NCBI GenBank assembly: GCA_963675295.2
Contig: CAXXKJ010000002.1
Span: 1,024,001 to 1,088,000 of the forward strand
Length of the DNA: 64,000 nucleotides
Direction of reading: 5' to 3'
From: a bacterium
Lineage (GTDB): Bacteria > Electryoneota > Electryoneia > Electryoneales > Electryoneaceae
Part shown: one piece after another, positions 1 to 64,000 of the stretch
Position numbering within the stretch: the first letter of the stretch is position 1
Layout: each line of letters opens with the position of its first letter
Made by a program: the position numbers and the translations under genes
The notes under the pieces: generated by a model
Seen by the model: the letters and a program-made list of their open reading frames with translations, nothing else
What the model was told of the DNA's origin: nothing
Database searches by the model: none

Positions 1-1398
1 GTCGGTGGCCGGATGGAGATGAACCTGTCCGCGGCCAGCCAGTTGCTTTCCGGCCCGGGCATCAGCTCGGCGACTACCGCTTCGGTGACGGCGACCCGTT
101 CCGACCCCTTCGCCGTCTTCAGCAACCCGTCTTCCTGGATGATCGTGCGTGACGGCGCGGCGGTTGGTGTCTCGATCCAGCCGCGTCTGGCGATCAACAG
201 TGTCCCGGGCGGGATTCAGAATTCCGTGAATGAGAGCGTCGATCAGGCGATTTCGGGTTATTCCCAGTCGAACAGCGTTGATTATCCGGAACTGGCTGGT
301 TCGCTGGGTCGCACGACCAACCCGCTGGCGTCCGTCGCGGTGATCGTGCCGGTCAAGGACTGGCGTTTCGGCGCGGGTTATTCGAAGCCGTTCTCGCTGG
401 ACCTGAGCGCGGTGCATGACGGGTTCACGCAGAGTGTGACCCAGGCGAGTGACAATCCGGCCGAATCGATTTCGCTAGACCTAGCGAGCCAGATGGACAT
501 GAGCATGAATGCGGAAAGCCACCGTTTCCTGCTGGGCGCGGCACGTGAGTACGGACGTTGGAGCTTCGGCCTGAGCGCTTCCCGCACCTCGCTGGAACTG
601 AATGTCAATGGTGGCTACACGGTGGACGGCGACGTGTCGGTGGGTGGCGACAGCTATTCCTTCAACAGCGGGGCCGATTCCTGGCACAACGACTTTGGCG
701 GCGCGATCAACGGCAGCTACAAAGGCGCGTTCTACAACAGCCAGCTTGGCGCGACGCTGCAGCTTGGCAGCAATCCGGAAACGGCGTGGACGCTTGCGGC
801 GAGCGCCTCGATCAACATCGGCGGCAACCTCAAGGGCTCGATGGAAGCGACGATTGACGAATACCTGCCGCTGAGCCTGAACGACAACGAAGCTTCCTTC
901 GACATTGATCGTGTTGACGACATCAACCAGGTGACCCGCACCTACGAAAACACCTACTACATGGGTGATGAGCTGACGGTTGAGCTGCCGAGTTCGTTCA
1001 GCATCGGCATCGGCAAGCCGAACGGCCTGCGTCCGAACCTGACCTTGACGGCGTACACCGGCAACCTCGCGTACAGCCTGGATGTCACCGAGAAGCGCGT
1101 GCAGGACACCGAATACAGCACGAACACGTACGTGCGTGGCATCACCCCGAAGGCGTCCGCCTACCTCGGCTTCAGCCCGGGCGTGTTCTTCCTGGGTGCT
1201 GGCATGACCTACGCCGAAGACCTGGTGGCTGGTTACACCGATGATGGCGGTGCGGAGCTGAGCGGTGGCACGGAAGTCTACATCCCGCGCTTCGACCTCG
1301 GCATGATCCTGCCGCTGAGCAACCACCTGCGCGCCGAAGTGATGTTCGTCGGCCTGCCGGAAGACGCGCTGCGGATGGGTCTGATCTGGGAGTTCTGA
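1..1398 (+). CDS. Outer-membrane beta-barrel protein (FadL/OmpP1/PorV-like), probably 5'-truncated by the window
   Basis: Frame is open from base 1. It has an A.F.NP motif near the N-terminus, amphipathic beta strands and a C-terminal ...MGLIWEF ending in Phe. Confidence 0.55.
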   Translation, partial: VGGRMEMNLSAASQLLSGPGISSATTASVTATRSDPFAVFSNPSSWMIVRDGAAVGVSIQPRLAINSVPGGIQNSVNESVDQAISGYSQSNSVDYPELAGSLGRTTNPLASVAVIVPVKDWRFGAGYSKPFSLDLSAVHDGFTQSVTQASDNPAESISLDLASQMDMSMNAESHRFLLGAAREYGRWSFGLSASRTSLELNVNGGYTVDGDVSVGGDSYSFNSGADSWHNDFGGAINGSYKGAFYNSQLGATLQLGSNPETAWTLAASASINIGGNLKGSMEATIDEYLPLSLNDNEASFDIDRVDDINQVTRTYENTYYMGDELTVELPSSFSIGIGKPNGLRPNLTLTAYTGNLAYSLDVTEKRVQDTEYSTNTYVRGITPKASAYLGFSPGVFFLGAGMTYAEDLVAGYTDDGGAELSGGTEVYIPRFDLGMILPLSNHLRAEVMFVGLPEDALRMGLIWEF

Positions 1399-1539
1399 GA
1401 AACGCTACAAAACACCATGCACACAGCATGATCCAAGTTCAGGGGAACCGCTGTTAGTTGGCATGCAAACCGGTTCCGAAGTACCAATGACAAGCGAGAT
1501 GATATGTAGCCGACATACTTCAGTACCCCCTCTCCTCGG

Positions 1540-1574
1540 CAACAGCCTCCGGCATGATTCACCGGAGGCTGTTG
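1540..1574. terminator. Hairpin between convergent genes
   Basis: CAACAGCCTCCGG-N9-CCGGAGGCTGTTG inverted repeat. Confidence 0.6.
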
Positions 1575-1584
1575 TGTCTCGGAT

Positions 1585-1718
1585 AAGGCTGCAGGCTATA
1601 GGCTATGGGGTGCGAGCTACGGACAACGGTCAGTGGGTTGTTCACCGAGTACCGGGTGCCCAATAACGATTACCGGCAACTGACCACTGATTGCTGAATA
1701 CTGAGCACTGTCTACTGT
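1585..1718. repeat. Degenerate 7-nt-period tract
   Basis: TAAGGCT GCAGGCT ATAGGCT ... GACCACT GATTGCT GAATACT GAGCACT GTCTACT, running into the stop codon at 1712-1714. Confidence 0.7.
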
Positions 1719-2227
1719 CTTTTCACCGGCATCAGGTAACGGATTTCTTCGGCGGTGGCGTCATGAATTTCGAGAACCGGTGCGGGCAGCAAGCCGCGCG
1801 CACGGGCTTCGTTGCCGAGGCCCTTGTAAACTTTCCATTTGCCGAGCCGTGGCGACCAGTTGCCTCGGTAGGGAAACTTGGCGACAAGGAACTCGCCGCG
1901 TTGCCAGATCTCGCCGTCCTGACCGGCCAATTGCGGAAACTCGGTCATCATGGTATCGAGTGTGGTGAAGCGAACGAGCCGTACGGTCCCGTCTCCGTCC
2001 ACAATGCGATCATTGTAAACCGCGAGCGAGTCCGTGCCGATCACCGCGCCATCGTCCAGGATACGGCGATAGGCGAGCCCTTCGTCGAGGGTTTCGATGG
2101 TCTGCATCAGGAAGGGACCGGCGACGGCTTCCTCGAGGGTTGGTTTGGTCAGCAGGCCCTGAGGTGCGAGATACAGCAGCGCGAGGGTGATGATGAGGAT
2201 GATGGTCGCGACGATTCGTCCAAACAT
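1712..2227 (-). CDS. Membrane-anchored protein with GyrI-like small-molecule-binding fold
   Basis: ATG at 2227 gives MFGRIVATIILIITLALLYL (TM anchor). The C-terminal FPYRG...KVYKGL...PVLEIHD...IRYLMPV resembles GyrI-like domains. Confidence 0.5.
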   Translation of the reverse strand: MFGRIVATIILIITLALLYLAPQGLLTKPTLEEAVAGPFLMQTIETLDEGLAYRRILDDGAVIGTDSLAVYNDRIVDGDGTVRLVRFTTLDTMMTEFPQLAGQDGEIWQRGEFLVAKFPYRGNWSPRLGKWKVYKGLGNEARARGLLPAPVLEIHDATAEEIRYLMPVKRQ

Positions 2228-2373
2228 GGTCGGGTTCTCACGTGGTGCACGAATGCGGGGCTGTGTGCCCCGTTGCCTGTTGCGAACGCCTATATTCCGC
2301 ATCATCATACGGATGCGGCGAATCTGCAAGATGAGCCGGAACGGAACGTTGAACCAACCCACCCGCGAGCTCC

Positions 2374-3468
2374 ATGGGGCTGAACCGAGAATTAATTGAA
2401 CGCCAGGTATCGCTGGCGAAAGAACGTTTGACTGAGGTCGAACGTGAGATGTCGGATGCGTCCGTCGTCACCGACCCGCGTGCGATGAGCAAGTTGGGGC
2501 GTGAACATCGTCGTCTCAAGGAAGTCATCGACGCTTCCGCCGATCTGGACAAGATCGAGCAGGATCTGAAGGGCGCACGGCAGCTGGTTTCCGACACGCC
2601 GGAAGAGGACGAGATGCACACCCTCGCGGCGGCGGAAGTCGAGGAACTTGAACCGCAATTTGAGGCGGCGGAGAACCGTCTGCAGTTGGCGTTAATTCCG
2701 CCTGACGATTCGGACGAGAAGACGGCGATCCTCGAGGTTCGTGCCGGCACCGGCGGCGAGGAAGCCGGGTTGTTTGCCGGGGACCTGTTGCGCATGTACC
2801 AGCGGTATTGCGAGCGCATGGGTTGGAAGATGGAAGAAATTTCCGTCAGCGGCAGCGACATGGGCGGGTTCAAGGAAGTCGTGGTCTCGATCAAGGGCGA
2901 GGGCTCGTACGGTCTGCTCAAGTTCGAGTCCGGGGTGCATCGTGTCCAGCGTGTCCCGGCCACCGAATCACAGGGCCGGATCCACACCTCCGCGGCGTCG
3001 GTCGCTGTGTTGCCGGAAGCGGAAGAGGTGGACGTCGAGATCAACGAGGGCGATCTGCGCATTGATACCTTCCGGGCCTCGGGCGCGGGCGGGCAGCATG
3101 TAAACAAGACCGAATCAGCGATCCGAATCACGCATTTGCCGACCAATGTCGTGGTCTCGTGCCAGGACGAGAAGAGCCAGCACAAGAACAAGGCGAAGGC
3201 GATGCATGTGCTGCGTTCCCGGTTGTATGAAAAAGCGCTCGAGGAAGAGCGTTCGAAGCGGTCGGAAAGCCGTAAGTTGCTGGTCGGTTCCGGCGACCGC
3301 AGTGCAAAAATCCGCACCTACAATTTTCCCCAGGGCCGGGTGACCGATCACCGGATCAACCTCACCCTGTATCGTCTCAGCGAAGTTCTGGACGGCGATT
3401 TGACTGACCTGATCGACGCCCTGCGCCTGCGTGATTCCGAGGACCGGCTGCGGGAAGGAGTCTCGTGA
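2374..3468 (+). CDS. prfA: Peptide chain release factor 1
   Basis: [20 protein letters not shown] (PxT anticodon of RF1), GAGGQHVN and [16 protein letters not shown] motifs. Confidence 0.97.
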
Positions 3469-3484
3469 TCCGGGAGGCAGGCCA

Positions 3485-4432
3485 GTGACGCGCGCGGAAA
3501 TCATCAGGGACAGCACCTACCGTTTGCATGAGGCAGGCTGGGAGGATGCGCGCAACCTCGCCGAACTGTTGCTGATTCACGCGATGGGCGTGGAACGGTA
3601 CCACATTTACCTCAACCCGCACCAACCTGTCGGCGGCCGGCAGAAGCAGGTTTTCGACCGCATGCTCGCCCGCTCGTTGAAGCACGAACCGTTGGAATAC
3701 ATCACTGGCCAGGCTGAATTTTTCGGTCTCGAGCTGGAAATTCATCCGGGGGTGTTGATTCCGCGTCCGGAAACCGAGCTGCTGATTGACCATGCGAAGC
3801 GGGTATCCGGTGACGGTGTCCGCCGTGCGATGGAAATCGGTTGTGGTTCCGGGGCGCTGACCCTGGCGTTGTTCGAGCAGCGGATCGCGCAGGAAGTGGT
3901 TGCGGTGGACATCTCGCTGCAGGCGATTAAAACCACGGCGACGAATGCCAGCCGCTACGGCTTTTTCAAGGTCGATCCGAAGAAGGACGAACGTGCCTCG
4001 GAACTGCCGGACAATGCCGTGCTGTACCAGCGCAGGTCGCTCGATCCATTGACAAAACGGGAACACATCGACCGGCTGTGGTTGATTCTCGGGGATGCGT
4101 TCAGCGTGACCTTCCGTCCGCCGATTCATCCCGTGCCGTTGATATTGTCCAATCCGCCGTACGTGACGCTGCAGGACTGGGAGAATTTGCCGCCGCACAT
4201 CAAGGATCATGAGCCGAAGGAAGCGTTGATTGCCGGCGAGGATGGGTTCGACATTCACCGCAAACTGACACGCCGGCTGAAGAATTGGCTGTCGACCGGG
4301 GGCGCGTTTGTTGGTGAGATCGGAGCAGGACAGGGTGAAGAGGTGGTGAAGCTGCACCAGAGTTGGGCGAAACGGGTGGAACTGCACCAGGACTACGCCG
4401 ATCTCGACCGGATCGTGATTGCGTTCAAGTGA
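3485..4432 (+). CDS. prmC: Release factor glutamine methyltransferase
   Basis: EPLEYITG, VLIPRPETE, EIGCGSG, SNPPY, HEP..AL..G.DG motifs; follows prfA. GTG start at 3485 is inferred. Confidence 0.93.
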   Translation: MTRAEIIRDSTYRLHEAGWEDARNLAELLLIHAMGVERYHIYLNPHQPVGGRQKQVFDRMLARSLKHEPLEYITGQAEFFGLELEIHPGVLIPRPETELLIDHAKRVSGDGVRRAMEIGCGSGALTLALFEQRIAQEVVAVDISLQAIKTTATNASRYGFFKVDPKKDERASELPDNAVLYQRRSLDPLTKREHIDRLWLILGDAFSVTFRPPIHPVPLILSNPPYVTLQDWENLPPHIKDHEPKEALIAGEDGFDIHRKLTRRLKNWLSTGGAFVGEIGAGQGEEVVKLHQSWAKRVELHQDYADLDRIVIAFK

Positions 4433-4445
4433 TGTGAAGGCACGA

Positions 4446-4512
4446 AAAAAAAAGTAAAAGAAAGTAAAAGACAGGAAAAGAGAGTAAAAGACAGGAAAAG
4501 AGAGTATAAAAA
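4446..4512. repeat. Purine-rich 10-nt-period tract
   Basis: AAAGTAAAAG AAAGTAAAAG ACAGGAAAAG AGAGTAAAAG ACAGGAAAAG AGAGTATAAA. Confidence 0.75.
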
Positions 4513-4542
4513 ACTTACCACGGACTTAAGTCCGTGGTAAGT
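4513..4542. repeat. Perfect 30-bp palindrome (REP-like)
   Basis: ACTTACCACGGACTT/AAGTCCGTGGTAAGT. Confidence 0.85.
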
Positions 4543-4564
4543 GTGCGATTCGGATGTATATTGT

Positions 4565-4662
4565 CCTCAAGCCTCAAGCCTCAAGCCTCAAGCCTCAAGC
4601 CTCAAGCCTCAAGCCTCAAGCCTCAAGCCTCAAGCCTCAAGCCTCAAGCCTCAAGCCTCAAG
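4565..4662. repeat. (CCTCAAG)14 tandem heptamer
   Basis: 14 perfect copies ending immediately before the minus-strand stop codon at 4663-4665. Confidence 0.97.
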
Positions 4663-5784
4663 CTAGTCGCTCATCCACACCACATAGCGAGTGTCGCCAA
4701 CATCCTCATGCAACACCGTCGTCACGCCGGCCAGATCGGTTTTCACGATGTTATACATTCCGTCATCGGTGCGCACGGTCAAAGCCAACTCGTTGCTGTC
4801 GGGGTTCCATGCTGGTTCCGCCCACAGCTTGTCGCTGCCGATGGGGAAGATGTAGGTGTCGTCGTGGAACACCTGCTGGAAGGCGTCGTCTCCGAGGTCG
4901 TACACGACCAGCTTGCCGGTGGTACCCGCCGCGCCGGTGAAGAAGGCGATCTTGGTGCCGTCCGGACTCCAGGCGAGAGCGGAGACGCCGGTGCCGAATT
5001 CACTGAAGTCAGCTCGCCACTGTTCGTTTTCCAGGTCGTCATCGTAGAAGATGATTTCGTTCTGCTCTTCCGCATCGATGAACGCGATATAGTCGCCATC
5101 CGGGTCCATGGAGGCCGCCTGAACCGGAGTGGTCACCGAGCCCAGGATCTCGCCTTCATTGCTGTAACAAACCAGCTGCGTGTCCTGCGTGTCCATGTTT
5201 TCGATCATCATCACGATGCGGCTCTTGCTGCCGGAAATGTAGATCGCGGGGCGTCCGTAGTAGCGTTCGCCACTACCGAGAGCGGCCAGTTGGACCACCG
5301 TACTGGTGGTTACGCCAGCCAGGATCAGCTCGTGGTCCGACCCCATCTCGCGGACGTACACCAGGCGCGATCCACCGCTGGACAGCGCGTACAGGTTCTC
5401 AACCGCTTCTTCACCGTCGAAGTAGCTGGTGGTTTCCTCGCCGTCCTCGTTGATCACATACAGCATGTTCGTATCGAGGTCGTACGCGACCACGTCTGCA
5501 TTGGTCTCAGTCGCAGTCTGGCTGAGGATGAACCCGAATCCGAGGTCAGACACCACGCCATTGAGGCCGATGCCGGGGAAATACATCGGATCGGCGTTGC
5601 TCTGGACAGACGAAACGGTTGCCAGATTGCCGCTGCCATCATCGAAAAAGATTTCGCCAAAGGGCGGGCCGTAATCCAGACCGCCTCCCCCTCCGCCAGC
5701 CGGTGAACTTCCGCCGCAACCCGCAAGCATCGCGGTGAAGAGTATGAACAGTGCGATGGTGAAGATTGAGTCCTTGCGTCCCAT
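4663..5784 (-). CDS. Lipoprotein with TolB/PD40-like beta-propeller
   Basis: Lipobox MLAGC after a hydrophobic signal; WSPDGTKIAF and PAWNPDS repeats. ATG at 5784 preceded by GAGGAG. Confidence 0.75.
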   Translation of the reverse strand: MGRKDSIFTIALFILFTAMLAGCGGSSPAGGGGGGLDYGPPFGEIFFDDGSGNLATVSSVQSNADPMYFPGIGLNGVVSDLGFGFILSQTATETNADVVAYDLDTNMLYVINEDGEETTSYFDGEEAVENLYALSSGGSRLVYVREMGSDHELILAGVTTSTVVQLAALGSGERYYGRPAIYISGSKSRIVMMIENMDTQDTQLVCYSNEGEILGSVTTPVQAASMDPDGDYIAFIDAEEQNEIIFYDDDLENEQWRADFSEFGTGVSALAWSPDGTKIAFFTGAAGTTGKLVVYDLGDDAFQQVFHDDTYIFPIGSDKLWAEPAWNPDSNELALTVRTDDGMYNIVKTDLAGVTTVLHEDVGDTRYVVWMSD

Positions 5785-5898
5785 GCTATCCACTCCTCGC
5801 TGTCGTCTCATCTCGAATGGACGTCGTCCGATCTTGACCAAAACAAGCCCGGACCAAATGATCCGGGCTCACAATATAGCGTGTTGTAACGTCAATAC

Positions 5899-8800
5899 CT
5901 ATTTCAGCAGCACGGCTTTTCGTACCTGGCGAACATCACCCGCTCTCCAGTCGAGGAAGTACAGACCGCTGGCCCAGGTGGTGGCATCGAGCACGATTTC
6001 GTGCCGTCCCGCCGGGGAAGCCGGTAGCATGTGACGCGCGACTTCCTGACCAAGCAGGTTGTAAACGACGAGTTGCACATCCGACGACCGCGGCAACGCG
6101 TAGCGCAGAACCACCGACGCGTTGAACGGGTTCGGATAGACCGCTTCCAGTGAACTGGTCTGTGGCAACGGAGCGTCCAAAGAATCGTTCACGCCGAGAT
6201 CCGTCACATTGCCCGTCCAGCGGATTTCGCTGGATGCGCCGTTGGCATCCTGGGCGATCACCAGCACCGTGGTCGTGCCTTCGTTGTCGAAGGTGATGTC
6301 GACCGAGGTGCCGCTGCCGATGAAGCCGCCGTCATGGTACCATTCGAGGTCGAAGGAATCCTCTTCTGGATCTTCCACAGTGACGCTGAAGTTAACCGAC
6401 GTGCCGAGGCCGGTTTGGCCGAGGGCATCCGGTGACGCGGTCAGGAAGCGCGGCGGGTCGTTGGCGTTGCCAGCGTCAAACACCAACGGCTGCGTCTGGT
6501 AGTTGAGCATCGGGTCGGTGCTGCGGAAGAACAAGGTTGTCGGCCCATTCCAGCCGTCCACCGGCGTAACAGTTACGATGCGATTGTCGTCAATCGAGAC
6601 GTTCAACGAATCCGAACCGTACCAGACCCAGTCGAGGTCGGCGTCGGCGTCGTCCCAGTCTTCGACATAGGGATCCAACGCGATTGGCATGAACGTACCG
6701 CCCGGAGCAATCGACTCACCGGCCAGGTCACCAATCTGTGGCGCATAACCGAGCGACTCATCGGTGACGAGGAAGTCGATCGGGATCGCGTACGCTTCGT
6801 CGGTCAGGTGGCTCAGCAGCAGCAGGCGGCCCTGATGCAGTCCCGCCTGCAGATCATCCGAATCGGCAGACAGCTGCACGGTGATTGACTCACCCTTGCC
6901 GATACTGTGCGTCGTGGGGGTGGTTGTCAACCACGGCAGGCCCGGCGAGAAGCGAACCACCAACTCGTCCTCGAGGAACGCCGGCACGGCGGTGTTCATC
7001 ACGGTCAGCAGCCCATTGTCACCGGATTCGTCGTTGATGCCGATGGTGGCGCTGTCCAGATCGCCAATCATTTCCTGGTACTGGGTGTGAATCGCGCCGT
7101 CCGGGGTGAGCACGACCTGGAAAGTGTACGGACCATCGTCCGTATCCCAGTCGAGCTGATGGACATCCGCCCAGGTCACCACCACGGCAGCCTGCATCGT
7201 GCGAACGTAAACCGCGCCGCCCTCATCGGTACCGATATTGTCCCAGTAGGGGAAGATCGAGGCGAGCGGGGCATACGGCCGCGGCAACGACGTGTTTGCA
7301 CTTTCGCCGTACCCATCCGCCGGTTCAGTGAACGTGATGTAGCCGGATTCGCAGACCCAGAAGCTGGAATAGGTTTCACCGTAGAAATCGAAGTCCCACG
7401 GGAGATCAATTTCGTTGGAAATGGATCCGAATCCGTCCGGATCACCGGTATTCATCGTGACTTCGTACCCGGGTTGCTCAATGTCAACCCACTGGTATTC
7501 CGGCCCGAAGGACTCCCGGCTATCGTACCAGCGGTAGCCAAGATCATCCGGCTCGCCGTAGTTGTCGAGTTCGCCTGGCAGGCCCCACGAATAGTCGATG
7601 CCTTCCGGCCAGATGTCGAACGTTGTCGCCCGGCCACCGACGTTACGGATCGTGAATTCCGCGCTGCCATTACCACCGGCTTCGGCGTTCATCTGCACCA
7701 GCGGCGGTGAATACTCGAGCCGTGCGGGTTCGGCGACGTTGGTCGCGGCGATCATCAGCTGGCGGCCATCCACCACGCCGACGGCAGTCGACGGGTTCTC
7801 GTTCGCGAACTCATACTGTAGGCCTTCCTGCCCATTCGGGCTGGTCAGTCCAACAGTGAGGTAGTTTTCCGCACCATCCTCGTTCTTAATGTCATCGTAC
7901 AGGATGGCGATTTTACCGAGGTCGCCCGCCGTGCCGTGTACCGCCGGATCGAGGATCAGGATCTGGAAATACATCGGGTCACCGGTCAGGCCGTTCCATT
8001 GCAGATCCCGTTCATGCCAGACACGATACCATTCGATCACGAAGTAGCCGTTTTCCTGGTCATGGTAGGCGAACACGCCCGAGTTGTTGGTGTCGAAGAG
8101 CAGGTTGTCCCAGAGGGCACAAACCGCTCCGACCGGTGTCAACGCGCCCGGCAGCGGCCGGTTGCGGAAGAAGTAGAAGCCGGTGTCGCCAAAGGTGATC
8201 CACCCATTCGAGCAAATAGACACCTCATCATAGAACTGATCCCAGTACGGGAAGGTGAACGGCAGGTCGATTGTAACGACATCGTCCTCGTTTTCGTCCT
8301 CATCGTCCAGGCCAACGTCCCAGCCGCCGTTTCCGACAACGGAGACATAGGTGAAATTGGGTGTGTAGTCATAGCCGGGATCGGTGTCCTCGAAGATGTA
8401 GTAGCCCGGGCCGGCGGGTCCGGTCGGGACATCCGGTCCGGAACCCATCGCGACAAACTCGACGTCGAGTTCGATTTCGAACCCGCGGTCGGTGGTTAAC
8501 ATCATCGTGCCTTCGGCCACATGGCCGGGGTACGCCTGATCCGAAATCTCCAGCGCAAACATATCGTTCATGGCGACATTGGTTGCGCCACCGGAGATCG
8601 CAGCCCAGCTGCCGTCGCCGTCCAGCACGGTGATGAACGGATCATCCACCATCAACTGGGCGGTCACCGACAAGGCACCGACGAGTGTCTCCAGGTTATC
8701 CAGATGGACATCCACCATCGACTGATCACCCGGATACCAATCGGACTGGAAAACGACGTCGGACACTTCCAGCTGAGGCGTCTTGACCTGTTGCAACTCA

Positions 8801-11175
8801 GCGAGGTGTGACTGGTTGCCGTCATTGGAAAGAACCTGGAAAGTGACGGGCACGCGCGTATTGTTCGCGACAGTGGAGTTCAGCCGGATACGCAGCTCGT
8901 CCGTCGTTACCTGGTTACCCTGTCCCTGTGTGCCAAAGAACTGGTAGGAATTTTCGACGGAACCGTATTCGGATGGGATGCTGATGGATACCAGCATCTG
9001 GTCAAGTCCGCCATCCTTGACAACTTCCAGCAACGCTTCCGGGATGATCAATTCGCCCGGGTTGATGTAGCCGTCGTTGTTGGTGTCCGGGTCGGACGCG
9101 TCTTCCACGCCGCTGGTACTGATCAGGCTGACCACACCGGCACCACCGTCGCCGAAGGTGTACGAGTAGGGCTCGACATCCGGACGGGTGACGGTCAGTG
9201 TGTATTGGCCCCCTGAGATTAAAGCTTCATCCAGCATGACATTGGCAACGCCGGATGCATTCGTTCGTGCATGCCCGACAATGTCTGTAAGGTCTGTTGT
9301 GACCACCACCATCGCGTTGTCAATTGGTACGCCGTACTGGTCAAGGACCAGTGTTTCGACGTAAGTGTCGTTTTCACGCAAATCAGTTGGATGGTCGACT
9401 TCGAGCACTTTCGGGACCTCGGCGCGAAGCTGCAACGCCGGATCGCCGAGAATGTTGTACGTGTGGAAGTAGAACCAGACGCTGTTTTCGTTCGTACCGC
9501 CCGCATTCCACAGGTATGGATAGTTGTTGTGCAGCTGGATCTTCGCTGACAGCAGGCACTGGCCGAGGGTACGCAGACCCTGATCGAACATGGCGGTGTA
9601 CCATCCGCCAAGCATCATGTTGTTCCAGCGGGTGTGGGTGTCGATTTCGGAAGGCGCGATAAAGGCAACCGCACCCTTGAGGTCATTGGGAGAGCCGTGG
9701 CGGATCCAGGTTTCACCGAAACACGGATCGTCGTCCAGTTCATCGAACGCTCCGCCGCCGCACACCATCGAGGTGATGACGACGAGCTCGTCAGTGTTGT
9801 TGATATCGTCTTCGATGTCGTCGTCGTAGAAGTACGGTCCGGCCCAGTAGGTGTGTGAACCGAATCCACGGTACGTCACCCAGCTGGTATGGTTGTTGAT
9901 CGCGTTAGAGATCATCTGCGCGTTTCCCGGATTGCTCCAGGTGCGCACGATCTGGTGCACGTCGGTAAAGCCGTTATTCTCGAACTGCCATTTCACCCAG
10001 TCCTGGGTCAGCGCGGTGCTGATCGCGTACGTCGCGTCCGCAATGGTCACTGCCCGGGTCCAGCGTTCCGGATGGTTACCGATCAGCGGCTGCGATTCGT
10101 ACTGGATAATCTTGTTGACCATGGTCAGACACTCGGTTTCTGTATCCACCGAAACGCGCCCGATCAGGTATTGCGGTAGCACATCCTCGTACGTATTGCC
10201 GGCATAAATGTCATAGGTGTACATCTGGTCCGTGGCGATATCGGGATCGATCGGCCACGGCGACCCCGGATCGATGTACTCGGTCGCGATTTGCGGCAGG
10301 TCGTCAATGTCGCCCATCAGCACAACGTATTCCAGCGGTGGGCTGGCGTTCTCGTAGACGTTGCGGATGTAAGCGTAAATATCATCAAAGGAGTTGCCGG
10401 TTTCAGCGGTAGTGGCCATCTGGACCGTGTAACCGGTCTGTGCACGCCACGCTGCAAGGGTCCGCACCGGATCTTCCCACTGGGACGGGTAGATCATCAG
10501 GTACGTGCCGCGAACGACTTCGCTGTAGTCGATGAAATCGGTAGCGTTTGCTACGTACGTTTCATACAGCGGCAGCAACGCTTCGCTGATCCCCGGCGGA
10601 TCGAGGCCGTCATCGGACCAGTCGGTGTCGGGTTCGTAGGCAAACTCGATGTCCAGATCGTCGGCGACGTACACGTGTCCAGTGGCTTCGTCAATGCGCA
10701 TTGGACGGATCGCGACCGAAGCGACACGCAGGTCGCGCCACCGTCCCGTCTTGCCGACGCTGACCGTTTCCTCGGATTCCCGGGCAGCTTTTTTGAAGAG
10801 CTGAATGTCGAGCGGCGTTTCAAACTCCTGGCCGGTGTCATGGGCAAGCTGCCGCACACCCAGGTCGCGCCAGGTGACGTTCACATTCGCCACCACCAGG
10901 TTGAGTCCCTCAGGCACAGCGATCAGCTCGCTGTACACCGGAAGACGTGGCCCCCCTGCCTCACCCAGTTCACCAGCGCCCGGAAGCTTGGGCACTACGG
11001 TTTCTCCCTCGGCAGTCCAGTTAACCGTCAGGTCGTCAAAACTCATCGTGACCCCGGTCGCGTTGCTGGTGACAGCGTACGGCCGAACCATCGGATTGGC
11101 CATCGTGTCGTCGACAGCGAGCGTGGGAGCTGCGAGGAACAGCAGGGCGAGGAACATCGGAATCAAGCGTGCCAT
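5899..11175 (-). CDS. C25 (gingipain-family) peptidase-like multidomain protein with T9SS-type CTD
   Basis: Signal peptide, C25 propeptide (GEAGGPRLP), YVVLMGD, IGRVSVD, YRGFG, MVCGGG, YNILGDP motifs; C-terminal YPNPFN...SGLYF...KAVLLK. Confidence 0.85.
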   Translation of the reverse strand: MARLIPMFLALLFLAAPTLAVDDTMANPMVRPYAVTSNATGVTMSFDDLTVNWTAEGETVVPKLPGAGELGEAGGPRLPVYSELIAVPEGLNLVVANVNVTWRDLGVRQLAHDTGQEFETPLDIQLFKKAARESEETVSVGKTGRWRDLRVASVAIRPMRIDEATGHVYVADDLDIEFAYEPDTDWSDDGLDPPGISEALLPLYETYVANATDFIDYSEVVRGTYLMIYPSQWEDPVRTLAAWRAQTGYTVQMATTAETGNSFDDIYAYIRNVYENASPPLEYVVLMGDIDDLPQIATEYIDPGSPWPIDPDIATDQMYTYDIYAGNTYEDVLPQYLIGRVSVDTETECLTMVNKIIQYESQPLIGNHPERWTRAVTIADATYAISTALTQDWVKWQFENNGFTDVHQIVRTWSNPGNAQMISNAINNHTSWVTYRGFGSHTYWAGPYFYDDDIEDDINNTDELVVITSMVCGGGAFDELDDDPCFGETWIRHGSPNDLKGAVAFIAPSEIDTHTRWNNMMLGGWYTAMFDQGLRTLGQCLLSAKIQLHNNYPYLWNAGGTNENSVWFYFHTYNILGDPALQLRAEVPKVLEVDHPTDLRENDTYVETLVLDQYGVPIDNAMVVVTTDLTDIVGHARTNASGVANVMLDEALISGGQYTLTVTRPDVEPYSYTFGDGGAGVVSLISTSGVEDASDPDTNNDGYINPGELIIPEALLEVVKDGGLDQMLVSISIPSEYGSVENSYQFFGTQGQGNQVTTDELRIRLNSTVANNTRVPVTFQVLSNDGNQSHLAELQQVKTPQLEVSDVVFQSDWYPGDQSMVDVHLDNLETLVGALSVTAQLMVDDPFITVLDGDGSWAAISGGATNVAMNDMFALEISDQAYPGHVAEGTMMLTTDRGFEIELDVEFVAMGSGPDVPTGPAGPGYYIFEDTDPGYDYTPNFTYVSVVGNGGWDVGLDDEDENEDDVVTIDLPFTFPYWDQFYDEVSICSNGWITFGDTGFYFFRNRPLPGALTPVGAVCALWDNLLFDTNNSGVFAYHDQENGYFVIEWYRVWHERDLQWNGLTGDPMYFQILILDPAVHGTAGDLGKIAILYDDIKNEDGAENYLTVGLTSPNGQEGLQYEFANENPSTAVGVVDGRQLMIAATNVAEPARLEYSPPLVQMNAEAGGNGSAEFTIRNVGGRATTFDIWPEGIDYSWGLPGELDNYGEPDDLGYRWYDSRESFGPEYQWVDIEQPGYEVTMNTGDPDGFGSISNEIDLPWDFDFYGETYSSFWVCESGYITFTEPADGYGESANTSLPRPYAPLASIFPYWDNIGTDEGGAVYVRTMQAAVVVTWADVHQLDWDTDDGPYTFQVVLTPDGAIHTQYQEMIGDLDSATIGINDESGDNGLLTVMNTAVPAFLEDELVVRFSPGLPWLTTTPTTHSIGKGESITVQLSADSDDLQAGLHQGRLLLLSHLTDEAYAIPIDFLVTDESLGYAPQIGDLAGESIAPGGTFMPIALDPYVEDWDDADADLDWVWYGSDSLNVSIDDNRIVTVTPVDGWNGPTTLFFRSTDPMLNYQTQPLVFDAGNANDPPRFLTASPDALGQTGLGTSVNFSVTVEDPEEDSFDLEWYHDGGFIGSGTSVDITFDNEGTTTVLVIAQDANGASSEIRWTGNVTDLGVNDSLDAPLPQTSSLEAVYPNPFNASVVLRYALPRSSDVQLVVYNLLGQEVARHMLPASPAGRHEIVLDATTWASGLYFLDWRAGDVRQVRKAVLLK

Positions 11176-11475
11176 GGAATCAGTCTCCTCGGATCTGAAT
11201 TCTTCATACCGGTTTTGCTCGGTTCGTCAGGAATGCGGTACTGGCCTGTAAGATAACATGTAGACAGGTCGGCATGTGCCCGAAGATAGGTTGGACCCGT
11301 ATCGTGAACCGTGCCTAAAGCTACCGTATGAAAATGGTCAACGAAAGAAAGGTGGTTAGGCTCGGTTAAAAAAATCGGAGACATTCCTATTAAGAGGGGA
11401 CGAGCTCGAGGATCGCTGTAATGCTGCCGATAATTTGAGTAGAAGCCGTCCGTACGTCCGCGAACCGGAACGACT

Positions 11476-13020
11476 ATGTATTTTATTTACAAAAACTTAC
11501 TGATTGTGATGTGTGTCATCGCGTTAGGCGTTTCCGTCGTTACAGCGCAGATGCTGCCCACGATTGACTCCGGGCGAGCCAACCAGGCCTTCGCGGATGG
11601 CCGGGCCTATGAAGAACAGGGAGAACTCGAACAGGCCTACGCTGCCTACCGGGAGGCGTACGAGCTCGACCAGGAGCATTACCGTGCGTTGTACCGTGCG
11701 GGACGGCTGTTGCAGGAGTTTGGCCGGCAGGCGAACGCCATCTCCGCGATGCACCAGGTGGTCGCCATCGCACCGGATTTCTACCCCGCGTGGAATACAC
11801 TCGGCATCCTGTTCACGGATACGGGGTACGCGGAAGGTGCGGTTAACGCGTACAAGCACGGCACCGACGTCGCGCCGGACATGGCGTCTGCGTGGCGCAA
11901 TTACGCGCGCGCATTAGCGGAAACGGGCGATTTGCAGCAGGCCGTCACTGCGTACCAGCGGGCGGTTGACCTGGAACCGACGCATGTCCCTTCGCTGGTC
12001 GCCCTCGGTGTCATGTATGGCCGTCTCGGTCAACGCGGGGCGGCGGCGGAAGCGCTCGAGGCCGCGCTCGAGCTGGATGCGGTCAACGCAGATGCGAAAA
12101 AAGCGCTCGCCTGGGTGAACGGTGAGCTCACGGGGACGGTCGCCGACGGTACCGAGAATGCGGCTGGGAGTGAAACGGGTGCAGCCGGCACCTCCCCGAA
12201 AATCTTCTTCCAGGAAGGTGGCACGTTTACAGAATCTGGATTGTACAAGCCGCCGACGTTGACACTGGAGAGTCCGGTCAAGCTTCGTGACCGGGGCATC
12301 CGGCTGATCCACGAAGGGCATTACCGGCTGGGCGTGGAGGCGCTGGAACAGGCTCGCCGTTATGGGGAGCAGGACCCGGTTCTGTTCACGGAGCTCGGTT
12401 ACGCGAACTACCAGCTGGAAGACTACGAGAAGGCGGCGTGGTCGTACGGCATGGCGGCGGAGCAGTCGGTCGAACCCGAGGGCTGGTATCGCTTGAACCA
12501 GGCGCTCGCGTTGCGTGAAGCAGGGGACTTGCCCGGCGCGGAAAAAGCGGTCAAACGCGCCATCGATCTCGATTCCGGGCTGGCCCACGCGCACTATCTC
12601 CTCGGCATGCTGCGGCTCGAACAAAACGACGTCACGAAAGCGATCCGCTCCTTCCGCAGCGCTGTGAAACTCGATCCGCAGAATATATCGGTTCACCTCG
12701 CCCTCGGCGCGGCTCAACTCACGCGGCACGAGGAGAAAGATGCCATCCGCACCTATCGTCAGGCGCTGCGTGTTCACCCCGGCCAGCCGGAAGCGTTGTT
12801 CAAGCTGGCACCGTTGCTCGAGAAGCAGGGCGAATCCACCGAAGCGTACGACGCCTACGAAGCCCTCGCGCTCGCCACCGCCAAACAGCCGGAATTTGCC
12901 GCGTGGCATGAGCTGGCGACGGAAAAGGTGAAAGAGCTGGCGTGGGCGGCCTCGGCGGAAGATCCGGAGGTGTCGGGATCCGACACACCGCGCAAGTTGC
13001 CGTATTGGATGAATAATTAA
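11476..13020 (+). CDS. Exported tetratricopeptide-repeat protein
   Basis: Signal peptide and two blocks of TPR repeats (e.g. AWNTLG...A..AY....P). Confidence 0.85.
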   Translation: MYFIYKNLLIVMCVIALGVSVVTAQMLPTIDSGRANQAFADGRAYEEQGELEQAYAAYREAYELDQEHYRALYRAGRLLQEFGRQANAISAMHQVVAIAPDFYPAWNTLGILFTDTGYAEGAVNAYKHGTDVAPDMASAWRNYARALAETGDLQQAVTAYQRAVDLEPTHVPSLVALGVMYGRLGQRGAAAEALEAALELDAVNADAKKALAWVNGELTGTVADGTENAAGSETGAAGTSPKIFFQEGGTFTESGLYKPPTLTLESPVKLRDRGIRLIHEGHYRLGVEALEQARRYGEQDPVLFTELGYANYQLEDYEKAAWSYGMAAEQSVEPEGWYRLNQALALREAGDLPGAEKAVKRAIDLDSGLAHAHYLLGMLRLEQNDVTKAIRSFRSAVKLDPQNISVHLALGAAQLTRHEEKDAIRTYRQALRVHPGQPEALFKLAPLLEKQGESTEAYDAYEALALATAKQPEFAAWHELATEKVKELAWAASAEDPEVSGSDTPRKLPYWMNN

Positions 13021-13045
13021 GGTGGGGTGGGGAGGTGCCTCTGTT

Positions 13046-13065
13046 CGTGTGGCTGAAGCCACACG
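13046..13065. repeat. REP-like palindrome
   Basis: CGTGTGGCT-GA-AGCCACACG. Confidence 0.65.
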
Positions 13066-13145
13066 CTAACCACCCTTCACCGCTACGCGGTGTAAAACAT
13101 CATCTCATGGACAGCGATGCCGTATCTCTCGGCCAGCGATCACGC

Positions 13146-13225
13146 ATTACCGGCGACCGATTTCCGGTATACCGTCCACAGCCCGCATCCCACTGACCAC
13201 TGAGTACTGAGCACTGATGACTGTC
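13146..13225. repeat. Degenerate 7-nt-period tract
   Basis: ...CCCACTG ACCACTG AGTACTG AGCACTG ATGACTG; same unit family as 1680-1718. Confidence 0.7.
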
Positions 13226-13329
13226 TTCTGCCCGTCTCCCTCGAGTTTCGCTTGGGGTTCAGAGTTCGTACTTTTCATCACAAATTCCCGGGTAACCAAG
13301 AGGCCGATCCCGGTTTGCCCTGATCCCCC

Positions 13330-14127
13330 GTGGCGACAACCGAAGGACACAAGATCATGCCATCTGCTGACGAACTCCAGAAACGGACCATACATCCCGC
13401 CGAGCTGTTTGAGCAGCTGGCCGACAAATCACGTGAGATCTTCAACCGTGGCAAGACTTTGCCGCTGGTTGTGGTCGATGTGGACGATTGTCTGTTGGAC
13501 AAACGTCCGCGTGTGATGAAAGTCCTCGCCGACCTGATCATGGATCAGAATCCGGAGATTCCGCTGACCGACGAACACCGTGCCGCGATTGCGTCAATCA
13601 AGCCGCGCACGATGAAGTACGGCCTCAAGGACACGTTGCGTGACGTCGGCATCGTGGAAGAGGGCATCCTCGGCTGGATTGAGACGGAATACGAGAAGAA
13701 AGCGACCAGCGACCAGTACATCATGTTCGATCTGCCAACGCCGGGCATTGTCGACTTCATCAAGGAGCTGTCGAAGGCCGGATCGACGACGCTGTATCTC
13801 GCCGGCAAGCGGAATCGCAACAAGTCGACGTTCGGTACCGAACGGTCGTTGAGTATGTACGAGTTGCCGGCTCCGCGTGGCGAGGTGGGTGCGTTGTTCA
13901 TGAGCGAAGTGGACGGCGCGGACGAGTTCAAATTCAAACAGGACCTGATCAAGCCGATCACCGAGGCGGGCGAGGTGATCGCGGTGTTCGATAATGAACC
14001 AAACGCGTGCAACCTGTTCCGCAAGGAATTCCCGGATGCGAGCGTGGTGCTGGTGGACACGTTCCGTGAGAACGAGGATGAGCTGGCGGACGGGATTCAC
14101 GTGGTGAAGAACTTCTTGCGTACCTGA
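13330..14127 (+). CDS. HAD-superfamily hydrolase/phosphatase
   Basis: VVVDVDDCLLD (DxD motif I), conserved Lys and AVFDNEP motif IV. Confidence 0.75.
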   Translation: MATTEGHKIMPSADELQKRTIHPAELFEQLADKSREIFNRGKTLPLVVVDVDDCLLDKRPRVMKVLADLIMDQNPEIPLTDEHRAAIASIKPRTMKYGLKDTLRDVGIVEEGILGWIETEYEKKATSDQYIMFDLPTPGIVDFIKELSKAGSTTLYLAGKRNRNKSTFGTERSLSMYELPAPRGEVGALFMSEVDGADEFKFKQDLIKPITEAGEVIAVFDNEPNACNLFRKEFPDASVVLVDTFRENEDELADGIHVVKNFLRT

Positions 14128-14153
14128 GTGAACGCGGCGTCTTGACAAAGAAT

Positions 14154-14186
14154 GAACGGGCGGAGCCATTTGGCTCCGCCCGTTTC
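14154..14186. terminator. Bidirectional intrinsic terminator
   Basis: AACGGGCGGAGCCA-TT-TGGCTCCGCCCGTT between convergent ORFs. Confidence 0.75.
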
Positions 14187-14219
14187 GCGCTTCCCAGACA
14201 TCACATCGTTTGCATGGAT

Positions 14220-14573
14220 TTATGCTGACTCCTCGGGGGGTGTCGATGGCAGCATCATGGTGCCGCGGCTTTGCTCCGCGGGGGAATTACCGATACGGTA
14301 GCTCGATCCGGATTCGCGAATCTGTGGTTCAGTGACGGTATCGCCCTGTTGCCGGAACGGGAAGAAGGTGACGGCAACTGTTTCATCTTCATGCACAAGT
14401 GACCGTTCGAGCTCATCCACAATCTGCGAAACCCGTACCTGCAGGCTCTTGCAGTCGTTGACCAGCTCGTGGCGGTTGCCATTCCCGGTGTTCAATGCCT
14501 GCATTTTTCCGCACAAATCATGGGCGATTTTTCGTGCCTGGATCGCCAGGTCTGTCGCACTCAACAAACTCAT
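14220..14573 (-). CDS. Hypothetical protein
   Basis: 117-aa ORF filling the gap and ending near the terminator; no recognised motif. Confidence 0.35.
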   Translation of the reverse strand: MSLLSATDLAIQARKIAHDLCGKMQALNTGNGNRHELVNDCKSLQVRVSQIVDELERSLVHEDETVAVTFFPFRQQGDTVTEPQIRESGSSYRIGNSPAEQSRGTMMLPSTPPEESA

Positions 14574-14803
14574 CGATAACTCGCGATATCTTGACTATGA
14601 CTTGCTTTTTGTTCCAAAAGAGAACTCTAAAAAACCTAAAGACAAGTTGCGCAAGACGCATGCCAGTTTAGTTTGCGTTAGAATTCGATAAGTTTTGGAT
14701 TCGCTGACATTCGATGGTTTCGAGGGGTACGGTGGTGCTTGCGCGGGGAGGTTGCGCGGTGCTACATACGTCTGCCCCTCTGACACGAGCTGAACGGGAA
14801 ACG

Positions 14804-15868
14804 ATGTCAACGAAGAAAGCCAGCGAACGGTTTCGTTTGACCCGGTTTACACGGTGTGCCGGTTGAGCGAGCAAGCTTGATCCGGCGGTGCTGGATCGCA
14901 TCTTGCCGCTGCTGCCGAAACAGCAGCACCCGAACTTGTTGGTCGGACCCTCGACTCTGGACGATGCAGGTGTGTATCGGCTGACGGACGAGCTCGCCCT
15001 CGTCCAGACGCTCGACTTTTTCACGCCAATTGTGGACGATGCCTATGACTATGGCCGGATTGCAGCGGCGAACAGTCTGTCGGACGTGTATGCGATGGGT
15101 GGGACGCCGGTGACGGCGTTGAACATCGTCGCCTTCCCGGACGGCAAGTTGCCTGAGGAAGTATTGGCGGACATCCTGCGCGGCGCGGCGGCGGTGTGTG
15201 CCGAGGCGAACGTGGCGGTGGCCGGCGGGCACTCGGTGTCGGACCAGGAGATCAAGTTCGGCTTGTCGGTAACCGGTGTGCTTGATCCTCGCAACGGGAT
15301 GCTGGCGAACTCCGGCGCGCAGCCGGGTGACGCGTTGATCCTGACCAAACCTCTCGGCACGGGGCTGATTTCAAACGCGATGATGAATGACGCCTCGGAC
15401 GAAGAAGCTGTCCGGGCGATGACGGAGGTGATGGTCCGGTTGAACCGTACGGCGGCGGAAGTCGCGCGGGAGTGTGACGCTCATGCGGCAACCGACGTCA
15501 CCGGCTTCGGACTGGTCGGGCACGCGCGCGAGCTGGCGGTGGCGTCGGGAGTGACGGTGACGCTCAACGTGGGCAGCCTGCCGGTGATTGACGGCGCGAT
15601 GAAGGTCGCGACCTCGGGTTCATTTTTCAGTGGCGGGGAGCGGCGAAATCTCGCGTTCGTGGAGAAAGACGCGCGCGTCGAGGACTCGGTTCCAGACGAG
15701 ATGCGACGGCTGGCCTCTGATCCGCAAACCTCGGGTGGGCTCCTGATATCGCTGCCTGAGAGCCGTGTGGAGGACTACTTGAACGGCATGCGAGAACGTG
15801 GAGAATCCGCGTGGCGTGTTGGTTCCGTGGGTGAGAAGCAGGGTGTCTCACTGGTGCTCGCTTCGTAA
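14804..15868 (+). CDS. selD: Selenide, water dikinase, selenocysteine-containing
   Basis: ATG at 14804 gives MSTKKASERFRLTRFTRCAG-U-ASKL with in-frame TGA at 14864-14866 at the catalytic Cys/Sec position. DDAGVY, DFFTPIVDD, AANSLSDVYAMGG, GGHS, TDVTGFGL, DPQTSGGLL follow. Confidence 0.95.
14871..14906 (+). promoter_or_regulatory. Bacterial SECIS-like hairpin
   Basis: GCAAG-CTT-GATCCGGC-GGT-GCTGGATC-GCAT-CTTGC; the apical loop starts with G 21 nt after the UGA. Confidence 0.75.
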
Positions 15869-15953
15869 TCGCTCGAGAGAAACCAAATCCGGACTTTTGT
15901 GACAATTCTTGAATTAAAGTGCTTATCTTGCAGGGTAGTACAGGATCCATTCG

Positions 15954-16949
15954 ATGAACACAATCCCCCGGATTCTCGTTGCTGAGGATGAACTTGATAC
16001 CCGTGAGGTTCTCGGGCAGATGCTCGAGGCATTGGGATACGAGGCTCAACTCGCCGAGAACGGAAAAGACGCATTTGAAGCGGTGACCAGCCGCCCACCC
16101 GACCTGGTGCTCAGCGATGTGATGATGCCGGTGATGGACGGGTTTGAGCTGTGCCAACGCATAAAAACCAACCCGGAAACGCGCCTCGTGCCGGTTGTTC
16201 TTCTGACCGGACTCGGTGGTGTGGAGGACCGCGTACGCGGTATCGATTCCGGGGCGGACGATTTTATCTCCAAGCCGTTCCAGCTGTCCGAACTCGCCGC
16301 GCGGATTCGTTCCCTCCTGCGTTTGAAGCAGTTTACCGATGACCTTGAACGTGCCGAATCGATCATCTTCTCGCTCGCGATGACGGTGGAAGCGAAGGAC
16401 TCCTACACCGAGGGCCACTGCAAGCGGCTGTCGTCGTATTCGGTGGAAATCGGCAAGCGTCTCGGTGTGAGCGAGGATGACCTGCAGGCGTTGCAGCGTG
16501 GCGGAATTCTGCATGACATCGGCAAGATCTCGATTCCGGATGCGATCCTCCTGAAGCCGGGACCTTTGTCGCCGGAAGAGCGCGAGATCATGCGCACACA
16601 TCCGATCCGTGGTGAGGAAATCTGCAAGCCGTTGCGTAGTCTGCAGCCGAGTCTGCCGATCATCCGTCATCATCATGAACGGATGGATGGCACCGGTTAT
16701 CCGGATCAGCTGGTGGGTGAGGACATCCCACTGAACGCGCGTATTATCGCCGCAGTCGATTTCGTTGACGCGCTGGTGACTGAACGACCGTACCGAGGCC
16801 CGTTACCGATGAAGGAGGCGTTGCGAATGGCGCACGCCGCCGTGGAAAACGGGCATCTCGATAGCAACGTGGTTAAAACCGTGGAGGAATTTGTACGCAG
16901 CCTCGGTCAAGACTGGACCGCGGGCGACCCGAAAATGAATGGCTTCTGA
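15954..16949 (+). CDS. Response regulator with HD-GYP cyclic-di-GMP phosphodiesterase domain (RpfG-like)
   Basis: REC domain (DVMMPVMDG, GADDFISKPF); HDIGK and HHERMDGTGYP motifs. Confidence 0.92.
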   Translation: MNTIPRILVAEDELDTREVLGQMLEALGYEAQLAENGKDAFEAVTSRPPDLVLSDVMMPVMDGFELCQRIKTNPETRLVPVVLLTGLGGVEDRVRGIDSGADDFISKPFQLSELAARIRSLLRLKQFTDDLERAESIIFSLAMTVEAKDSYTEGHCKRLSSYSVEIGKRLGVSEDDLQALQRGGILHDIGKISIPDAILLKPGPLSPEEREIMRTHPIRGEEICKPLRSLQPSLPIIRHHHERMDGTGYPDQLVGEDIPLNARIIAAVDFVDALVTERPYRGPLPMKEALRMAHAAVENGHLDSNVVKTVEEFVRSLGQDWTAGDPKMNGF

Positions 16950-17005
16950 GTCCTACCACCGCGGCATTCCACCTGCGAGTGCCCATCAGTTTGGGAGGAA
17001 TCCCC

Positions 17006-18511
17006 ATGCAGCCTGTCGCACAAGAACGTCCTTCTAGCACCACCCCCGTCGTAACGCCACTCCATGCCATGCTCGACATCGGCAGCAATGCAATGAAACT
17101 GGCGGTTTGCAGCTATCCCGAAGCAAATTCATTCCGCACCGTCCACCTCGATGAGCGAATAACTCGACTCAACCGGGGGATCGACGACGAAGGCAACATC
17201 GATGAGGCGACGATTGAGCGTGTCCTCGATGCTGCCGCATACCTGATTCAGGAAGCGGAGAATCGCGGCGCGGTTGTACGTGGCGCGGTTGGCACCGCAG
17301 CCTTGCGCAAGGCGAATAACGCCGTCGAGCTGATCAACCGGCTCAACGATGAGCACGGAGTCAGCACCCGCATCCTGACACCGAAAGAAGAAGCCACTGC
17401 GGGATTTTACGCCGTGCGTGAGGTTCAGTTGGCGCAGAAGGAACGTGTCAACGGACACGGATTCAAGCCGCTGGTCACCTTCGACCTTGGCGGCCGGTCG
17501 GTGGAGATGACGGTGGGTTCCGGTGCGATTCCGGAATCGTACATCAGCCTCGAGCTGGGGGCCAGCCACCTGTGGAAGTCCGCGCCGACCAGTGATCCAC
17601 CTGTGCCGGCGGAACTGGAACATATCAAGAACGTCGTCCGGGAACAGTTGAAACATGTCGAACGTCCGCCGCGTGACGCCGAAGTCACATTAATTGGCGC
17701 GACCGCGACGACGCTCACCGGCTATGTTCCGATGCTGCTGGCGAAGGAACACGGGCCGGACGCGATCAACTACCTCGATCGTGATATCGTGCGTGCTCTG
17801 GTAGAGAAGCTATCGCAGATGACAGTCAGCCAGCGGCGGCAGTTGCCGGGCAATCCGTTGCGTGCGGACATCATCCTGCACGGTGCGATCGCCATCGAGC
17901 AGGCGTTCAAATACCTCGGGTTCCGTCACGCGGAAGTGTCGCCGGACGGCGTCGCGGCCGGGACGATGATCTCCGAATTGAAGGGGATGCCGCTCGATTT
18001 CGAGCCGGTGCATGTGCGGCTGCCGGGTGTAAACTTCCGGCCGTTCACGCGGTCGGACCGGTCTGGTGAGGTGCTGTTCGCACTACGCCGCAGCGACGGT
18101 CGGATCTGCCTGCAACGCAAGATCGATTACCCGTCCGGGATCTATCGCATCCCGGGTGGAGGGGTGGATCGCGGCGAAGACGTACAGGCGGCCTACCACC
18201 GGGAACTTTACGAGGAAACCGGGTTGCAGGGCATTCGTTCGGTACCGTTGGCGACGTTGACCTACACGGGACCGGATGAGTACACGCTGCCGTTCGAAAG
18301 CCGGTTGTACCTGGCTGAAATCGGGGACGCTGACCCAATGCCGATCGATTCGGACGAAGGCATCGAGGATTATGCGCCGGTGGCACCGGAAAACCTGCCG
18401 CTGTGGGTGGACCGGCTGGAAATGCTGAGTGGCAGCATGCAGGCGTGGGGCATTTTCCGCGCGGCGGCGGTGCGCACGCTGATTGACAGGTTGCAGAACA
18501 TCCCGGTGTGA
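17006..18511 (+). CDS. Ppx/GppA phosphatase fused to a C-terminal Nudix hydrolase
   Basis: DIGSNAMKL, GTAALRKA.N, EEA, DLGGRSVE, RADII motifs; complete Nudix box GGVDRGEDVQAAYHRELYEETG. ATG at 17006 follows GGAGG. Confidence 0.85.
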   Translation: MQPVAQERPSSTTPVVTPLHAMLDIGSNAMKLAVCSYPEANSFRTVHLDERITRLNRGIDDEGNIDEATIERVLDAAAYLIQEAENRGAVVRGAVGTAALRKANNAVELINRLNDEHGVSTRILTPKEEATAGFYAVREVQLAQKERVNGHGFKPLVTFDLGGRSVEMTVGSGAIPESYISLELGASHLWKSAPTSDPPVPAELEHIKNVVREQLKHVERPPRDAEVTLIGATATTLTGYVPMLLAKEHGPDAINYLDRDIVRALVEKLSQMTVSQRRQLPGNPLRADIILHGAIAIEQAFKYLGFRHAEVSPDGVAAGTMISELKGMPLDFEPVHVRLPGVNFRPFTRSDRSGEVLFALRRSDGRICLQRKIDYPSGIYRIPGGGVDRGEDVQAAYHRELYEETGLQGIRSVPLATLTYTGPDEYTLPFESRLYLAEIGDADPMPIDSDEGIEDYAPVAPENLPLWVDRLEMLSGSMQAWGIFRAAAVRTLIDRLQNIPV

Positions 18512-18547
18512 GTTGGAGGAGTTCTGAGGTAAACGCAGACACAATAA

Positions 18548-18575
18548 TGTCCCGGTTCACGCCGGGACATTTTTA
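18548..18575 (+). terminator. Intrinsic terminator
   Basis: ATGTCCCGG-TTCACG-CCGGGACAT followed by TTTT. Confidence 0.65.
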
Positions 18576-18578
18576 TGG

Positions 18579-18906
18579 TGGACAGGTGAAGCGTGTCCAT
18601 GAGGGAAGAAGCGTGCCCGCGTGTATGACGTGCCGGTGTCCGCTTGCGGACGCGGACCTGATACCGATCATTCAACGTGTTGGATCAGCCGCGGTAGCGA
18701 GAAGAAGCTCCCGCGGGTACCGACAGCGAGCTCGTCAGGATAATCCCGGACTGAAGTCCGAGGGCATGTCCGTTAAGGTACGGTGTCGGTGTTGTATCAC
18801 GAGCGGAGGATCCACGACATGAATGTCGTGGGAATAAATCACACACTGGTTACGTTGTCCGTTCCAGGAGCAACATACCCGCGTTTGCAAGCAAACACGG
18901 GCACTT
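18579..18906. repeat. Array of diverse short palindromes (REP/BIME-like)
   Basis: TGGACA..TGAAG..TGTCCA; GTCCGCTTGCGGAC; CCGCGG..CCGCGG; CGGACTGAAGTCCG; CCACGACATGAATGTCGTGG; CCCGCGTTTGCAAGCAAACACGGG. Confidence 0.6.
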
Positions 18907-18911
18907 TATTT

Positions 18912-19045
18912 TCTCAAGTCTCAAGTCTCAAGTTTCAAGTCTCAAGTCTCAAGTCTCAAGTCTCAAGTCTCAAGTCTCAAGTCTCAAGTCTCACGTTTCA
19001 CGTCTCAGATCACAGGTCCAGATCTCCAGACTCAGGTCTCAAGTC
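18912..19045. repeat. (TCTCAAG)n tandem heptamer decaying toward the gene end
   Basis: About 11 near-perfect units, then degenerate ones, abutting the stop codon at 19046-19048. Confidence 0.93.
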
Positions 19046-21343
19046 TTACTTCAGCAGAAGAACCTTCTGCATCGTGGCGATACCACCAGGCTGCTGAAGT
19101 TGGATGAAGTACACACCGCTGGCCAGATCGCCTGCGTTGAATGAAACGGTGTGCTCACCGGCTGCCAGTTGATCGTCACTGAGCCGCATCACTTCTCGTC
19201 CCTGAACGTTGTACAGCCGCAGGGACACCGATCCTTCTGATGGCAGGGTGAAGCTGACCGAAGCGGCTTCGTTGAACGGATTCGGGTGCACGCTCAGCGC
19301 GTGAGACACACCGCCGGGATCCTCACCTGGTGGCGGTGGTGGGGCGGGAATGTCGCCTTGCGAGTCGAGTTCCTTACTGAAGTAAAAATACGCGGATTCG
19401 TCGATGACACCCGGAAACTCACCGGTGTAGGCGTCCAGGCTGTACCGTCCACCCGGGGCGTTGGGTGGAACATTCATTGTCTGCCCCGTGATGGTGGTGA
19501 AGCCGGGCTCAGCGGTGAGCAATTGCTGATCAGGGTCGCCATAGTTATCGCCGTCTGGCAGCCTGACCTGTGACCACAGATCGGTGGTGACGGGGTCCGG
19601 TGAATCGTTGGCGATGATATAGAAGTACTCCAGCGTGCCACCGTTCTCCGCGATCAGGGACGTTGTCGTTTCGGCGTACAGTTCCAGCGGGAATCCACGT
19701 TCCTCGAGATAGACCTGCAGGTCGTCAATGGTCACACCGGGCCGTTGGATGAAGGCGTCCGAGGCAAAGTAGAATCCGAGCCACACCTGCTGGCCCTGGT
19801 AGGCGCTGAGGTCGAACTCGACCGGTACCCAGATACTGTTGTTCGGGCCGGTGTTGTTGAAGCAGGGCTGCCAGCCGTTCACCCAGACGCCGTCCGTATC
19901 GGGATAGCCGCCGATGGGTTCGAGCAGTGTCCACGTGTCGCCAGCGTCGGTGGAAATCTGGACGTTGTAGCCGTCATAGTCCTCGATACTGTACCAGTGC
20001 CAGTAGCTGAGACGCGCGTTTCCACTAATCACGCGGAAGGATTGCAAAGTTATCAGCCAATCCTGCGCCAGCGGGAGGTAGTTGCCGTCGTGGCGAGTGC
20101 CCCAGGCATGTTCGCCCGAATGAGCCTGGTCCGGCTGGTTTTCCGGAGCCCCGTATTCCCAGTTATTATTGCCATCGTCCGCGGACAGCCGTCCCCGGTT
20201 TACCTCCATCGTGCTGATGTAATTCTGAGCCATTGGCTGTGGGAATTTGTACAACTCGATCGCGGTTGTCGTTGACGGTGCCACGATCTGCACATCAACG
20301 GTTTCTGAGTAGAATCCCTCAGCGCGGGCGTAGACTTCGATCGTCTGCCCTTCAACAAATGGTCCGATGTTGAACCTACCGTCTGCCGCACTGACGACGG
20401 AGTAATTGGTCGTCTGCACGGTCGCATCGGGGATCGGCTTGGCGGAGATGGCATTACGGACGATACCGTGGATGAACACGGTTGGTTCGACCAGGTCAAA
20501 CTGGACTGACAGGCTGTCGTGCAGCAGGTCGGCCGGCATCGCGTTCAGCAGATATTGCGTACCGATGGAACCGTCATCATTCTGAATACCGACGGTGCAG
20601 CTTTCGGTGTGCATTTCTTCATCAATATCAAGGTATTGAATGCGGATCTTGCCGTCATCACGCAGCAGCAGCTGTGCGGTGACATTGTCCTGATCCGGCC
20701 CATCGGGATATTCATCAATCTCGATAAAGGAGATGATGAGCACCTGGTGCCCGCCGATTTCACGGGTCTCGTAGTAGATGTTGCCACCATCAACGCCGTT
20801 GTCCGGATCCAGATCATCCCAGAACCAGGCGATCATTGATCCATAAAACGGCGACGGGATCGGGTAGTTCAACGCAAAGACAAAGGTTGGGAAAAAGCTG
20901 ATAACGCCGTTCGACTGTACCCAGAACTGGGTTTTGGTTTCGCCGTAGAATGGGAACTCGAAGCCGATCTCGAACGGGCCAACAACGTCCTCATCGTCCA
21001 GCATGTATTGCGCGGCGATCTCTTCGCCGGTTTGGGTGATATCGTACCAGGTGAACCCGGGGCCGTCCTCTTCATCGCTGTCGATCGCTCGGTACCCGAA
21101 GGCATCCGGGCCGGTCTGGAGGTCGATCTGGTTGCGGTCGTATCGGATGTAGGGGCGCAGCAGATTGATTTGCGCGGGAGTCAGCGATTCGCCCTCGCTC
21201 CATGCCTCAACGGCCTGCTTGAAGAGGGGAGAGCGGAGATCAATGGCGGTTCCCTCCGCCGGATCCGGGCTGACCTTGGCAATCGCCAGACCAGAGAGGA
21301 ACAGGAGGGTGAACAATGCAAGGATGGTGGTTCGGTAGTGCAT
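19046..21343 (-). CDS. Secreted multidomain protein (NIDO-like, carboxypeptidase-regulatory-like, MAM/jelly-roll-like) with T9SS-type CTD; paralog 1
   Basis: Signal peptide from ATG 21343; GPDAFGY..DSDE..GP motif; HWYSIE..DGYNVQISTD.G.TW; HPNPFN...KVLLLK. Confidence 0.8.
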   Translation of the reverse strand: MHYRTTILALFTLLFLSGLAIAKVSPDPAEGTAIDLRSPLFKQAVEAWSEGESLTPAQINLLRPYIRYDRNQIDLQTGPDAFGYRAIDSDEEDGPGFTWYDITQTGEEIAAQYMLDDEDVVGPFEIGFEFPFYGETKTQFWVQSNGVISFFPTFVFALNYPIPSPFYGSMIAWFWDDLDPDNGVDGGNIYYETREIGGHQVLIISFIEIDEYPDGPDQDNVTAQLLLRDDGKIRIQYLDIDEEMHTESCTVGIQNDDGSIGTQYLLNAMPADLLHDSLSVQFDLVEPTVFIHGIVRNAISAKPIPDATVQTTNYSVVSAADGRFNIGPFVEGQTIEVYARAEGFYSETVDVQIVAPSTTTAIELYKFPQPMAQNYISTMEVNRGRLSADDGNNNWEYGAPENQPDQAHSGEHAWGTRHDGNYLPLAQDWLITLQSFRVISGNARLSYWHWYSIEDYDGYNVQISTDAGDTWTLLEPIGGYPDTDGVWVNGWQPCFNNTGPNNSIWVPVEFDLSAYQGQQVWLGFYFASDAFIQRPGVTIDDLQVYLEERGFPLELYAETTTSLIAENGGTLEYFYIIANDSPDPVTTDLWSQVRLPDGDNYGDPDQQLLTAEPGFTTITGQTMNVPPNAPGGRYSLDAYTGEFPGVIDESAYFYFSKELDSQGDIPAPPPPPGEDPGGVSHALSVHPNPFNEAASVSFTLPSEGSVSLRLYNVQGREVMRLSDDQLAAGEHTVSFNAGDLASGVYFIQLQQPGGIATMQKVLLLK

Positions 21344-21570
21344 TCCGTTTTTCCTTCTGGCAATGGCGTGCATTGGGTACGCCGGATATGATTGTGTGTT
21401 TCTGGAACTTTATTTCCGGAAAACAAGCTGCTGTCCGCGAATGCAAAGATCAAGCACGGTGTGGAAGAATATACGGATAATGTACGAAAACGGAGCCCCG
21501 GATGGCTTGACTGAAGATGCCTGTCTGCAAATTCATTCTGGCCATCGAATCCGGCCTCCGGAACGGTAAA

Positions 21571-21602
21571 ACAGGGACACTCGCCGCGGCAAGTGTCCCT
21601 GT
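21571..21602 (-). terminator. Hairpin downstream of paralog 2
   Basis: ACAGGGACACT-N10-AGTGTCCCTGT with a T-run on the minus strand. Confidence 0.6.
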
Positions 21603-21661
21603 TGTTGTGTACCACTGCCTGAGCCTGTTGGCTCAGATTCGTTCAGCACGAAGGTGCTGAA

Positions 21662-24001
21662 TTACTTCATCAGGGTAACCTTCTGCATCGCGTTCAGCTG
21701 ACCCGGAACGGTCGCACGGACAAAGTACAGACCGCTGGCGAGGTTGCTGCCATCGAGCACGAAGTTGTGGGTACCCGCCTGGAACTGACCGCTGGCGAGT
21801 GTGGCAACTTCCTGACCCATGATGTTGAAGACCGACACGGTCAGCTCAGCCGTTTCCGGCAGGGCGATGTTGACGTTAGCGGTCGGGTTGAACGGGTTCG
21901 GGTAGACGTTGGACATCTCATACGTCGTCGGCAGACCCGCTTCAGCGGTTTCACCAGCCACACCGAAGCCACGGAAGACGAGATCCGGCGCACCGACGGA
22001 GGCCGTGTTCATGCCTTCCTTGGTGAACATGGCGGAGCCCATCGCGGCGATGTAACCCTGCTGAATCGCGCCAACCATCACGTTGAACTGGTAGTCACCA
22101 GCGCCCGCACCAGCCGGCACCCAGACGCAAACGTTGTCAAAGTAGGTGGTTCCCGGGGGGAACTCCATGCAGTAGAAGCCGAACGGACCGGCAACACACT
22201 GTCCCGGGCAGTAGACATTCGCCCAGATCAGCGCGGTGTGGCTCATCTGCGTGTTGTTGTTGACCGTCACGTTGAAGCAAGCATAGCCACCGTCCATCGG
22301 AATGATCGGGGTGGTGCATTCAACGATCACTTCGTACATCGGCGGCGCGGCGCAGAGGTAATCCATCACCACGGCGATGATGTCTTCCCGCGTCCAGTCA
22401 ACGTTATCCTCGAGCATACCAACTTCGAAGCTGAACAGCGCGACGTCGTTGTTGACCACGCCACAGCCGAAGTTGTCAGCCGGGTTAACGAGGATCTGTG
22501 TACCAGCCGCGGACGGAATCAGCTCGTCGATAAAGCTGTTTTCACCGAGGTAGTTCATGTCGAGACCGGCCAGGTCGTTTTCACCCAGTACGTTGACGAG
22601 GTCGCCCGAGCCGTCGTTCGCGCCATCAAGCGGCAGCAGCGGCAGCAGGTTCGCCGGCGGTGTGTAGCCGAAGTTGTCGCCACCTTCGAAATACAGCTTG
22701 CCACCACCGTTGAGGAAATCGATGATCAGGGTTTCTTCCGGAGAATCGGTCGCGATGTCAAAGTCATTCGGATAGATACCGGTGAACAGGAAGACCTTGT
22801 CGTAGTTGAACCAATCGTACGCGAAGAAATCGTTCGTGTACAACGTGGTGTAGCCAAGACCCTGCAGGATGCCGTTAATTGCCGGACCGGAGTCGAGCGT
22901 CGCATCAACGTCAACCACGAGCACATCCGCATCCAGGTTGACCGGGTCAAGATAGAAGTCCACGGTATTGGCACCCGGCAGAATGTCCACGTCGCCGGAC
23001 TGGCCGTTGTACCCAGGAGCGCCCACGGTCCAGGCGAACATACCGGAATACAGGCTGGGGAATTCGTAGAAACCGGAACCGTCGGTCATCGTGCTGTTGC
23101 CGCCGAGGGTCACCGTCGCATCAACGATCGGATCGTTGGTGTCGGCATCGTAGACATAACCACTGAGGCTCGCATCGGGGCCGCCAGCCGGCGGGTAGAA
23201 CTCAATCGCGAGGCCGGCATACGGATAGTCAACTGGGGTCGTGTTGTAGTCGGCCTGCAGATAGTTTACGCCACCACCATCTTCGATACCGATGGTTTGC
23301 GAATCAACCGGCCATGGGTCAACGAACTCCGCATACTGAGTCAGGATCGTGCCGTCTTCAAACAGAATGAGCTGGCCAGTCATCGAGCCTGACGACGGGC
23401 TTGAGTAATGCGCGCAGTCGATGTACGACATAACCAGCGCCTGCTGGCTGCCGATGGTGACCGTCTCATAGTATACAGCGCCGTACAAACCGCTGTTGAT
23501 GTTGAAGTCGTCCCAGCACCAGGCGATCACCGGACCAGCGAATCCCGGCAGCGCTTGATTGGTAAAGGAAGCACTGCCACCGAGGTCGACCAATGCCACA
23601 ACACCATTCGAATGGACGTAGAAATCGGTGTAGGTGTTCCCATAGAACGGGAAGCTGAAGCCGATGGGCAACGGACCTTCACGATCGTCATCACTCAGGA
23701 ACTGACCGATTTCTGTACCGGTTGCGGTGATGTCGACCCAGTCATAAACCGGACCGTCGCCTTCTTCACTGTCCTTGTACGTGTAGCCGAATGCATCCGG
23801 ACCACCAGTGTAGTCGATCTGACCCGGGTTTTCCCGGTAGATCCTCAGGTCACGCAGAACCTGATACTGGTAATCGGTCAGCTGCTGTCCGCTTTCCCAG
23901 GCAGCGACAGCATCCGTAACTGTTGCCTTGTCGTAATCAACTGCGAAAACAGCACCCGCAGCGATCATCAATCCGAGGCACACCAACAAGAGCTTTTTCA
24001 T
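21662..24001 (-). CDS. Secreted multidomain protein with T9SS-type CTD; paralog 2
   Basis: MKKLLLVCLGL signal; GGPDAFGY motif; YPNPFNP...QKVTLMK. Confidence 0.8.
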   Translation of the reverse strand: MKKLLLVCLGLMIAAGAVFAVDYDKATVTDAVAAWESGQQLTDYQYQVLRDLRIYRENPGQIDYTGGPDAFGYTYKDSEEGDGPVYDWVDITATGTEIGQFLSDDDREGPLPIGFSFPFYGNTYTDFYVHSNGVVALVDLGGSASFTNQALPGFAGPVIAWCWDDFNINSGLYGAVYYETVTIGSQQALVMSYIDCAHYSSPSSGSMTGQLILFEDGTILTQYAEFVDPWPVDSQTIGIEDGGGVNYLQADYNTTPVDYPYAGLAIEFYPPAGGPDASLSGYVYDADTNDPIVDATVTLGGNSTMTDGSGFYEFPSLYSGMFAWTVGAPGYNGQSGDVDILPGANTVDFYLDPVNLDADVLVVDVDATLDSGPAINGILQGLGYTTLYTNDFFAYDWFNYDKVFLFTGIYPNDFDIATDSPEETLIIDFLNGGGKLYFEGGDNFGYTPPANLLPLLPLDGANDGSGDLVNVLGENDLAGLDMNYLGENSFIDELIPSAAGTQILVNPADNFGCGVVNNDVALFSFEVGMLEDNVDWTREDIIAVVMDYLCAAPPMYEVIVECTTPIIPMDGGYACFNVTVNNNTQMSHTALIWANVYCPGQCVAGPFGFYCMEFPPGTTYFDNVCVWVPAGAGAGDYQFNVMVGAIQQGYIAAMGSAMFTKEGMNTASVGAPDLVFRGFGVAGETAEAGLPTTYEMSNVYPNPFNPTANVNIALPETAELTVSVFNIMGQEVATLASGQFQAGTHNFVLDGSNLASGLYFVRATVPGQLNAMQKVTLMK

Positions 24002-24360
24002 CCTTCTCCCTCTCTGTGTTTGATCCAACGAGCATCTTTTTGAACTCGTTACCAAAGCTCAACCATGTGAATCGGCTGCGATCAAATCAGAGCGGGCCAT
24101 GCAAATGCCGATTTATCCTTCCTTCCCGAAGGATATAATGATTGCCAAAGGGTACTCAACTCGGTTTGAAAAAAATTCAAAATTCATCATTTATCCATAA
24201 ATTCCAAATACAACATGTGCGAAAGTTAGCCTCGTCACGGATCTCATTGATATTGTGCTTTTTAGGGATTTCCTGTATTTATAATTATTCCGAGAATAAC
24301 AGAAAACGCCACCGGCCTCCAGGAGCCAGTGGCGCAATCTTGTCTCTCAATTTTAGCCGA

Positions 24361-26736
24361 CTACTTGACCAGCGTGACTTTTTGCATCCGGCTGATGTGA
24401 CCGGGAATGACCGCCTGAATGAAATACAGACCGTTTGACAGGTGGCTGCCATCCAGCGTGAACTGGTGCACGCCGGCGGGGTAACGCCCGTGCGCCAGCT
24501 GCGCGACCTCCTGCCCCATCAGGTTATACACGTTCACAATGAGCTGGGACGTTTGCGGCAGGCTGACGGAAATACTCGTGGCCGGGTTGAACGGATTCGG
24601 ATACGGAGTTCCGAGGGCAAACTCGGATGGCAATCCGTTGATCTCAGCTTCCGTATCCGCAAGCTCCCACGCAAAATCGCTGCTGCGCCAGTGGATAGGA
24701 TTCCACGGATCGGCAGGTTGAAGTTCCGTTGCTGTGCCGGTCTTGGTGAAGGTGAAACTGTCCTGCAGGCGAATCACATCGGGGAAATTCCCGACTGCGC
24801 CAGCGAAGGTGTAGACGCCGCCCGGAGCGTAAGCCGGAACATCCAGTGTGCGGCCGGTGACAGTCACGTTCATGAACGGTTGATGGGTGAACGTGATCTG
24901 TGACAGCGGCCCGACGAGTTCGTTGCCGGGTGTCCGCACCCAGGTCCAGAAGTCGAGGTTTGGCACGGTGACACCGTACCCACTGACCAGGCTGGCGTCA
25001 TAGACCACTGTTCCGCCGGATGGCGGAATATCACCGGACTGGCTGGTGAGTGTCAGCGTGGCACTCGGACCGGCTTCGCCAACGTGGATCTCGAGATCAT
25101 CCACGCACACTCCGGAATAGGGGATGCTCGGGTCCGAGACCGCCCGCCAACCGAACCAGACCGGCTGGCCAACGTATTGCGCGAGGCTGTAGGAAACGTA
25201 CTCCCACTGTTCTTCCCGGTCGCCGTTGTTGTTGAAACAGGACTGGTTGTCGTTGGAGGTGACACCATCGTCATCCGTATAGCCCTGATCGGGATAGAGC
25301 ACTTCCCAGGTTTCGCCGCCATCAACGGAGATCTGCAGGTTGTACCCGTCGCAACAGGCTTCGAAGCTGTACCAGTGCCAGTAGCTGATGTACGCTTCGG
25401 CGTCTGAAACCAGCCATGACGTGGTCGTGAGCAGCCATTCGTCAATGTTGTTGTCGTATGTCGAATTCAGCGCGAGATCCCATGCATGCGTGCCGGAATA
25501 CGCCTGATCCGGATCCAATGTCGGCTCACCCCAGACCCAGCTGTTGGTGGCGGTGCCCTCGGTGAACAGGAACCCGGGACCGTCCTCGAAGTCGGTGAAG
25601 TAGTCGGTTGTTTGCGGTGGCGGCAACGGGTCCATCTGGAAATTGACCTCGTTCGGTCCCTCGGACAGATCCACCTGCTGCTCCAGTTGGAAATAGCCTG
25701 CCGCGGTCAGGGTAACAAAACCCGGTCCGGCATACAGGCCGGACATGGTGTACTCACCGTTTGCACCGCTCAGGGTTGACACCGAGCCGAACACGAGTTC
25801 CGCCCCGATGATCGGATCGCCAGAGTCCGCATCGGTGACGGTGCCGCTCATGGTCGCATTGGATGCGAGCTGGTTGAAGTCCAACGCCAGGCCGGCGGAT
25901 GGGTAGTCAAAGGGAACGTTGTACAGACTGGCTTCGAGGTAGATTGTCAGGTCATCGTTGACGATACCGAGAGTTTCGGCGTCATCGTTCAACTCGAACC
26001 CATCGTCGAAGTTGTTGTACTGCATCCGGATGACCCCATCCTCGAACAGGATCACCTGGCAGGTCATGGTGGGCGAGGTGGATGCACCGGGGTAATGCAT
26101 CACGTCATGGAACGAGACGACGAACACGTTCTGGTTCTGATAGGTCATCGTTTCGTAATAGATCTGGCCACCGTCAAATTCAGTGCCGAGTTCCGGATCG
26201 AGATCATCCCAGAAAAAGCAGATGCACGCGCCTTCGAGGTCGGAGGCACTTCCCGGCAGCTCTTCGTTGGTGAAGTTCGCATCATCGCCCCAGTCGTCGA
26301 AGCTGATCACGCCGTTGGAATGGATCCAAACCTGGGAACGGTCACCGCCGTAGAACGGGAAGGTGAACCCGATGTCGAACGGTCCGATGTAATCGTCGTC
26401 GCCGATGTCGTACGAGTCGCTGACCTCGGTGCCGCTGGCGGTGATATCGAGCCAGTCGTAGGTTGGCCCGTCCGGCTCATCGCTGTCGATAAAGATGTAG
26501 CCGCGTTGATCCGGTCCGCCGAAATGGTCGATCACCGGTCCGGGCGTCCCATTGTATCCGGCCTGTTTCAGCAGTCTGACCTGATTCGGTGTCAAGTCCA
26601 TTCCGGCCCGATAATCGTTCACAGCCTGATAATACGCTTCCTTCTCCGATTGGTACGTCTGATCCGTTGTTGCGTGCGCAAGGGCCGCCAGTCCAAACAG
26701 GGTGGCCACCAACAGTACCATGCCAACGCGTCTCAT
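24361..26736 (-). CDS. Secreted multidomain protein with T9SS-type CTD; paralog 3
   Basis: Signal peptide; GGPDQRGY motif; HWYSFEACCDGYNLQISVDGG; YPNPFNP...QKVTLVK. Confidence 0.8.
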   Translation of the reverse strand: MRRVGMVLLVATLFGLAALAHATTDQTYQSEKEAYYQAVNDYRAGMDLTPNQVRLLKQAGYNGTPGPVIDHFGGPDQRGYIFIDSDEPDGPTYDWLDITASGTEVSDSYDIGDDDYIGPFDIGFTFPFYGGDRSQVWIHSNGVISFDDWGDDANFTNEELPGSASDLEGACICFFWDDLDPELGTEFDGGQIYYETMTYQNQNVFVVSFHDVMHYPGASTSPTMTCQVILFEDGVIRMQYNNFDDGFELNDDAETLGIVNDDLTIYLEASLYNVPFDYPSAGLALDFNQLASNATMSGTVTDADSGDPIIGAELVFGSVSTLSGANGEYTMSGLYAGPGFVTLTAAGYFQLEQQVDLSEGPNEVNFQMDPLPPPQTTDYFTDFEDGPGFLFTEGTATNSWVWGEPTLDPDQAYSGTHAWDLALNSTYDNNIDEWLLTTTSWLVSDAEAYISYWHWYSFEACCDGYNLQISVDGGETWEVLYPDQGYTDDDGVTSNDNQSCFNNNGDREEQWEYVSYSLAQYVGQPVWFGWRAVSDPSIPYSGVCVDDLEIHVGEAGPSATLTLTSQSGDIPPSGGTVVYDASLVSGYGVTVPNLDFWTWVRTPGNELVGPLSQITFTHQPFMNVTVTGRTLDVPAYAPGGVYTFAGAVGNFPDVIRLQDSFTFTKTGTATELQPADPWNPIHWRSSDFAWELADTEAEINGLPSEFALGTPYPNPFNPATSISVSLPQTSQLIVNVYNLMGQEVAQLAHGRYPAGVHQFTLDGSHLSNGLYFIQAVIPGHISRMQKVTLVK

Positions 26737-27023
26737 CTCACACGCTCCTTGCTGTCCGGCCCTGTATGTTCGGGCCGTGTTCCCCCCGTTCAGGTGCCAC
26801 GGTTTCAGGCACCCGGTTTCCCTGAAGTAGCAACCCGGGAAAAGGTGAATGCGGCTTCGGGGAAATTCGTTTTTTGGTCGTCATTGAGTATACATGTCCC
26901 GCGGGCGAACTACCAGCAATCCGGCTCAAGTGCAAGCCGAAATCCCGGCAGATCATCTCTCCTGCTCTCCTCTGAGATCGTGGGCAGGAGCTGTTGCGCG
27001 TGGTCTCCGCAGGGTGACGCTGG

Positions 27024-27053
27024 TTGACACGATCCACGCCGCCTCGTTACCAT
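27024..27053 (+). promoter_or_regulatory. Candidate sigma70 promoter
   Basis: TTGACA-N18-TACCAT upstream of the LeuD-like gene. Confidence 0.4.
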
Positions 27054-27122
27054 CAGTTTCACCAGTAGATATTGCCTTTCACACGTTGCCGGCGTCGGCG
27101 ACGGTTGCGCGGGAGTAGTGCG

Positions 27123-27638
27123 ATGGAAACGAAGATCAAGGGACGTGTCTGGAAGTACGGCGACGATGTCAACACCGACGTCATTTTCCCCGGGAAGTAC
27201 ACGTACACCGTGAATGATCCGCAGGAGATGGGCGAGCACGCGATGGAAGACCTTGACGCCGAATTCGCGTCGAAGGTGCAGCCGGGCGACGTGATCATCG
27301 CGGGCAAGAACTTCGGTTGCGGCTCCAGCCGTGAACAGGCGGCGGTGTGCCTCAAGGTGAAGGGTGTCGGCGCGATCATCGCCCCGACCTTCAGCCGGAT
27401 TTACTTCCGCAACGGTGTCAACACCGGCCTGCCGCTGATCACCTCGAAGGAGGCGCAGGACATGTTCGAGCACGGTGACGAAATCGAAATCGATTTCGAA
27501 GCGGGTGTGATCCGTGGCGCGAAAGGCGAGCTCAAGTTCCCGCCGTTCAGCGACTTCGTGTTTGGCATCATGGACGCCGGCGGGCTGATCCCGTACACGC
27601 GTGAACGCCTGATCAAGGAAGGCAAGGTGAAGGCGTAG
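27123..27638 (+). CDS. leuD: 3-isopropylmalate dehydratase/homoaconitase small subunit (LeuD type 2, HacB/DmdB-like)
   Basis: GRVWKYGDDVNTDVIFPGKY, GKNFGCGSSREQA, FSRIYFRN..N.GLP, AGGLI motifs. Exact substrate not determinable. Confidence 0.8.
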   Translation: METKIKGRVWKYGDDVNTDVIFPGKYTYTVNDPQEMGEHAMEDLDAEFASKVQPGDVIIAGKNFGCGSSREQAAVCLKVKGVGAIIAPTFSRIYFRNGVNTGLPLITSKEAQDMFEHGDEIEIDFEAGVIRGAKGELKFPPFSDFVFGIMDAGGLIPYTRERLIKEGKVKA

Positions 27639-27673
27639 CGACCCGAGTTTTCACACTTGTAATTCGCACTCAA

Positions 27674-27702
27674 ACGGGACACTTTCGGTGAAAGTGTCCC
27701 GT
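27674..27702. terminator. Hairpin after the LeuD-like gene
   Basis: ACGGGACACTTTC-GGT-GAAAGTGTCCCGT. Confidence 0.55.
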
Positions 27703-27730
27703 CTTGTTTCTGGTCAAACGGATGTTTTGC

Positions 27731-28990
27731 ATGAAACGATCCAACATCACTGAAATATCGTTGACACTTGGCAATTGGGGGCGCGCCCCGTTGTCCGTCG
27801 ACGCGCAAAGGCAGGTATTGCGCACGTTGACCAACTGGTCGGCGAAAACGGGTGTGCCGGTCAGTGCCGAGGTTTACGCGCGTCCTGAACCGCAGCTCCC
27901 GTTACTCCGGGAGTGGTCAGAACGCAGTGACGGCCTCACTCTGATTGTGCGCGAAGATCCACGTTCGGACCGGTTCGCGCGTGTCGCGAAAACGGGCGTG
28001 AAACACGTGGTGATCGAGGTGCCGGTATCGCCGCAGACCGGGATCATGCGTTTCCGTCCCAAGGGGCTGGAGATGGCGCCGGGCTTTGCCGCGCAGGCCG
28101 CCCGGGATGCTGTCCTTGCCGACCTGACACCGGGAATCGCGTTGATCGATATCGCGCGCGCGAAGAAGTATGACGTGCTGCTGGTGGTGGACGCCGTGCT
28201 CGAGGCGTTGCGTCCCCATGACGGGCGGGTGCGCTGGCGGCTGGTCGACAGCACCGGCTGGGCCGATCCGGTTGCCGGGTCACGTCTGCCGCGTTCGCTG
28301 GCGGCGTGGGTGCGGCTGCTGGGCAACGAATACGCGATTCCGGCTGAATCGATCGGCGTGCAGTGTGCGGATACGCTCGGCTTTGCGAACGCGAACACGG
28401 TCGCCGCTGCGAAGACTGGCGCGGGTGTGGTGACCTCGTTGCTCGGCCTCGGTATGGGCTGCGGTTGGGGTGCGACGGAGGTCGTGCTGACGCATCTGCT
28501 CGGCGAGAAATCGAACACGAAACGTCTGCTCGGTTTGCAGCCGGTTTTGTTTGCAACGGACTCGGAAACGATCAGTATGCCCCGATTTGCTGGCAAATCG
28601 GGATTAGCAGAAGGTCACAACTACCGTGACGAGTCCCGTCCGGTGTCGGGCGTGCGTGCGTGGCAATTCCCCGGTGGGGCGGCGCCGGAGAAACCGTCGG
28701 ACGAACTGCTCGCGGCGCACTTTCCGGTTCCGCCGAAGACGCTCAGCCGTCACGCGCCGGAACCGTTGCTGACAGCGTTGTCCGGGCACGCCGGCCTGTT
28801 GCACCTGATGCACCGGCACTGGCCGGAGCGTCATTTCGAGACCGAGGACGGGCGCGCGTTGGCGTTGAGCCAGGCGTTCGAGGCGGAATTCGCGGAGGGT
28901 CGTCAGATCCCGGTGTCATGGCGTGAGCTGCTGCCGAAGGTGGAGGCGTCCGGAATTGTCGAGGACACCCCGCCGGATGAGAAGGACTGA
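27731..28990 (+). CDS. Divergent DRE-TIM (HMGL-like; Re-citrate/isopropylmalate synthase-like) protein lacking catalytic motifs
   Basis: RLVDSTG....GSRLPRSL, ANANTVAAAKTGA..V.SLLGLG....GATE and LTALSGHAG match the family scaffold as I recall it. Start codon uncertain. Confidence 0.55.
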   Translation: MKRSNITEISLTLGNWGRAPLSVDAQRQVLRTLTNWSAKTGVPVSAEVYARPEPQLPLLREWSERSDGLTLIVREDPRSDRFARVAKTGVKHVVIEVPVSPQTGIMRFRPKGLEMAPGFAAQAARDAVLADLTPGIALIDIARAKKYDVLLVVDAVLEALRPHDGRVRWRLVDSTGWADPVAGSRLPRSLAAWVRLLGNEYAIPAESIGVQCADTLGFANANTVAAAKTGAGVVTSLLGLGMGCGWGATEVVLTHLLGEKSNTKRLLGLQPVLFATDSETISMPRFAGKSGLAEGHNYRDESRPVSGVRAWQFPGGAAPEKPSDELLAAHFPVPPKTLSRHAPEPLLTALSGHAGLLHLMHRHWPERHFETEDGRALALSQAFEAEFAEGRQIPVSWRELLPKVEASGIVEDTPPDEKD

Positions 28991-28994
28991 CCGA

Positions 28995-29040
28995 ACCACG
29001 GAATACGCGGAAGAAACGGACAAAAAAGACAGAACGGATT
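28995..29040. repeat. Degenerate 9-nt-period tract after the stop codon
   Basis: CAC GGAATACGC GGAAGAAAC GGACAAAAA AGACAGAAC GGAT. Confidence 0.55.
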
Positions 29041-29279
29041 GCAAGACAAACACTTGGCGCTTGCACTTAAAGCATGCCTATGAAACATGCCCCTGTGACC
29101 CGCCGGTCAGTTTCGGCGGTTCGCAGAGGTAATCCTTGACGCCAGCTCCGGATGTGTCTCGCCCCGTCTCTCCGAACGCCGAGCGGTTCCTGTGTGGTGG
29201 CGGAAAATGTTTACCCGCCCTATATTTCGAGCCATTCCAGACATGTGAGATTTTTCATCAGAAACGACACGGAGGGAGC

Positions 29280-30029
29280 ATGAACATCGCGGTGCTCGTG
29301 AAACTCGTGCCCGACACCGCCGCCATGATCCGGCTGAATGGAGAAAAGAGCGGGATCGAGACGCGCGACCTGAACTGGGTGCTGAACCCGTACGACGAAT
29401 ACGCCGCTGAAGAGGCGCTGGCGCTCGTCGAGAAGCACGGTGGCGAAGTGACCGCCGTGGCCTGTGGTGGAGATGACCAGGTGGAAGCTCTGCGTAAAGT
29501 CGTCGCCATGGGCGCGAACAACGCGGTGCTCGTCAAGCGGGAAGGCGATTACGATCAGCTCGCGTCGGCCAAGGCGATTGCGAACGCGATCAAGGATCGC
29601 GGTTTCGACCTGATCTTCACCGGGTATCGCACGACGGATGACGACTCGACGGCAATCGGCCCGATGGTCGCGTCGCTACTCGAGCTGCCGTGTGTTGCCG
29701 AGGTGAACAAGCTGGAAGTTGGCGATGGCAGCCTGAAGGCGGAGCGCAACATCGAGGGCGGCAGTGAGGTGCTCGAGGCGTCGATGCCGTGCGTCATCAC
29801 CGCGCAGAAGGGCTTGAATGAGCCTCGCTATCCGAAGCTCAAGGGCATCATGATGGCGAAGAAGAAGCAGATCGAGACGGTGGACGGTGATACCGGCGAC
29901 ATCCGCACGGCGACCACGACGATGGATTACCCGCCGGAGCGCCCGGCCGGGAAGATTGTCGGCGAGGGTGTCGAGGCGGTGCCCGAGCTCGTCCGTCTGC
30001 TGCGTGAAGAAGCCAAGGTCATCGAATAA
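29280..30029 (+). CDS. etfB: Electron transfer flavoprotein beta subunit
   Basis: MNIAVLVKLVPDT, LNPYDEYA.EEAL, AMGA, LNEPRYP.LKGIM.AKKK motifs; GGAGG RBS. Confidence 0.95.
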   Translation: MNIAVLVKLVPDTAAMIRLNGEKSGIETRDLNWVLNPYDEYAAEEALALVEKHGGEVTAVACGGDDQVEALRKVVAMGANNAVLVKREGDYDQLASAKAIANAIKDRGFDLIFTGYRTTDDDSTAIGPMVASLLELPCVAEVNKLEVGDGSLKAERNIEGGSEVLEASMPCVITAQKGLNEPRYPKLKGIMMAKKKQIETVDGDTGDIRTATTTMDYPPERPAGKIVGEGVEAVPELVRLLREEAKVIE

Positions 30030-30046
30030 ACCCGGGGAGCAACGCC

Positions 30047-30997
30047 ATGAGTGTACTCGTTTACTGTGAAGTGTCCGGCGGCAGCCTGAAGAAGGCCTCC
30101 CTTGAAGCATTGAGCGAAGGGAAGAAGCTCGCCGGTGCGATGGGTGGCAGCTTGAACGCCGTCGTCGTCGGCTCGGGCCTCGACGCCCACATCGACGCGA
30201 TCAAGAACCACGGCGCGGAGACGATCTACGTCGCCGACAGCGCCGATCATGCCAATTACGTACCGGAAGCGCACCTGACCGCCGTCGCGGACGCCGCGGC
30301 GCAGGCCAGTGCAACGGTATGCCTGATTCCGGCGACCACGCGTGGCCGTGAACTGGCGCCGCGTGTCGCGGTGAAGCTGGACGCCGGTTTGATTGAAGAC
30401 GTCACCGGTTTGACCGGCGAGGGCGGAACCGTCGCGGCGGTACGTCCGGAATACGCCGGCAAGGTGTACCGTTCGGTGAAGGCGAACACGTTGCCGATGG
30501 TCGTCTCAACCCGTCCGAACACGTTCGACGCCGTTGCCGATGCTGGCGCGGGTGCCCGTGTCGACCTCAGCCTGGATTTCTCCGCGAAGGCGAAAGTGGT
30601 TGAGACGCGCAAGGCTGGCGGTGAGAAGATCGATGTCGCCGAAGCCGACCGGATCGTCGGTGGCGGACGCGGTCTGAAGGAACCGGAAAACTTCAAGCTG
30701 GTCGAAGATCTGGCGGAGACGTTGGGCGCGGCAGTCGCGGCCAGCCGTGCGGTGGTCGACTCCGGTTGGCGTCCGCATGCCGAACAGGTGGGTCAGACGG
30801 GTAAGGTCGTCTCGCCGACGCTGTACATCGCCGTCGGCATCTCCGGCGCGATCCAGCACCTCGCGGGCATGACGACATCCAAGACCATCGTCGCGATCAA
30901 CAAGGACAAGGACGCCCCGATCTTCAAGGTCGCGGACTACGGTCTCGTCGGCGACGCGATGGAGATTCTGCCTGCGTTGAATGCAGCGCTGAAGTAA
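30047..30997 (+). CDS. etfA: Electron transfer flavoprotein alpha subunit
   Basis: [50 protein letters not shown] motifs. Confidence 0.96.
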
Positions 30998-31058
30998 CGG
31001 CAGTCCACAGTCCACAGTCTGCAGCAAAGGACTGCAGTCGTGAGTCCTGAGTCTCGAG
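30998..31058. repeat. 7-nt-period tract directly after the etfA stop
   Basis: CGGCAGT CCACAGT CCACAGT ... GTGAGTC CTGAGTC TCGAGT. Confidence 0.7.
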
Positions 31059-31060
31059 TA

Positions 31061-31096
31061 ACTGCAACGCCCCGGCAACCGCCGGGGCGTTGCAGT
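31061..31096. terminator. Hairpin between convergent genes
   Basis: ACTGCAACGCCCCGGC-AACC-GCCGGGGCGTTGCAGT, a 16-bp stem. Confidence 0.75.
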
Positions 31097-31115
31097 CTTC
31101 TAATGAACACTAAGC

Positions 31116-32492
31116 CTAAGCAGTCCACCCCAGTTTGTCCTGAAGTAGAGCTGCCATCGCAACTCGGGATGCATTGCTAAGGTCTTCAGATGAATGACCA
31201 GCGCCGGGTGTCTCGAAATACTGGAAGTAGTCTGAATCTTCAGGGACATCATTCTCGAGCATGCGATCCCTTAACCATCGGCTGTTTTCGACAAAAACAG
31301 TCGGATCTAGCGTACCATGATGAATCTGCAATGGATACGGTCCATCCGGATAGTCCCAAATACGAGCAACCGACTCTTCAATGAACCAGCTTCGAAGCTG
31401 CGCCTTCATTTCTTCTTTGGATAGCTCTGGAGCAGGTCCTTCTGGACAGGAAGTGTGTTCAGGACAAAGATACCACTTCACGCCATTAGATTTGGTGCGG
31501 TTTCTTTGATTCAGACTAATGTCCCTATAAGAGAATACATTCCGAACCACCCAAGAATTCAGACTGGGTTCGTATTTCCTTTGTTTCAACTGGCTCTTCA
31601 GATATCGCTTACTACGACGAACGTTGAAAGGTGCAAATTGGTCCGTACCTCCAAACATGGCGATACTGACTTTCAGGTCGCCGGGTGCACTGTTAGCAAA
31701 CATGATTGGGGCAATATCATACAACATGTTGGCACCCATGCTACCGCCAATGATCCCAACATCCCCATTTACAAGTGGATCCTCCCCTTGACCGTAATGA
31801 TCAAGTATGCCTTTCAATGCTTGTAGAACCGCCATGATTTGAAGGTCGTTGGACGTGTATCCTTCAGGAGGCGATTCTATTGCAGGAGTGAAAAACGTAT
31901 CCCCATCAAAATGATACTGACCAAGAAGATCTTGGCAATCTTCTTCGTATCTGTATCCAAACTGAGTGTCGGTGTAGACGTGTGGAGTAGCAAATCTGTA
32001 CCCCAGATACAATGGTTTCACAACAACGCACTGATCAGTATAAAACGTCCCCAAGGTCGAATCCCACCCCCCGAGAGAACCTACGCGAATTGGATATTCT
32101 GTGTTACCATGAAGAGAAAGCAGGATTGGATACCCACCTTGATGTGTAGGCGCACCGGCTCTTGGGTACCGAACAAACGCGTAGTGCAATCTCGAGGCGT
32201 TGTTGTACTCGATGGAATGCCGGATCACATCAACTCTGTATTTCCTTCCTGTCCCATCTGTAGGATTGCAAAATCCTCCTTCAGTCTCGACGGCAAATCC
32301 TGAACAGGTATTTGTCGGGAGGGCGAGCCGATGGTTGATCAAGGCATCGATTTCGGCTTGTGTCGGTGAATGGTTCAAGATGTCATACGGCGGATACATG
32401 TCTGGTTCCCAATACCGGCCAAACCCATTGACATGTCCTCGTGGTCCGAAAAAACCACCAGCAAAGCGTCCGGGTTGGTTTGGCAGTATCAT
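31116..32492 (-). CDS. Alpha/beta-hydrolase (S9/esterase-like)
   Basis: YPILLSLHG, GGSMG nucleophile elbow, HGTLDPTV (Asp), GAGHS (His); AT-rich codon usage. Confidence 0.75.
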   Translation of the reverse strand: MILPNQPGRFAGGFFGPRGHVNGFGRYWEPDMYPPYDILNHSPTQAEIDALINHRLALPTNTCSGFAVETEGGFCNPTDGTGRKYRVDVIRHSIEYNNASRLHYAFVRYPRAGAPTHQGGYPILLSLHGNTEYPIRVGSLGGWDSTLGTFYTDQCVVVKPLYLGYRFATPHVYTDTQFGYRYEEDCQDLLGQYHFDGDTFFTPAIESPPEGYTSNDLQIMAVLQALKGILDHYGQGEDPLVNGDVGIIGGSMGANMLYDIAPIMFANSAPGDLKVSIAMFGGTDQFAPFNVRRSKRYLKSQLKQRKYEPSLNSWVVRNVFSYRDISLNQRNRTKSNGVKWYLCPEHTSCPEGPAPELSKEEMKAQLRSWFIEESVARIWDYPDGPYPLQIHHGTLDPTVFVENSRWLRDRMLENDVPEDSDYFQYFETPGAGHSSEDLSNASRVAMAALLQDKLGWTA

Positions 32493-33034
32493 GTGTTCGG
32501 GAACCTCGTATAAAATACACGCAGTCTGAACTTGATTTTCACATAACCGGGAGGCTCAGGTATGGACGTTGGTCCATACGCATCCATTTTCAACGAAATG
32601 CCATCAACATCTGAAACTGTATCCCGGAAAAGTGGGGTTGCAGAAGGTGTCTGCGGATTTACAAAGTAGATGTAATAGATGTTTCCTGTATCGAGCATGG
32701 ATGGTGATATGCTTTGCAGCATGGCGTAATCCGGCAAACTCACATCTTTTGGAGCTGATGCAGCATTCAAGTCGACATAGACAGGAAGGTAACCTCCTGT
32801 ACCAGGGTCTTCAGGATCACCATTTTCATCGAGAACGATGGGTCGCCACCCGAGGCTGATGTTTGAAAAGCTCTCATAACCATCCACATCCACAACCTCA
32901 AGGACACCACTCATGTAACCAACGGAATTCAGCATATAGATCTCCGTATCGTTGGTACTTACATAGGTGTGTCCGCCTTGGGTAAGAGTAATTTCTAAAA
33001 GGACTGGGCCGGAGTCGGCTGTTTTGATTGGCAT
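32489..33034 (-). CDS. Hypothetical beta-rich protein translationally coupled to the hydrolase
   Basis: ATG at 33034 after AGAGAGGG; its stop overlaps the next start (ATGA). Confidence 0.55.
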   Translation of the reverse strand: MPIKTADSGPVLLEITLTQGGHTYVSTNDTEIYMLNSVGYMSGVLEVVDVDGYESFSNISLGWRPIVLDENGDPEDPGTGGYLPVYVDLNAASAPKDVSLPDYAMLQSISPSMLDTGNIYYIYFVNPQTPSATPLFRDTVSDVDGISLKMDAYGPTSIPEPPGYVKIKFRLRVFYTRFPNT

Positions 33035-33091
33035 GATTTTCCCTCTCTCTAGTTTCTGTTTAAAAAGATTCCACAAACTCACGATACGCTC

Positions 33092-33122
33092 TTGCCCCCC
33101 CCCCCTTCGCAAGTCGTAAACT
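33092..33122 (+). promoter_or_regulatory. Candidate promoter with a poly-C11 tract
   Basis: TTGCCC-N19-TAAACT; the C run spans 33095-33105. Confidence 0.35.
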
Positions 33123-33156
33123 CCAAGAGCTGAGAGACAAAGCATACCGTAAAGAC

Positions 33157-34758
33157 ATGAGGTTTATCATGAACGTGTTAAAATACAAGTGCTTACATAT
33201 CGTAGTATGTTTGCTACTTGGAGTGCTTATAGCCATACCCTCTAATGGCCAACCAGAGGTAGTATGGCAAAGACTACTCGACTATACGTACTCCGGTTCG
33301 CTTATTGAACTTCCGAACGGCGATTTGCTACTCGGTGCTGATTATCTTGATGAACCCAATGGTATAGGCTTGGTAAGAATGAGTTCAGATGGAACTATCC
33401 TTGAGGAGTACGATTTTGATAATCCTGAGTACATCGCTTCAAATTTTGAACTCATATCGCATAATAATTTGCTGACATCGCTACGATACGAGTCCGGCCA
33501 ATATTGTAGCTTTGGCGTTTTGGATCATGAAGCGACTCTTTTGTTCGAATCTGATCTGATACTGGGAAATGGACGAACAACACCCGATGGATATGGAGGA
33601 TTTGTTACAGGTTCCCGTTACGACGAGATTCAAGACAGTAGCACTGCAATAATAACCAAAAGCGATTCAGTTGGTCATATTGAATGGTCTTTGGATTATA
33701 CAGATATGTTTTTAAGCCTAGATAATGTTTCTGTAAGTGTTAATAGTAATATATACGCTCCTATAAGCTTGAGTGGTTATGATATTATGGGAGAACTATT
33801 TATAAAAATAATTAGCGGGGAGGGATACGAAATTAGTAGTATTGTTTTTGGTCCTGTAGATGGTTTGCTTAACCCACATAACTCCTATTTCTTACCTGAC
33901 GGTAACTTATATCTTATGGGAAAATTTGATCTATATGTAGACCAATCATATAAATCAATAATATTGTCTCCAGATGGTGATTTGCTGGAAACACTCAGCG
34001 ATTATGAGGTAAATTCAGTTCACAATGAAATCCATACAATGCCGGACGGCGGTTATTTATCTTTCAAAGGAATTCCAGAAGGAGGTATGCACGAATATGT
34101 TCATACGTTGCGATTGCGACGATTTGATGCGTCGTGGAATCTGTTATGGAGCTATGATTACGAGAACAATCAATTCAACTACGATGAATTCTTTCAGGTA
34201 ACTCCTGTGGTTACGAGTGAAGGCGAAATCGTTCTCTTTGGCCACTTTCTGGTCTTCGATCCCTGGCCGGATGTCGAGGTCGGGACTTTCATCACGAAGC
34301 TAAGCAGTGTCCCAACCGACTTGGAAATCGACATCTCACCTATCAGCAATGTTCACGGTGTCCCAGCGCCGGGACGTATCAACTGGCATGGCGCATTGAC
34401 CAACAATACAGATGCGGATATTGTCACCGACGTGTGGGTGATTGTGCGCGGACCGGACGGATATCCCAGCGAACCGTTGCGAGTGTGGGAGGACATCACC
34501 GTTCCGGCGAACGGCTTTTACGAAGCCGATTTACAGCAGAATGTCCCGGCGGACGCGGCCTCCGGTGAGTACAACTACATCCTCCGCGCGGGGACGTACG
34601 AGCCCGGCGATCCGCAACACACCATCCAAGCATATTTCCCGTTGACCGTCACTGGTGGCACCGAGGTCAACCTCGACCCGCCACGGACTCGCGGAGTTGT
34701 CGCCGCGCCATTCGAGAGACCAAAAATGGTTGAGCTTGCACCGGAGCTGAAGAAGTAG
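33157..34758 (+). CDS. Secreted beta-propeller-like protein with the shared pre-CTD domain but no T9SS CTD
   Basis: Signal peptide; repeated (S/P)DG.L.W units; DVWVIVRGPDG...VPADAASGEY; no PNPFN motif. Confidence 0.7.
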   Translation: MRFIMNVLKYKCLHIVVCLLLGVLIAIPSNGQPEVVWQRLLDYTYSGSLIELPNGDLLLGADYLDEPNGIGLVRMSSDGTILEEYDFDNPEYIASNFELISHNNLLTSLRYESGQYCSFGVLDHEATLLFESDLILGNGRTTPDGYGGFVTGSRYDEIQDSSTAIITKSDSVGHIEWSLDYTDMFLSLDNVSVSVNSNIYAPISLSGYDIMGELFIKIISGEGYEISSIVFGPVDGLLNPHNSYFLPDGNLYLMGKFDLYVDQSYKSIILSPDGDLLETLSDYEVNSVHNEIHTMPDGGYLSFKGIPEGGMHEYVHTLRLRRFDASWNLLWSYDYENNQFNYDEFFQVTPVVTSEGEIVLFGHFLVFDPWPDVEVGTFITKLSSVPTDLEIDISPISNVHGVPAPGRINWHGALTNNTDADIVTDVWVIVRGPDGYPSEPLRVWEDITVPANGFYEADLQQNVPADAASGEYNYILRAGTYEPGDPQHTIQAYFPLTVTGGTEVNLDPPRTRGVVAAPFERPKMVELAPELKK

Positions 34759-34763
34759 GGACG

Positions 34764-34838
34764 GACAGTCCTGAGTCTTGAGTCCTGAGTCCTGAGAAAA
34801 AGACGACGGACGCGAGATTCGAGATATGAGATGTGAGA
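34764..34838. repeat. Two 7-nt-period tracts
   Basis: GACAGTC CTGAGTC TTGAGTC CTGAGTC CTGAG and GCGAGAT TCGAGAT ATGAGAT GTGAGAT. Confidence 0.75.
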
Positions 34839-34841
34839 TAA

Positions 34842-34868
34842 GCGGGGAGCCTTTTGGCTCCCCGTTTT
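34842..34868. terminator. Intrinsic terminator
   Basis: GCGGGGAGCC-TTTT-GGCTCCCCGT followed by TTT. Confidence 0.7.
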
Positions 34869-34885
34869 GTATGAATATGTGCGGA

Positions 34886-35359
34886 CTACGGCAACACCGT
34901 CACCTGCGACACGATGTCCTGCAGCTTGGTCAGCATCTGCAGGTAGCGGTGGTAGTAGATGCGTGAGACGGCGCTGACGATATCGAACCCAACCGTCTTG
35001 TTTTCCTCGAGCAGTTGCAGCAAAGGTTTCGCCTCGATCGCCATCACGCGGCAGCCGGAGATGCAGCGTGCTTCCGCCGTGTAATGCGAATGGTTCATCA
35101 ACGCCGACAGGCCGAAAATCTCGTTCCGGATCACCCGTGCGAAGGCGAGGTTGAGTTCCTGGCCACGGTCGGGCAGCATCAGGTGGACAGTGCCCTCCAT
35201 CAGCATGTAAATGTGCGAGCACTTGTCCTGCAGTTTGAAGACGGAATCGCCTTTGGCGTAGTCGACGATGTGGCTGAATTTGTCGAGTTGTTTGATTTCA
35301 TCCACGTTGAGTCTGGCAAACAGGTCATGCCGGTGCAGTCCGTTTGTCGTCGCATCCAT
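34886..35359 (-). CDS. Stand-alone cyclic-nucleotide-binding domain protein
   Basis: LFARL...Y.KGDSVF......IYML.EG.V.L, EIFGLSAL, YTAEA; no HTH; AAGGAG RBS. Confidence 0.8.
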   Translation of the reverse strand: MDATTNGLHRHDLFARLNVDEIKQLDKFSHIVDYAKGDSVFKLQDKCSHIYMLMEGTVHLMLPDRGQELNLAFARVIRNEIFGLSALMNHSHYTAEARCISGCRVMAIEAKPLLQLLEENKTVGFDIVSAVSRIYYHRYLQMLTKLQDIVSQVTVLP

Positions 35360-35781
35360 GAGTCACTCCTTTCCATGTGGGGGGAATGAAGTTCTCCTCT
35401 ATATGCACGAGCCGGTTCCGGGTACGTGTGGCTGGTGTCCGGCTCGATAGCGGACGCGTCGCGGGGGGCGTGGATACACGCGCGGTGGTTGGGGGAAAGT
35501 TAGTCTAAACAAATATACGGCGAAATCAGCGTGACGACGAAATTTTCCGGCCTGCTGATTTTCGCATCTGACTCCGGGAGGGGTGAGGAACGACGGTAAA
35601 CGGTAATCGGTACTTGGTGATCGGTAACAGCCCGGCGTGGAGCAAATTCCGTGGGGATGATCTGCCGGCCCTGAACGCCGAGCTGAAAAAGTAGGGAAAG
35701 ACAGTCTTGAGTCTTGAGGAAAAGAAGGGCTGCGCTGATAGATCGACGCAGCCCATTTCTATTGTCCAGAATCGATCATGC

Positions 35782-36036
35782 CTATACAAATTCCTGGTGG
35801 CTTTTAATCAGGGTACTCACCGGATCAACTTGCCTCGATTCATCATTTGTAAGTTTGTATTTCTCTTTAACGGCCTTGCCAATGGTTCGGTTTACGGTAC
35901 CAACACCGTGTTCCTCAACAGCGTGCAGATATTCTTGCATCAATTCACGATCGTTTTGGATGATCAGAAAGATTTCGTCTGTAATCCGCTTGTCCAATTT
36001 TGCGAATGCTCTTTCACCAATCTGTTCCGGAGTCAT
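35782..36036 (-). CDS. Small AT-rich hypothetical protein
   Basis: 84-aa ORF with AAGGAG RBS; no recognised motif. Confidence 0.55.
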   Translation of the reverse strand: MTPEQIGERAFAKLDKRITDEIFLIIQNDRELMQEYLHAVEEHGVGTVNRTIGKAVKEKYKLTNDESRQVDPVSTLIKSHQEFV

Positions 36037-36118
36037 GATTTTCTCTCCTTTTGTGTTGAACTACGAACTAGCCAGATGAGACAGCTGAGTCTCACAGTAC
36101 CAGTATAGTACGTGACAT

Positions 36119-38290
36119 TCACAACGCCGACGTCACAAACCACGTCGCCTTGAGGCGAATGGTACGGTCGCCGGGGCGGGCGTTGAAAACGTCGGACTCG
36201 TCCCGGTTCTCGCCGTAGACCACGTAGAACCAACTTCCCGGGTGCCAGTTCCAGGCGAAGACGACGTTCGCCAGCAGTTGCTGCGCGTCGTCGTTGGAAT
36301 TGTCGACATACTGTAGCGTTCCGCGGATGGAGGTGTTCAGCACCGGCGACCAGTCGACGCCGAAACGCCAGACGCGGAAGTCGGTTTCGGATCCGTTCGC
36401 GATGTCGTACACCTGCCACACGTGCGACCAGCGCAGCGCGACGCTGAAGGTGAGGTTGTTGCGTGGCGTGAGATAGAGGTCGGGGTTGACGTAGACACGT
36501 TGCCCGTCCCTCAGGCTCTGATGCGCGGCTTCGAGGTAACCGTGCAGCGGTTTCCGGTAGTCGGATTCGACCCACGCGTTGTAGGACCATGAGTCGTACC
36601 GTTCGGTGACATAGTCGCCGAAATTGTCGGTCAGGATCATGCGGTCGGTGGTTTCGTCTTCGTCGAGGTAGTTGCGGCGGACCGTGTCGCCATAGTAGCC
36701 AAACACGCCCCAGCCCCACGTGTTGCGCAGGTGGGTGGCGTAGCCGAGCGTGGCGGTGCCGAAGCCGTACCGTGTGTCCTGATGCGACTCCTGGTACAGG
36801 TTGAGGTAGAACCGGTAGTTCTCGATCACGCCGTCCCGGGGGAACCAGCGCCGCTGCAGGCGTGCCCAGTTCCAGATCTGGTCGGAATAGCGTCCCCAGC
36901 CGAGATGATTGATCATGAAGTCGCGCCCGCGGAAGCCGGCCTCGTAGTTCATTTCCACCTGCCACGGACCCTCGACGAACGTTTCGCTTTCCACGCTCAC
37001 CGGCTGCTCATCCCAGCCCGGTACATCCGACACCGCGCCGATTAGCACCGTTTCGTTGCGCCGGCCCCAACGTAAGGTGGCGTCAAACGCTGCAGCGGAC
37101 ACGTTCTCGCCGTCCACATGCTGATGCGTGACCGTCCCGCCGAGGGTGTTGCGGTCCGAAACGCTCCACAGCGCCCGCGCGGCGAAATCGTCTTCGCGTT
37201 GCCCATCCTCGTTGAGGTTGCTGGCGTAAAGGCCGCTGGCTCGTACGGTGGGTTCCTGGCCGGTGACCCGGACACCATACACCGGATCGGCGATACGGCG
37301 GGTGTACACCAGTTGGATCGGCTGCTGCTGGAACAGGTCGAGTCCTTCGAGGAAAAACGGACGTTTCTCCGACAGAAAGACCGGATAGTCGGAGAGGTTG
37401 ATCACGATATCGTCGACATCCACCTGCGCGAAATCGGGCTGGTACGTTGCGTCCACCGACCACGACGGGTTGAGCACGATTTTCCCGGTGATCCCGACGT
37501 TGTCCCAGTCGTTTTCCGACCGCCACTCGTCAGCGGGGGAATCATCCCATCGCGCGACGGCGTGCGGGATCAGCTCGACGTGTGATGAGCCGGGAATGCC
37601 GGTCAGTCCGGTGACAGGAAGGAAACCGTCAATGCGGATCTGTGCGCGGCGGTCGAACGCCGGCAAGGTGGACCATTCCTGCGCGCGGTGGACGAAGCGT
37701 TCGAAGACCACGGTCCACGGTTTCCGTTCCGGGTCGCCGTGCCGGAAGGTGTCGAACGGGATCTCGAGCAACGCCTGCCAGCCGGTTTCGGTTTTCGCCA
37801 CCGATGAGCTCCAGACACCATCCCAGTTGCTGTCGCTGCTGTTGACGTTGGACATGGTCGCGTCGGTCTGAACGTTTCCCGCCGTAACCCGGAACCAGTA
37901 GCCGTTTTTGGCGTCGCCGAACGGGCTGATGCCGAAGGTGACGAAGTCGCTGCGGGAGGACCGGTCACGGCGTTGCAGGAGATGCGCGACGCTGTCCGGG
38001 TCGGGGTCGTCGCAAATGAAGAGCACATACAGCTTATCACTGTCATACCGCAGCCAGACACGGGTCGGGAAACGCGAAGATTGACCGTCGAACGGCTCGA
38101 TCTGGATAAAGGTGGCGGCTGTGGGCGGCGTGTTCAGCCATGCGGAATCGTGGTCGACCGGCAGAGTTGGCGCGGAGCCGTCCGGGACACGTTCCGCAGA
38201 CAGGGTGCCGTGAGACAGTTGCGCGGCAGCAGGAACCGTGACTACCGGGATCAGGGTCAACAGAGCGAGCAGGAACGTCAGACGATACAT
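36119..38290 (-). CDS. Outer-membrane protein, CBM9-like domain plus DUF5916-like barrel
   Basis: FIQIEP.DG, YDSDKLYV, RRD, WDGVWSS, QPDFAQVDVD..VINLS.Y.VFL.EKRPFFLEG motifs. Confidence 0.8.
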   Translation of the reverse strand: MYRLTFLLALLTLIPVVTVPAAAQLSHGTLSAERVPDGSAPTLPVDHDSAWLNTPPTAATFIQIEPFDGQSSRFPTRVWLRYDSDKLYVLFICDDPDPDSVAHLLQRRDRSSRSDFVTFGISPFGDAKNGYWFRVTAGNVQTDATMSNVNSSDSNWDGVWSSSVAKTETGWQALLEIPFDTFRHGDPERKPWTVVFERFVHRAQEWSTLPAFDRRAQIRIDGFLPVTGLTGIPGSSHVELIPHAVARWDDSPADEWRSENDWDNVGITGKIVLNPSWSVDATYQPDFAQVDVDDIVINLSDYPVFLSEKRPFFLEGLDLFQQQPIQLVYTRRIADPVYGVRVTGQEPTVRASGLYASNLNEDGQREDDFAARALWSVSDRNTLGGTVTHQHVDGENVSAAAFDATLRWGRRNETVLIGAVSDVPGWDEQPVSVESETFVEGPWQVEMNYEAGFRGRDFMINHLGWGRYSDQIWNWARLQRRWFPRDGVIENYRFYLNLYQESHQDTRYGFGTATLGYATHLRNTWGWGVFGYYGDTVRRNYLDEDETTDRMILTDNFGDYVTERYDSWSYNAWVESDYRKPLHGYLEAAHQSLRDGQRVYVNPDLYLTPRNNLTFSVALRWSHVWQVYDIANGSETDFRVWRFGVDWSPVLNTSIRGTLQYVDNSNDDAQQLLANVVFAWNWHPGSWFYVVYGENRDESDVFNARPGDRTIRLKATWFVTSAL

Positions 38291-38706
38291 GGGAATCCGA
38301 AAGTGGCGGCGACTCGAGTATCGCGGAATATAGCGTTCCGCCTGTCGCGTTTGAGGGACCCAGGGGAGCACGACCTCGCGGGGCGGAATGGGGCAGCCTG
38401 GAAATGTTGAGCAACCTTTCACAAGGCTTCCCGAAACATGGAGAGCCACAACGTTGTGCGACCGTATTCCCAAGCCGCCCGGAGCTACTGGCTTGCATTT
38501 TCGCTAGTTATCGTTATTTTAGAGTATTAACAGTATCAGACCTCTCGATCTAGAATTATCATGGAGTTACCTGTCGGATATAATTCTAACTCTAGTATAA
38601 ATTTTAGAAGAAACGTTCGTTTTCCTGTTTTTTACTCCAACTTGTGATAGACGTAACATAAACTGAGCAAGCAGGGGATCCTTGTTGGTTAAACATGGGT
38701 CCACCC

Positions 38707-40031
38707 CACAGCTGTCCCATTGAGCGATTAGTGAATCATCTGTAAGCGTTGTGGTTGTTGGGTTTGAGGGGTGTTGTTTTTGAAATCGATTTGAACTTGG
38801 TGTTTGAGTGCATGTTTTCACCTTCAGCGTCGATTCGCGAGGTGGAAGATGCACACGGGCCGGATGGTGTTTTCTCAGTTGATGGACGTGGTGTCCATGC
38901 AGGATTTTCGCAGTTGTGTCGTCCGGTACGGCGGCGAGTGGCGGGTGCGGCGTTTTTCCTGCTGGGATCAGTTTCTCTGCATGGTTTTTGCGCAGCTGAC
39001 GCACCGGGAGAGCCTGCGTGACATCGAACTGTCGCTTCGAGCGGTTCAACGCAACCTGTACCACGCCGGGATTCGTGCGCGGGTGGCACGCAACACGCTG
39101 GCCAATGCCAACCGCCATCGGGACTGGCGCATCTGGCAGGACCTGGCGCTGGGCCTGATTGACCAGGCACGGGCGCTGTATGCCGGCGATCCGCTGGCCG
39201 TAGACTTGGCGGGCACGGTTTACGCGTTCGATTCGACGATGATCGACCTCTGTCTAACGCTGTTCCCGTGGGCGCCATTCGAACGCAGCCGCGGCGCGGT
39301 GAAGTTGCACACCATGCTGGATTTACGCGGAAATATCCCCACGATGTGCGTCATCACCCACGGGCGGGTGCACGACGTCACCGTGCTCGACTGGATCCCG
39401 TTCGAACCAGGCGCGATCTATGTGCTCGACCGCGGCTACGTCAGCTACGCACGCCTCTGGCGCATCCAGCAGGCAAGAGCGGGCTTTGTCATCCGCGCGC
39501 AGCGAAACCTGAAAGCGACCGTCGTCGCAACGCATCCGGTGGATTCGGCAACAGGTGTACTCGAGGATCAGACAATCGTGCTGGCGATCCCCCACAGCCG
39601 AAGCCGCTATCCGGATCAACTGCGGCGTATCTGCTATCATGACCGTGAAAACGACCGCACCCTGACCTACCTCAGCAACCTTTTCACACTGCCGGCACGA
39701 ACCATCGCCGATCTCTACCGGGAACGCTGGCAGATCGAATGCTTCTTCAAATGGATCAAGCAACATTTGCGCATCAAACGCTTCTACGGGACCAACAAGA
39801 ATGCCGTCAAAACACAAATCTGGATCGCCATCACCACCTATCTGCTCGTCGCGATCCTCAAAAAACAGCTCCAACTCGAACCCAGTCCCTACCAGATTCT
39901 GCAAATTCTGGGCATCTCTCTCTTCGAACGCGTGCCTATAAAACAACTATTTAGCAACAAGCACGCGACCCTGTTTACCGACCACGATTCCAACCAGTTG
40001 AGTTTCCTCAACTTTTAATGGGACAGCTGTG
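38707..40031 (+). mobile_element. Intact IS4-family insertion sequence, 1325 bp
   Basis: 15-bp terminal inverted repeats CACAGCTGTCCCATT (38707-38721 and 40017-40031); 9-bp direct repeat GGTCCACCC (38698-38706 and 40032-40040). Confidence 0.93.
38849..40018 (+). CDS. IS4-family DDE transposase (DUF4372-type N-terminus)
   Basis: FAQLTHRESLRDIE, DSTMIDL, VKLH, DRGY, YRERWQIECFFKWIKQHL (YREK motif). Confidence 0.95.
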   Translation: MHTGRMVFSQLMDVVSMQDFRSCVVRYGGEWRVRRFSCWDQFLCMVFAQLTHRESLRDIELSLRAVQRNLYHAGIRARVARNTLANANRHRDWRIWQDLALGLIDQARALYAGDPLAVDLAGTVYAFDSTMIDLCLTLFPWAPFERSRGAVKLHTMLDLRGNIPTMCVITHGRVHDVTVLDWIPFEPGAIYVLDRGYVSYARLWRIQQARAGFVIRAQRNLKATVVATHPVDSATGVLEDQTIVLAIPHSRSRYPDQLRRICYHDRENDRTLTYLSNLFTLPARTIADLYRERWQIECFFKWIKQHLRIKRFYGTNKNAVKTQIWIAITTYLLVAILKKQLQLEPSPYQILQILGISLFERVPIKQLFSNKHATLFTDHDSNQLSFLNF

Positions 40032-40069
40032 GGTCCACCCCCCGTTTTTTCTTGATCAGGAGAGAAGTC

Positions 40070-43030
40070 ATGACGCGGTTCAAGAACAGTTTAGCAGCAG
40101 TGGTTTTCTTTGTGATGGTGGCGAGTATAGCCATGGGCCAGACTCCCGCGCCCTTCGGGTTGCAGGCGGATGTGGATCGCGCGACGGGCGCGACGACATT
40201 GAACTGGTACGAGTACAACCAGGACATGCTCGGCTACCACGATGGTTCGCTGGAGACTGCCTGGACCTCGACGACTGCCCCCGGGAATGCCTGGGCGGTA
40301 CACATGGTCGTGGACAATGAGGTAACACTGGATGCGGTCAGTGTTTACACCCTGGCGGCGATGGGAAACAACGGCTGGGTGCCGATGGAAGATGTCCAGC
40401 TGATGGTGTTGGACAGCAGCGGTGGGAGCGAACCGGGCACGGTGCTGTACACGTCCGATCCGCTTTCCGGCGATCCGGACGGCTGGGTGACGGTCGATGT
40501 CAGCGCGGAGAACTTCACGTTTACATCTGATTTCTGGGTTGCGGTGGTGTTTACGCAGACTGGTCGTCCGTTCATCGGTTGTGACTACACCGATCCGCAG
40601 TTGGGCGTGATGTACCAGGGTCTGCCGCCGTACACCTCCTGGGACCTGATGACCGCGTATTACAACATCGCGATCCAGGCACTGGTCAGCTCCAACGGGA
40701 CCGTTTCGTTGCTGGCTCCGGAAAGTGGCGCGAACACGGAACCGGTACAGGACGTGGAAAACGTGATGCAATGGGACGCTCCGGAAGGCATGAGCGCGCC
40801 GATGGGCATCCCGGCGGCGTGGGATTCGCAGGCGAACGAGCTGGATGATTTCATCACGTACAAGGTGTACCGTGACGGCAATGAGATCGCGCAGACGACC
40901 GACGATACCTACACGGACTACCTCACTGCGGAAGGCAGCTACGAGTATTCGGTGACGGCGTTGCATGACAACGACGAATCCGATCCGACGATCGCGGACG
41001 CATACTGGACGGGCAACATCGCTCCTGCGATCAACCCGGCGGTTGCGGTGAACTCGGGAACGGGCGAAGCGACGGTTTCCTGGGATGCGCCCGAATGGGG
41101 CAACCCGGCTGTGGTGATGGGTGAGTTTGAAGAGCCGGCCGCCAACCAGTGGTACTGGGAAGGCGGAACGTTCTGCATGAAGTTCACGCCGGCAGAATTG
41201 TGCCGTCTGATCGCGGTGCGTATGCACCTCGTCGGTGCAGCCGAGTTCGGCGTGCGGTTGTTCGACGTCGAAAACGGCTGGCCGAACAACATGATCCTCG
41301 ACATGGTTCACGGTGAGCACGAACCGGGCTGGGTCGAGATCAACCTCGAAGATCAGTTCCTGTTCTTTGACGAACCGTTCGTGGCAGGTTTCCTTGACAT
41401 GAACAGCCAGAACCGGATCACGTACAACAACGCGGTTGGCGCGAACAGCTTCCTGTGGAATCCGAGCGGCAACTGGGGCAACTTCAACGGCGGCGAACTC
41501 GCGCTGTACATCGAAGCGGTCGTTGAGTATCCGAACGGGTCGCAGGCGATGCTCGGCGGTGGCAACCAGATCGACGACCTCGCCGGATTCCAGATCTTCC
41601 GTGATGGCAACATGGTCGGCCAGGTCGGTCCGAACGCACGTGAGTACACCGACACGCTTCCGGGATCGGGCAACTATGAGTACACGGTTGTCGCGCATTA
41701 CAACGAAGGCGTTGCGCCGGCCAGCGCTCCGGTCTATGCCAACTGGGAAGAACCGGTACAGATTGCGGACATCCAGACCGATCCGGATTCCTATCTCGGA
41801 ACGGAAGTCACGCTAGTTGCTGTTGTCACGCAGGGCCACAACACCGTTCACACTGAATACGTGGACGTTTACATCCAGGACAATTCCGGTTACGGCATCG
41901 CGGTGTACTCGTGGGATCCGGCCCTGGGCGTCGGCCTCGACCGTGGTGATTTGATCGAGATTACGGGCACGATTGACCAGTACTTCGATACGACAGAGCT
42001 GATCAACTTTACGTTCACCGAGCTGTCCAGCGGGAATCCGTTGCCGGAACCGATGGTATTTGCAACTGGCGATATCGACGACTCAGTGCCTTTTGAGGGC
42101 GTATGGGCGGAAATTACCGGCACGCTCCAGTGGGATCCGAGCGAGCCGGGAACCAGTTTCAACATTTGGGTTGACGACGGATCCGGTCCGGCCGATGTGC
42201 GCATCTGGGGGGACGCCTACCTGGATTTCAGTGGGTTCCTGGGCGGTGACGAGATCACGTTGCGCGGTACGCTCGATTCCTACAACGGCATTGGGCAGCT
42301 CCAGCCGAGCGAGCAGGAAGACATTGAAGCCCCGCAGAACAACGATCCGGCGGTGTTGACCCTGACACCGGTTCAGACCACGGTCCCGCCGAACGGTGGC
42401 AACGTGGTGTACAACCTGCACCTGCAGAGCTTCCTGCCGGGTTCATATCCGAACCTGTATTACAAGACCTACGCGCACCTTCCGAACGGCACACTGTATG
42501 GTCCCGTCAGCAACCAGACGTTCACGATGACGCCGTTCATGAACGTGACGTTGAACAACCAGACGTTGTCCGTTCCCGCGATGGCGCCGGCTGGTGTGTA
42601 CACGTTCGAGGGCCGTGTCGGGATGAACGCGAACCTGTACATCCTGGACACGTTCGAGTTTACCAAGAGCGCCAGTGGTGTTGAGTCCGATGACGTGGTG
42701 ACTGAGTGGGCGGCCAGCGAAGTGGCGTTCAACGGTGCCGCCGCGGCGACGGTCGAGCTGCCGGACGAGTACGACATGGGCCAGGCGTGGCCGAACCCGT
42801 TCAACCCGACGTGTGCAGTGGATGTGCGTCTGCCGGAAGCGTCCGAGCTGACTGTCAGCGTATTCAATGTGATGGGGCAGCGTGTGGCGACCCTGGCCAG
42901 TGGAATCACGCCGGCTGGAGCGCATACGTTCAGCTTTGACGGTTCGCAGTTGAGCAGTGGGATTTACTTCATCCGCGCGGAAGTGCCGGGCCAGCTGAAC
43001 GAGCTGCGCAAGGTGACCCTGATGAAGTAA
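40070..43030 (+). CDS. Secreted multidomain protein (FN3-like, jelly-roll, OB-fold repeats) with T9SS-type CTD
   Basis: Signal peptide; Y.VYRDG FN3-like units; YIQDNSG.GI.VY and VDDGSG OB-folds; WPNPFNP...RKVTLMK. Confidence 0.8.
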   Translation: MTRFKNSLAAVVFFVMVASIAMGQTPAPFGLQADVDRATGATTLNWYEYNQDMLGYHDGSLETAWTSTTAPGNAWAVHMVVDNEVTLDAVSVYTLAAMGNNGWVPMEDVQLMVLDSSGGSEPGTVLYTSDPLSGDPDGWVTVDVSAENFTFTSDFWVAVVFTQTGRPFIGCDYTDPQLGVMYQGLPPYTSWDLMTAYYNIAIQALVSSNGTVSLLAPESGANTEPVQDVENVMQWDAPEGMSAPMGIPAAWDSQANELDDFITYKVYRDGNEIAQTTDDTYTDYLTAEGSYEYSVTALHDNDESDPTIADAYWTGNIAPAINPAVAVNSGTGEATVSWDAPEWGNPAVVMGEFEEPAANQWYWEGGTFCMKFTPAELCRLIAVRMHLVGAAEFGVRLFDVENGWPNNMILDMVHGEHEPGWVEINLEDQFLFFDEPFVAGFLDMNSQNRITYNNAVGANSFLWNPSGNWGNFNGGELALYIEAVVEYPNGSQAMLGGGNQIDDLAGFQIFRDGNMVGQVGPNAREYTDTLPGSGNYEYTVVAHYNEGVAPASAPVYANWEEPVQIADIQTDPDSYLGTEVTLVAVVTQGHNTVHTEYVDVYIQDNSGYGIAVYSWDPALGVGLDRGDLIEITGTIDQYFDTTELINFTFTELSSGNPLPEPMVFATGDIDDSVPFEGVWAEITGTLQWDPSEPGTSFNIWVDDGSGPADVRIWGDAYLDFSGFLGGDEITLRGTLDSYNGIGQLQPSEQEDIEAPQNNDPAVLTLTPVQTTVPPNGGNVVYNLHLQSFLPGSYPNLYYKTYAHLPNGTLYGPVSNQTFTMTPFMNVTLNNQTLSVPAMAPAGVYTFEGRVGMNANLYILDTFEFTKSASGVESDDVVTEWAASEVAFNGAAAATVELPDEYDMGQAWPNPFNPTCAVDVRLPEASELTVSVFNVMGQRVATLASGITPAGAHTFSFDGSQLSSGIYFIRAEVPGQLNELRKVTLMK

Positions 43031-43057
43031 AGCTGATGTGAACGAGTGGTATCTCGA

Positions 43058-43088
43058 CCCCCATGCCGGTCCGGTGTGGGGGTTTTTC
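43058..43088 (+). terminator. Intrinsic terminator
   Basis: ACCCCCATGCCGG-T-CCGGTGTGGGGGT followed by TTTT. Confidence 0.65.
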
Positions 43089-43285
43089 CGTGACGGGGCG
43101 TGAATCGTGGCGGCGAAGACGCGAAAGTGATTTCTCCTCCGTTATTGGTTCCACCCTTGCGCGGCGCGATTTGGCGCGGTAGCTTTGCCTTTCCATGATG
43201 CGCATCGGGGAACCGGCGGAGAACCGGCTTCCCCGATGCCTTTTTCTGTGGTTTTTCAGAACGAGTAACGCCAGGAAGTGGAAGC

Positions 43286-43774
43286 ATGAACGAACGGATT
43301 GAAGCCGTCCGCAAAGCCCTCGAGAAAGAAATCGCTGAAGTGACGCATGAGCTGGAAGTCGATCTTCCGATTCGGATTGACGAAGCCCGCCAGAAGGGTG
43401 ACCTGTCGGAAAACGCCGAGTATGAATCGGCGAAAGAGCGTCAGAACTACTGCGCGGTGCGGTTGCAGCAGCTCCGTCACCGTCACCAGCGTCTCGCAAA
43501 CATCGACTTGAACGATGTGGACAAGACGTCGGTAGGCTTATACTCGGTGGTCGATCTCGAGGAAACGGCCAACGGCAAGCGTTACTCGTATGAGCTCGTG
43601 CTCGCCGAAGAGATGGATGTGAAGAAGGGAATGATCTCGATCTTGTCGCCGATCGGGCAGCAGCTTCGTGGTTCGAAAGCCGGTCAGACGGTTGAGATCG
43701 AGACTCCGGCTCGTACCTTCAAGCTGAAAGTACACGCATTTACCAATATCCTCGGGGAGCGTTTCGACGCCTGA
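43286..43774 (+). CDS. greA: Transcription elongation factor GreA/GreB family
   Basis: ARQKGDLSENAEYESAKE and IS.LSPIG..L.G motifs. Confidence 0.85.
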   Translation: MNERIEAVRKALEKEIAEVTHELEVDLPIRIDEARQKGDLSENAEYESAKERQNYCAVRLQQLRHRHQRLANIDLNDVDKTSVGLYSVVDLEETANGKRYSYELVLAEEMDVKKGMISILSPIGQQLRGSKAGQTVEIETPARTFKLKVHAFTNILGERFDA

Positions 43775-43867
43775 CCGACTGTGCCGTACCTTCCCCGCGC
43801 TTAAACGTGCGACCTGACTGTCCACGAGCTGGAGTGGAAGAGCTCTGGCTCGGCGGAGTGAAGACCG

Positions 43868-45949
43868 ATGATGGAACCCGAAGACAGCGCTCAATCCCGG
43901 AATCCGTTCAAACGGATCCTGCGTGAAATTCGCCTGATTCCGACCCATGAGTACATTTTCAACTTGCTCATGGGCGTGGTCATCGGCGTGATCGGTGGCT
44001 ACGGCGCGGTCGGATTCCGCCTCGCCATCGGTGCGGTCCAGCTCGGCAGTTGGGGTGTACTCGAACCCACCTACGAATTCCTGCTTGGTGTGCCCTGGTA
44101 CCTGCGTTTGCTGATCCCGGTTGCTGGCGGTTTGATTGTCGGCCCGATCGTCACCTTCTTCGCGTCTGAAGCGAAAGGGCATGGCGTTCCAGAGGTGATG
44201 GCGTCGGTCGCGACCCGTGGTGGGATCATCCGCAGCCGTGTCGCCGCGGCGAAAGTGGTCGCGTCAGCGGTAACCATCGGGTCGGGTGGTTCGGCGGGGT
44301 CAGAGGGTCCGATTGTGCAGATCGGGTCCGGTGTCGCCTCCGCGCTCGGGCAGCTGTTCAAGGTCAGCGCGCGGAAGATGAAGACCTATGTCGGTTGCGG
44401 TGCGGCAGCCGGTATCGCGGCGACCTTCAACGCGCCTGTCGCGGGGATGCTGTTCAGCCTCGAAATCATCATGGGAAACTTCGCGGTTTCCAATATCAGC
44501 CCGATCATCGTTGCCTCAGTGACCGCGACCGCGATTTCCCGTTCGATCCTTGGTGAAGCTCCTGCGTTTGCGGTGCCGGAATATCACCTCGCGAGTCCGA
44601 TGGAGCTGGTGCACTACGCGATCCTCGGTCTTGCCGCCGGGCTGGTCGCGGTGGTGTTTGCCAAGATTCTCGACGGCACGGAAACGTTTTTCGAAAACCT
44701 GCGCGTGCCGGATTGGATCAAACCGGCGATTGGTGGGCTGATCATCGGGACACTTGGCGCGCTCGGTTTGCCGCATGTGTACGGCGTCGGGTACGAATTC
44801 ATCGAAACCGCCTTGCATGGTGAACTGGCGCTCGGGTTATTGCTGATGCTGATCGCGGCAAAGATTGTCGCGACTTCAGCGACGCTCGGCTCCGGCGGTT
44901 CGGGCGGTATTCTCGCGCCATCACTGTTCCTCGGGGCGATGACCGGCGGTGTTGTGTGGTATGCCGCGCACGCGGTATCGCCGGACTTTGTCGCACCGAA
45001 TTTTGGCCCGTACGCATTGGTCGGCATGGCGGCGGTGGTCGCTTCGGCGACACGTGCCCCACTGCAGGCGATCCTGATTCTGTTCGAGCTGACCGGCGGC
45101 TACGCGATTATCCTTCCGTTGATGCTGTCCTCGATTATCGCCACGATCTTCGGCGGACGGCTGATGAAGGAAAGCATTTACACGGTCAAGCTGGTCGCAA
45201 AGGGGATCAAGCTCGGTCAGGTTGGTGAAGTGGACGTGCTCAAGGGCATCCAGGTCAGCGAGATCATGCGGGAAGAATACCTCGCGGTGCCGGACAACAT
45301 GCGTCTGCGGCCATTGCTGGATACCATCAGCGACTCGCAGGAACACTCCACGGTGTTTGTCATCGACCGGGAAGAGAACCTGATGGGGCATGTCTCGTTC
45401 CACGAGCTGCGCCAGATCCTGTTTGACGTCGAAGCGTTGGAACCGGTGTTGGTCGCGGCGGACATTGCCGACCTGACGCCGACCTCGGTGCGTCCGGACG
45501 ACACACTCGATGTTGTGATGCGCCTGTTCGCGCAACGGAACCTCGACGAGCTTCCGGTTGTCGATCCGAAGAATCCGCGTCAGATCATCGGCAGCGTGCA
45601 CCGGGACGATGTCGCGATCACCTATTCTGACGAGATCATCAAGCGCGACCTCGCGGGCTCGCTGGCGTCGCAGGTGCATACCGTGCGGCGGATGCACAAA
45701 TCTCCGCTGGCACCGGGGTACGCGATGGCGGAAATTGAACTACCGGTGCAGTTTGCGGGCAAGACGCTGAAGGAGCTTGATCTGCGCAACACGCACCGGA
45801 TTGATGTGCTGGTGGTGCGTCGACGTGCCGCGGACAAGACCGGCGTGGTGGAAAGCGTGGTTCCGGACGCGGATCTGGCGTTGCAGCATGGGGACGTACT
45901 GCTCATCTCCGGCCCGGAAGAAGTTGTCGAGAAGCTGTCAACAGAGTAA
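43868..45949 (+). CDS. ClC chloride channel/antiporter with CBS pair and C-terminal TrkA-C (RCK_C) domain
   Basis: GHGVPEV, GSEGP, AATFNAP, GGILAP, SIYT motifs; CBS repeats; GKTLKELDLR...L..GD.L. Confidence 0.9.
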   Translation: MMEPEDSAQSRNPFKRILREIRLIPTHEYIFNLLMGVVIGVIGGYGAVGFRLAIGAVQLGSWGVLEPTYEFLLGVPWYLRLLIPVAGGLIVGPIVTFFASEAKGHGVPEVMASVATRGGIIRSRVAAAKVVASAVTIGSGGSAGSEGPIVQIGSGVASALGQLFKVSARKMKTYVGCGAAAGIAATFNAPVAGMLFSLEIIMGNFAVSNISPIIVASVTATAISRSILGEAPAFAVPEYHLASPMELVHYAILGLAAGLVAVVFAKILDGTETFFENLRVPDWIKPAIGGLIIGTLGALGLPHVYGVGYEFIETALHGELALGLLLMLIAAKIVATSATLGSGGSGGILAPSLFLGAMTGGVVWYAAHAVSPDFVAPNFGPYALVGMAAVVASATRAPLQAILILFELTGGYAIILPLMLSSIIATIFGGRLMKESIYTVKLVAKGIKLGQVGEVDVLKGIQVSEIMREEYLAVPDNMRLRPLLDTISDSQEHSTVFVIDREENLMGHVSFHELRQILFDVEALEPVLVAADIADLTPTSVRPDDTLDVVMRLFAQRNLDELPVVDPKNPRQIIGSVHRDDVAITYSDEIIKRDLAGSLASQVHTVRRMHKSPLAPGYAMAEIELPVQFAGKTLKELDLRNTHRIDVLVVRRRAADKTGVVESVVPDADLALQHGDVLLISGPEEVVEKLSTE

Positions 45950-45972
45950 AAAGCAGCAACAGTTGAGCATAC

Positions 45973-46006
45973 AAAGCCCGGCGATCCATGGATCACCGGG
46001 CTTTTT
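45973..46006. terminator. Bidirectional terminator
   Basis: AAAGCCCGGCGATCC-AT-GGATCACCGGGCTTTTT. Confidence 0.7.
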
Positions 46007-46078
46007 CTCCCCGATCCCAGCGGCTGCCGGGATCTCCCCATCAGGGATACGACGAAACACGCAGTTTGCGAACAGGAT

Positions 46079-47407
46079 CTATTTCAGCAGCACGACTTTT
46101 TGTGTCAGGCCGGAGATGCCGTCCACCTCGGCGTGGAGAAAGTATAATCCGCCCGCGATGTTATTGCCGCTGACCGCGAAGGTGTGCCGTCCCGGCGCGA
46201 GAAAGCCGTCATGGACACGGCGTACCTGCCGGCCGAGGGTATCGAACAGCGCCAGCTCGACGTGCGCCGGTTGCGGCAGATCGAGCACGCAACGCGTTGT
46301 TGCGTTGAACGGGTTCGGGCTTACGGGGTGCAGTTCGAAATGGTCGGGCAGAGTGCGTCGCAGGCCGTGTTCCGGTGCGGAGGTAATGTTGTAAAACACC
46401 GAGTCGAAAAACGCGAAGGTGTACGGGAACCGGTCCGCGAGCGCGTTGTTATGGTCGCCGGGGTGGATGTCAAAGCGGCAGTCGAGCCCCTGTGCAAGCA
46501 CGCTGTCAACGAACGCCGCCGCGACCTCATCCCACAGTTCGTCATCCTCGCCGACCTGGATGTAGATCGCCGGTTGTGTCGCGGGGGTGTGGTCGAGCGC
46601 GAGGTGCGGCGGGTCGTCGTTGACCCATTCGGGCCACACACCGGGGTCGATGTCGCCGTTGTTGTCGATCGGCAGATCGACGGGTTCGGGCTGATTGTTC
46701 AGGTTCGGCGAGAACGCCGCCGCCATGCTGAACAGCACCTCGGACCACACACCAGCGCTTGGCGAGTACGGTCCGGACCCGCCGTTTTCGTCCAGCACCC
46801 ACGGCGTGATGCCGTTGATGGTAGTTGTGAAGTCGATCACGCCACCATGTGTCCCGACCGCACGGAATACATCAGCATGACGGAGCGCGTTGGACAGCGC
46901 GCCGTACCCGCCCATCGAGTGTCCCATAATCGCGCGCTTGTTCGGATCAGCGCAGGTGTTGAAGGTATCGTCGGCCCAAGTAACGAGATCGTTCCAGACG
47001 TAGTCTGAATACGCGCCGTTGACCTCACTGTTGTTCCACCATGTCATCCCGCCGTAGTCGCCGAAGTTGCCGTCCGGCATCACGCAGATCACCGGATGGA
47101 TGTAGCCCTCGGGCGGTTCGCCGTCACCGGTCCAGGTGATGTCGTCGAGTATGTCGATCAGCATCGGGTAGCTGGCGGGGGTCGTGTAGCCGCCGTGCAG
47201 GAAGAAAACCGTCGGGTAGAGGGTCTCGGTGTCGTCCGGATCATACCCTTCGGGCAGGTAGGTAGTGATTTGTTTCAACGAGGTCAGGGACGGCATCCAA
47301 ATCAGGTCGGACTGAACCGTCCCCTCGGCCAGCACACCGCCGGCAAACGCAAATGTCAAGGTCAGGCACAACAGAGCAACCGTCAACGCGCGCATCATTT
47401 CCCCCAT
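46079..47407 (-). CDS. Secreted esterase (alpha/beta-hydrolase) with T9SS-type CTD
   Basis: YLPEGY, YPTVFFLHG, GHSMGG, G.DD, PGDH motifs; PNPFN...KVVLLK. Confidence 0.85.
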   Translation of the reverse strand: MGEMMRALTVALLCLTLTFAFAGGVLAEGTVQSDLIWMPSLTSLKQITTYLPEGYDPDDTETLYPTVFFLHGGYTTPASYPMLIDILDDITWTGDGEPPEGYIHPVICVMPDGNFGDYGGMTWWNNSEVNGAYSDYVWNDLVTWADDTFNTCADPNKRAIMGHSMGGYGALSNALRHADVFRAVGTHGGVIDFTTTINGITPWVLDENGGSGPYSPSAGVWSEVLFSMAAAFSPNLNNQPEPVDLPIDNNGDIDPGVWPEWVNDDPPHLALDHTPATQPAIYIQVGEDDELWDEVAAAFVDSVLAQGLDCRFDIHPGDHNNALADRFPYTFAFFDSVFYNITSAPEHGLRRTLPDHFELHPVSPNPFNATTRCVLDLPQPAHVELALFDTLGRQVRRVHDGFLAPGRHTFAVSGNNIAGGLYFLHAEVDGISGLTQKVVLLK

Positions 47408-47532
47408 GATCGTGGTTGCGTTCAGGCGGAGTCCACATCTCCGCCATTGTGATCATGGGACGGAGTTCGCGTTTTCCCGGTTACTCCGAAGAGTCGACTT
47501 GATGAAGCTGCTTCAACAGAACGCTGTACCGG

Positions 47533-50073
47533 TCATTTCAACAACATCAGCTTACTGATTTGCTGATCTCTTTCATTCACTGCTTTGACAAAATACATGC
47601 CGCTAGGCAGGGTCGAACCGTCAATCGACAACGTGTGACGGCCTGCGGACAGGTGGCTGTCTGCAATGTCGAGCACATGCTGCCCGAGCACGTTGAACAG
47701 GGCGACCGAAATCTGGCTGGACCGTGGGAGGGTCAATTCAATCGTAGTGCTGGCGTTGAAAGGATTCGGAAAAGGCTTGCCCAACGACCATGAAGTTGGC
47801 AGGATTTGGTTCCCGAGGTCGGTTGCGGCCGGCGGGAAGGCCATCGTCAACGGCCAGTCTGCGGCGTTAACGTCCAGGTCTGCCGACCGCAGCACTCCTA
47901 GCTTGGAAAACTGAAAGCTATCCTGGACTTGCAGTTGCGGATGGTTGACGAATCCGGCACTGAGGGTGAACTGATAGGTACCAGCGGGCGCAATCGCCGG
48001 AATGGTTTGTGTGGCACCAACAACGTGAAGATCCGCATAGGCTGGCAGGGTAAAACGGAAATCCGGTGCAAACTGAATATCCTGGCCATTCGGCAGTCGC
48101 AACGATCTCCAGATAGCCACACTCGGCTGTGGTGAATCAAGGGCGGAAATCAGATGGACATCAAACTCAATTTCTCCGCCTTCTTCCGGTACTTCATTCA
48201 CAGTCGGATCCAGGTTCAAACGAACGGGGGCCGTATCACGATCGACGTAAAACGTCACATCGTCAACGCCCCACCTTCCCCTGGAGTAGTTGTTATTCAC
48301 ATCGTAGAAATACCAACTGATCAAGATGGATGATTCATTTTGCACCCTGTCCGATATGTCGAGAATCTCATTCGTTATGATATCGTCCGGGTACTCGATG
48401 ATCGTATCCCAGCTTTCGCCTCCGTCATTCGACCATTGGACCAGATGGTTTTCACCGTTATTCCAGGAGGTTTGATCAAAAAGCAGCAACACCTGTTGTG
48501 CGTCGCTGACGTCGATTTCCGGAGTGATCAGGCGTTCGAAATAGTCATTCAGCTGGCTGCCTGGCGCTGCGTCCATCAGCATGTACGGTGTCGGATAGTA
48601 GGCATGTTCGCTTCCATCGTCGATATGCCAGGTCACAGTGGCGACGGTGAATTCAATCGACCAAGTCAAAGGCAATCCATCATCAAAGGTTTCATCGAGT
48701 TCAAGTTTCAGTGGGTCGGGGTACAGTTCCGTGATTGGATCCAACAGTTCCGATTCACCGTCCGAATACATCGCTGTCACGTTCCAGTCGTGGAGTCCAT
48801 ATTCCTCAGACGAATCCACGTACTCCAGCTCCAGGGAGGTAGCGATCAGGAAACCATCTCGATAGATGCGATAGTTAATGAATTCGGGATCTTCACCGGG
48901 CGCGGCACTCCATGCGAGCAGCATTCCGTCATCCAAGCGGTTGACTTCGAGGTCAATGGGTTGCTGGGGACGCAGAAACACCATTTCAAGCCAGACGAGG
49001 TCATTGTCATCTCGCAATGGGACTGCCAGATCCAAATCACCATCAGCATCGATATCGCCGGAATCGAACCTTCCCGCATCCGTGAATGGTGGAGTTACAG
49101 CTACCTGACGCCATTGGTCGCCGGTTCCGGGATTGTTGAAGTAGAGCATTTGCGAGATCGTTCGTGTGATCACATCCGGGAAAGAGTCACCATCTACATC
49201 ATAGACCGCAAGATTTTGATATCCTTCGTTGATCGCGATTTCGTGATTAATCCACGTGTTCCCTGTTCCATCCACATTTTCGAACCAACGGAGCCCGGCT
49301 TTGGCCGCGAAAGCGTCCAGATCCCCGTCGAGGTCAACATCTGCGGCGGCGACATCATAGACAGGATGTGAAATGTCTTCGATCACATTCCTCGTAAAGC
49401 CCTGGGCACCATCATTTTCGTACCAGTACAGTGCGCGTGATGATATCGTCGCGAACACATCCAGGTCGCCATCGAGGTCGATATCGCCAACGGAAAACCC
49501 GTTTGGATTATCGTTCAACTCATCGCCGACGTCGTCGATGAGATGGCGGTTGAAGGCACCGGTTCCGTCATTGTCCCACCAGTAGATGATACCTAGTCCG
49601 TATGCGGTACCCAGAATGTCCTGATCGGCATCCTGATCGAGGTCAGATATGACCAGCCAGCGGGGATTGTCTATGTCCTCGTCTACAAAATGCTGTTCCC
49701 AATTCAGCCCGTCACCGTTAAGGTTTTCAAACCAGACGACCTTGTTCAGGATGCGGCTGTCACAAACGACATCATTGTCACCATCATTGTCGAGATCGAC
49801 ACCCCAGATGCTGTAGACACCGTCGATCTCATCGTTGACTTCATGTCGTACCCAGGACTGCCCCTGCCCGTCCTCATTTTCCCACCACGTAATGGGACCA
49901 GCCTGCTGGCCGATCGCGAGAATATCCTTGTCGCCATCCATATCGATGTCAGCAACAGATGCGATTTCAACATCCGGGTAGTAGGTCGTAATGTCGTGGG
50001 CAATCCAGCTTACTGCGGAAGCAGAGGATGCGAGCAAAATGAGCGAGATCAGGATCATCGGAACGGATTTCAT
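47533..50073 (-). CDS. FG-GAP/VCBS-repeat secreted protein with T9SS-type CTD
   Basis: Seven D.D.DGD.D...W.EN repeats; FPNPFN...KLMLLK. Confidence 0.85.
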   Translation of the reverse strand: MKSVPMILISLILLASSASAVSWIAHDITTYYPDVEIASVADIDMDGDKDILAIGQQAGPITWWENEDGQGQSWVRHEVNDEIDGVYSIWGVDLDNDGDNDVVCDSRILNKVVWFENLNGDGLNWEQHFVDEDIDNPRWLVISDLDQDADQDILGTAYGLGIIYWWDNDGTGAFNRHLIDDVGDELNDNPNGFSVGDIDLDGDLDVFATISSRALYWYENDGAQGFTRNVIEDISHPVYDVAAADVDLDGDLDAFAAKAGLRWFENVDGTGNTWINHEIAINEGYQNLAVYDVDGDSFPDVITRTISQMLYFNNPGTGDQWRQVAVTPPFTDAGRFDSGDIDADGDLDLAVPLRDDNDLVWLEMVFLRPQQPIDLEVNRLDDGMLLAWSAAPGEDPEFINYRIYRDGFLIATSLELEYVDSSEEYGLHDWNVTAMYSDGESELLDPITELYPDPLKLELDETFDDGLPLTWSIEFTVATVTWHIDDGSEHAYYPTPYMLMDAAPGSQLNDYFERLITPEIDVSDAQQVLLLFDQTSWNNGENHLVQWSNDGGESWDTIIEYPDDIITNEILDISDRVQNESSILISWYFYDVNNNYSRGRWGVDDVTFYVDRDTAPVRLNLDPTVNEVPEEGGEIEFDVHLISALDSPQPSVAIWRSLRLPNGQDIQFAPDFRFTLPAYADLHVVGATQTIPAIAPAGTYQFTLSAGFVNHPQLQVQDSFQFSKLGVLRSADLDVNAADWPLTMAFPPAATDLGNQILPTSWSLGKPFPNPFNASTTIELTLPRSSQISVALFNVLGQHVLDIADSHLSAGRHTLSIDGSTLPSGMYFVKAVNERDQQISKLMLLK

Positions 50074-50224
50074 GAATACACTCCCAGACTATTCGTCAAA
50101 TTCATCCAAGAGCTAATCTAGCGGTATTTCTCGATTCAGGCAACAAATTCAGTTCTTTATTTCATTTCACGTCGCTTGCTATGAAAACGCATACTGCAGC
50201 TTCGCTGGGATTACCCGATGTTTA

Positions 50225-50761
50225 TCAAACACTGTCACGGATTCGTGCGACCTGCTTCAGGTGAAGCTCGTCATGCGAGGCGAGGATATGGAAACCCAGC
50301 GCGACGGACTGCGGGCCCATTTCTGAGTGAACATATTCCCGGCGTCGAAACTCTTCCGGCAGAGCGGCATACCACGCGGACGTGTCTTCTGCTTGCGTGT
50401 GGTAAGCGGAAATCGCGCACTGCGGATCGAGGTTCCAGTAATCGAGCGCCTTCGCCCAGTCATCGGCGCTGACGGATGGAACTTGGGGCCGGTCGACCAC
50501 GCACGCCAGCTTCATCCGGTAGACGAAGGTCAGCTCGGTGTCGGCGAGGTGGCGGAAGACGCCGGCGATGGACCATTTGCCCGGCTTCTCCGGCATGGTC
50601 AACTGCTGGTCGGTGAGGCCCTGGACGAGGTCACGGTAGCGTGCCCACGCCTGCTGTCGGACAGTCAGCGGATCTCGTCCGGCGAGATTGTCGATGTGAA
50701 ACTGGACGTATTTGATAAACGGGCCAGCCCCGACCGCGTCCGTAACGTTGTACTCATTCAT
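50225..50761 (-). CDS. DinB/YfiT-family protein
   Basis: PGKWSI....HLADTE and H...H..Q metal-binding motifs. Confidence 0.8.
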   Translation of the reverse strand: MNEYNVTDAVGAGPFIKYVQFHIDNLAGRDPLTVRQQAWARYRDLVQGLTDQQLTMPEKPGKWSIAGVFRHLADTELTFVYRMKLACVVDRPQVPSVSADDWAKALDYWNLDPQCAISAYHTQAEDTSAWYAALPEEFRRREYVHSEMGPQSVALGFHILASHDELHLKQVARIRDSV

Positions 50762-50783
50762 GGATGTGTCCTCGAAATCCGGA

Positions 50784-51434
50784 TCACTGGAACGGGAACC
50801 AGACGAACACGGCGGCGTCCCAGAGTGCATGACTGACCAGTCCCGGGCCGATGTGGCCGATGCGCATGTACATCAGGCCCCAGAAGATGCCGGCGACCAG
50901 TGCGGCTGCGATCAGGGTCAGGTTCATGCTCGGGATATGGATCGCGGTGTAGAAGAAGGTGGCGATCACGAAGCCTCTCTGCGGGCCGTATTTGTTCATC
51001 AACGCCCGTTGCACCCACGCCCGCCAGAACAATTCTTCGCCCGGGCCGATGGGGAACAGCAAGAGCGTCCCGATCAGGTTCGGCGCGGCCTGGGCCTTGG
51101 TGGAATAGACATTCTCGACCTGTTGCTCGCCCATGAACGGGAGCACGGCGACCAGCTCATTCCCGATCCAGAAGATGGCGTACAACGCGGCCGATCCGAC
51201 GAGGCCGACGACCACATAGCTCAGCCACAGTTTTCCGCTGGCGCGGTACGTGTCCGGGTAGACAATCGACGCTCCAATGACGCCGAGGGTCAGCGTCGCC
51301 GGGGCGATCAACGCCCAGAAGTTGACACCGGGCACGGCGAACAGGAAATACCAGATCACCGCCGCGGCTGCCACGGCGATCCAGGTGAGTACCAGTCCGC
51401 CACGTGGCGGAGTGAGGGGGGTGACGGGTTGCAT
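50784..51434 (-). CDS. CPBP (CAAX/Abi) intramembrane glutamic endopeptidase
   Basis: GEELFWR, F...H and SHALWD motifs; multiple TM helices. Confidence 0.85.
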   Translation of the reverse strand: MQPVTPLTPPRGGLVLTWIAVAAAAVIWYFLFAVPGVNFWALIAPATLTLGVIGASIVYPDTYRASGKLWLSYVVVGLVGSAALYAIFWIGNELVAVLPFMGEQQVENVYSTKAQAAPNLIGTLLLFPIGPGEELFWRAWVQRALMNKYGPQRGFVIATFFYTAIHIPSMNLTLIAAALVAGIFWGLMYMRIGHIGPGLVSHALWDAAVFVWFPFQ

Positions 51435-51543
51435 GGTCAGTCTCGAGTCTCTTGTTGCTAGTACTTGGTCTCTGGTCTCTCGTGACCAGGTGTCTTTCCG
51501 TGCGAAGTGCGGGGTATCCAGATTGTCAACACTTGGAAAGCAC

Positions 51544-51634
51544 GTCATTCTGAACGAAGTGAAGAAGATCCGGCTTATTTTACCGTTAGTTAATCTGGAC
51601 CTTCTTCATTCCACTTCGTTCCATTCAGAATGAC
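51544..51634. mobile_element. MITE-like palindromic element, 91 bp
   Basis: Terminal IR GTCATTCTGAA/TTCAGAATGAC; inner IR TGAAGAAGATCCGG/CTGGACCTTCTTCA; 7-nt-period tracts on both sides. Confidence 0.65.
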
Positions 51635-51662
51635 ACACATACTGCAGCCTGCCGACCGCAGC

Positions 51663-52115
51663 CTATTGCCTGCAGCTAACGATTTCAATCACCCGCCGGT
51701 CGAGGTCGGTCTCGTCCGGGGTGATGGTGATCCGCCACGTCGCAGCCTCATCCAGTTCGGGAATCCGGTCAGCCCATTCGACGAGCAGCACGCCGCCCTC
51801 TTCGCGGATATCGTCCAACCCGAGCGCGACGAGTTCGTCCGGATCGCTAAGGCGGTAGACGTCCGCGTGGTGTACCGGCGGCGTGGTCGGGTACGGGTTG
51901 ATCAGGGTAAAGGTCGGGCTGCGCACCCGTCCGGCGTACCCCATCGCACGCATGACTCCGCGCACGAAGGTGGTCTTTCCCGCACCGAGCGGTCCGAGCA
52001 GCGAAACCAGGTCGCCGGGCCGCAATGTGTCCGCAAACTCCGCTGCGAGTTGATGGGTCGCGGCTTCCGAATCGATGTGATGGGTCCCGCAGAGCATGGA
52101 TGCATCCTTTTTCAC
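51663..52115 (-). CDS. tsaE: tRNA threonylcarbamoyladenosine biosynthesis ATPase
   Basis: GPLGAGKTTF, VRSPTFTL, H.DVYRL, VEWAD motifs. Start may be the ATG at 52097. Confidence 0.92.
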   Translation of the reverse strand: MKKDASMLCGTHHIDSEAATHQLAAEFADTLRPGDLVSLLGPLGAGKTTFVRGVMRAMGYAGRVRSPTFTLINPYPTTPPVHHADVYRLSDPDELVALGLDDIREEGGVLLVEWADRIPELDEAATWRITITPDETDLDRRVIEIVSCRQ

Positions 52116-52235
52116 GTTCGCAAGTATACAACAGGAAAGCGCGCTCCGGGATAAGCAATCCTAACTCCTCAAGCCATTGGATCGAAGGGCTTAATAGTGT
52201 ACTTTTGACCGTTTCATGACAACGGAACCCCCTGC

Positions 52236-53534
52236 ATGGCTCAGAAAGACACCCGCTCTCCAGGTAAGAAGACCACGTCACGCGACCCGATCTCCCGGAT
52301 CTGGGATACGCTGAAATCCATGAAGTTCGCGATCATTCTGTTGCTGGTGATCACTGCGTTGACAGTGGTCAACCTGTTCGCGAATGAATTCATCGTGCCG
52401 GTGCGTGGCGGCGAACCCGGTATGGCGTATTCCGTCTACAACCAGGAGTATGGCGAACCGCGCGCGACCATCCTGACGATGCTGCAGATGTACTCGCCGT
52501 ATCGATCATGGTGGTACAGCGGCCTGCTCGGTTTGCTCACGCTGTCGTTGCTGGTCTGCGTTATCGACCGGACGGGACTGGTGTGGAAACTTGTCACGGG
52601 TACGCGATTCATCGCGGCGGAGAGTCAATACGACGGGCACGATCACTACGCGGAGTTGAAGGGTGACTCCGGGATGAAGGAGCGTGCGCTCGAAGCGATC
52701 CGTAAAGCCGGTTTTGCGGTCAACACCAAGGACACGTCGAAGGCGACGCTGGTTCATGGACGGCGGGCAGCCATCGCGCATTCCGGCGCCTATATCGTTC
52801 ACATCGGGTTCATCCTGCTGGTGATCGGCGGGGCGTTGATTGCGCGCGGTCAGTACCGTGAGCATGTCTCCGGCCTGCCCGGCGACCTGCTCGCGGCGGA
52901 CGAAAGCGCGTGGGGATTCAACGTTCGCGTCAACGATTTCGTAATCGAGTACTATCCGTTGCGTGATGGGCAGTATGTCTCTGTGGACGGCGGCCAGCGT
53001 GTCGGCCGGATCGACGACATGATGCCGGACAGCACGGCGAACGTGGAAATCCTCTGGCCGTCGCGTGGCTTCGAGGAAGGGGTCACGTTGGACCGGCTGA
53101 CCAACCGCATTGACCGCCGGTTTGGCGGGGGACGGCTGGACCAGTCGAACATTGCCGACTACATCGCAGACCTGACCGTGATCGAGAACGGGCAGGAAGT
53201 GATGAACAAGACCATCGAGGTGAACGCTCCGTTGCGCTACAACGGGTATCGTTTCTACCAGTCCTCGTTTAACGACACACGTACCGATGCGAACGGCACG
53301 TGGACGACGGTGATCGAGGTCCGCAAGGACAGCGGGTCGCCGTTTGTCTGGGCCGGAATCATCGTTGTCAGCATCGGCCTGATGCTCGGCTTGTATCTCG
53401 CCCCGCGCGACATCTTCGCCCGGATTGAAGAGGATGAAGGCGGGACACGTGTCCTGCTCGCGGGAGTCTCGAAGGGCCGAGCCGCGGAGTTCGAGCAACA
53501 GTTCCAAACGATGGTGCAGCGCATCCAAGCGTAA
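52236..53534 (+). CDS. resB: Cytochrome c biogenesis protein ResB/Ccs1 (system II)
   Basis: SMKFAI.LL, Y.SWWY, C...R, YIVHIG, IEVNAPLRYNGYRFYQSS, D.G.P.VW.G motifs. Confidence 0.85.
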   Translation: MAQKDTRSPGKKTTSRDPISRIWDTLKSMKFAIILLLVITALTVVNLFANEFIVPVRGGEPGMAYSVYNQEYGEPRATILTMLQMYSPYRSWWYSGLLGLLTLSLLVCVIDRTGLVWKLVTGTRFIAAESQYDGHDHYAELKGDSGMKERALEAIRKAGFAVNTKDTSKATLVHGRRAAIAHSGAYIVHIGFILLVIGGALIARGQYREHVSGLPGDLLAADESAWGFNVRVNDFVIEYYPLRDGQYVSVDGGQRVGRIDDMMPDSTANVEILWPSRGFEEGVTLDRLTNRIDRRFGGGRLDQSNIADYIADLTVIENGQEVMNKTIEVNAPLRYNGYRFYQSSFNDTRTDANGTWTTVIEVRKDSGSPFVWAGIIVVSIGLMLGLYLAPRDIFARIEEDEGGTRVLLAGVSKGRAAEFEQQFQTMVQRIQA

Positions 53535-53550
53535 ACGGTGGAGATTGTTG

Positions 53551-54090
53551 ATGAATGGCAAGGCGATCGCGTTTATCGTAATCGTGGTGGTGGTCGGTCT
53601 GGCGATCTGGTTGCTGCCGGGGAACAACGAACCCGAGGGACCGGCGTCGGTTCCGCAGAACCGGATGATGTCGCAAACGTCACAACAGCAGGCGCATCAA
53701 CACGCCGACCTGCCCCAGATCGACTCGTTGAAGGTATCGGTTCAGGACAGCACCGGAACTGATCTGGCGACTCTGGTGTTGACGCCGGATGAGGCCGTCA
53801 CGCTACCAGGCACGGATTATTCGCTGAAGCTTACCGATTTCTATACGCATTTCATGATGGAAGATGCCGGGCCTGTGAACGTTTCTCCGCATCCGGAGAA
53901 TCAGGCCGCGCGCATCGAGATTTATGACGGCGATGAACTCGTCGACTATACGTGGACCTTTGAGAAAGTGCCGTTTTTCCGCATGAGTGGCATGGGAGGT
54001 CCGCATGACGGTGCCTCGACCGGTCTGGCATTTGCCGTGGTCGACGTGTACGGTCTCGATGCACCACACGCTGAGTCCCCCAACCCGTAA
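53551..54090 (+). CDS. Membrane-anchored periplasmic protein within the ccs operon
   Basis: N-terminal TM helix; DFYTHF......S..PEN.AA.IEI resembles a ResB periplasmic subdomain; GGAG RBS. Confidence 0.6.
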   Translation: MNGKAIAFIVIVVVVGLAIWLLPGNNEPEGPASVPQNRMMSQTSQQQAHQHADLPQIDSLKVSVQDSTGTDLATLVLTPDEAVTLPGTDYSLKLTDFYTHFMMEDAGPVNVSPHPENQAARIEIYDGDELVDYTWTFEKVPFFRMSGMGGPHDGASTGLAFAVVDVYGLDAPHAESPNP

Positions 54091-54098
54091 GGTTATCG

Positions 54099-55421
54099 AT
54101 GGAACGTCTGGACGCAATTTTGTACGGGGTATCGTTTTACGCGTATCTCGTATCGTTTGTTCTTTTCATTCTGCACATCGCGCTGAAGAAAGATGTGCTC
54201 GGCAAGGTGGCGACGGGCCTCGGCGCGGTCGGCCTGTTACCACACACAGCGGCGATTATCGCTCGTGGCATTCAGCAGGGCCACGTGCCGTTGGCCAACA
54301 TGTACGAGTACATGGGGCTGATGGCGTGGATGGTCGTGCTTGGCTTGATCATCTTCATTATCCGTTACCGCAACACGCGAATCGGTGTGTTCATGATGCC
54401 GATTGCGGTGATGCTGCTGGTGACGGCGAGTTTGTTACCGTCGGATGTAAACCGTCAGTTGATGCCGGCGTTGCAGTCGACGTGGCTCGCGATTCACGTC
54501 TCGCTGGCGGCGCTGGGTTCGGGATCGTTCCTGATCTCGTTCGCGGCGGCGGCGCTTGTGTTGCTGACCTCAGGGTCGGACAGCGACAAGCTGCACAGCG
54601 CGAAGGTGAAGGAGCTGAAAGCGTTCTCGTGGCTTGAGTTCGGTCTCTTCTGGATCGGCCTGCCGCTGGTCGTGTGGTTGCTGCTCAGCATTGCCGGGCT
54701 GCTTCCGCCGCAGGTGAACATCGCCATGGCCGGGAATCAGCAGGGCGCGTTCACCTCGTTCGCGGTCGGCAAGGGCATGGACGCCAGCCTGCTTGGTGGA
54801 CTGGCGATCGGGCTGGGGATCGGGCTGGTGGTGACGGCTATCGCGTGGCCATTCATCCATTTCCGGCTGCCGCTGAAGATGCGTGGCAACGGGATGCACG
54901 AATTCATGACGATTGTGCTGGCGCTGTTGTTGTCCGCGATCCTTGCCGGATTCCTGGTCAAGAACGGGTCGATCACGCTGACGCCGCGCAGCTACCTCAA
55001 GATCTTCGAGTTCTTCGGGCCGGTGTTGGTGCTGAGCTGGGTTCTGACGCCGATCGTGCACGTGGTGATCGGCTCGAGTGCGGCTGGTTGGTTGCCGAAG
55101 ATGGGTGTCGCGCGTCCGGTGCTGCAGGAGATCTCGTACGCTTCGGTCGCGATTGCGTATCCGCTGTACACCGTCGGCGCGCTGTTCGCCGGTGCGATCT
55201 GGGCGGAACAGGCGTGGGGAACCTGGTGGAGCTGGGACCCGAAGGAAGTCGGCGCGTTGATCATCTGGCTGTTCTACACTGTCTTCCTGCACGCCCGCTA
55301 TCAGCGTAAGTGGTCGGGTGACCGTGCGGCGGTGTTGCTGGTGCTCGGAATGCTGTTTGTCTTCATCAGCTTCTTCGGGAACTACTTCTTCGGTGGGTTG
55401 CACTCGTTTGAGGTGACCTGA
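54099..55421 (+). CDS. ccsA: Cytochrome c biogenesis protein CcsA/ResC (system II)
   Basis: GHVPLANMYE, LMPALQS.WL.IHV, GAIWA..AWG.WWSWDPKE (WWD domain), GLHSF. Confidence 0.92.
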   Translation: MERLDAILYGVSFYAYLVSFVLFILHIALKKDVLGKVATGLGAVGLLPHTAAIIARGIQQGHVPLANMYEYMGLMAWMVVLGLIIFIIRYRNTRIGVFMMPIAVMLLVTASLLPSDVNRQLMPALQSTWLAIHVSLAALGSGSFLISFAAAALVLLTSGSDSDKLHSAKVKELKAFSWLEFGLFWIGLPLVVWLLLSIAGLLPPQVNIAMAGNQQGAFTSFAVGKGMDASLLGGLAIGLGIGLVVTAIAWPFIHFRLPLKMRGNGMHEFMTIVLALLLSAILAGFLVKNGSITLTPRSYLKIFEFFGPVLVLSWVLTPIVHVVIGSSAAGWLPKMGVARPVLQEISYASVAIAYPLYTVGALFAGAIWAEQAWGTWWSWDPKEVGALIIWLFYTVFLHARYQRKWSGDRAAVLLVLGMLFVFISFFGNYFFGGLHSFEVT

Positions 55422-55587
55422 TCGACGGGGAGTTGGCGACTGATTGTCAGGGGCGGCCGGAATCGGCTGTCCCTTTTGTCTGTGGTGGATTGCCGGCCTC
55501 TGAGAGTTTTGTTCGGAGACGGTGAGGGTAACATTCTGATTCTCGCGGTACTTGCGGGAAAAATTGTGTACCTTGGCTTGGATTTGT

Positions 55588-56086
55588 GGAGTGGCCGAGG
55601 AGGTTGGACGGTCGCCTGCGTCTCGTCAATGCTGCTTGGAAAGCCGCGCTTGAGGTGGGACAGGGGAGGAAAGTCCGAACTCCAGAGGACAGGATGCCGG
55701 CTAACCGCCGGGCGCCGTGAGGCGACGGACAGTGCAGCAGAGAACAGACCGCCGATGGCCGGGGCGGAGGCGTGACACAGGATTGTCATGCGTCCGTCCC
55801 GGCACAGGCAAGGGTGAAACGGTGGGGTAAGAGCCCACCGCGCGGCTGGTAACAGGCGTGGCACGGTAAACCCCATCCGGAGCAAGGCCAAATAGGCGGG
55901 GAGGCCACTGAGGAAGTGCCCGTGTTTGCTTGCAAACGCGGTCGTTCCGGCCACGTGATTGTCCGTCACGGTTGCACCCGCGGGTAGGCTGCGTCGAGCG
56001 CGTTGGAAACAAGGCGCCCAGATCGATGACCGTCACTCTCCTCTGTGAGAGTACAGAATTCGGCTTACAGACCCCCTCACCGCTCC
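55588..56086 (+). ncRNA. rnpB: RNase P RNA, bacterial type A, unusually long (about 480-500 nt)
   Basis: GAGGAAAGTCC (CR I), AGTGCAGCAGAGAAC, AGGGTGAAACGG, GGTAAGAGC, GGTAAACCCC, GAGCAAG, ACAGAATTCGGCTTA (CR V); the 5' and 3' ends pair as P1. Ends are approximate. Confidence 0.93.
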
Positions 56087-56220
56087 CTGATCTTTGAGAG
56101 GAACCGTCGAGCACCTGCCGGATTGTTGAACCGGAGTGTGAGTGCCGACGACATGACGCCGGAACAAATACCCCGGCGTCCCCAGGCTTTGAAACACGTG
56201 AACAACCGATAGATTCTAAC

Positions 56221-57948
56221 ATGCTGAAACACTGGGAGTTGGCTGCAGAGGCCGACTCCGCGTCTGTGCTCGCCCTGTCTCGTGAGATGGGAGTGAAACC
56301 AGTCGTGGCCCGTTTGCTTCTGCAACGGGGCATTGAGACCCCCGAACAGGCGGACGCGTTCTTTCATCCGGAACGTTCCGCTCTGCACGATCCTTTCCTC
56401 TTCAAGCACATGGAAGTCGCGGTCGAACGCGTCATCCGTGCCCTGCAGGACAAGCAGCTGATTTACATCTTCGGCGACTACGACGTGGATGGTATCACGT
56501 CGTGCAGTCTGCTGTATCTCTTTTTCCGTGACCTCGGCGGCAATGTCCGCTACTACATCCCGAACCGTGAGGACGAGGGATATGGCGTCTCGGTGGAGGG
56601 GGTAGAGCTGGCGAAGCGAGCCGGCGCGGAGTTGTTGATCACGGTGGATTGCGGGATCACGGCGGTCGAGGAAGTACACCGCGCCCGTGAGCTGGATATG
56701 GACATCATCGTCTCCGACCACCACCAGGCTGGCGAGGAGATTCCGGAAGCGCTGGCGGTGATCAACCCGAAGCTGCCGGGATCAACCTATCCGTTCAAGG
56801 AGCTGGCCGGCTGCGGGGTCGCGTTCAAATTGGCGCAGGCGGTCGCGAAGCAGCTCGAGCTTGGCGAAAGCTACCTCGACCGCTATCTCGACCTTGTTGC
56901 GGTGGGGACCGCGGCGGATATAGTCCCCCTCGTCGATGAAAACCGCATTCTCGTCAACCTTGGCTTGAAGAAGGTGAACCGGGACCCGTTGATCGGGCTG
57001 GCAGCGTTGATCGAAACCGCGCATCTGCGTGGCGGCCAGATTGATGTCGGCCAGATCATTTACGGCATCGCGCCACGGATCAATGCCGTCGGGCGTCTCG
57101 GCTCCGCCGACCGTGCGGTCGACCTGATGATCACGCAGAATGCCGAGCGCGCGCGTCATCTGAGCATGGAGCTGGAGCAGGAAAACCGCAACCGGCGCCG
57201 GATTGACACCCATACCCTAGACGAAGCACTCGCGGAAGCGGAGGAGACGCACGATCCGGAAGAGGATTACGGGCTCGTGCTCGCGCGCGACGAATGGCAC
57301 GGCGGGGTGATCGGGATCGTCGCCAGCCGTTTGATCGAGAAGTATTACCGTCCGACGGTGATGATCACGATCAAGGACGGTATCGGCAAGGGGTCCGCGC
57401 GTTCCATTCCTGGCTTCGACATCTACGACGCGCTCAACCAGTGCAACGATCTGCTCGAGCAGTTCGGCGGGCATACGTACGCCGCCGGCTTGTCGATCCG
57501 TTCGGAGAACATCGAAGAGTTCCGTCAACGGTTCAATGCAGTGGCCAAGGATTCGTTGACCGAAGAGGATTTGATTCCGAAGCTGCACATCGACGCCGAG
57601 CTTCCGTTGGAGCAGGTGAACGACGAGCTGCTGGAATACCTGAAGAAGTTTGCCCCGTTCGGACCGAACAACCCGATGCCGGCATTTGTCAGCTACGATG
57701 TCGCGTTGTCCGGCTATCCGCGGATTGTCGGCACGAATCACCTGAAGTTCAAGGTGCGGTCGTCCCGTTCGGTGATTGATTGCATCGGCTTTAATCTCGG
57801 TGACCGGCTGCAGCGGATGGACCCGAACCGTGCGACGAATCACATCGTGTACACGGTGCAGGAAAACGAGTGGATGGGGCGTGTTTACCTGCAGCTCCAC
57901 ATCCTCGACGTGAAGTCGGGTCCACATCCCGAGGTACGCAATGGATGA
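56221..57948 (+). CDS. recJ: Single-stranded DNA exonuclease RecJ
   Basis: GDYDVDG, P.R..EGYG, TVDCG, DHH, GT.ADIVPL, APRINA.GR, GSARS, FGGH..AAG motifs. Confidence 0.96.
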   Translation: MLKHWELAAEADSASVLALSREMGVKPVVARLLLQRGIETPEQADAFFHPERSALHDPFLFKHMEVAVERVIRALQDKQLIYIFGDYDVDGITSCSLLYLFFRDLGGNVRYYIPNREDEGYGVSVEGVELAKRAGAELLITVDCGITAVEEVHRARELDMDIIVSDHHQAGEEIPEALAVINPKLPGSTYPFKELAGCGVAFKLAQAVAKQLELGESYLDRYLDLVAVGTAADIVPLVDENRILVNLGLKKVNRDPLIGLAALIETAHLRGGQIDVGQIIYGIAPRINAVGRLGSADRAVDLMITQNAERARHLSMELEQENRNRRRIDTHTLDEALAEAEETHDPEEDYGLVLARDEWHGGVIGIVASRLIEKYYRPTVMITIKDGIGKGSARSIPGFDIYDALNQCNDLLEQFGGHTYAAGLSIRSENIEEFRQRFNAVAKDSLTEEDLIPKLHIDAELPLEQVNDELLEYLKKFAPFGPNNPMPAFVSYDVALSGYPRIVGTNHLKFKVRSSRSVIDCIGFNLGDRLQRMDPNRATNHIVYTVQENEWMGRVYLQLHILDVKSGPHPEVRNG

Positions 57949-58633
57949 GGTTTCCGACTCTGTTACCGGTTTGGCGTTGCACCAGGATTTTGTGCTGCTG
58001 GCATTGAATCCGGAAACCGGTCAGTTTCGTGGGAACTTTCAGTCATACGCCTGCGCCGGCGCGGTGATCATGGAGTTGGCGCTACGCGGTCATATCTCGG
58101 CCGAGGGCAAGAAGGTCATGGTCGCCGGCAACGCCGCATTCGGTGATCCGATTGTCGACCGGATGCTGGAGCAGATCAGCTCCGCGAAACGGCCCAAGTC
58201 ATTGCGGGGCTGGGTGTCCAAGCTGGGCGGGCGGAGCAAGCTGACGCATGAGATCGCGCAAACGCTGGAAACACGCGGGATTGTGCGTTCTGAACGCAAG
58301 CGGTTCCTCGGTCTCATCCCCTACACGACCTACCCGTTGATCGATCCGGGGCCACGTGACCGTCTGGTTACGGATCTGCGTCACGCCTCGCTGGAGGCGG
58401 AGATTCCGCCGGTTCGCCTTTCCACCCTCGCCGCGTTTTGCGATTCCACCGGCATTCTGCGCCATTTCTTCGACCGGCAGGAGCGTTCACTGGTGAAGAA
58501 ACGGCTGAAACAGTGGAAAAAGGACGACGTCTACGCCCGCGCGGTTGGAGAGACCATTGCCGGGGTGCAGGCGGCGGTCGCGTCCGCAGTGGCGGTCAGC
58601 GCGGCGGCAGCGAGTACCTCCGGCGGTTCCTGA
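57941..58633 (+). CDS. GPP34 (GOLPH3/Vps74-like) family protein
   Basis: L.LLAL, AGAVIMELAL.G.I, L..RGIVR.E.KRFLGL.P...YP motifs; Ala-rich tail; overlaps the recJ stop. Confidence 0.75.
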   Translation: MDEVSDSVTGLALHQDFVLLALNPETGQFRGNFQSYACAGAVIMELALRGHISAEGKKVMVAGNAAFGDPIVDRMLEQISSAKRPKSLRGWVSKLGGRSKLTHEIAQTLETRGIVRSERKRFLGLIPYTTYPLIDPGPRDRLVTDLRHASLEAEIPPVRLSTLAAFCDSTGILRHFFDRQERSLVKKRLKQWKKDDVYARAVGETIAGVQAAVASAVAVSAAAASTSGGS

Positions 58634-58748
58634 TCCTTTTTTCCCGATGTAACCTGATTCTCCTGCTCTTATTCCCGCACCCAGTGCATAATTTCCGTAC
58701 TCATGCTGCCCAGGAATTTTGGCAGGTCCGATCACTGTGCTCCGATTC

Positions 58749-58777
58749 TTGACTCTCCTCTTGTTTAGTTTCATACT
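58749..58777 (+). promoter_or_regulatory. Candidate sigma70 promoter
   Basis: TTGACT-N17-CATACT. Confidence 0.5.
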
Positions 58778-58867
58778 TAAGTCGTTCGTAATCCTGAAGA
58801 TCGCACCAGTTTCCGCAGATAGAGCAGAGAGTGAGAAAGTTTTGTTAGCACAATTTTTTCTGGATTG

Positions 58868-58891
58868 AAATGTTAGGCTAGCCTATCTTGG
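58868..58891. promoter_or_regulatory. Palindromic operator, DtxR/IdeR-box-like
   Basis: Perfect 12-bp palindrome TAGGCTAGCCTA at 58874-58885; 14/19 match to TTAGGTTAGCCTAACCTAA by manual alignment. Confidence 0.4.
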
Positions 58892-58970
58892 GCCAACCGT
58901 TGCGTCAGGGGGGATGAGACGGTACGACGGATTTACTGAGTACAGCTTACACTGTTTAAGGGAGAGAAAG

Positions 58971-60191
58971 ATGAAGAAGACACTTCTGACGCTTTGTGCG
59001 GTCGTAGGAATTGCATCCATGGCAATGGCGTATTCTGGTGGCCCGCCCGCTGGCTATGCCGGCAACAACGGGTCGTATTGCACGCAGTGTCACAGCAGTT
59101 TCGGGTTGAATTCCGGTGATGGCATGCTCGATTTGACTCAGATGACCGAGTATACGCCGGGCGAGACCTACACGATGGAAGTGATGTTGAGTGACCAGGG
59201 TCAGAACCGCTGGGGTTTCCAAGTCGCGGCGGAAGATGGCGGCGGCAGTTTCGCCGGCATGTTCGCGATCACGGATCCGACGAACACTCAGCTGAACAGC
59301 AGTAACTATGTCAACCACACGTCAGCCGGCACCAACGCTGGTGATCCGAGCGGCAACATGTGGACGTTTGACTGGACGGCTCCGGCAGCTGGTACCGGCC
59401 CGGTGACGTTCTATGTGGCGGGTAACGCAGCCAATAACAACTTCAGCAGCTCGGGCGACTACATCTACGCGATCGAAATGACGGTGGATGAAGCGGCTCC
59501 GGCTTTGTATGGTCTGACCACGACCGGCATCAACACCATGATTCCGGCGTCCGGTGGCAACGTGACCTACAGCATTGATTTCTTCACCAACGTGCCGCAG
59601 TCGTTCAGCAACGTGAACTACTGGACAACGGTGACTCTGCCGGACGGCAGCGAATCCAACCGTCTTGCGTTCATCACGACGAATGTTCCGGCGAACGCCG
59701 ACATCTTCATTCCGATGATGGCGCAGGAAATTCCGTCGTTCGCACCGGCTGGCATGTACACGCACAACTCGTTCCTGGGCTACTTCCCGAACGCTGTGTT
59801 GATGGATTCGTTCAGCTTCGAGAAGTCGGCGAACGGTTCGAACTCGGTGCCGGTGCATGGTTGGGACGCGTCCGGTGAGTGGCTGGAAGTGACCGCCGAC
59901 GGCGAGTCGGTTGTCGACCTGCCGACCGAGTACGCGCTCAATGCGGCGTACCCGAATCCGTTCAACGCGATGACGAACGTTTCGGTGACGTTGCCGGAAA
60001 CCGCGGACATGAAGTTGCGCGTGACCAACCTGCAGGGTCAGGAAGTTGCGATCCTCAGCGAGGGTAGGCTCAGCGCGGGTCAGCATACGTTCAGCTTTGA
60101 CGCCGGCGACTTGAGCTCCGGCATGTACTTCATCCACGCGAATGTTCCGGGCAAGATGAGCCAGGTGCAGCGTGTAACACTGGTGAAGTAA
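58971..60191 (+). CDS. Secreted Reeler-like (choice-of-anchor V) domain protein with CxxCH and T9SS-type CTD
   Basis: Signal peptide; YSGGPP.G..G....CTQCH; YTPGETY; WGFQ; WTFDWTAP...GPVTFYVAGNAAN; YPNPFN...RVTLVK. Confidence 0.8.
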   Translation: MKKTLLTLCAVVGIASMAMAYSGGPPAGYAGNNGSYCTQCHSSFGLNSGDGMLDLTQMTEYTPGETYTMEVMLSDQGQNRWGFQVAAEDGGGSFAGMFAITDPTNTQLNSSNYVNHTSAGTNAGDPSGNMWTFDWTAPAAGTGPVTFYVAGNAANNNFSSSGDYIYAIEMTVDEAAPALYGLTTTGINTMIPASGGNVTYSIDFFTNVPQSFSNVNYWTTVTLPDGSESNRLAFITTNVPANADIFIPMMAQEIPSFAPAGMYTHNSFLGYFPNAVLMDSFSFEKSANGSNSVPVHGWDASGEWLEVTADGESVVDLPTEYALNAAYPNPFNAMTNVSVTLPETADMKLRVTNLQGQEVAILSEGRLSAGQHTFSFDAGDLSSGMYFIHANVPGKMSQVQRVTLVK

Positions 60192-60213
60192 CCACAAGCA
60201 GTATTGCGGTTTG

Positions 60214-60248
60214 AAAAACGCGGCCCTGCGGAGGTGGCCGCGTTTTTC
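60214..60248. terminator. Intrinsic terminator
   Basis: AAAAACGCGGCC...GGCCGCGTTTTT. Confidence 0.7.
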
Positions 60249-60446
60249 TTGTCTCGGACGGTTAACACGGTCAGCCCGAAAGTGTCTTCAGAGAAGGGAA
60301 CTCCGGGAGTTCTGGCGTATCCGGATGTAGTACAACTTTCGAGCTCGATTGCCGATATTAGGTGTTCCTAACACAGGAAACGTGAAAAACGCGAGAATAC
60401 CGAACCTGCGTTGAATATCGCAGGACAGGTTTGAGAGGGAGGTGTG

Positions 60447-63400
60447 ATGAAGCGGAAGGTTCTGATGCTGGCGGCGGCATTGATGCTGGTCGGCAGCGCA
60501 TGGGCGACGGTGATCAACGTGCCCGCGGATTACAGCACGATCAATCAGGCGATTGACAACGCGGTTGCCGGTGATACGGTGCTGGTCGCGGCGGGAACGT
60601 ACGCGGAATCCGTCGATTTCGACGGCAAGGAACTGGTCGTGCGTGGCGACGTCAACAACCCGGCGTTGGTCGTAATCGATGCGTCTGGACAGAGTGTTGG
60701 TGTGCGTCTCGACGGTGGTATCAGCAACGCGGCGGTGCTGGAAGGCTTCACGGTTGATGGCGCGACGAACAACATCTATGTCAACACCAATTCGAATCCG
60801 ACGGTCCGTCACAATGTGATCAGCAACGCGACCGACTATGCGATCTATGTGCTCGGCGGTTCTGGAATCAACGTTGATGGCAACAGCTACACTGGAAACG
60901 CGTTCGATGCGATTCGTGTCAACAACAACCGCATCAGCACCAGTGTCAATCTGACCAATGACGGCGTCCCGTATCATTTCCTCAACGACTGCTACGTGTG
61001 GGCATATGCAGGCGACCCGTTGGCAAAGCTGACCATTGATCCGGGCACGCAGTTGCTGTTTCAGGCGGACGTTGGTTTGCAGATCGGTACGCTGAGTGAT
61101 CGTCGCGGCGAGCTGCACGCCGTCGGTACGATGGCCGAGCCGATTGTGTTTGATGCGATCACCGGCGTCCCGGGTGAATGGGCCGGCCTGGTGTTCGGCA
61201 ACGGCAGCGACTACGCGCTGAGCGAGTCGACCCTGGACTGGTGCGAGATCAACAACGCCGGTGGACCAGGCCTTGGCGGCTTGGCCGGGATCGTGCTGGA
61301 TGACACCCAGCAGCCGACGATCAGCAATTGCACGATCACAAACAGTGCATCGCACGCGATGCTGCTCACCAACGGCGCGCATCCGGCGTCGATCACCAAC
61401 CTGACGGTTTCCGGCAACTCGCCGGACGCCATCGGCATCAACGGCAACACCTACTTCGACGACTGCTATTTCGATTCGGAAGGCGTGCCGTATGAAGTGC
61501 TCGGCAACCTGTTTGTCTGGGATTACAACGGTAATCCGATTCCGCGGATGACCATCGCGGCGGGCAACACCTTCCAGTTCACCGACGGCACCGGCATCCA
61601 GTTCGGTACACTGAGTGATCGTGCCGGTGAATTGTATGCGGTGGGTACGTTGAGCGAGCCGATTACGTTCACTTCTTCGTCCGGAGCGACGAGCGGCTGG
61701 AACGGTCTGCTCTTCGGCAACGGCAGCGACCACGACGAAGCCCAGTCGACGATGGAATACTGTGTCGTCGAATACGCCGGGCAGGAAGGCTGGGGATACC
61801 CGGCGGGTATCATCAGCGATGACACCTTCCAGCCGACGATCACCAACAGCGCGATCCGCAACAACGATGGCTACGCGGCGTTCTTTGACGGCAAGGCGTT
61901 CGCGACGATGTCGAATAACATCATCAACGGCAACACGATCAATGCGATCGGTGTTTCCGGTCACACGATCGATTACGATCTGACGTGGCTGGTCAACGAC
62001 GCGCCGTACCACGTGCTCGGCGACATTTACGTCTGGGATTACAGCTCGGCGACGTCCGCGCCGCGTGTCACGGTTGAGCCGGGCACGACGATCCTGTTCG
62101 CGGAAACCTTCGGTCTCGACATTGCGAACATCGCGGATCGTTGGGGCGAATTGTACGCCATCGGTACCGAGTCCAACCCGATCACCTTCGGCGCGATCAA
62201 CGGCATGCCCGGTGGCTGGGGCGGCATTCAGTTCAACGCCGGCAGTGACCACAGCAGCGCGAACTCAGTGCTGGACTATTGTGAACTCAAGCATGGCGGT
62301 CACCCGCGCTGGAACGGGGCGGAGGCGACGGTCAGCTCGTTCGCGACGGATGAGCCGAGCATCAGGCGCAGCACCTTCAGCGAATCGGGCGCGTATCCGT
62401 TGTACATCCATTCGGACGCCAGCCTGACATTGATCAACAATACCTACGTTGACAACGCGATCGAAGCGATTGCGTTTGAAGGCCGGACGTTGTCGGACGA
62501 CTACACCATCCAGAACGATGGCGAACCGTACCACATCTTGTCCTACGTGTACGTGCAGCGGACGTCGGTGCCGTACCCGACGCTGACGATTGAGCCGGGC
62601 GCGACGCTTCAGTTCGCCCAGGCGGCCGGGCTTCGTATCGGTGCCGGTTCCCCGTATGCCGGGATGCTGAACGCTGTCGGTACCGAAAGCTCGCCGATCA
62701 CGTTCACCTCGTTCACCGGCACCAGTGGTGGCTGGGGCGGCATACTGTTCGACAACGGGTCGGATACCGGAGACGCCGTCTCGACGATGGACTGGTGTAA
62801 CGTCAACCGTGCCGGCTACATCAGTTCGCTCGGGTTCGAGGCGAACATGCGTTGCTACCTGACATCCCAGCCGACGATCAGCAACAGCAGCTTCAACGGC
62901 TCGTCAGTGGACGGTCTCGTCCTCGATGGTTACCTCGGTGAGATCAGCGACAGCCGTGCGAGCCTGAACCAGGCGGACGGAATCGTGGTGCAGAACTCGA
63001 CGGTGACGCAGCTGATACGTGTCGAGGTGTCCGGCAACACGGATGACGGCCTCACGGTCGCCAACTCGCCGGACCTGATCGTCGGCGGCAATGCGGTCTC
63101 GACGTGCCAGTTGTACGGCAACGATGGCTACAATTTGCGTGTCGTCGCGGGCACGGACACGATCGCGGCGGGTTACAATTACTGGGGAACGCTCGTCCCG
63201 GCGCAAATCGAAGCTTCGATCTATGATTTCTTTGATGATCCGGCGCTTGGTGTGGTGGATTGGGAACCGGCGGTCAATGTCGGCACCGGCCAGAACGTGG
63301 TCATCGAGATGACGCCCTACCACAACCCGACGGTGATCGGTCCCGCTGGTGGCTACTTCCGCTTCACTGCCAGCATTGAGAACCAGGAAACGTTCACCAC

Positions 63401-64000
63401 GCAGATCGACGCGTGGTCGGAGTTCATCCTGCCGAACGGCTCGGTGTACGGACCGGTGGTGCTGTACGAAAACCTGAACCTTCCGGCGGGGTACACGTTG
63501 AGCGTATCGCCGTTCCAGGAAGTGCCTGGCTATGCGCCGACGGGTACGTACCAGTTCGTGGCGAAGGTGGGTGATTATCCGGCGGCGATTGATTCGTCAA
63601 GCTTCGAGATCCTGAAGATCGAGTTGAGCGCGGCGGATCGCTGGTTCCAGGGCTGGAACAATTACGGTTGGTTCGGCGCGGACGACGCGGACAAGATCGC
63701 GGAGCTGGAAGCGGCCGAAGCCACGGCAGACCTGCTGCCAACGGAGTTCGATGTGGGCAATGTCTATCCGAACCCGTTCAACGCGATGACGAACCTGCGG
63801 CTCGCGTTGCCGGAAGCCGCGCCGGTGAGCGTGGTGGTGTACAACGTCACCGGGCAGCGGGTGATGACGGTTGCGCGTGGCGACATGGCGGCGGGGTATC
63901 ACACGTTGACCGTGGACGGTTCCCGTCTCGCAAGTGGGCTTTATTTCGTCAGTACCGAGATCGCCGGCCACATGAACAGTGTGCAGCGGATGGTGTTGAT
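60447..64000 (+). CDS. Large right-handed parallel beta-helix secreted protein with T9SS-type CTD, 3'-truncated by the window
   Basis: GGAGG then ATG at 60447: MKRKVLMLAAALMLVGSAWATVINVPADYSTINQAID..GDTVLVAAGTY.E. Four ~172-aa repeats; ends YPNPFN...SGLYF...QRMVL in the same frame at the window edge. Absent from the ORF track because the stop lies outside. Confidence 0.85.
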   Translation, partial: MKRKVLMLAAALMLVGSAWATVINVPADYSTINQAIDNAVAGDTVLVAAGTYAESVDFDGKELVVRGDVNNPALVVIDASGQSVGVRLDGGISNAAVLEGFTVDGATNNIYVNTNSNPTVRHNVISNATDYAIYVLGGSGINVDGNSYTGNAFDAIRVNNNRISTSVNLTNDGVPYHFLNDCYVWAYAGDPLAKLTIDPGTQLLFQADVGLQIGTLSDRRGELHAVGTMAEPIVFDAITGVPGEWAGLVFGNGSDYALSESTLDWCEINNAGGPGLGGLAGIVLDDTQQPTISNCTITNSASHAMLLTNGAHPASITNLTVSGNSPDAIGINGNTYFDDCYFDSEGVPYEVLGNLFVWDYNGNPIPRMTIAAGNTFQFTDGTGIQFGTLSDRAGELYAVGTLSEPITFTSSSGATSGWNGLLFGNGSDHDEAQSTMEYCVVEYAGQEGWGYPAGIISDDTFQPTITNSAIRNNDGYAAFFDGKAFATMSNNIINGNTINAIGVSGHTIDYDLTWLVNDAPYHVLGDIYVWDYSSATSAPRVTVEPGTTILFAETFGLDIANIADRWGELYAIGTESNPITFGAINGMPGGWGGIQFNAGSDHSSANSVLDYCELKHGGHPRWNGAEATVSSFATDEPSIRRSTFSESGAYPLYIHSDASLTLINNTYVDNAIEAIAFEGRTLSDDYTIQNDGEPYHILSYVYVQRTSVPYPTLTIEPGATLQFAQAAGLRIGAGSPYAGMLNAVGTESSPITFTSFTGTSGGWGGILFDNGSDTGDAVSTMDWCNVNRAGYISSLGFEANMRCYLTSQPTISNSSFNGSSVDGLVLDGYLGEISDSRASLNQADGIVVQNSTVTQLIRVEVSGNTDDGLTVANSPDLIVGGNAVSTCQLYGNDGYNLRVVAGTDTIAAGYNYWGTLVPAQIEASIYDFFDDPALGVVDWEPAVNVGTGQNVVIEMTPYHNPTVIGPAGGYFRFTASIENQETFTTQIDAWSEFILPNGSVYGPVVLYENLNLPAGYTLSVSPFQEVPGYAPTGTYQFVAKVGDYPAAIDSSSFEILKIELSAADRWFQGWNNYGWFGADDADKIAELEAAEATADLLPTEFDVGNVYPNPFNAMTNLRLALPEAAPVSVVVYNVTGQRVMTVARGDMAAGYHTLTVDGSRLASGLYFVSTEIAGHMNSVQRMVL

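Follow-up and report, generated by a model that had tools for sequence, protein, structure and literature searches.

The window analysed here is a 64-kb stretch (positions 1024001-1088000 of contig C2) of a two-contig bacterial assembly of 4.81 Mb, designated G000 below; positions given without a contig name refer to it. It contains rnpB, the gene for a bacterial class A RNase P RNA, at 55596-56083 on the forward strand (488 nt), which matches the Rfam model RF00010 over model positions 1-367 with 265.5 bits (gathering score 100). A scan of the whole genome with this model returns a single match, the sole rnpB copy, and rnpA is present at C2:339608-339922. Within rnpB, at 55914-55941 (+), lies the 28-mer AAGTGCCCGTGTTTGCTTGCAAACGCGG, whose exact reverse complement occupies 18879-18906 of the window; this relation, first claimed by a reading of the sequence alone (hereafter the sequence-only reading), is borne out when the window is read directly. 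With up to three mismatches allowed, the 28-mer is found in exactly two places in the window, and 100 dinucleotide-preserving shuffles of the window contained no match to it.

The partner copy (18879-18906, minus strand) lies between two convergent genes, in a gap of 535 nt bounded by the ends of their open reading frames at 18511 (+) and 19046 (-). The same gap holds a second copy of the element at 18630-18655 (+; C2:1042630-1042655), which belongs to a TCCG/CGGA subfamily and has five mismatches to the family core defined below, and a tandem array of the heptamer TCTCAAG (19.4 units, 18912-19046) that abuts the head side of the copy at 18879-18906. A near-palindrome in this gap, CCCGGACTGAAGTCCGAGGG at 18745-18770, is similar to the hairpin CCACGGACTGAAGTCCGTGG of an insertion in the rnpB of a relative (G003, see below) and may be a member of another repeat family. 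Two large, secreted-looking proteins encoded in the window, at 19046-21373 (-) and 58914-60191 (+), end in a tail resembling a type IX secretion sorting domain; such tails fit the weak, Bacteroidota-like placement of the host obtained with RecJ.

In the cmscan alignment, the ribozyme core is aligned throughout, and the 28-mer falls into an insertion without a counterpart in RF00010, after the 5' strand of P16 and ahead of P17. The minimum-free-energy fold of 55884-55995 contains P15, P16 and P17 and, in the P16-P17 branch, an additional P16.1-like helix at 55903-55952 (+), which consists of a GGCC/GGCC base, a GGAA/UUCC segment and, distally, the hairpin formed by the element, with a 9-bp stem that includes a U.G pair, a CUUG loop and the head AAGTGCC. 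The G(CUUG)C-loop hairpin foreseen from the sequence is present in this fold, and the extra helix folded alone has a z-score of -2.5. The assignment of the element to the P16/P17 region of rnpB holds, but no new site was opened there: a pre-existing, variable P16.1-like helix is occupied at its distal end. The P17 loop, UGUCCG, is complementary to its P6 partner CGGACA at 55726-55731, and in the modelled structure the ribozyme core is intact, with P15, the GGU motif of L15, P16, P17 and the P6 partner all predicted to be preserved. When genomic matches are counted along rnpB in bins of 10 nt, nt 311-350 have 32-62 each, nt 351-380 have 8-9 and all other bins have 0-4. The element in rnpB is a single palindrome; heptamer arrays accompany intergenic copies, and none is found in rnpB. 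The direct GGCCAC that flanks the element was considered as a target-site duplication; this was discarded, since GGCC/GGCC forms the base of the helix and covaries.

Short-read unitigs from two DNA samples (X1 and X2) cover 55500-55941 and 55912-56200, respectively to the left and right of the element, with zero differences. They break at the repeat edges, each holding the whole element together with unique rnpB sequence on one side, and they give no independent support, since the assembly may have been built from the X1 and X2 runs. Metatranscriptome contigs from two libraries also reach the locus, one of depth 3 covering 55911-56068 with three differences and one of depth 2.5 covering 55924-56007 with none. 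Both join the element to the 3' domain, a weak sign that it is part of the rnpB transcript, given that RNA libraries can hold DNA. Across the RNA runs, the common sequence is confined to conserved parts of rnpB. The breaks exactly at the edges of the element are what would be expected if a repeat had been stitched into rnpB by joining contigs at a repeated word. Such an artefact is extremely unlikely, however, given that both unitigs carry the entire element with unique rnpB flank in two samples without differences, that contigs assembled from RNA libraries in other studies run from it into the 3' domain, that a homologous element occurs at the same place in a related genome (G001), and that the helix without the element would have no closing loop.

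The genome as a whole holds 10 exact copies of the 28-mer, the rnpB copy matching nine other places, and 60 copies within three mismatches, against none for the reversed-pattern control. A 26-nt core with up to six substitutions gives 163 raw matches (reversed control 0), which, after self-overlaps of the palindrome are merged, correspond to 149 elements of a family that we call REP1; 139 of these have at most five mismatches to the core and are the set analysed here. The conserved unit measures 30 nt and reads A-N-GTGCC, a 9-bp stem with a CTTG loop, and CGCGG-AC; the loop is kept in 119 of the 139 copies, the GTGCC head in 109 and a T.G at the fourth stem pair in 133. The stem asymmetry and the non-palindromic flank that the sequence-only reading had noted in the matching pair are therefore both features of the family (T.G and GTGCC, respectively). 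Two stem pairs vary among C-G, T-A, A-T and G-C and are nevertheless Watson-Crick in nearly all copies (pair 11-20 in 137/139, pair 12-19 in 135/139): the stem is maintained by compensatory changes, and the hairpin is under selection. Four large stem subfamilies can be distinguished, TTG/CAA (42 of the 139), CCG/CGG (32), CTG/CAG (31) and CAG/CTG (17), the rnpB copy being of the TTTG/CAAA type.

REP1 copies avoid coding sequence. By a crude codon-usage test of the flanks, made with no gene caller, 2/139 copies lie within a continuous reading frame, compared with 42.9% of 3000 random places, and in 119/139 copies neither flank is coding-like, compared with 22.9% of the random places. The codon-usage test was used instead of stop-to-stop open reading frames, which proved non-discriminating, long spurious frames spanning even rnpB. 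Neighbouring copies within 150 nt of each other are mostly in the same orientation (26 pairs, with 2 convergent and 0 divergent). Tandem repeats with units of 6-9 nt occur within 90 nt of the head side of 28/139 copies and of the tail side of 7/139, and in 44 of 3000 random 90-mers; the units of the arrays beside the heads vary from place to place. Rfam has no family match at four repeat loci. Of the RNA genes compared with the four repeat families of the genome, rnpB alone contains a match; the 50 tRNA genes, the single tmRNA gene and the approximate rRNA operon are free of overlaps. Taken together, these properties support the assignment of the 28-mer to a lineage-specific family of repetitive extragenic palindromes (REPs) of the REP/RAYT type, RAYT standing for REP-associated tyrosine transposase.

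A candidate for the cognate transposase is encoded at C2:1305246-1305800, where an open reading frame of 184 codons scores 96.5 bits on the RAYT model NF047646 (cut-off 80). Two REP1 copies (+) lie upstream, the nearer ending 13 nt before the ATG, and one copy (-) starts 35 nt past the stop; the gene is single-copy and stands between REP1 elements of opposite orientation. The arrangement recurs in G007, a genome of a sister genus, whose RAYT (91.3 bits) has two REP1-type copies upstream and four inverted ones downstream, and a tblastn search of G000 with this protein leads to C2:1305159-1305788 (43% identity, E-value 8e-38). A first genome scan with the Pfam model Y1_Tnp had found 12 places, eight of them identical copies of an IS200-like element and four single ones; the cognate RAYT, which reaches 18.6 bits on that model, was missed for this reason. 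The IS200-like transposase, with 124.3 bits on Y1_Tnp for each copy, is located at C1:26543 and at C2:1839730, 2156867, 2784561, 3505698, 3580594, 3957328 and 4003957.

Three further open reading frames, B, C and D, were considered as the REP1 transposase and rejected, as they score 63-74 bits on NF047646, below the cut-off, and are flanked by palindromes other than REP1. The RAYT-like ORF B (70 bits) lies between palindromes of the form GGGGACACTT...AAGTGTCCCC (L047:2533-2564 and 3192-3223, within C2:4008533-4009223), a family with 292 strand-wise matches in the genome, or roughly 146 places. ORF C, located at a contig end, has a GGGACAG-type palindrome upstream. ORF D, on the small contig, has inverted GTGCCCCTGATGGCTCCGCCAGCAGGG repeats on both sides (L049:3310-3341 and 3916-4000, within C1:220310-221000), and about 74 copies of this repeat exist; the genes that match ORF D in G001 and G003 carry tandem arrays of 3-10 repeat copies per side. 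A GTGCC head and an (A)TCATCCG tail are common to REP1, the D-type repeat and a further family described below (family 2). The genome holds several co-resident palindrome families, at least four, each with its own RAYT-like gene.

The distribution of REP1 was followed in 16 genomes of the family with a pattern that leaves four stem positions free and tolerates two mismatches, the reversed controls all giving 0. REP1 is present in seven of the 16 and the pattern was not found in the other nine, with 130 matches in G000, 116 in G001, 56 in G003 (where the head is AGGCC), 15 in G002, 12 in G012, 3 in G007 and 1 in G013; it is abundant in the genus alone. A search for the exact pattern across 185,579 species, each represented by a single genome, yielded records of just one other genome (56 stretches). 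RecJ of G000 is 96.8% identical to that of G001, 91.5% to that of G002, 88.1% to that of G003, 80.7% to that of G007 and 62-69% to those of three others, and the same protein gives weak evidence that this uncultured lineage is Bacteroidota-like.

Turnover of the family was assessed at REP1 loci of G001 whose two flanks map adjacently in G000. Some of them (L081 and L082) hold the same variant in both genomes, others (for instance L125 and L070) hold different compensatory stem variants, and others again (L084 and L101) have REP1 in G001 and none in G000. The empty sites delimit the mobile unit to no sharp length, with ragged boundaries of about 35-56 nt and no target duplication. The one at L084 corresponds to about 51635-51659 of the window, just after a gene end, where G001 has some 56 extra bases made up of heptamer-like repeats and a REP1 copy. 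These differences of presence and of variant between G000 and G001 are indirect signs of a mobility that the RAYT may catalyse.

Matches to rnpB were obtained in 29 of 31 genomes searched, and 15 rnpBs of the same family were aligned. In 12 of the 15, a hairpin-forming segment with covarying base pairs occupies the place between P16 and P17, the helix base being GGCC/GGCC, GTCG/CGAC, GGCG/CGCC, GGUGC/GCACC or GGCGC/GCGCC, which indicates that the helix is an old, variable P16.1-like expansion. In the remaining three (G008, G011 and G015), P16 is followed directly by P17, with no extra helix. G002, of the same genus, has a 14-nt hairpin only, GGCGTGAAAGCGCC, at the site. The counterpart in G001, AAGTGACCGTGATTGTACGCATTCGCGG, has the shape of a REP and departs from REP1 in 7 of 28 positions; the genome of G001 holds no second copy of it within three mismatches. 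G003 and the sister-genus genome G007 have a common loop, GGGAMCGTGATGACCCCC, on covarying stems. Between G000 and G001, 327 of 337 positions of the rnpB core are identical, compared with 31/52 in the extra helix and 30/44 in an extension of P3. No clean empty-site allele was found among the close relatives, G001 having a diverged look-alike, and a metagenome scan with an rnpB 25-mer gave five contigs, all from other genera and without REP1, and no closer alleles. A P12 extension at 55762-55800 of the window is common to G007 and missing in the closest relatives G001 and G002, a distribution that points to patchy peripheral helices across the genus.

The rnpB of G003, with 594 nt, contains an insertion of about 150 nt in P12 that is closed by an 11-bp inverted repeat (L041:1665-1818). 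The insertion comprises a REP with the head TTGCC and a reverse-oriented REP1, arranged tail to tail as a convergent doublet, together with the palindrome CCACGGACTGAAGTCCGTGG mentioned above; its 62-nt core (insertion nt 61-122) recurs in at least 10 other places of G003 with 82-94% identity. This cluster is an independent second case of REP sequence in rnpB. Two of the four species of the genus have REP material in rnpB, in two different helices, and the length of the gene within the genus ranges from 388 to 594 nt. REP1 copies also lie 118-300 nt downstream of rnpB in G001 and G002.

The sequence-only reading had proposed that a small mobile palindrome was absorbed into an essential ribozyme, and the copy number, the Rfam alignment and the relatives all support this view. 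In our preferred explanation, to which we assign a probability of about 0.85, a copy of a REP/RAYT-type element now makes up the distal 28-30 nt of a P16.1-like helix in the sole rnpB of the genome, the ribozyme works and the element is most likely neutral. The copy would have entered the DNA that encodes the tip of a variable peripheral helix, either by RAYT-mediated transposition of a single strand, an activity that is putative here, or by recombination with another copy. Read on the sense strand, the element would fold into a stable hairpin with a U.G wobble and a CUUG tetraloop, and as such its effect would be confined to lengthening a helix directed away from the catalytic core. With P15, the L15 GGU motif, P16, P17 and the P6 partner left as they were, the RNA would remain an active ribozyme, and the element would be transcribed as part of it, most likely without consequence for the host.

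How the copy came to be there can also be imagined without a transposition at this site: a helix tip that was already REP-like, whether from a much older insertion or as a duplicate of the neighbouring P17, may have been brought to the current master sequence in the lineage of G000, through gene conversion by a copy from elsewhere in the genome. The diverged but REP-shaped variant at the same place in G001 would be in keeping with such overwriting, and by our alignment four of its seven differences from REP1 are the state found in G003. Likewise, GGGAMCGTGATGACCCCC of G003 and G007 agrees with the REP1 head at 10 of 13 positions in our alignment, and the resemblance may on this account predate the present copy, gene conversion and transposition being inseparable in that case. 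The switch between compensatory variants at L125 and L070 looks like replacement rather than point mutation, and the G000 copy is an exact consensus although the helix around it has diverged far more from G001 than the core has. On the other hand, the motif of G003 and G007 sits in a loop, outside any REP-type stem, and its likeness to REP1 may be due to chance; G000 and G001 also have different sequence on either side of the element within the helix, as would equally be expected from separate events; and the four genomes delimit no conversion tract. We consider overwriting of this kind possible, though doubtful.

The reverse relationship, in which the hairpin arose within the ribozyme and the repeat family descends from copies that left it, was the outcome that the sequence-only reading had set against its own proposal. 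It has very little probability. REP1 occurs together with a REP1-flanked RAYT in G007, and REP1 also occurs in G002 and G012, and the rnpBs of these genomes are without it, which excludes rnpB as the source of the 28-mer; moreover, the rnpB copy falls within one of the four large stem subfamilies (42 of the 139 copies). What can be said for this course is that the neighbouring P17 hairpin recurs in a repeat family, as if this part of rnpB could give up or take in sequence.

The P17 hairpin in question, CGTGATTGTCCGTCACG at 55954-55970 (+), lies 13 nt after the resident REP and matches the most frequent form of a longer repeat, family 2, in all of its 17 nt. Elsewhere in G000 it has five exact copies and nine with one mismatch (C2:2452147, 3581511, 4373284, 3930548 and 43870, and nine more), and all copies outside rnpB stand behind a GTGCC-type head, in a longer hairpin with the REP tail TCATCCG. 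Copies of a strict 23-mer of family 2 number about 14 in G000 and 24 in G001, with one doubtful match at three mismatches in G002; a generalised pattern has 35 copies in G001 and none in G002, G003, G007 and G012, and the family is confined, among the genomes searched, to the clade of G000 and G001. In G002 and G003 the P17-type word occurs within rnpB only, and comparison with these two genomes clearly shows that P17 was inherited vertically in rnpB. A second sub-variant of family 2, containing TTGTCCGCCGG, agrees at 14 of 16 positions with the older P17 state preserved in G003. A lone P17-like word outside rnpB, CGTGGTGGTCCGTCACG, is found in G001 (C70:70532-70548), one base away from the P17 of G002. 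We tentatively entertain a two-way flow between rnpB and the REPs, in which recombination of the resident REP with P17 seeded family 2 and a piece of the ribozyme was amplified as selfish DNA; the reverse direction, with family 2 overwriting P17, is possible. If the exchange is real, a REP population would here have captured part of a host RNA, for which examples are rare.

A further reading is that the element has been put to use. The hairpin could have been kept for a binding partner, such as a REP-binding protein, the RAYT or a nuclease, and might then tie RNase P to transcripts that bear REPs. An unmutated consensus copy in the midst of a fast-evolving helix, oriented such that a U.G wobble forms rather than a C.A mismatch, would agree with such recruitment; G002 and most of the relatives do without the element, however, and in G003 the REP is in another helix and in the opposite orientation. 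Recruitment to a function accordingly seems improbable, and a most likely neutral REP copy at the tip of the P16.1-like helix remains our preferred reading. It would mean that the tip of a peripheral helix in an essential ribozyme can be exchanged for a selfish hairpin while the core stays untouched, and would show where foreign sequence is tolerated in this RNA. REP insertions may also explain part of the variation in RNase P RNA length among close relatives. The REP/RAYT systems are extended by these data to an uncultured lineage, weakly placed as Bacteroidota-like, with at least four co-resident palindrome families. On the practical side, insertions of this kind break short-read assemblies inside rnpB and lower the scores of covariance models.

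Viewed against known systems, the element is of an ordinary kind; its location is unusual, yet tolerated. REP elements and REPINs are described as mobilised by RAYTs (PMC3116915, PMC3337134), and a structure of the E. coli enzyme, TnpA-REP, is available (4er8). REP1 resembles these systems in being short and imperfectly palindromic, with a conserved head outside the palindrome, in its roughly 140 copies, nearly all extragenic and confined to one lineage, and in the single-copy HUH/Y1 transposase-like gene flanked by inverted copies. It departs from classical REPINs in that its copies are mostly in direct tandem and not in inverted doublets, and from the usual REP systems in the one copy that lies inside a ribozyme gene and in its uncultured host. 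The head differs as well, being GTGCC in REP1 and GTAG in the REPs of E. coli.

Repeats inside RNA genes are already known from the short tandem repeats (STRRs) in cyanobacterial rnpB and from Rickettsia palindromic elements (RPEs) in tmRNA, as far as the sources cited below go, and a literature search for work joining REP, MITE or RPE palindromes with RNase P RNA found nothing relevant. The sequence-only reading had cited RPEs as a precedent for insertion into both rnpB and tmRNA. The latter is confirmed by the part of PMC1458961 that reports 526 RPEs in R. bellii, one of them in the tmRNA gene and 53 in frame in protein genes, whereas the literature searched gave no case in rnpB. RPEs and REP1 have one thing in common, namely that both are dispersed palindromic elements able to enter an RNA gene; RPEs are often in frame in protein genes, compared with at most 2/139 of the REP1 copies. 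The REP1 unit of about 30 nt is also shorter, RPEs being far longer than that.

As to the helix, P16.1 is described in a section of PMC9945441 as an extra helix of the P15/P16/P17 region in Methylacidiphilum infernorum and other bacteria of the PVC group, and it is listed for some bacterial type A RNAs in a table of PMC2858038. The helix described here differs from that expansion in that its distal part is a copy of a genomic repeat and in that the lineage is not PVC. A parallel within RNase P RNA itself is provided by the STRRs that heterocyst-forming cyanobacteria carry in rnpB (Vioque 1997, Nucleic Acids Res 25:3471, as cited in PMC2858038). In both cases a short repeat found throughout the genome forms part of a peripheral helix of the ribozyme; STRRs are tandem heptamers, whereas the element in the rnpB of G000 is a single palindrome of a family with its own transposase. 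The helix that carries the repeat is likewise another one, STRRs being located in P12 of the cyanobacterial RNA and the REP1 copy forming the tip of a P16.1-like helix.
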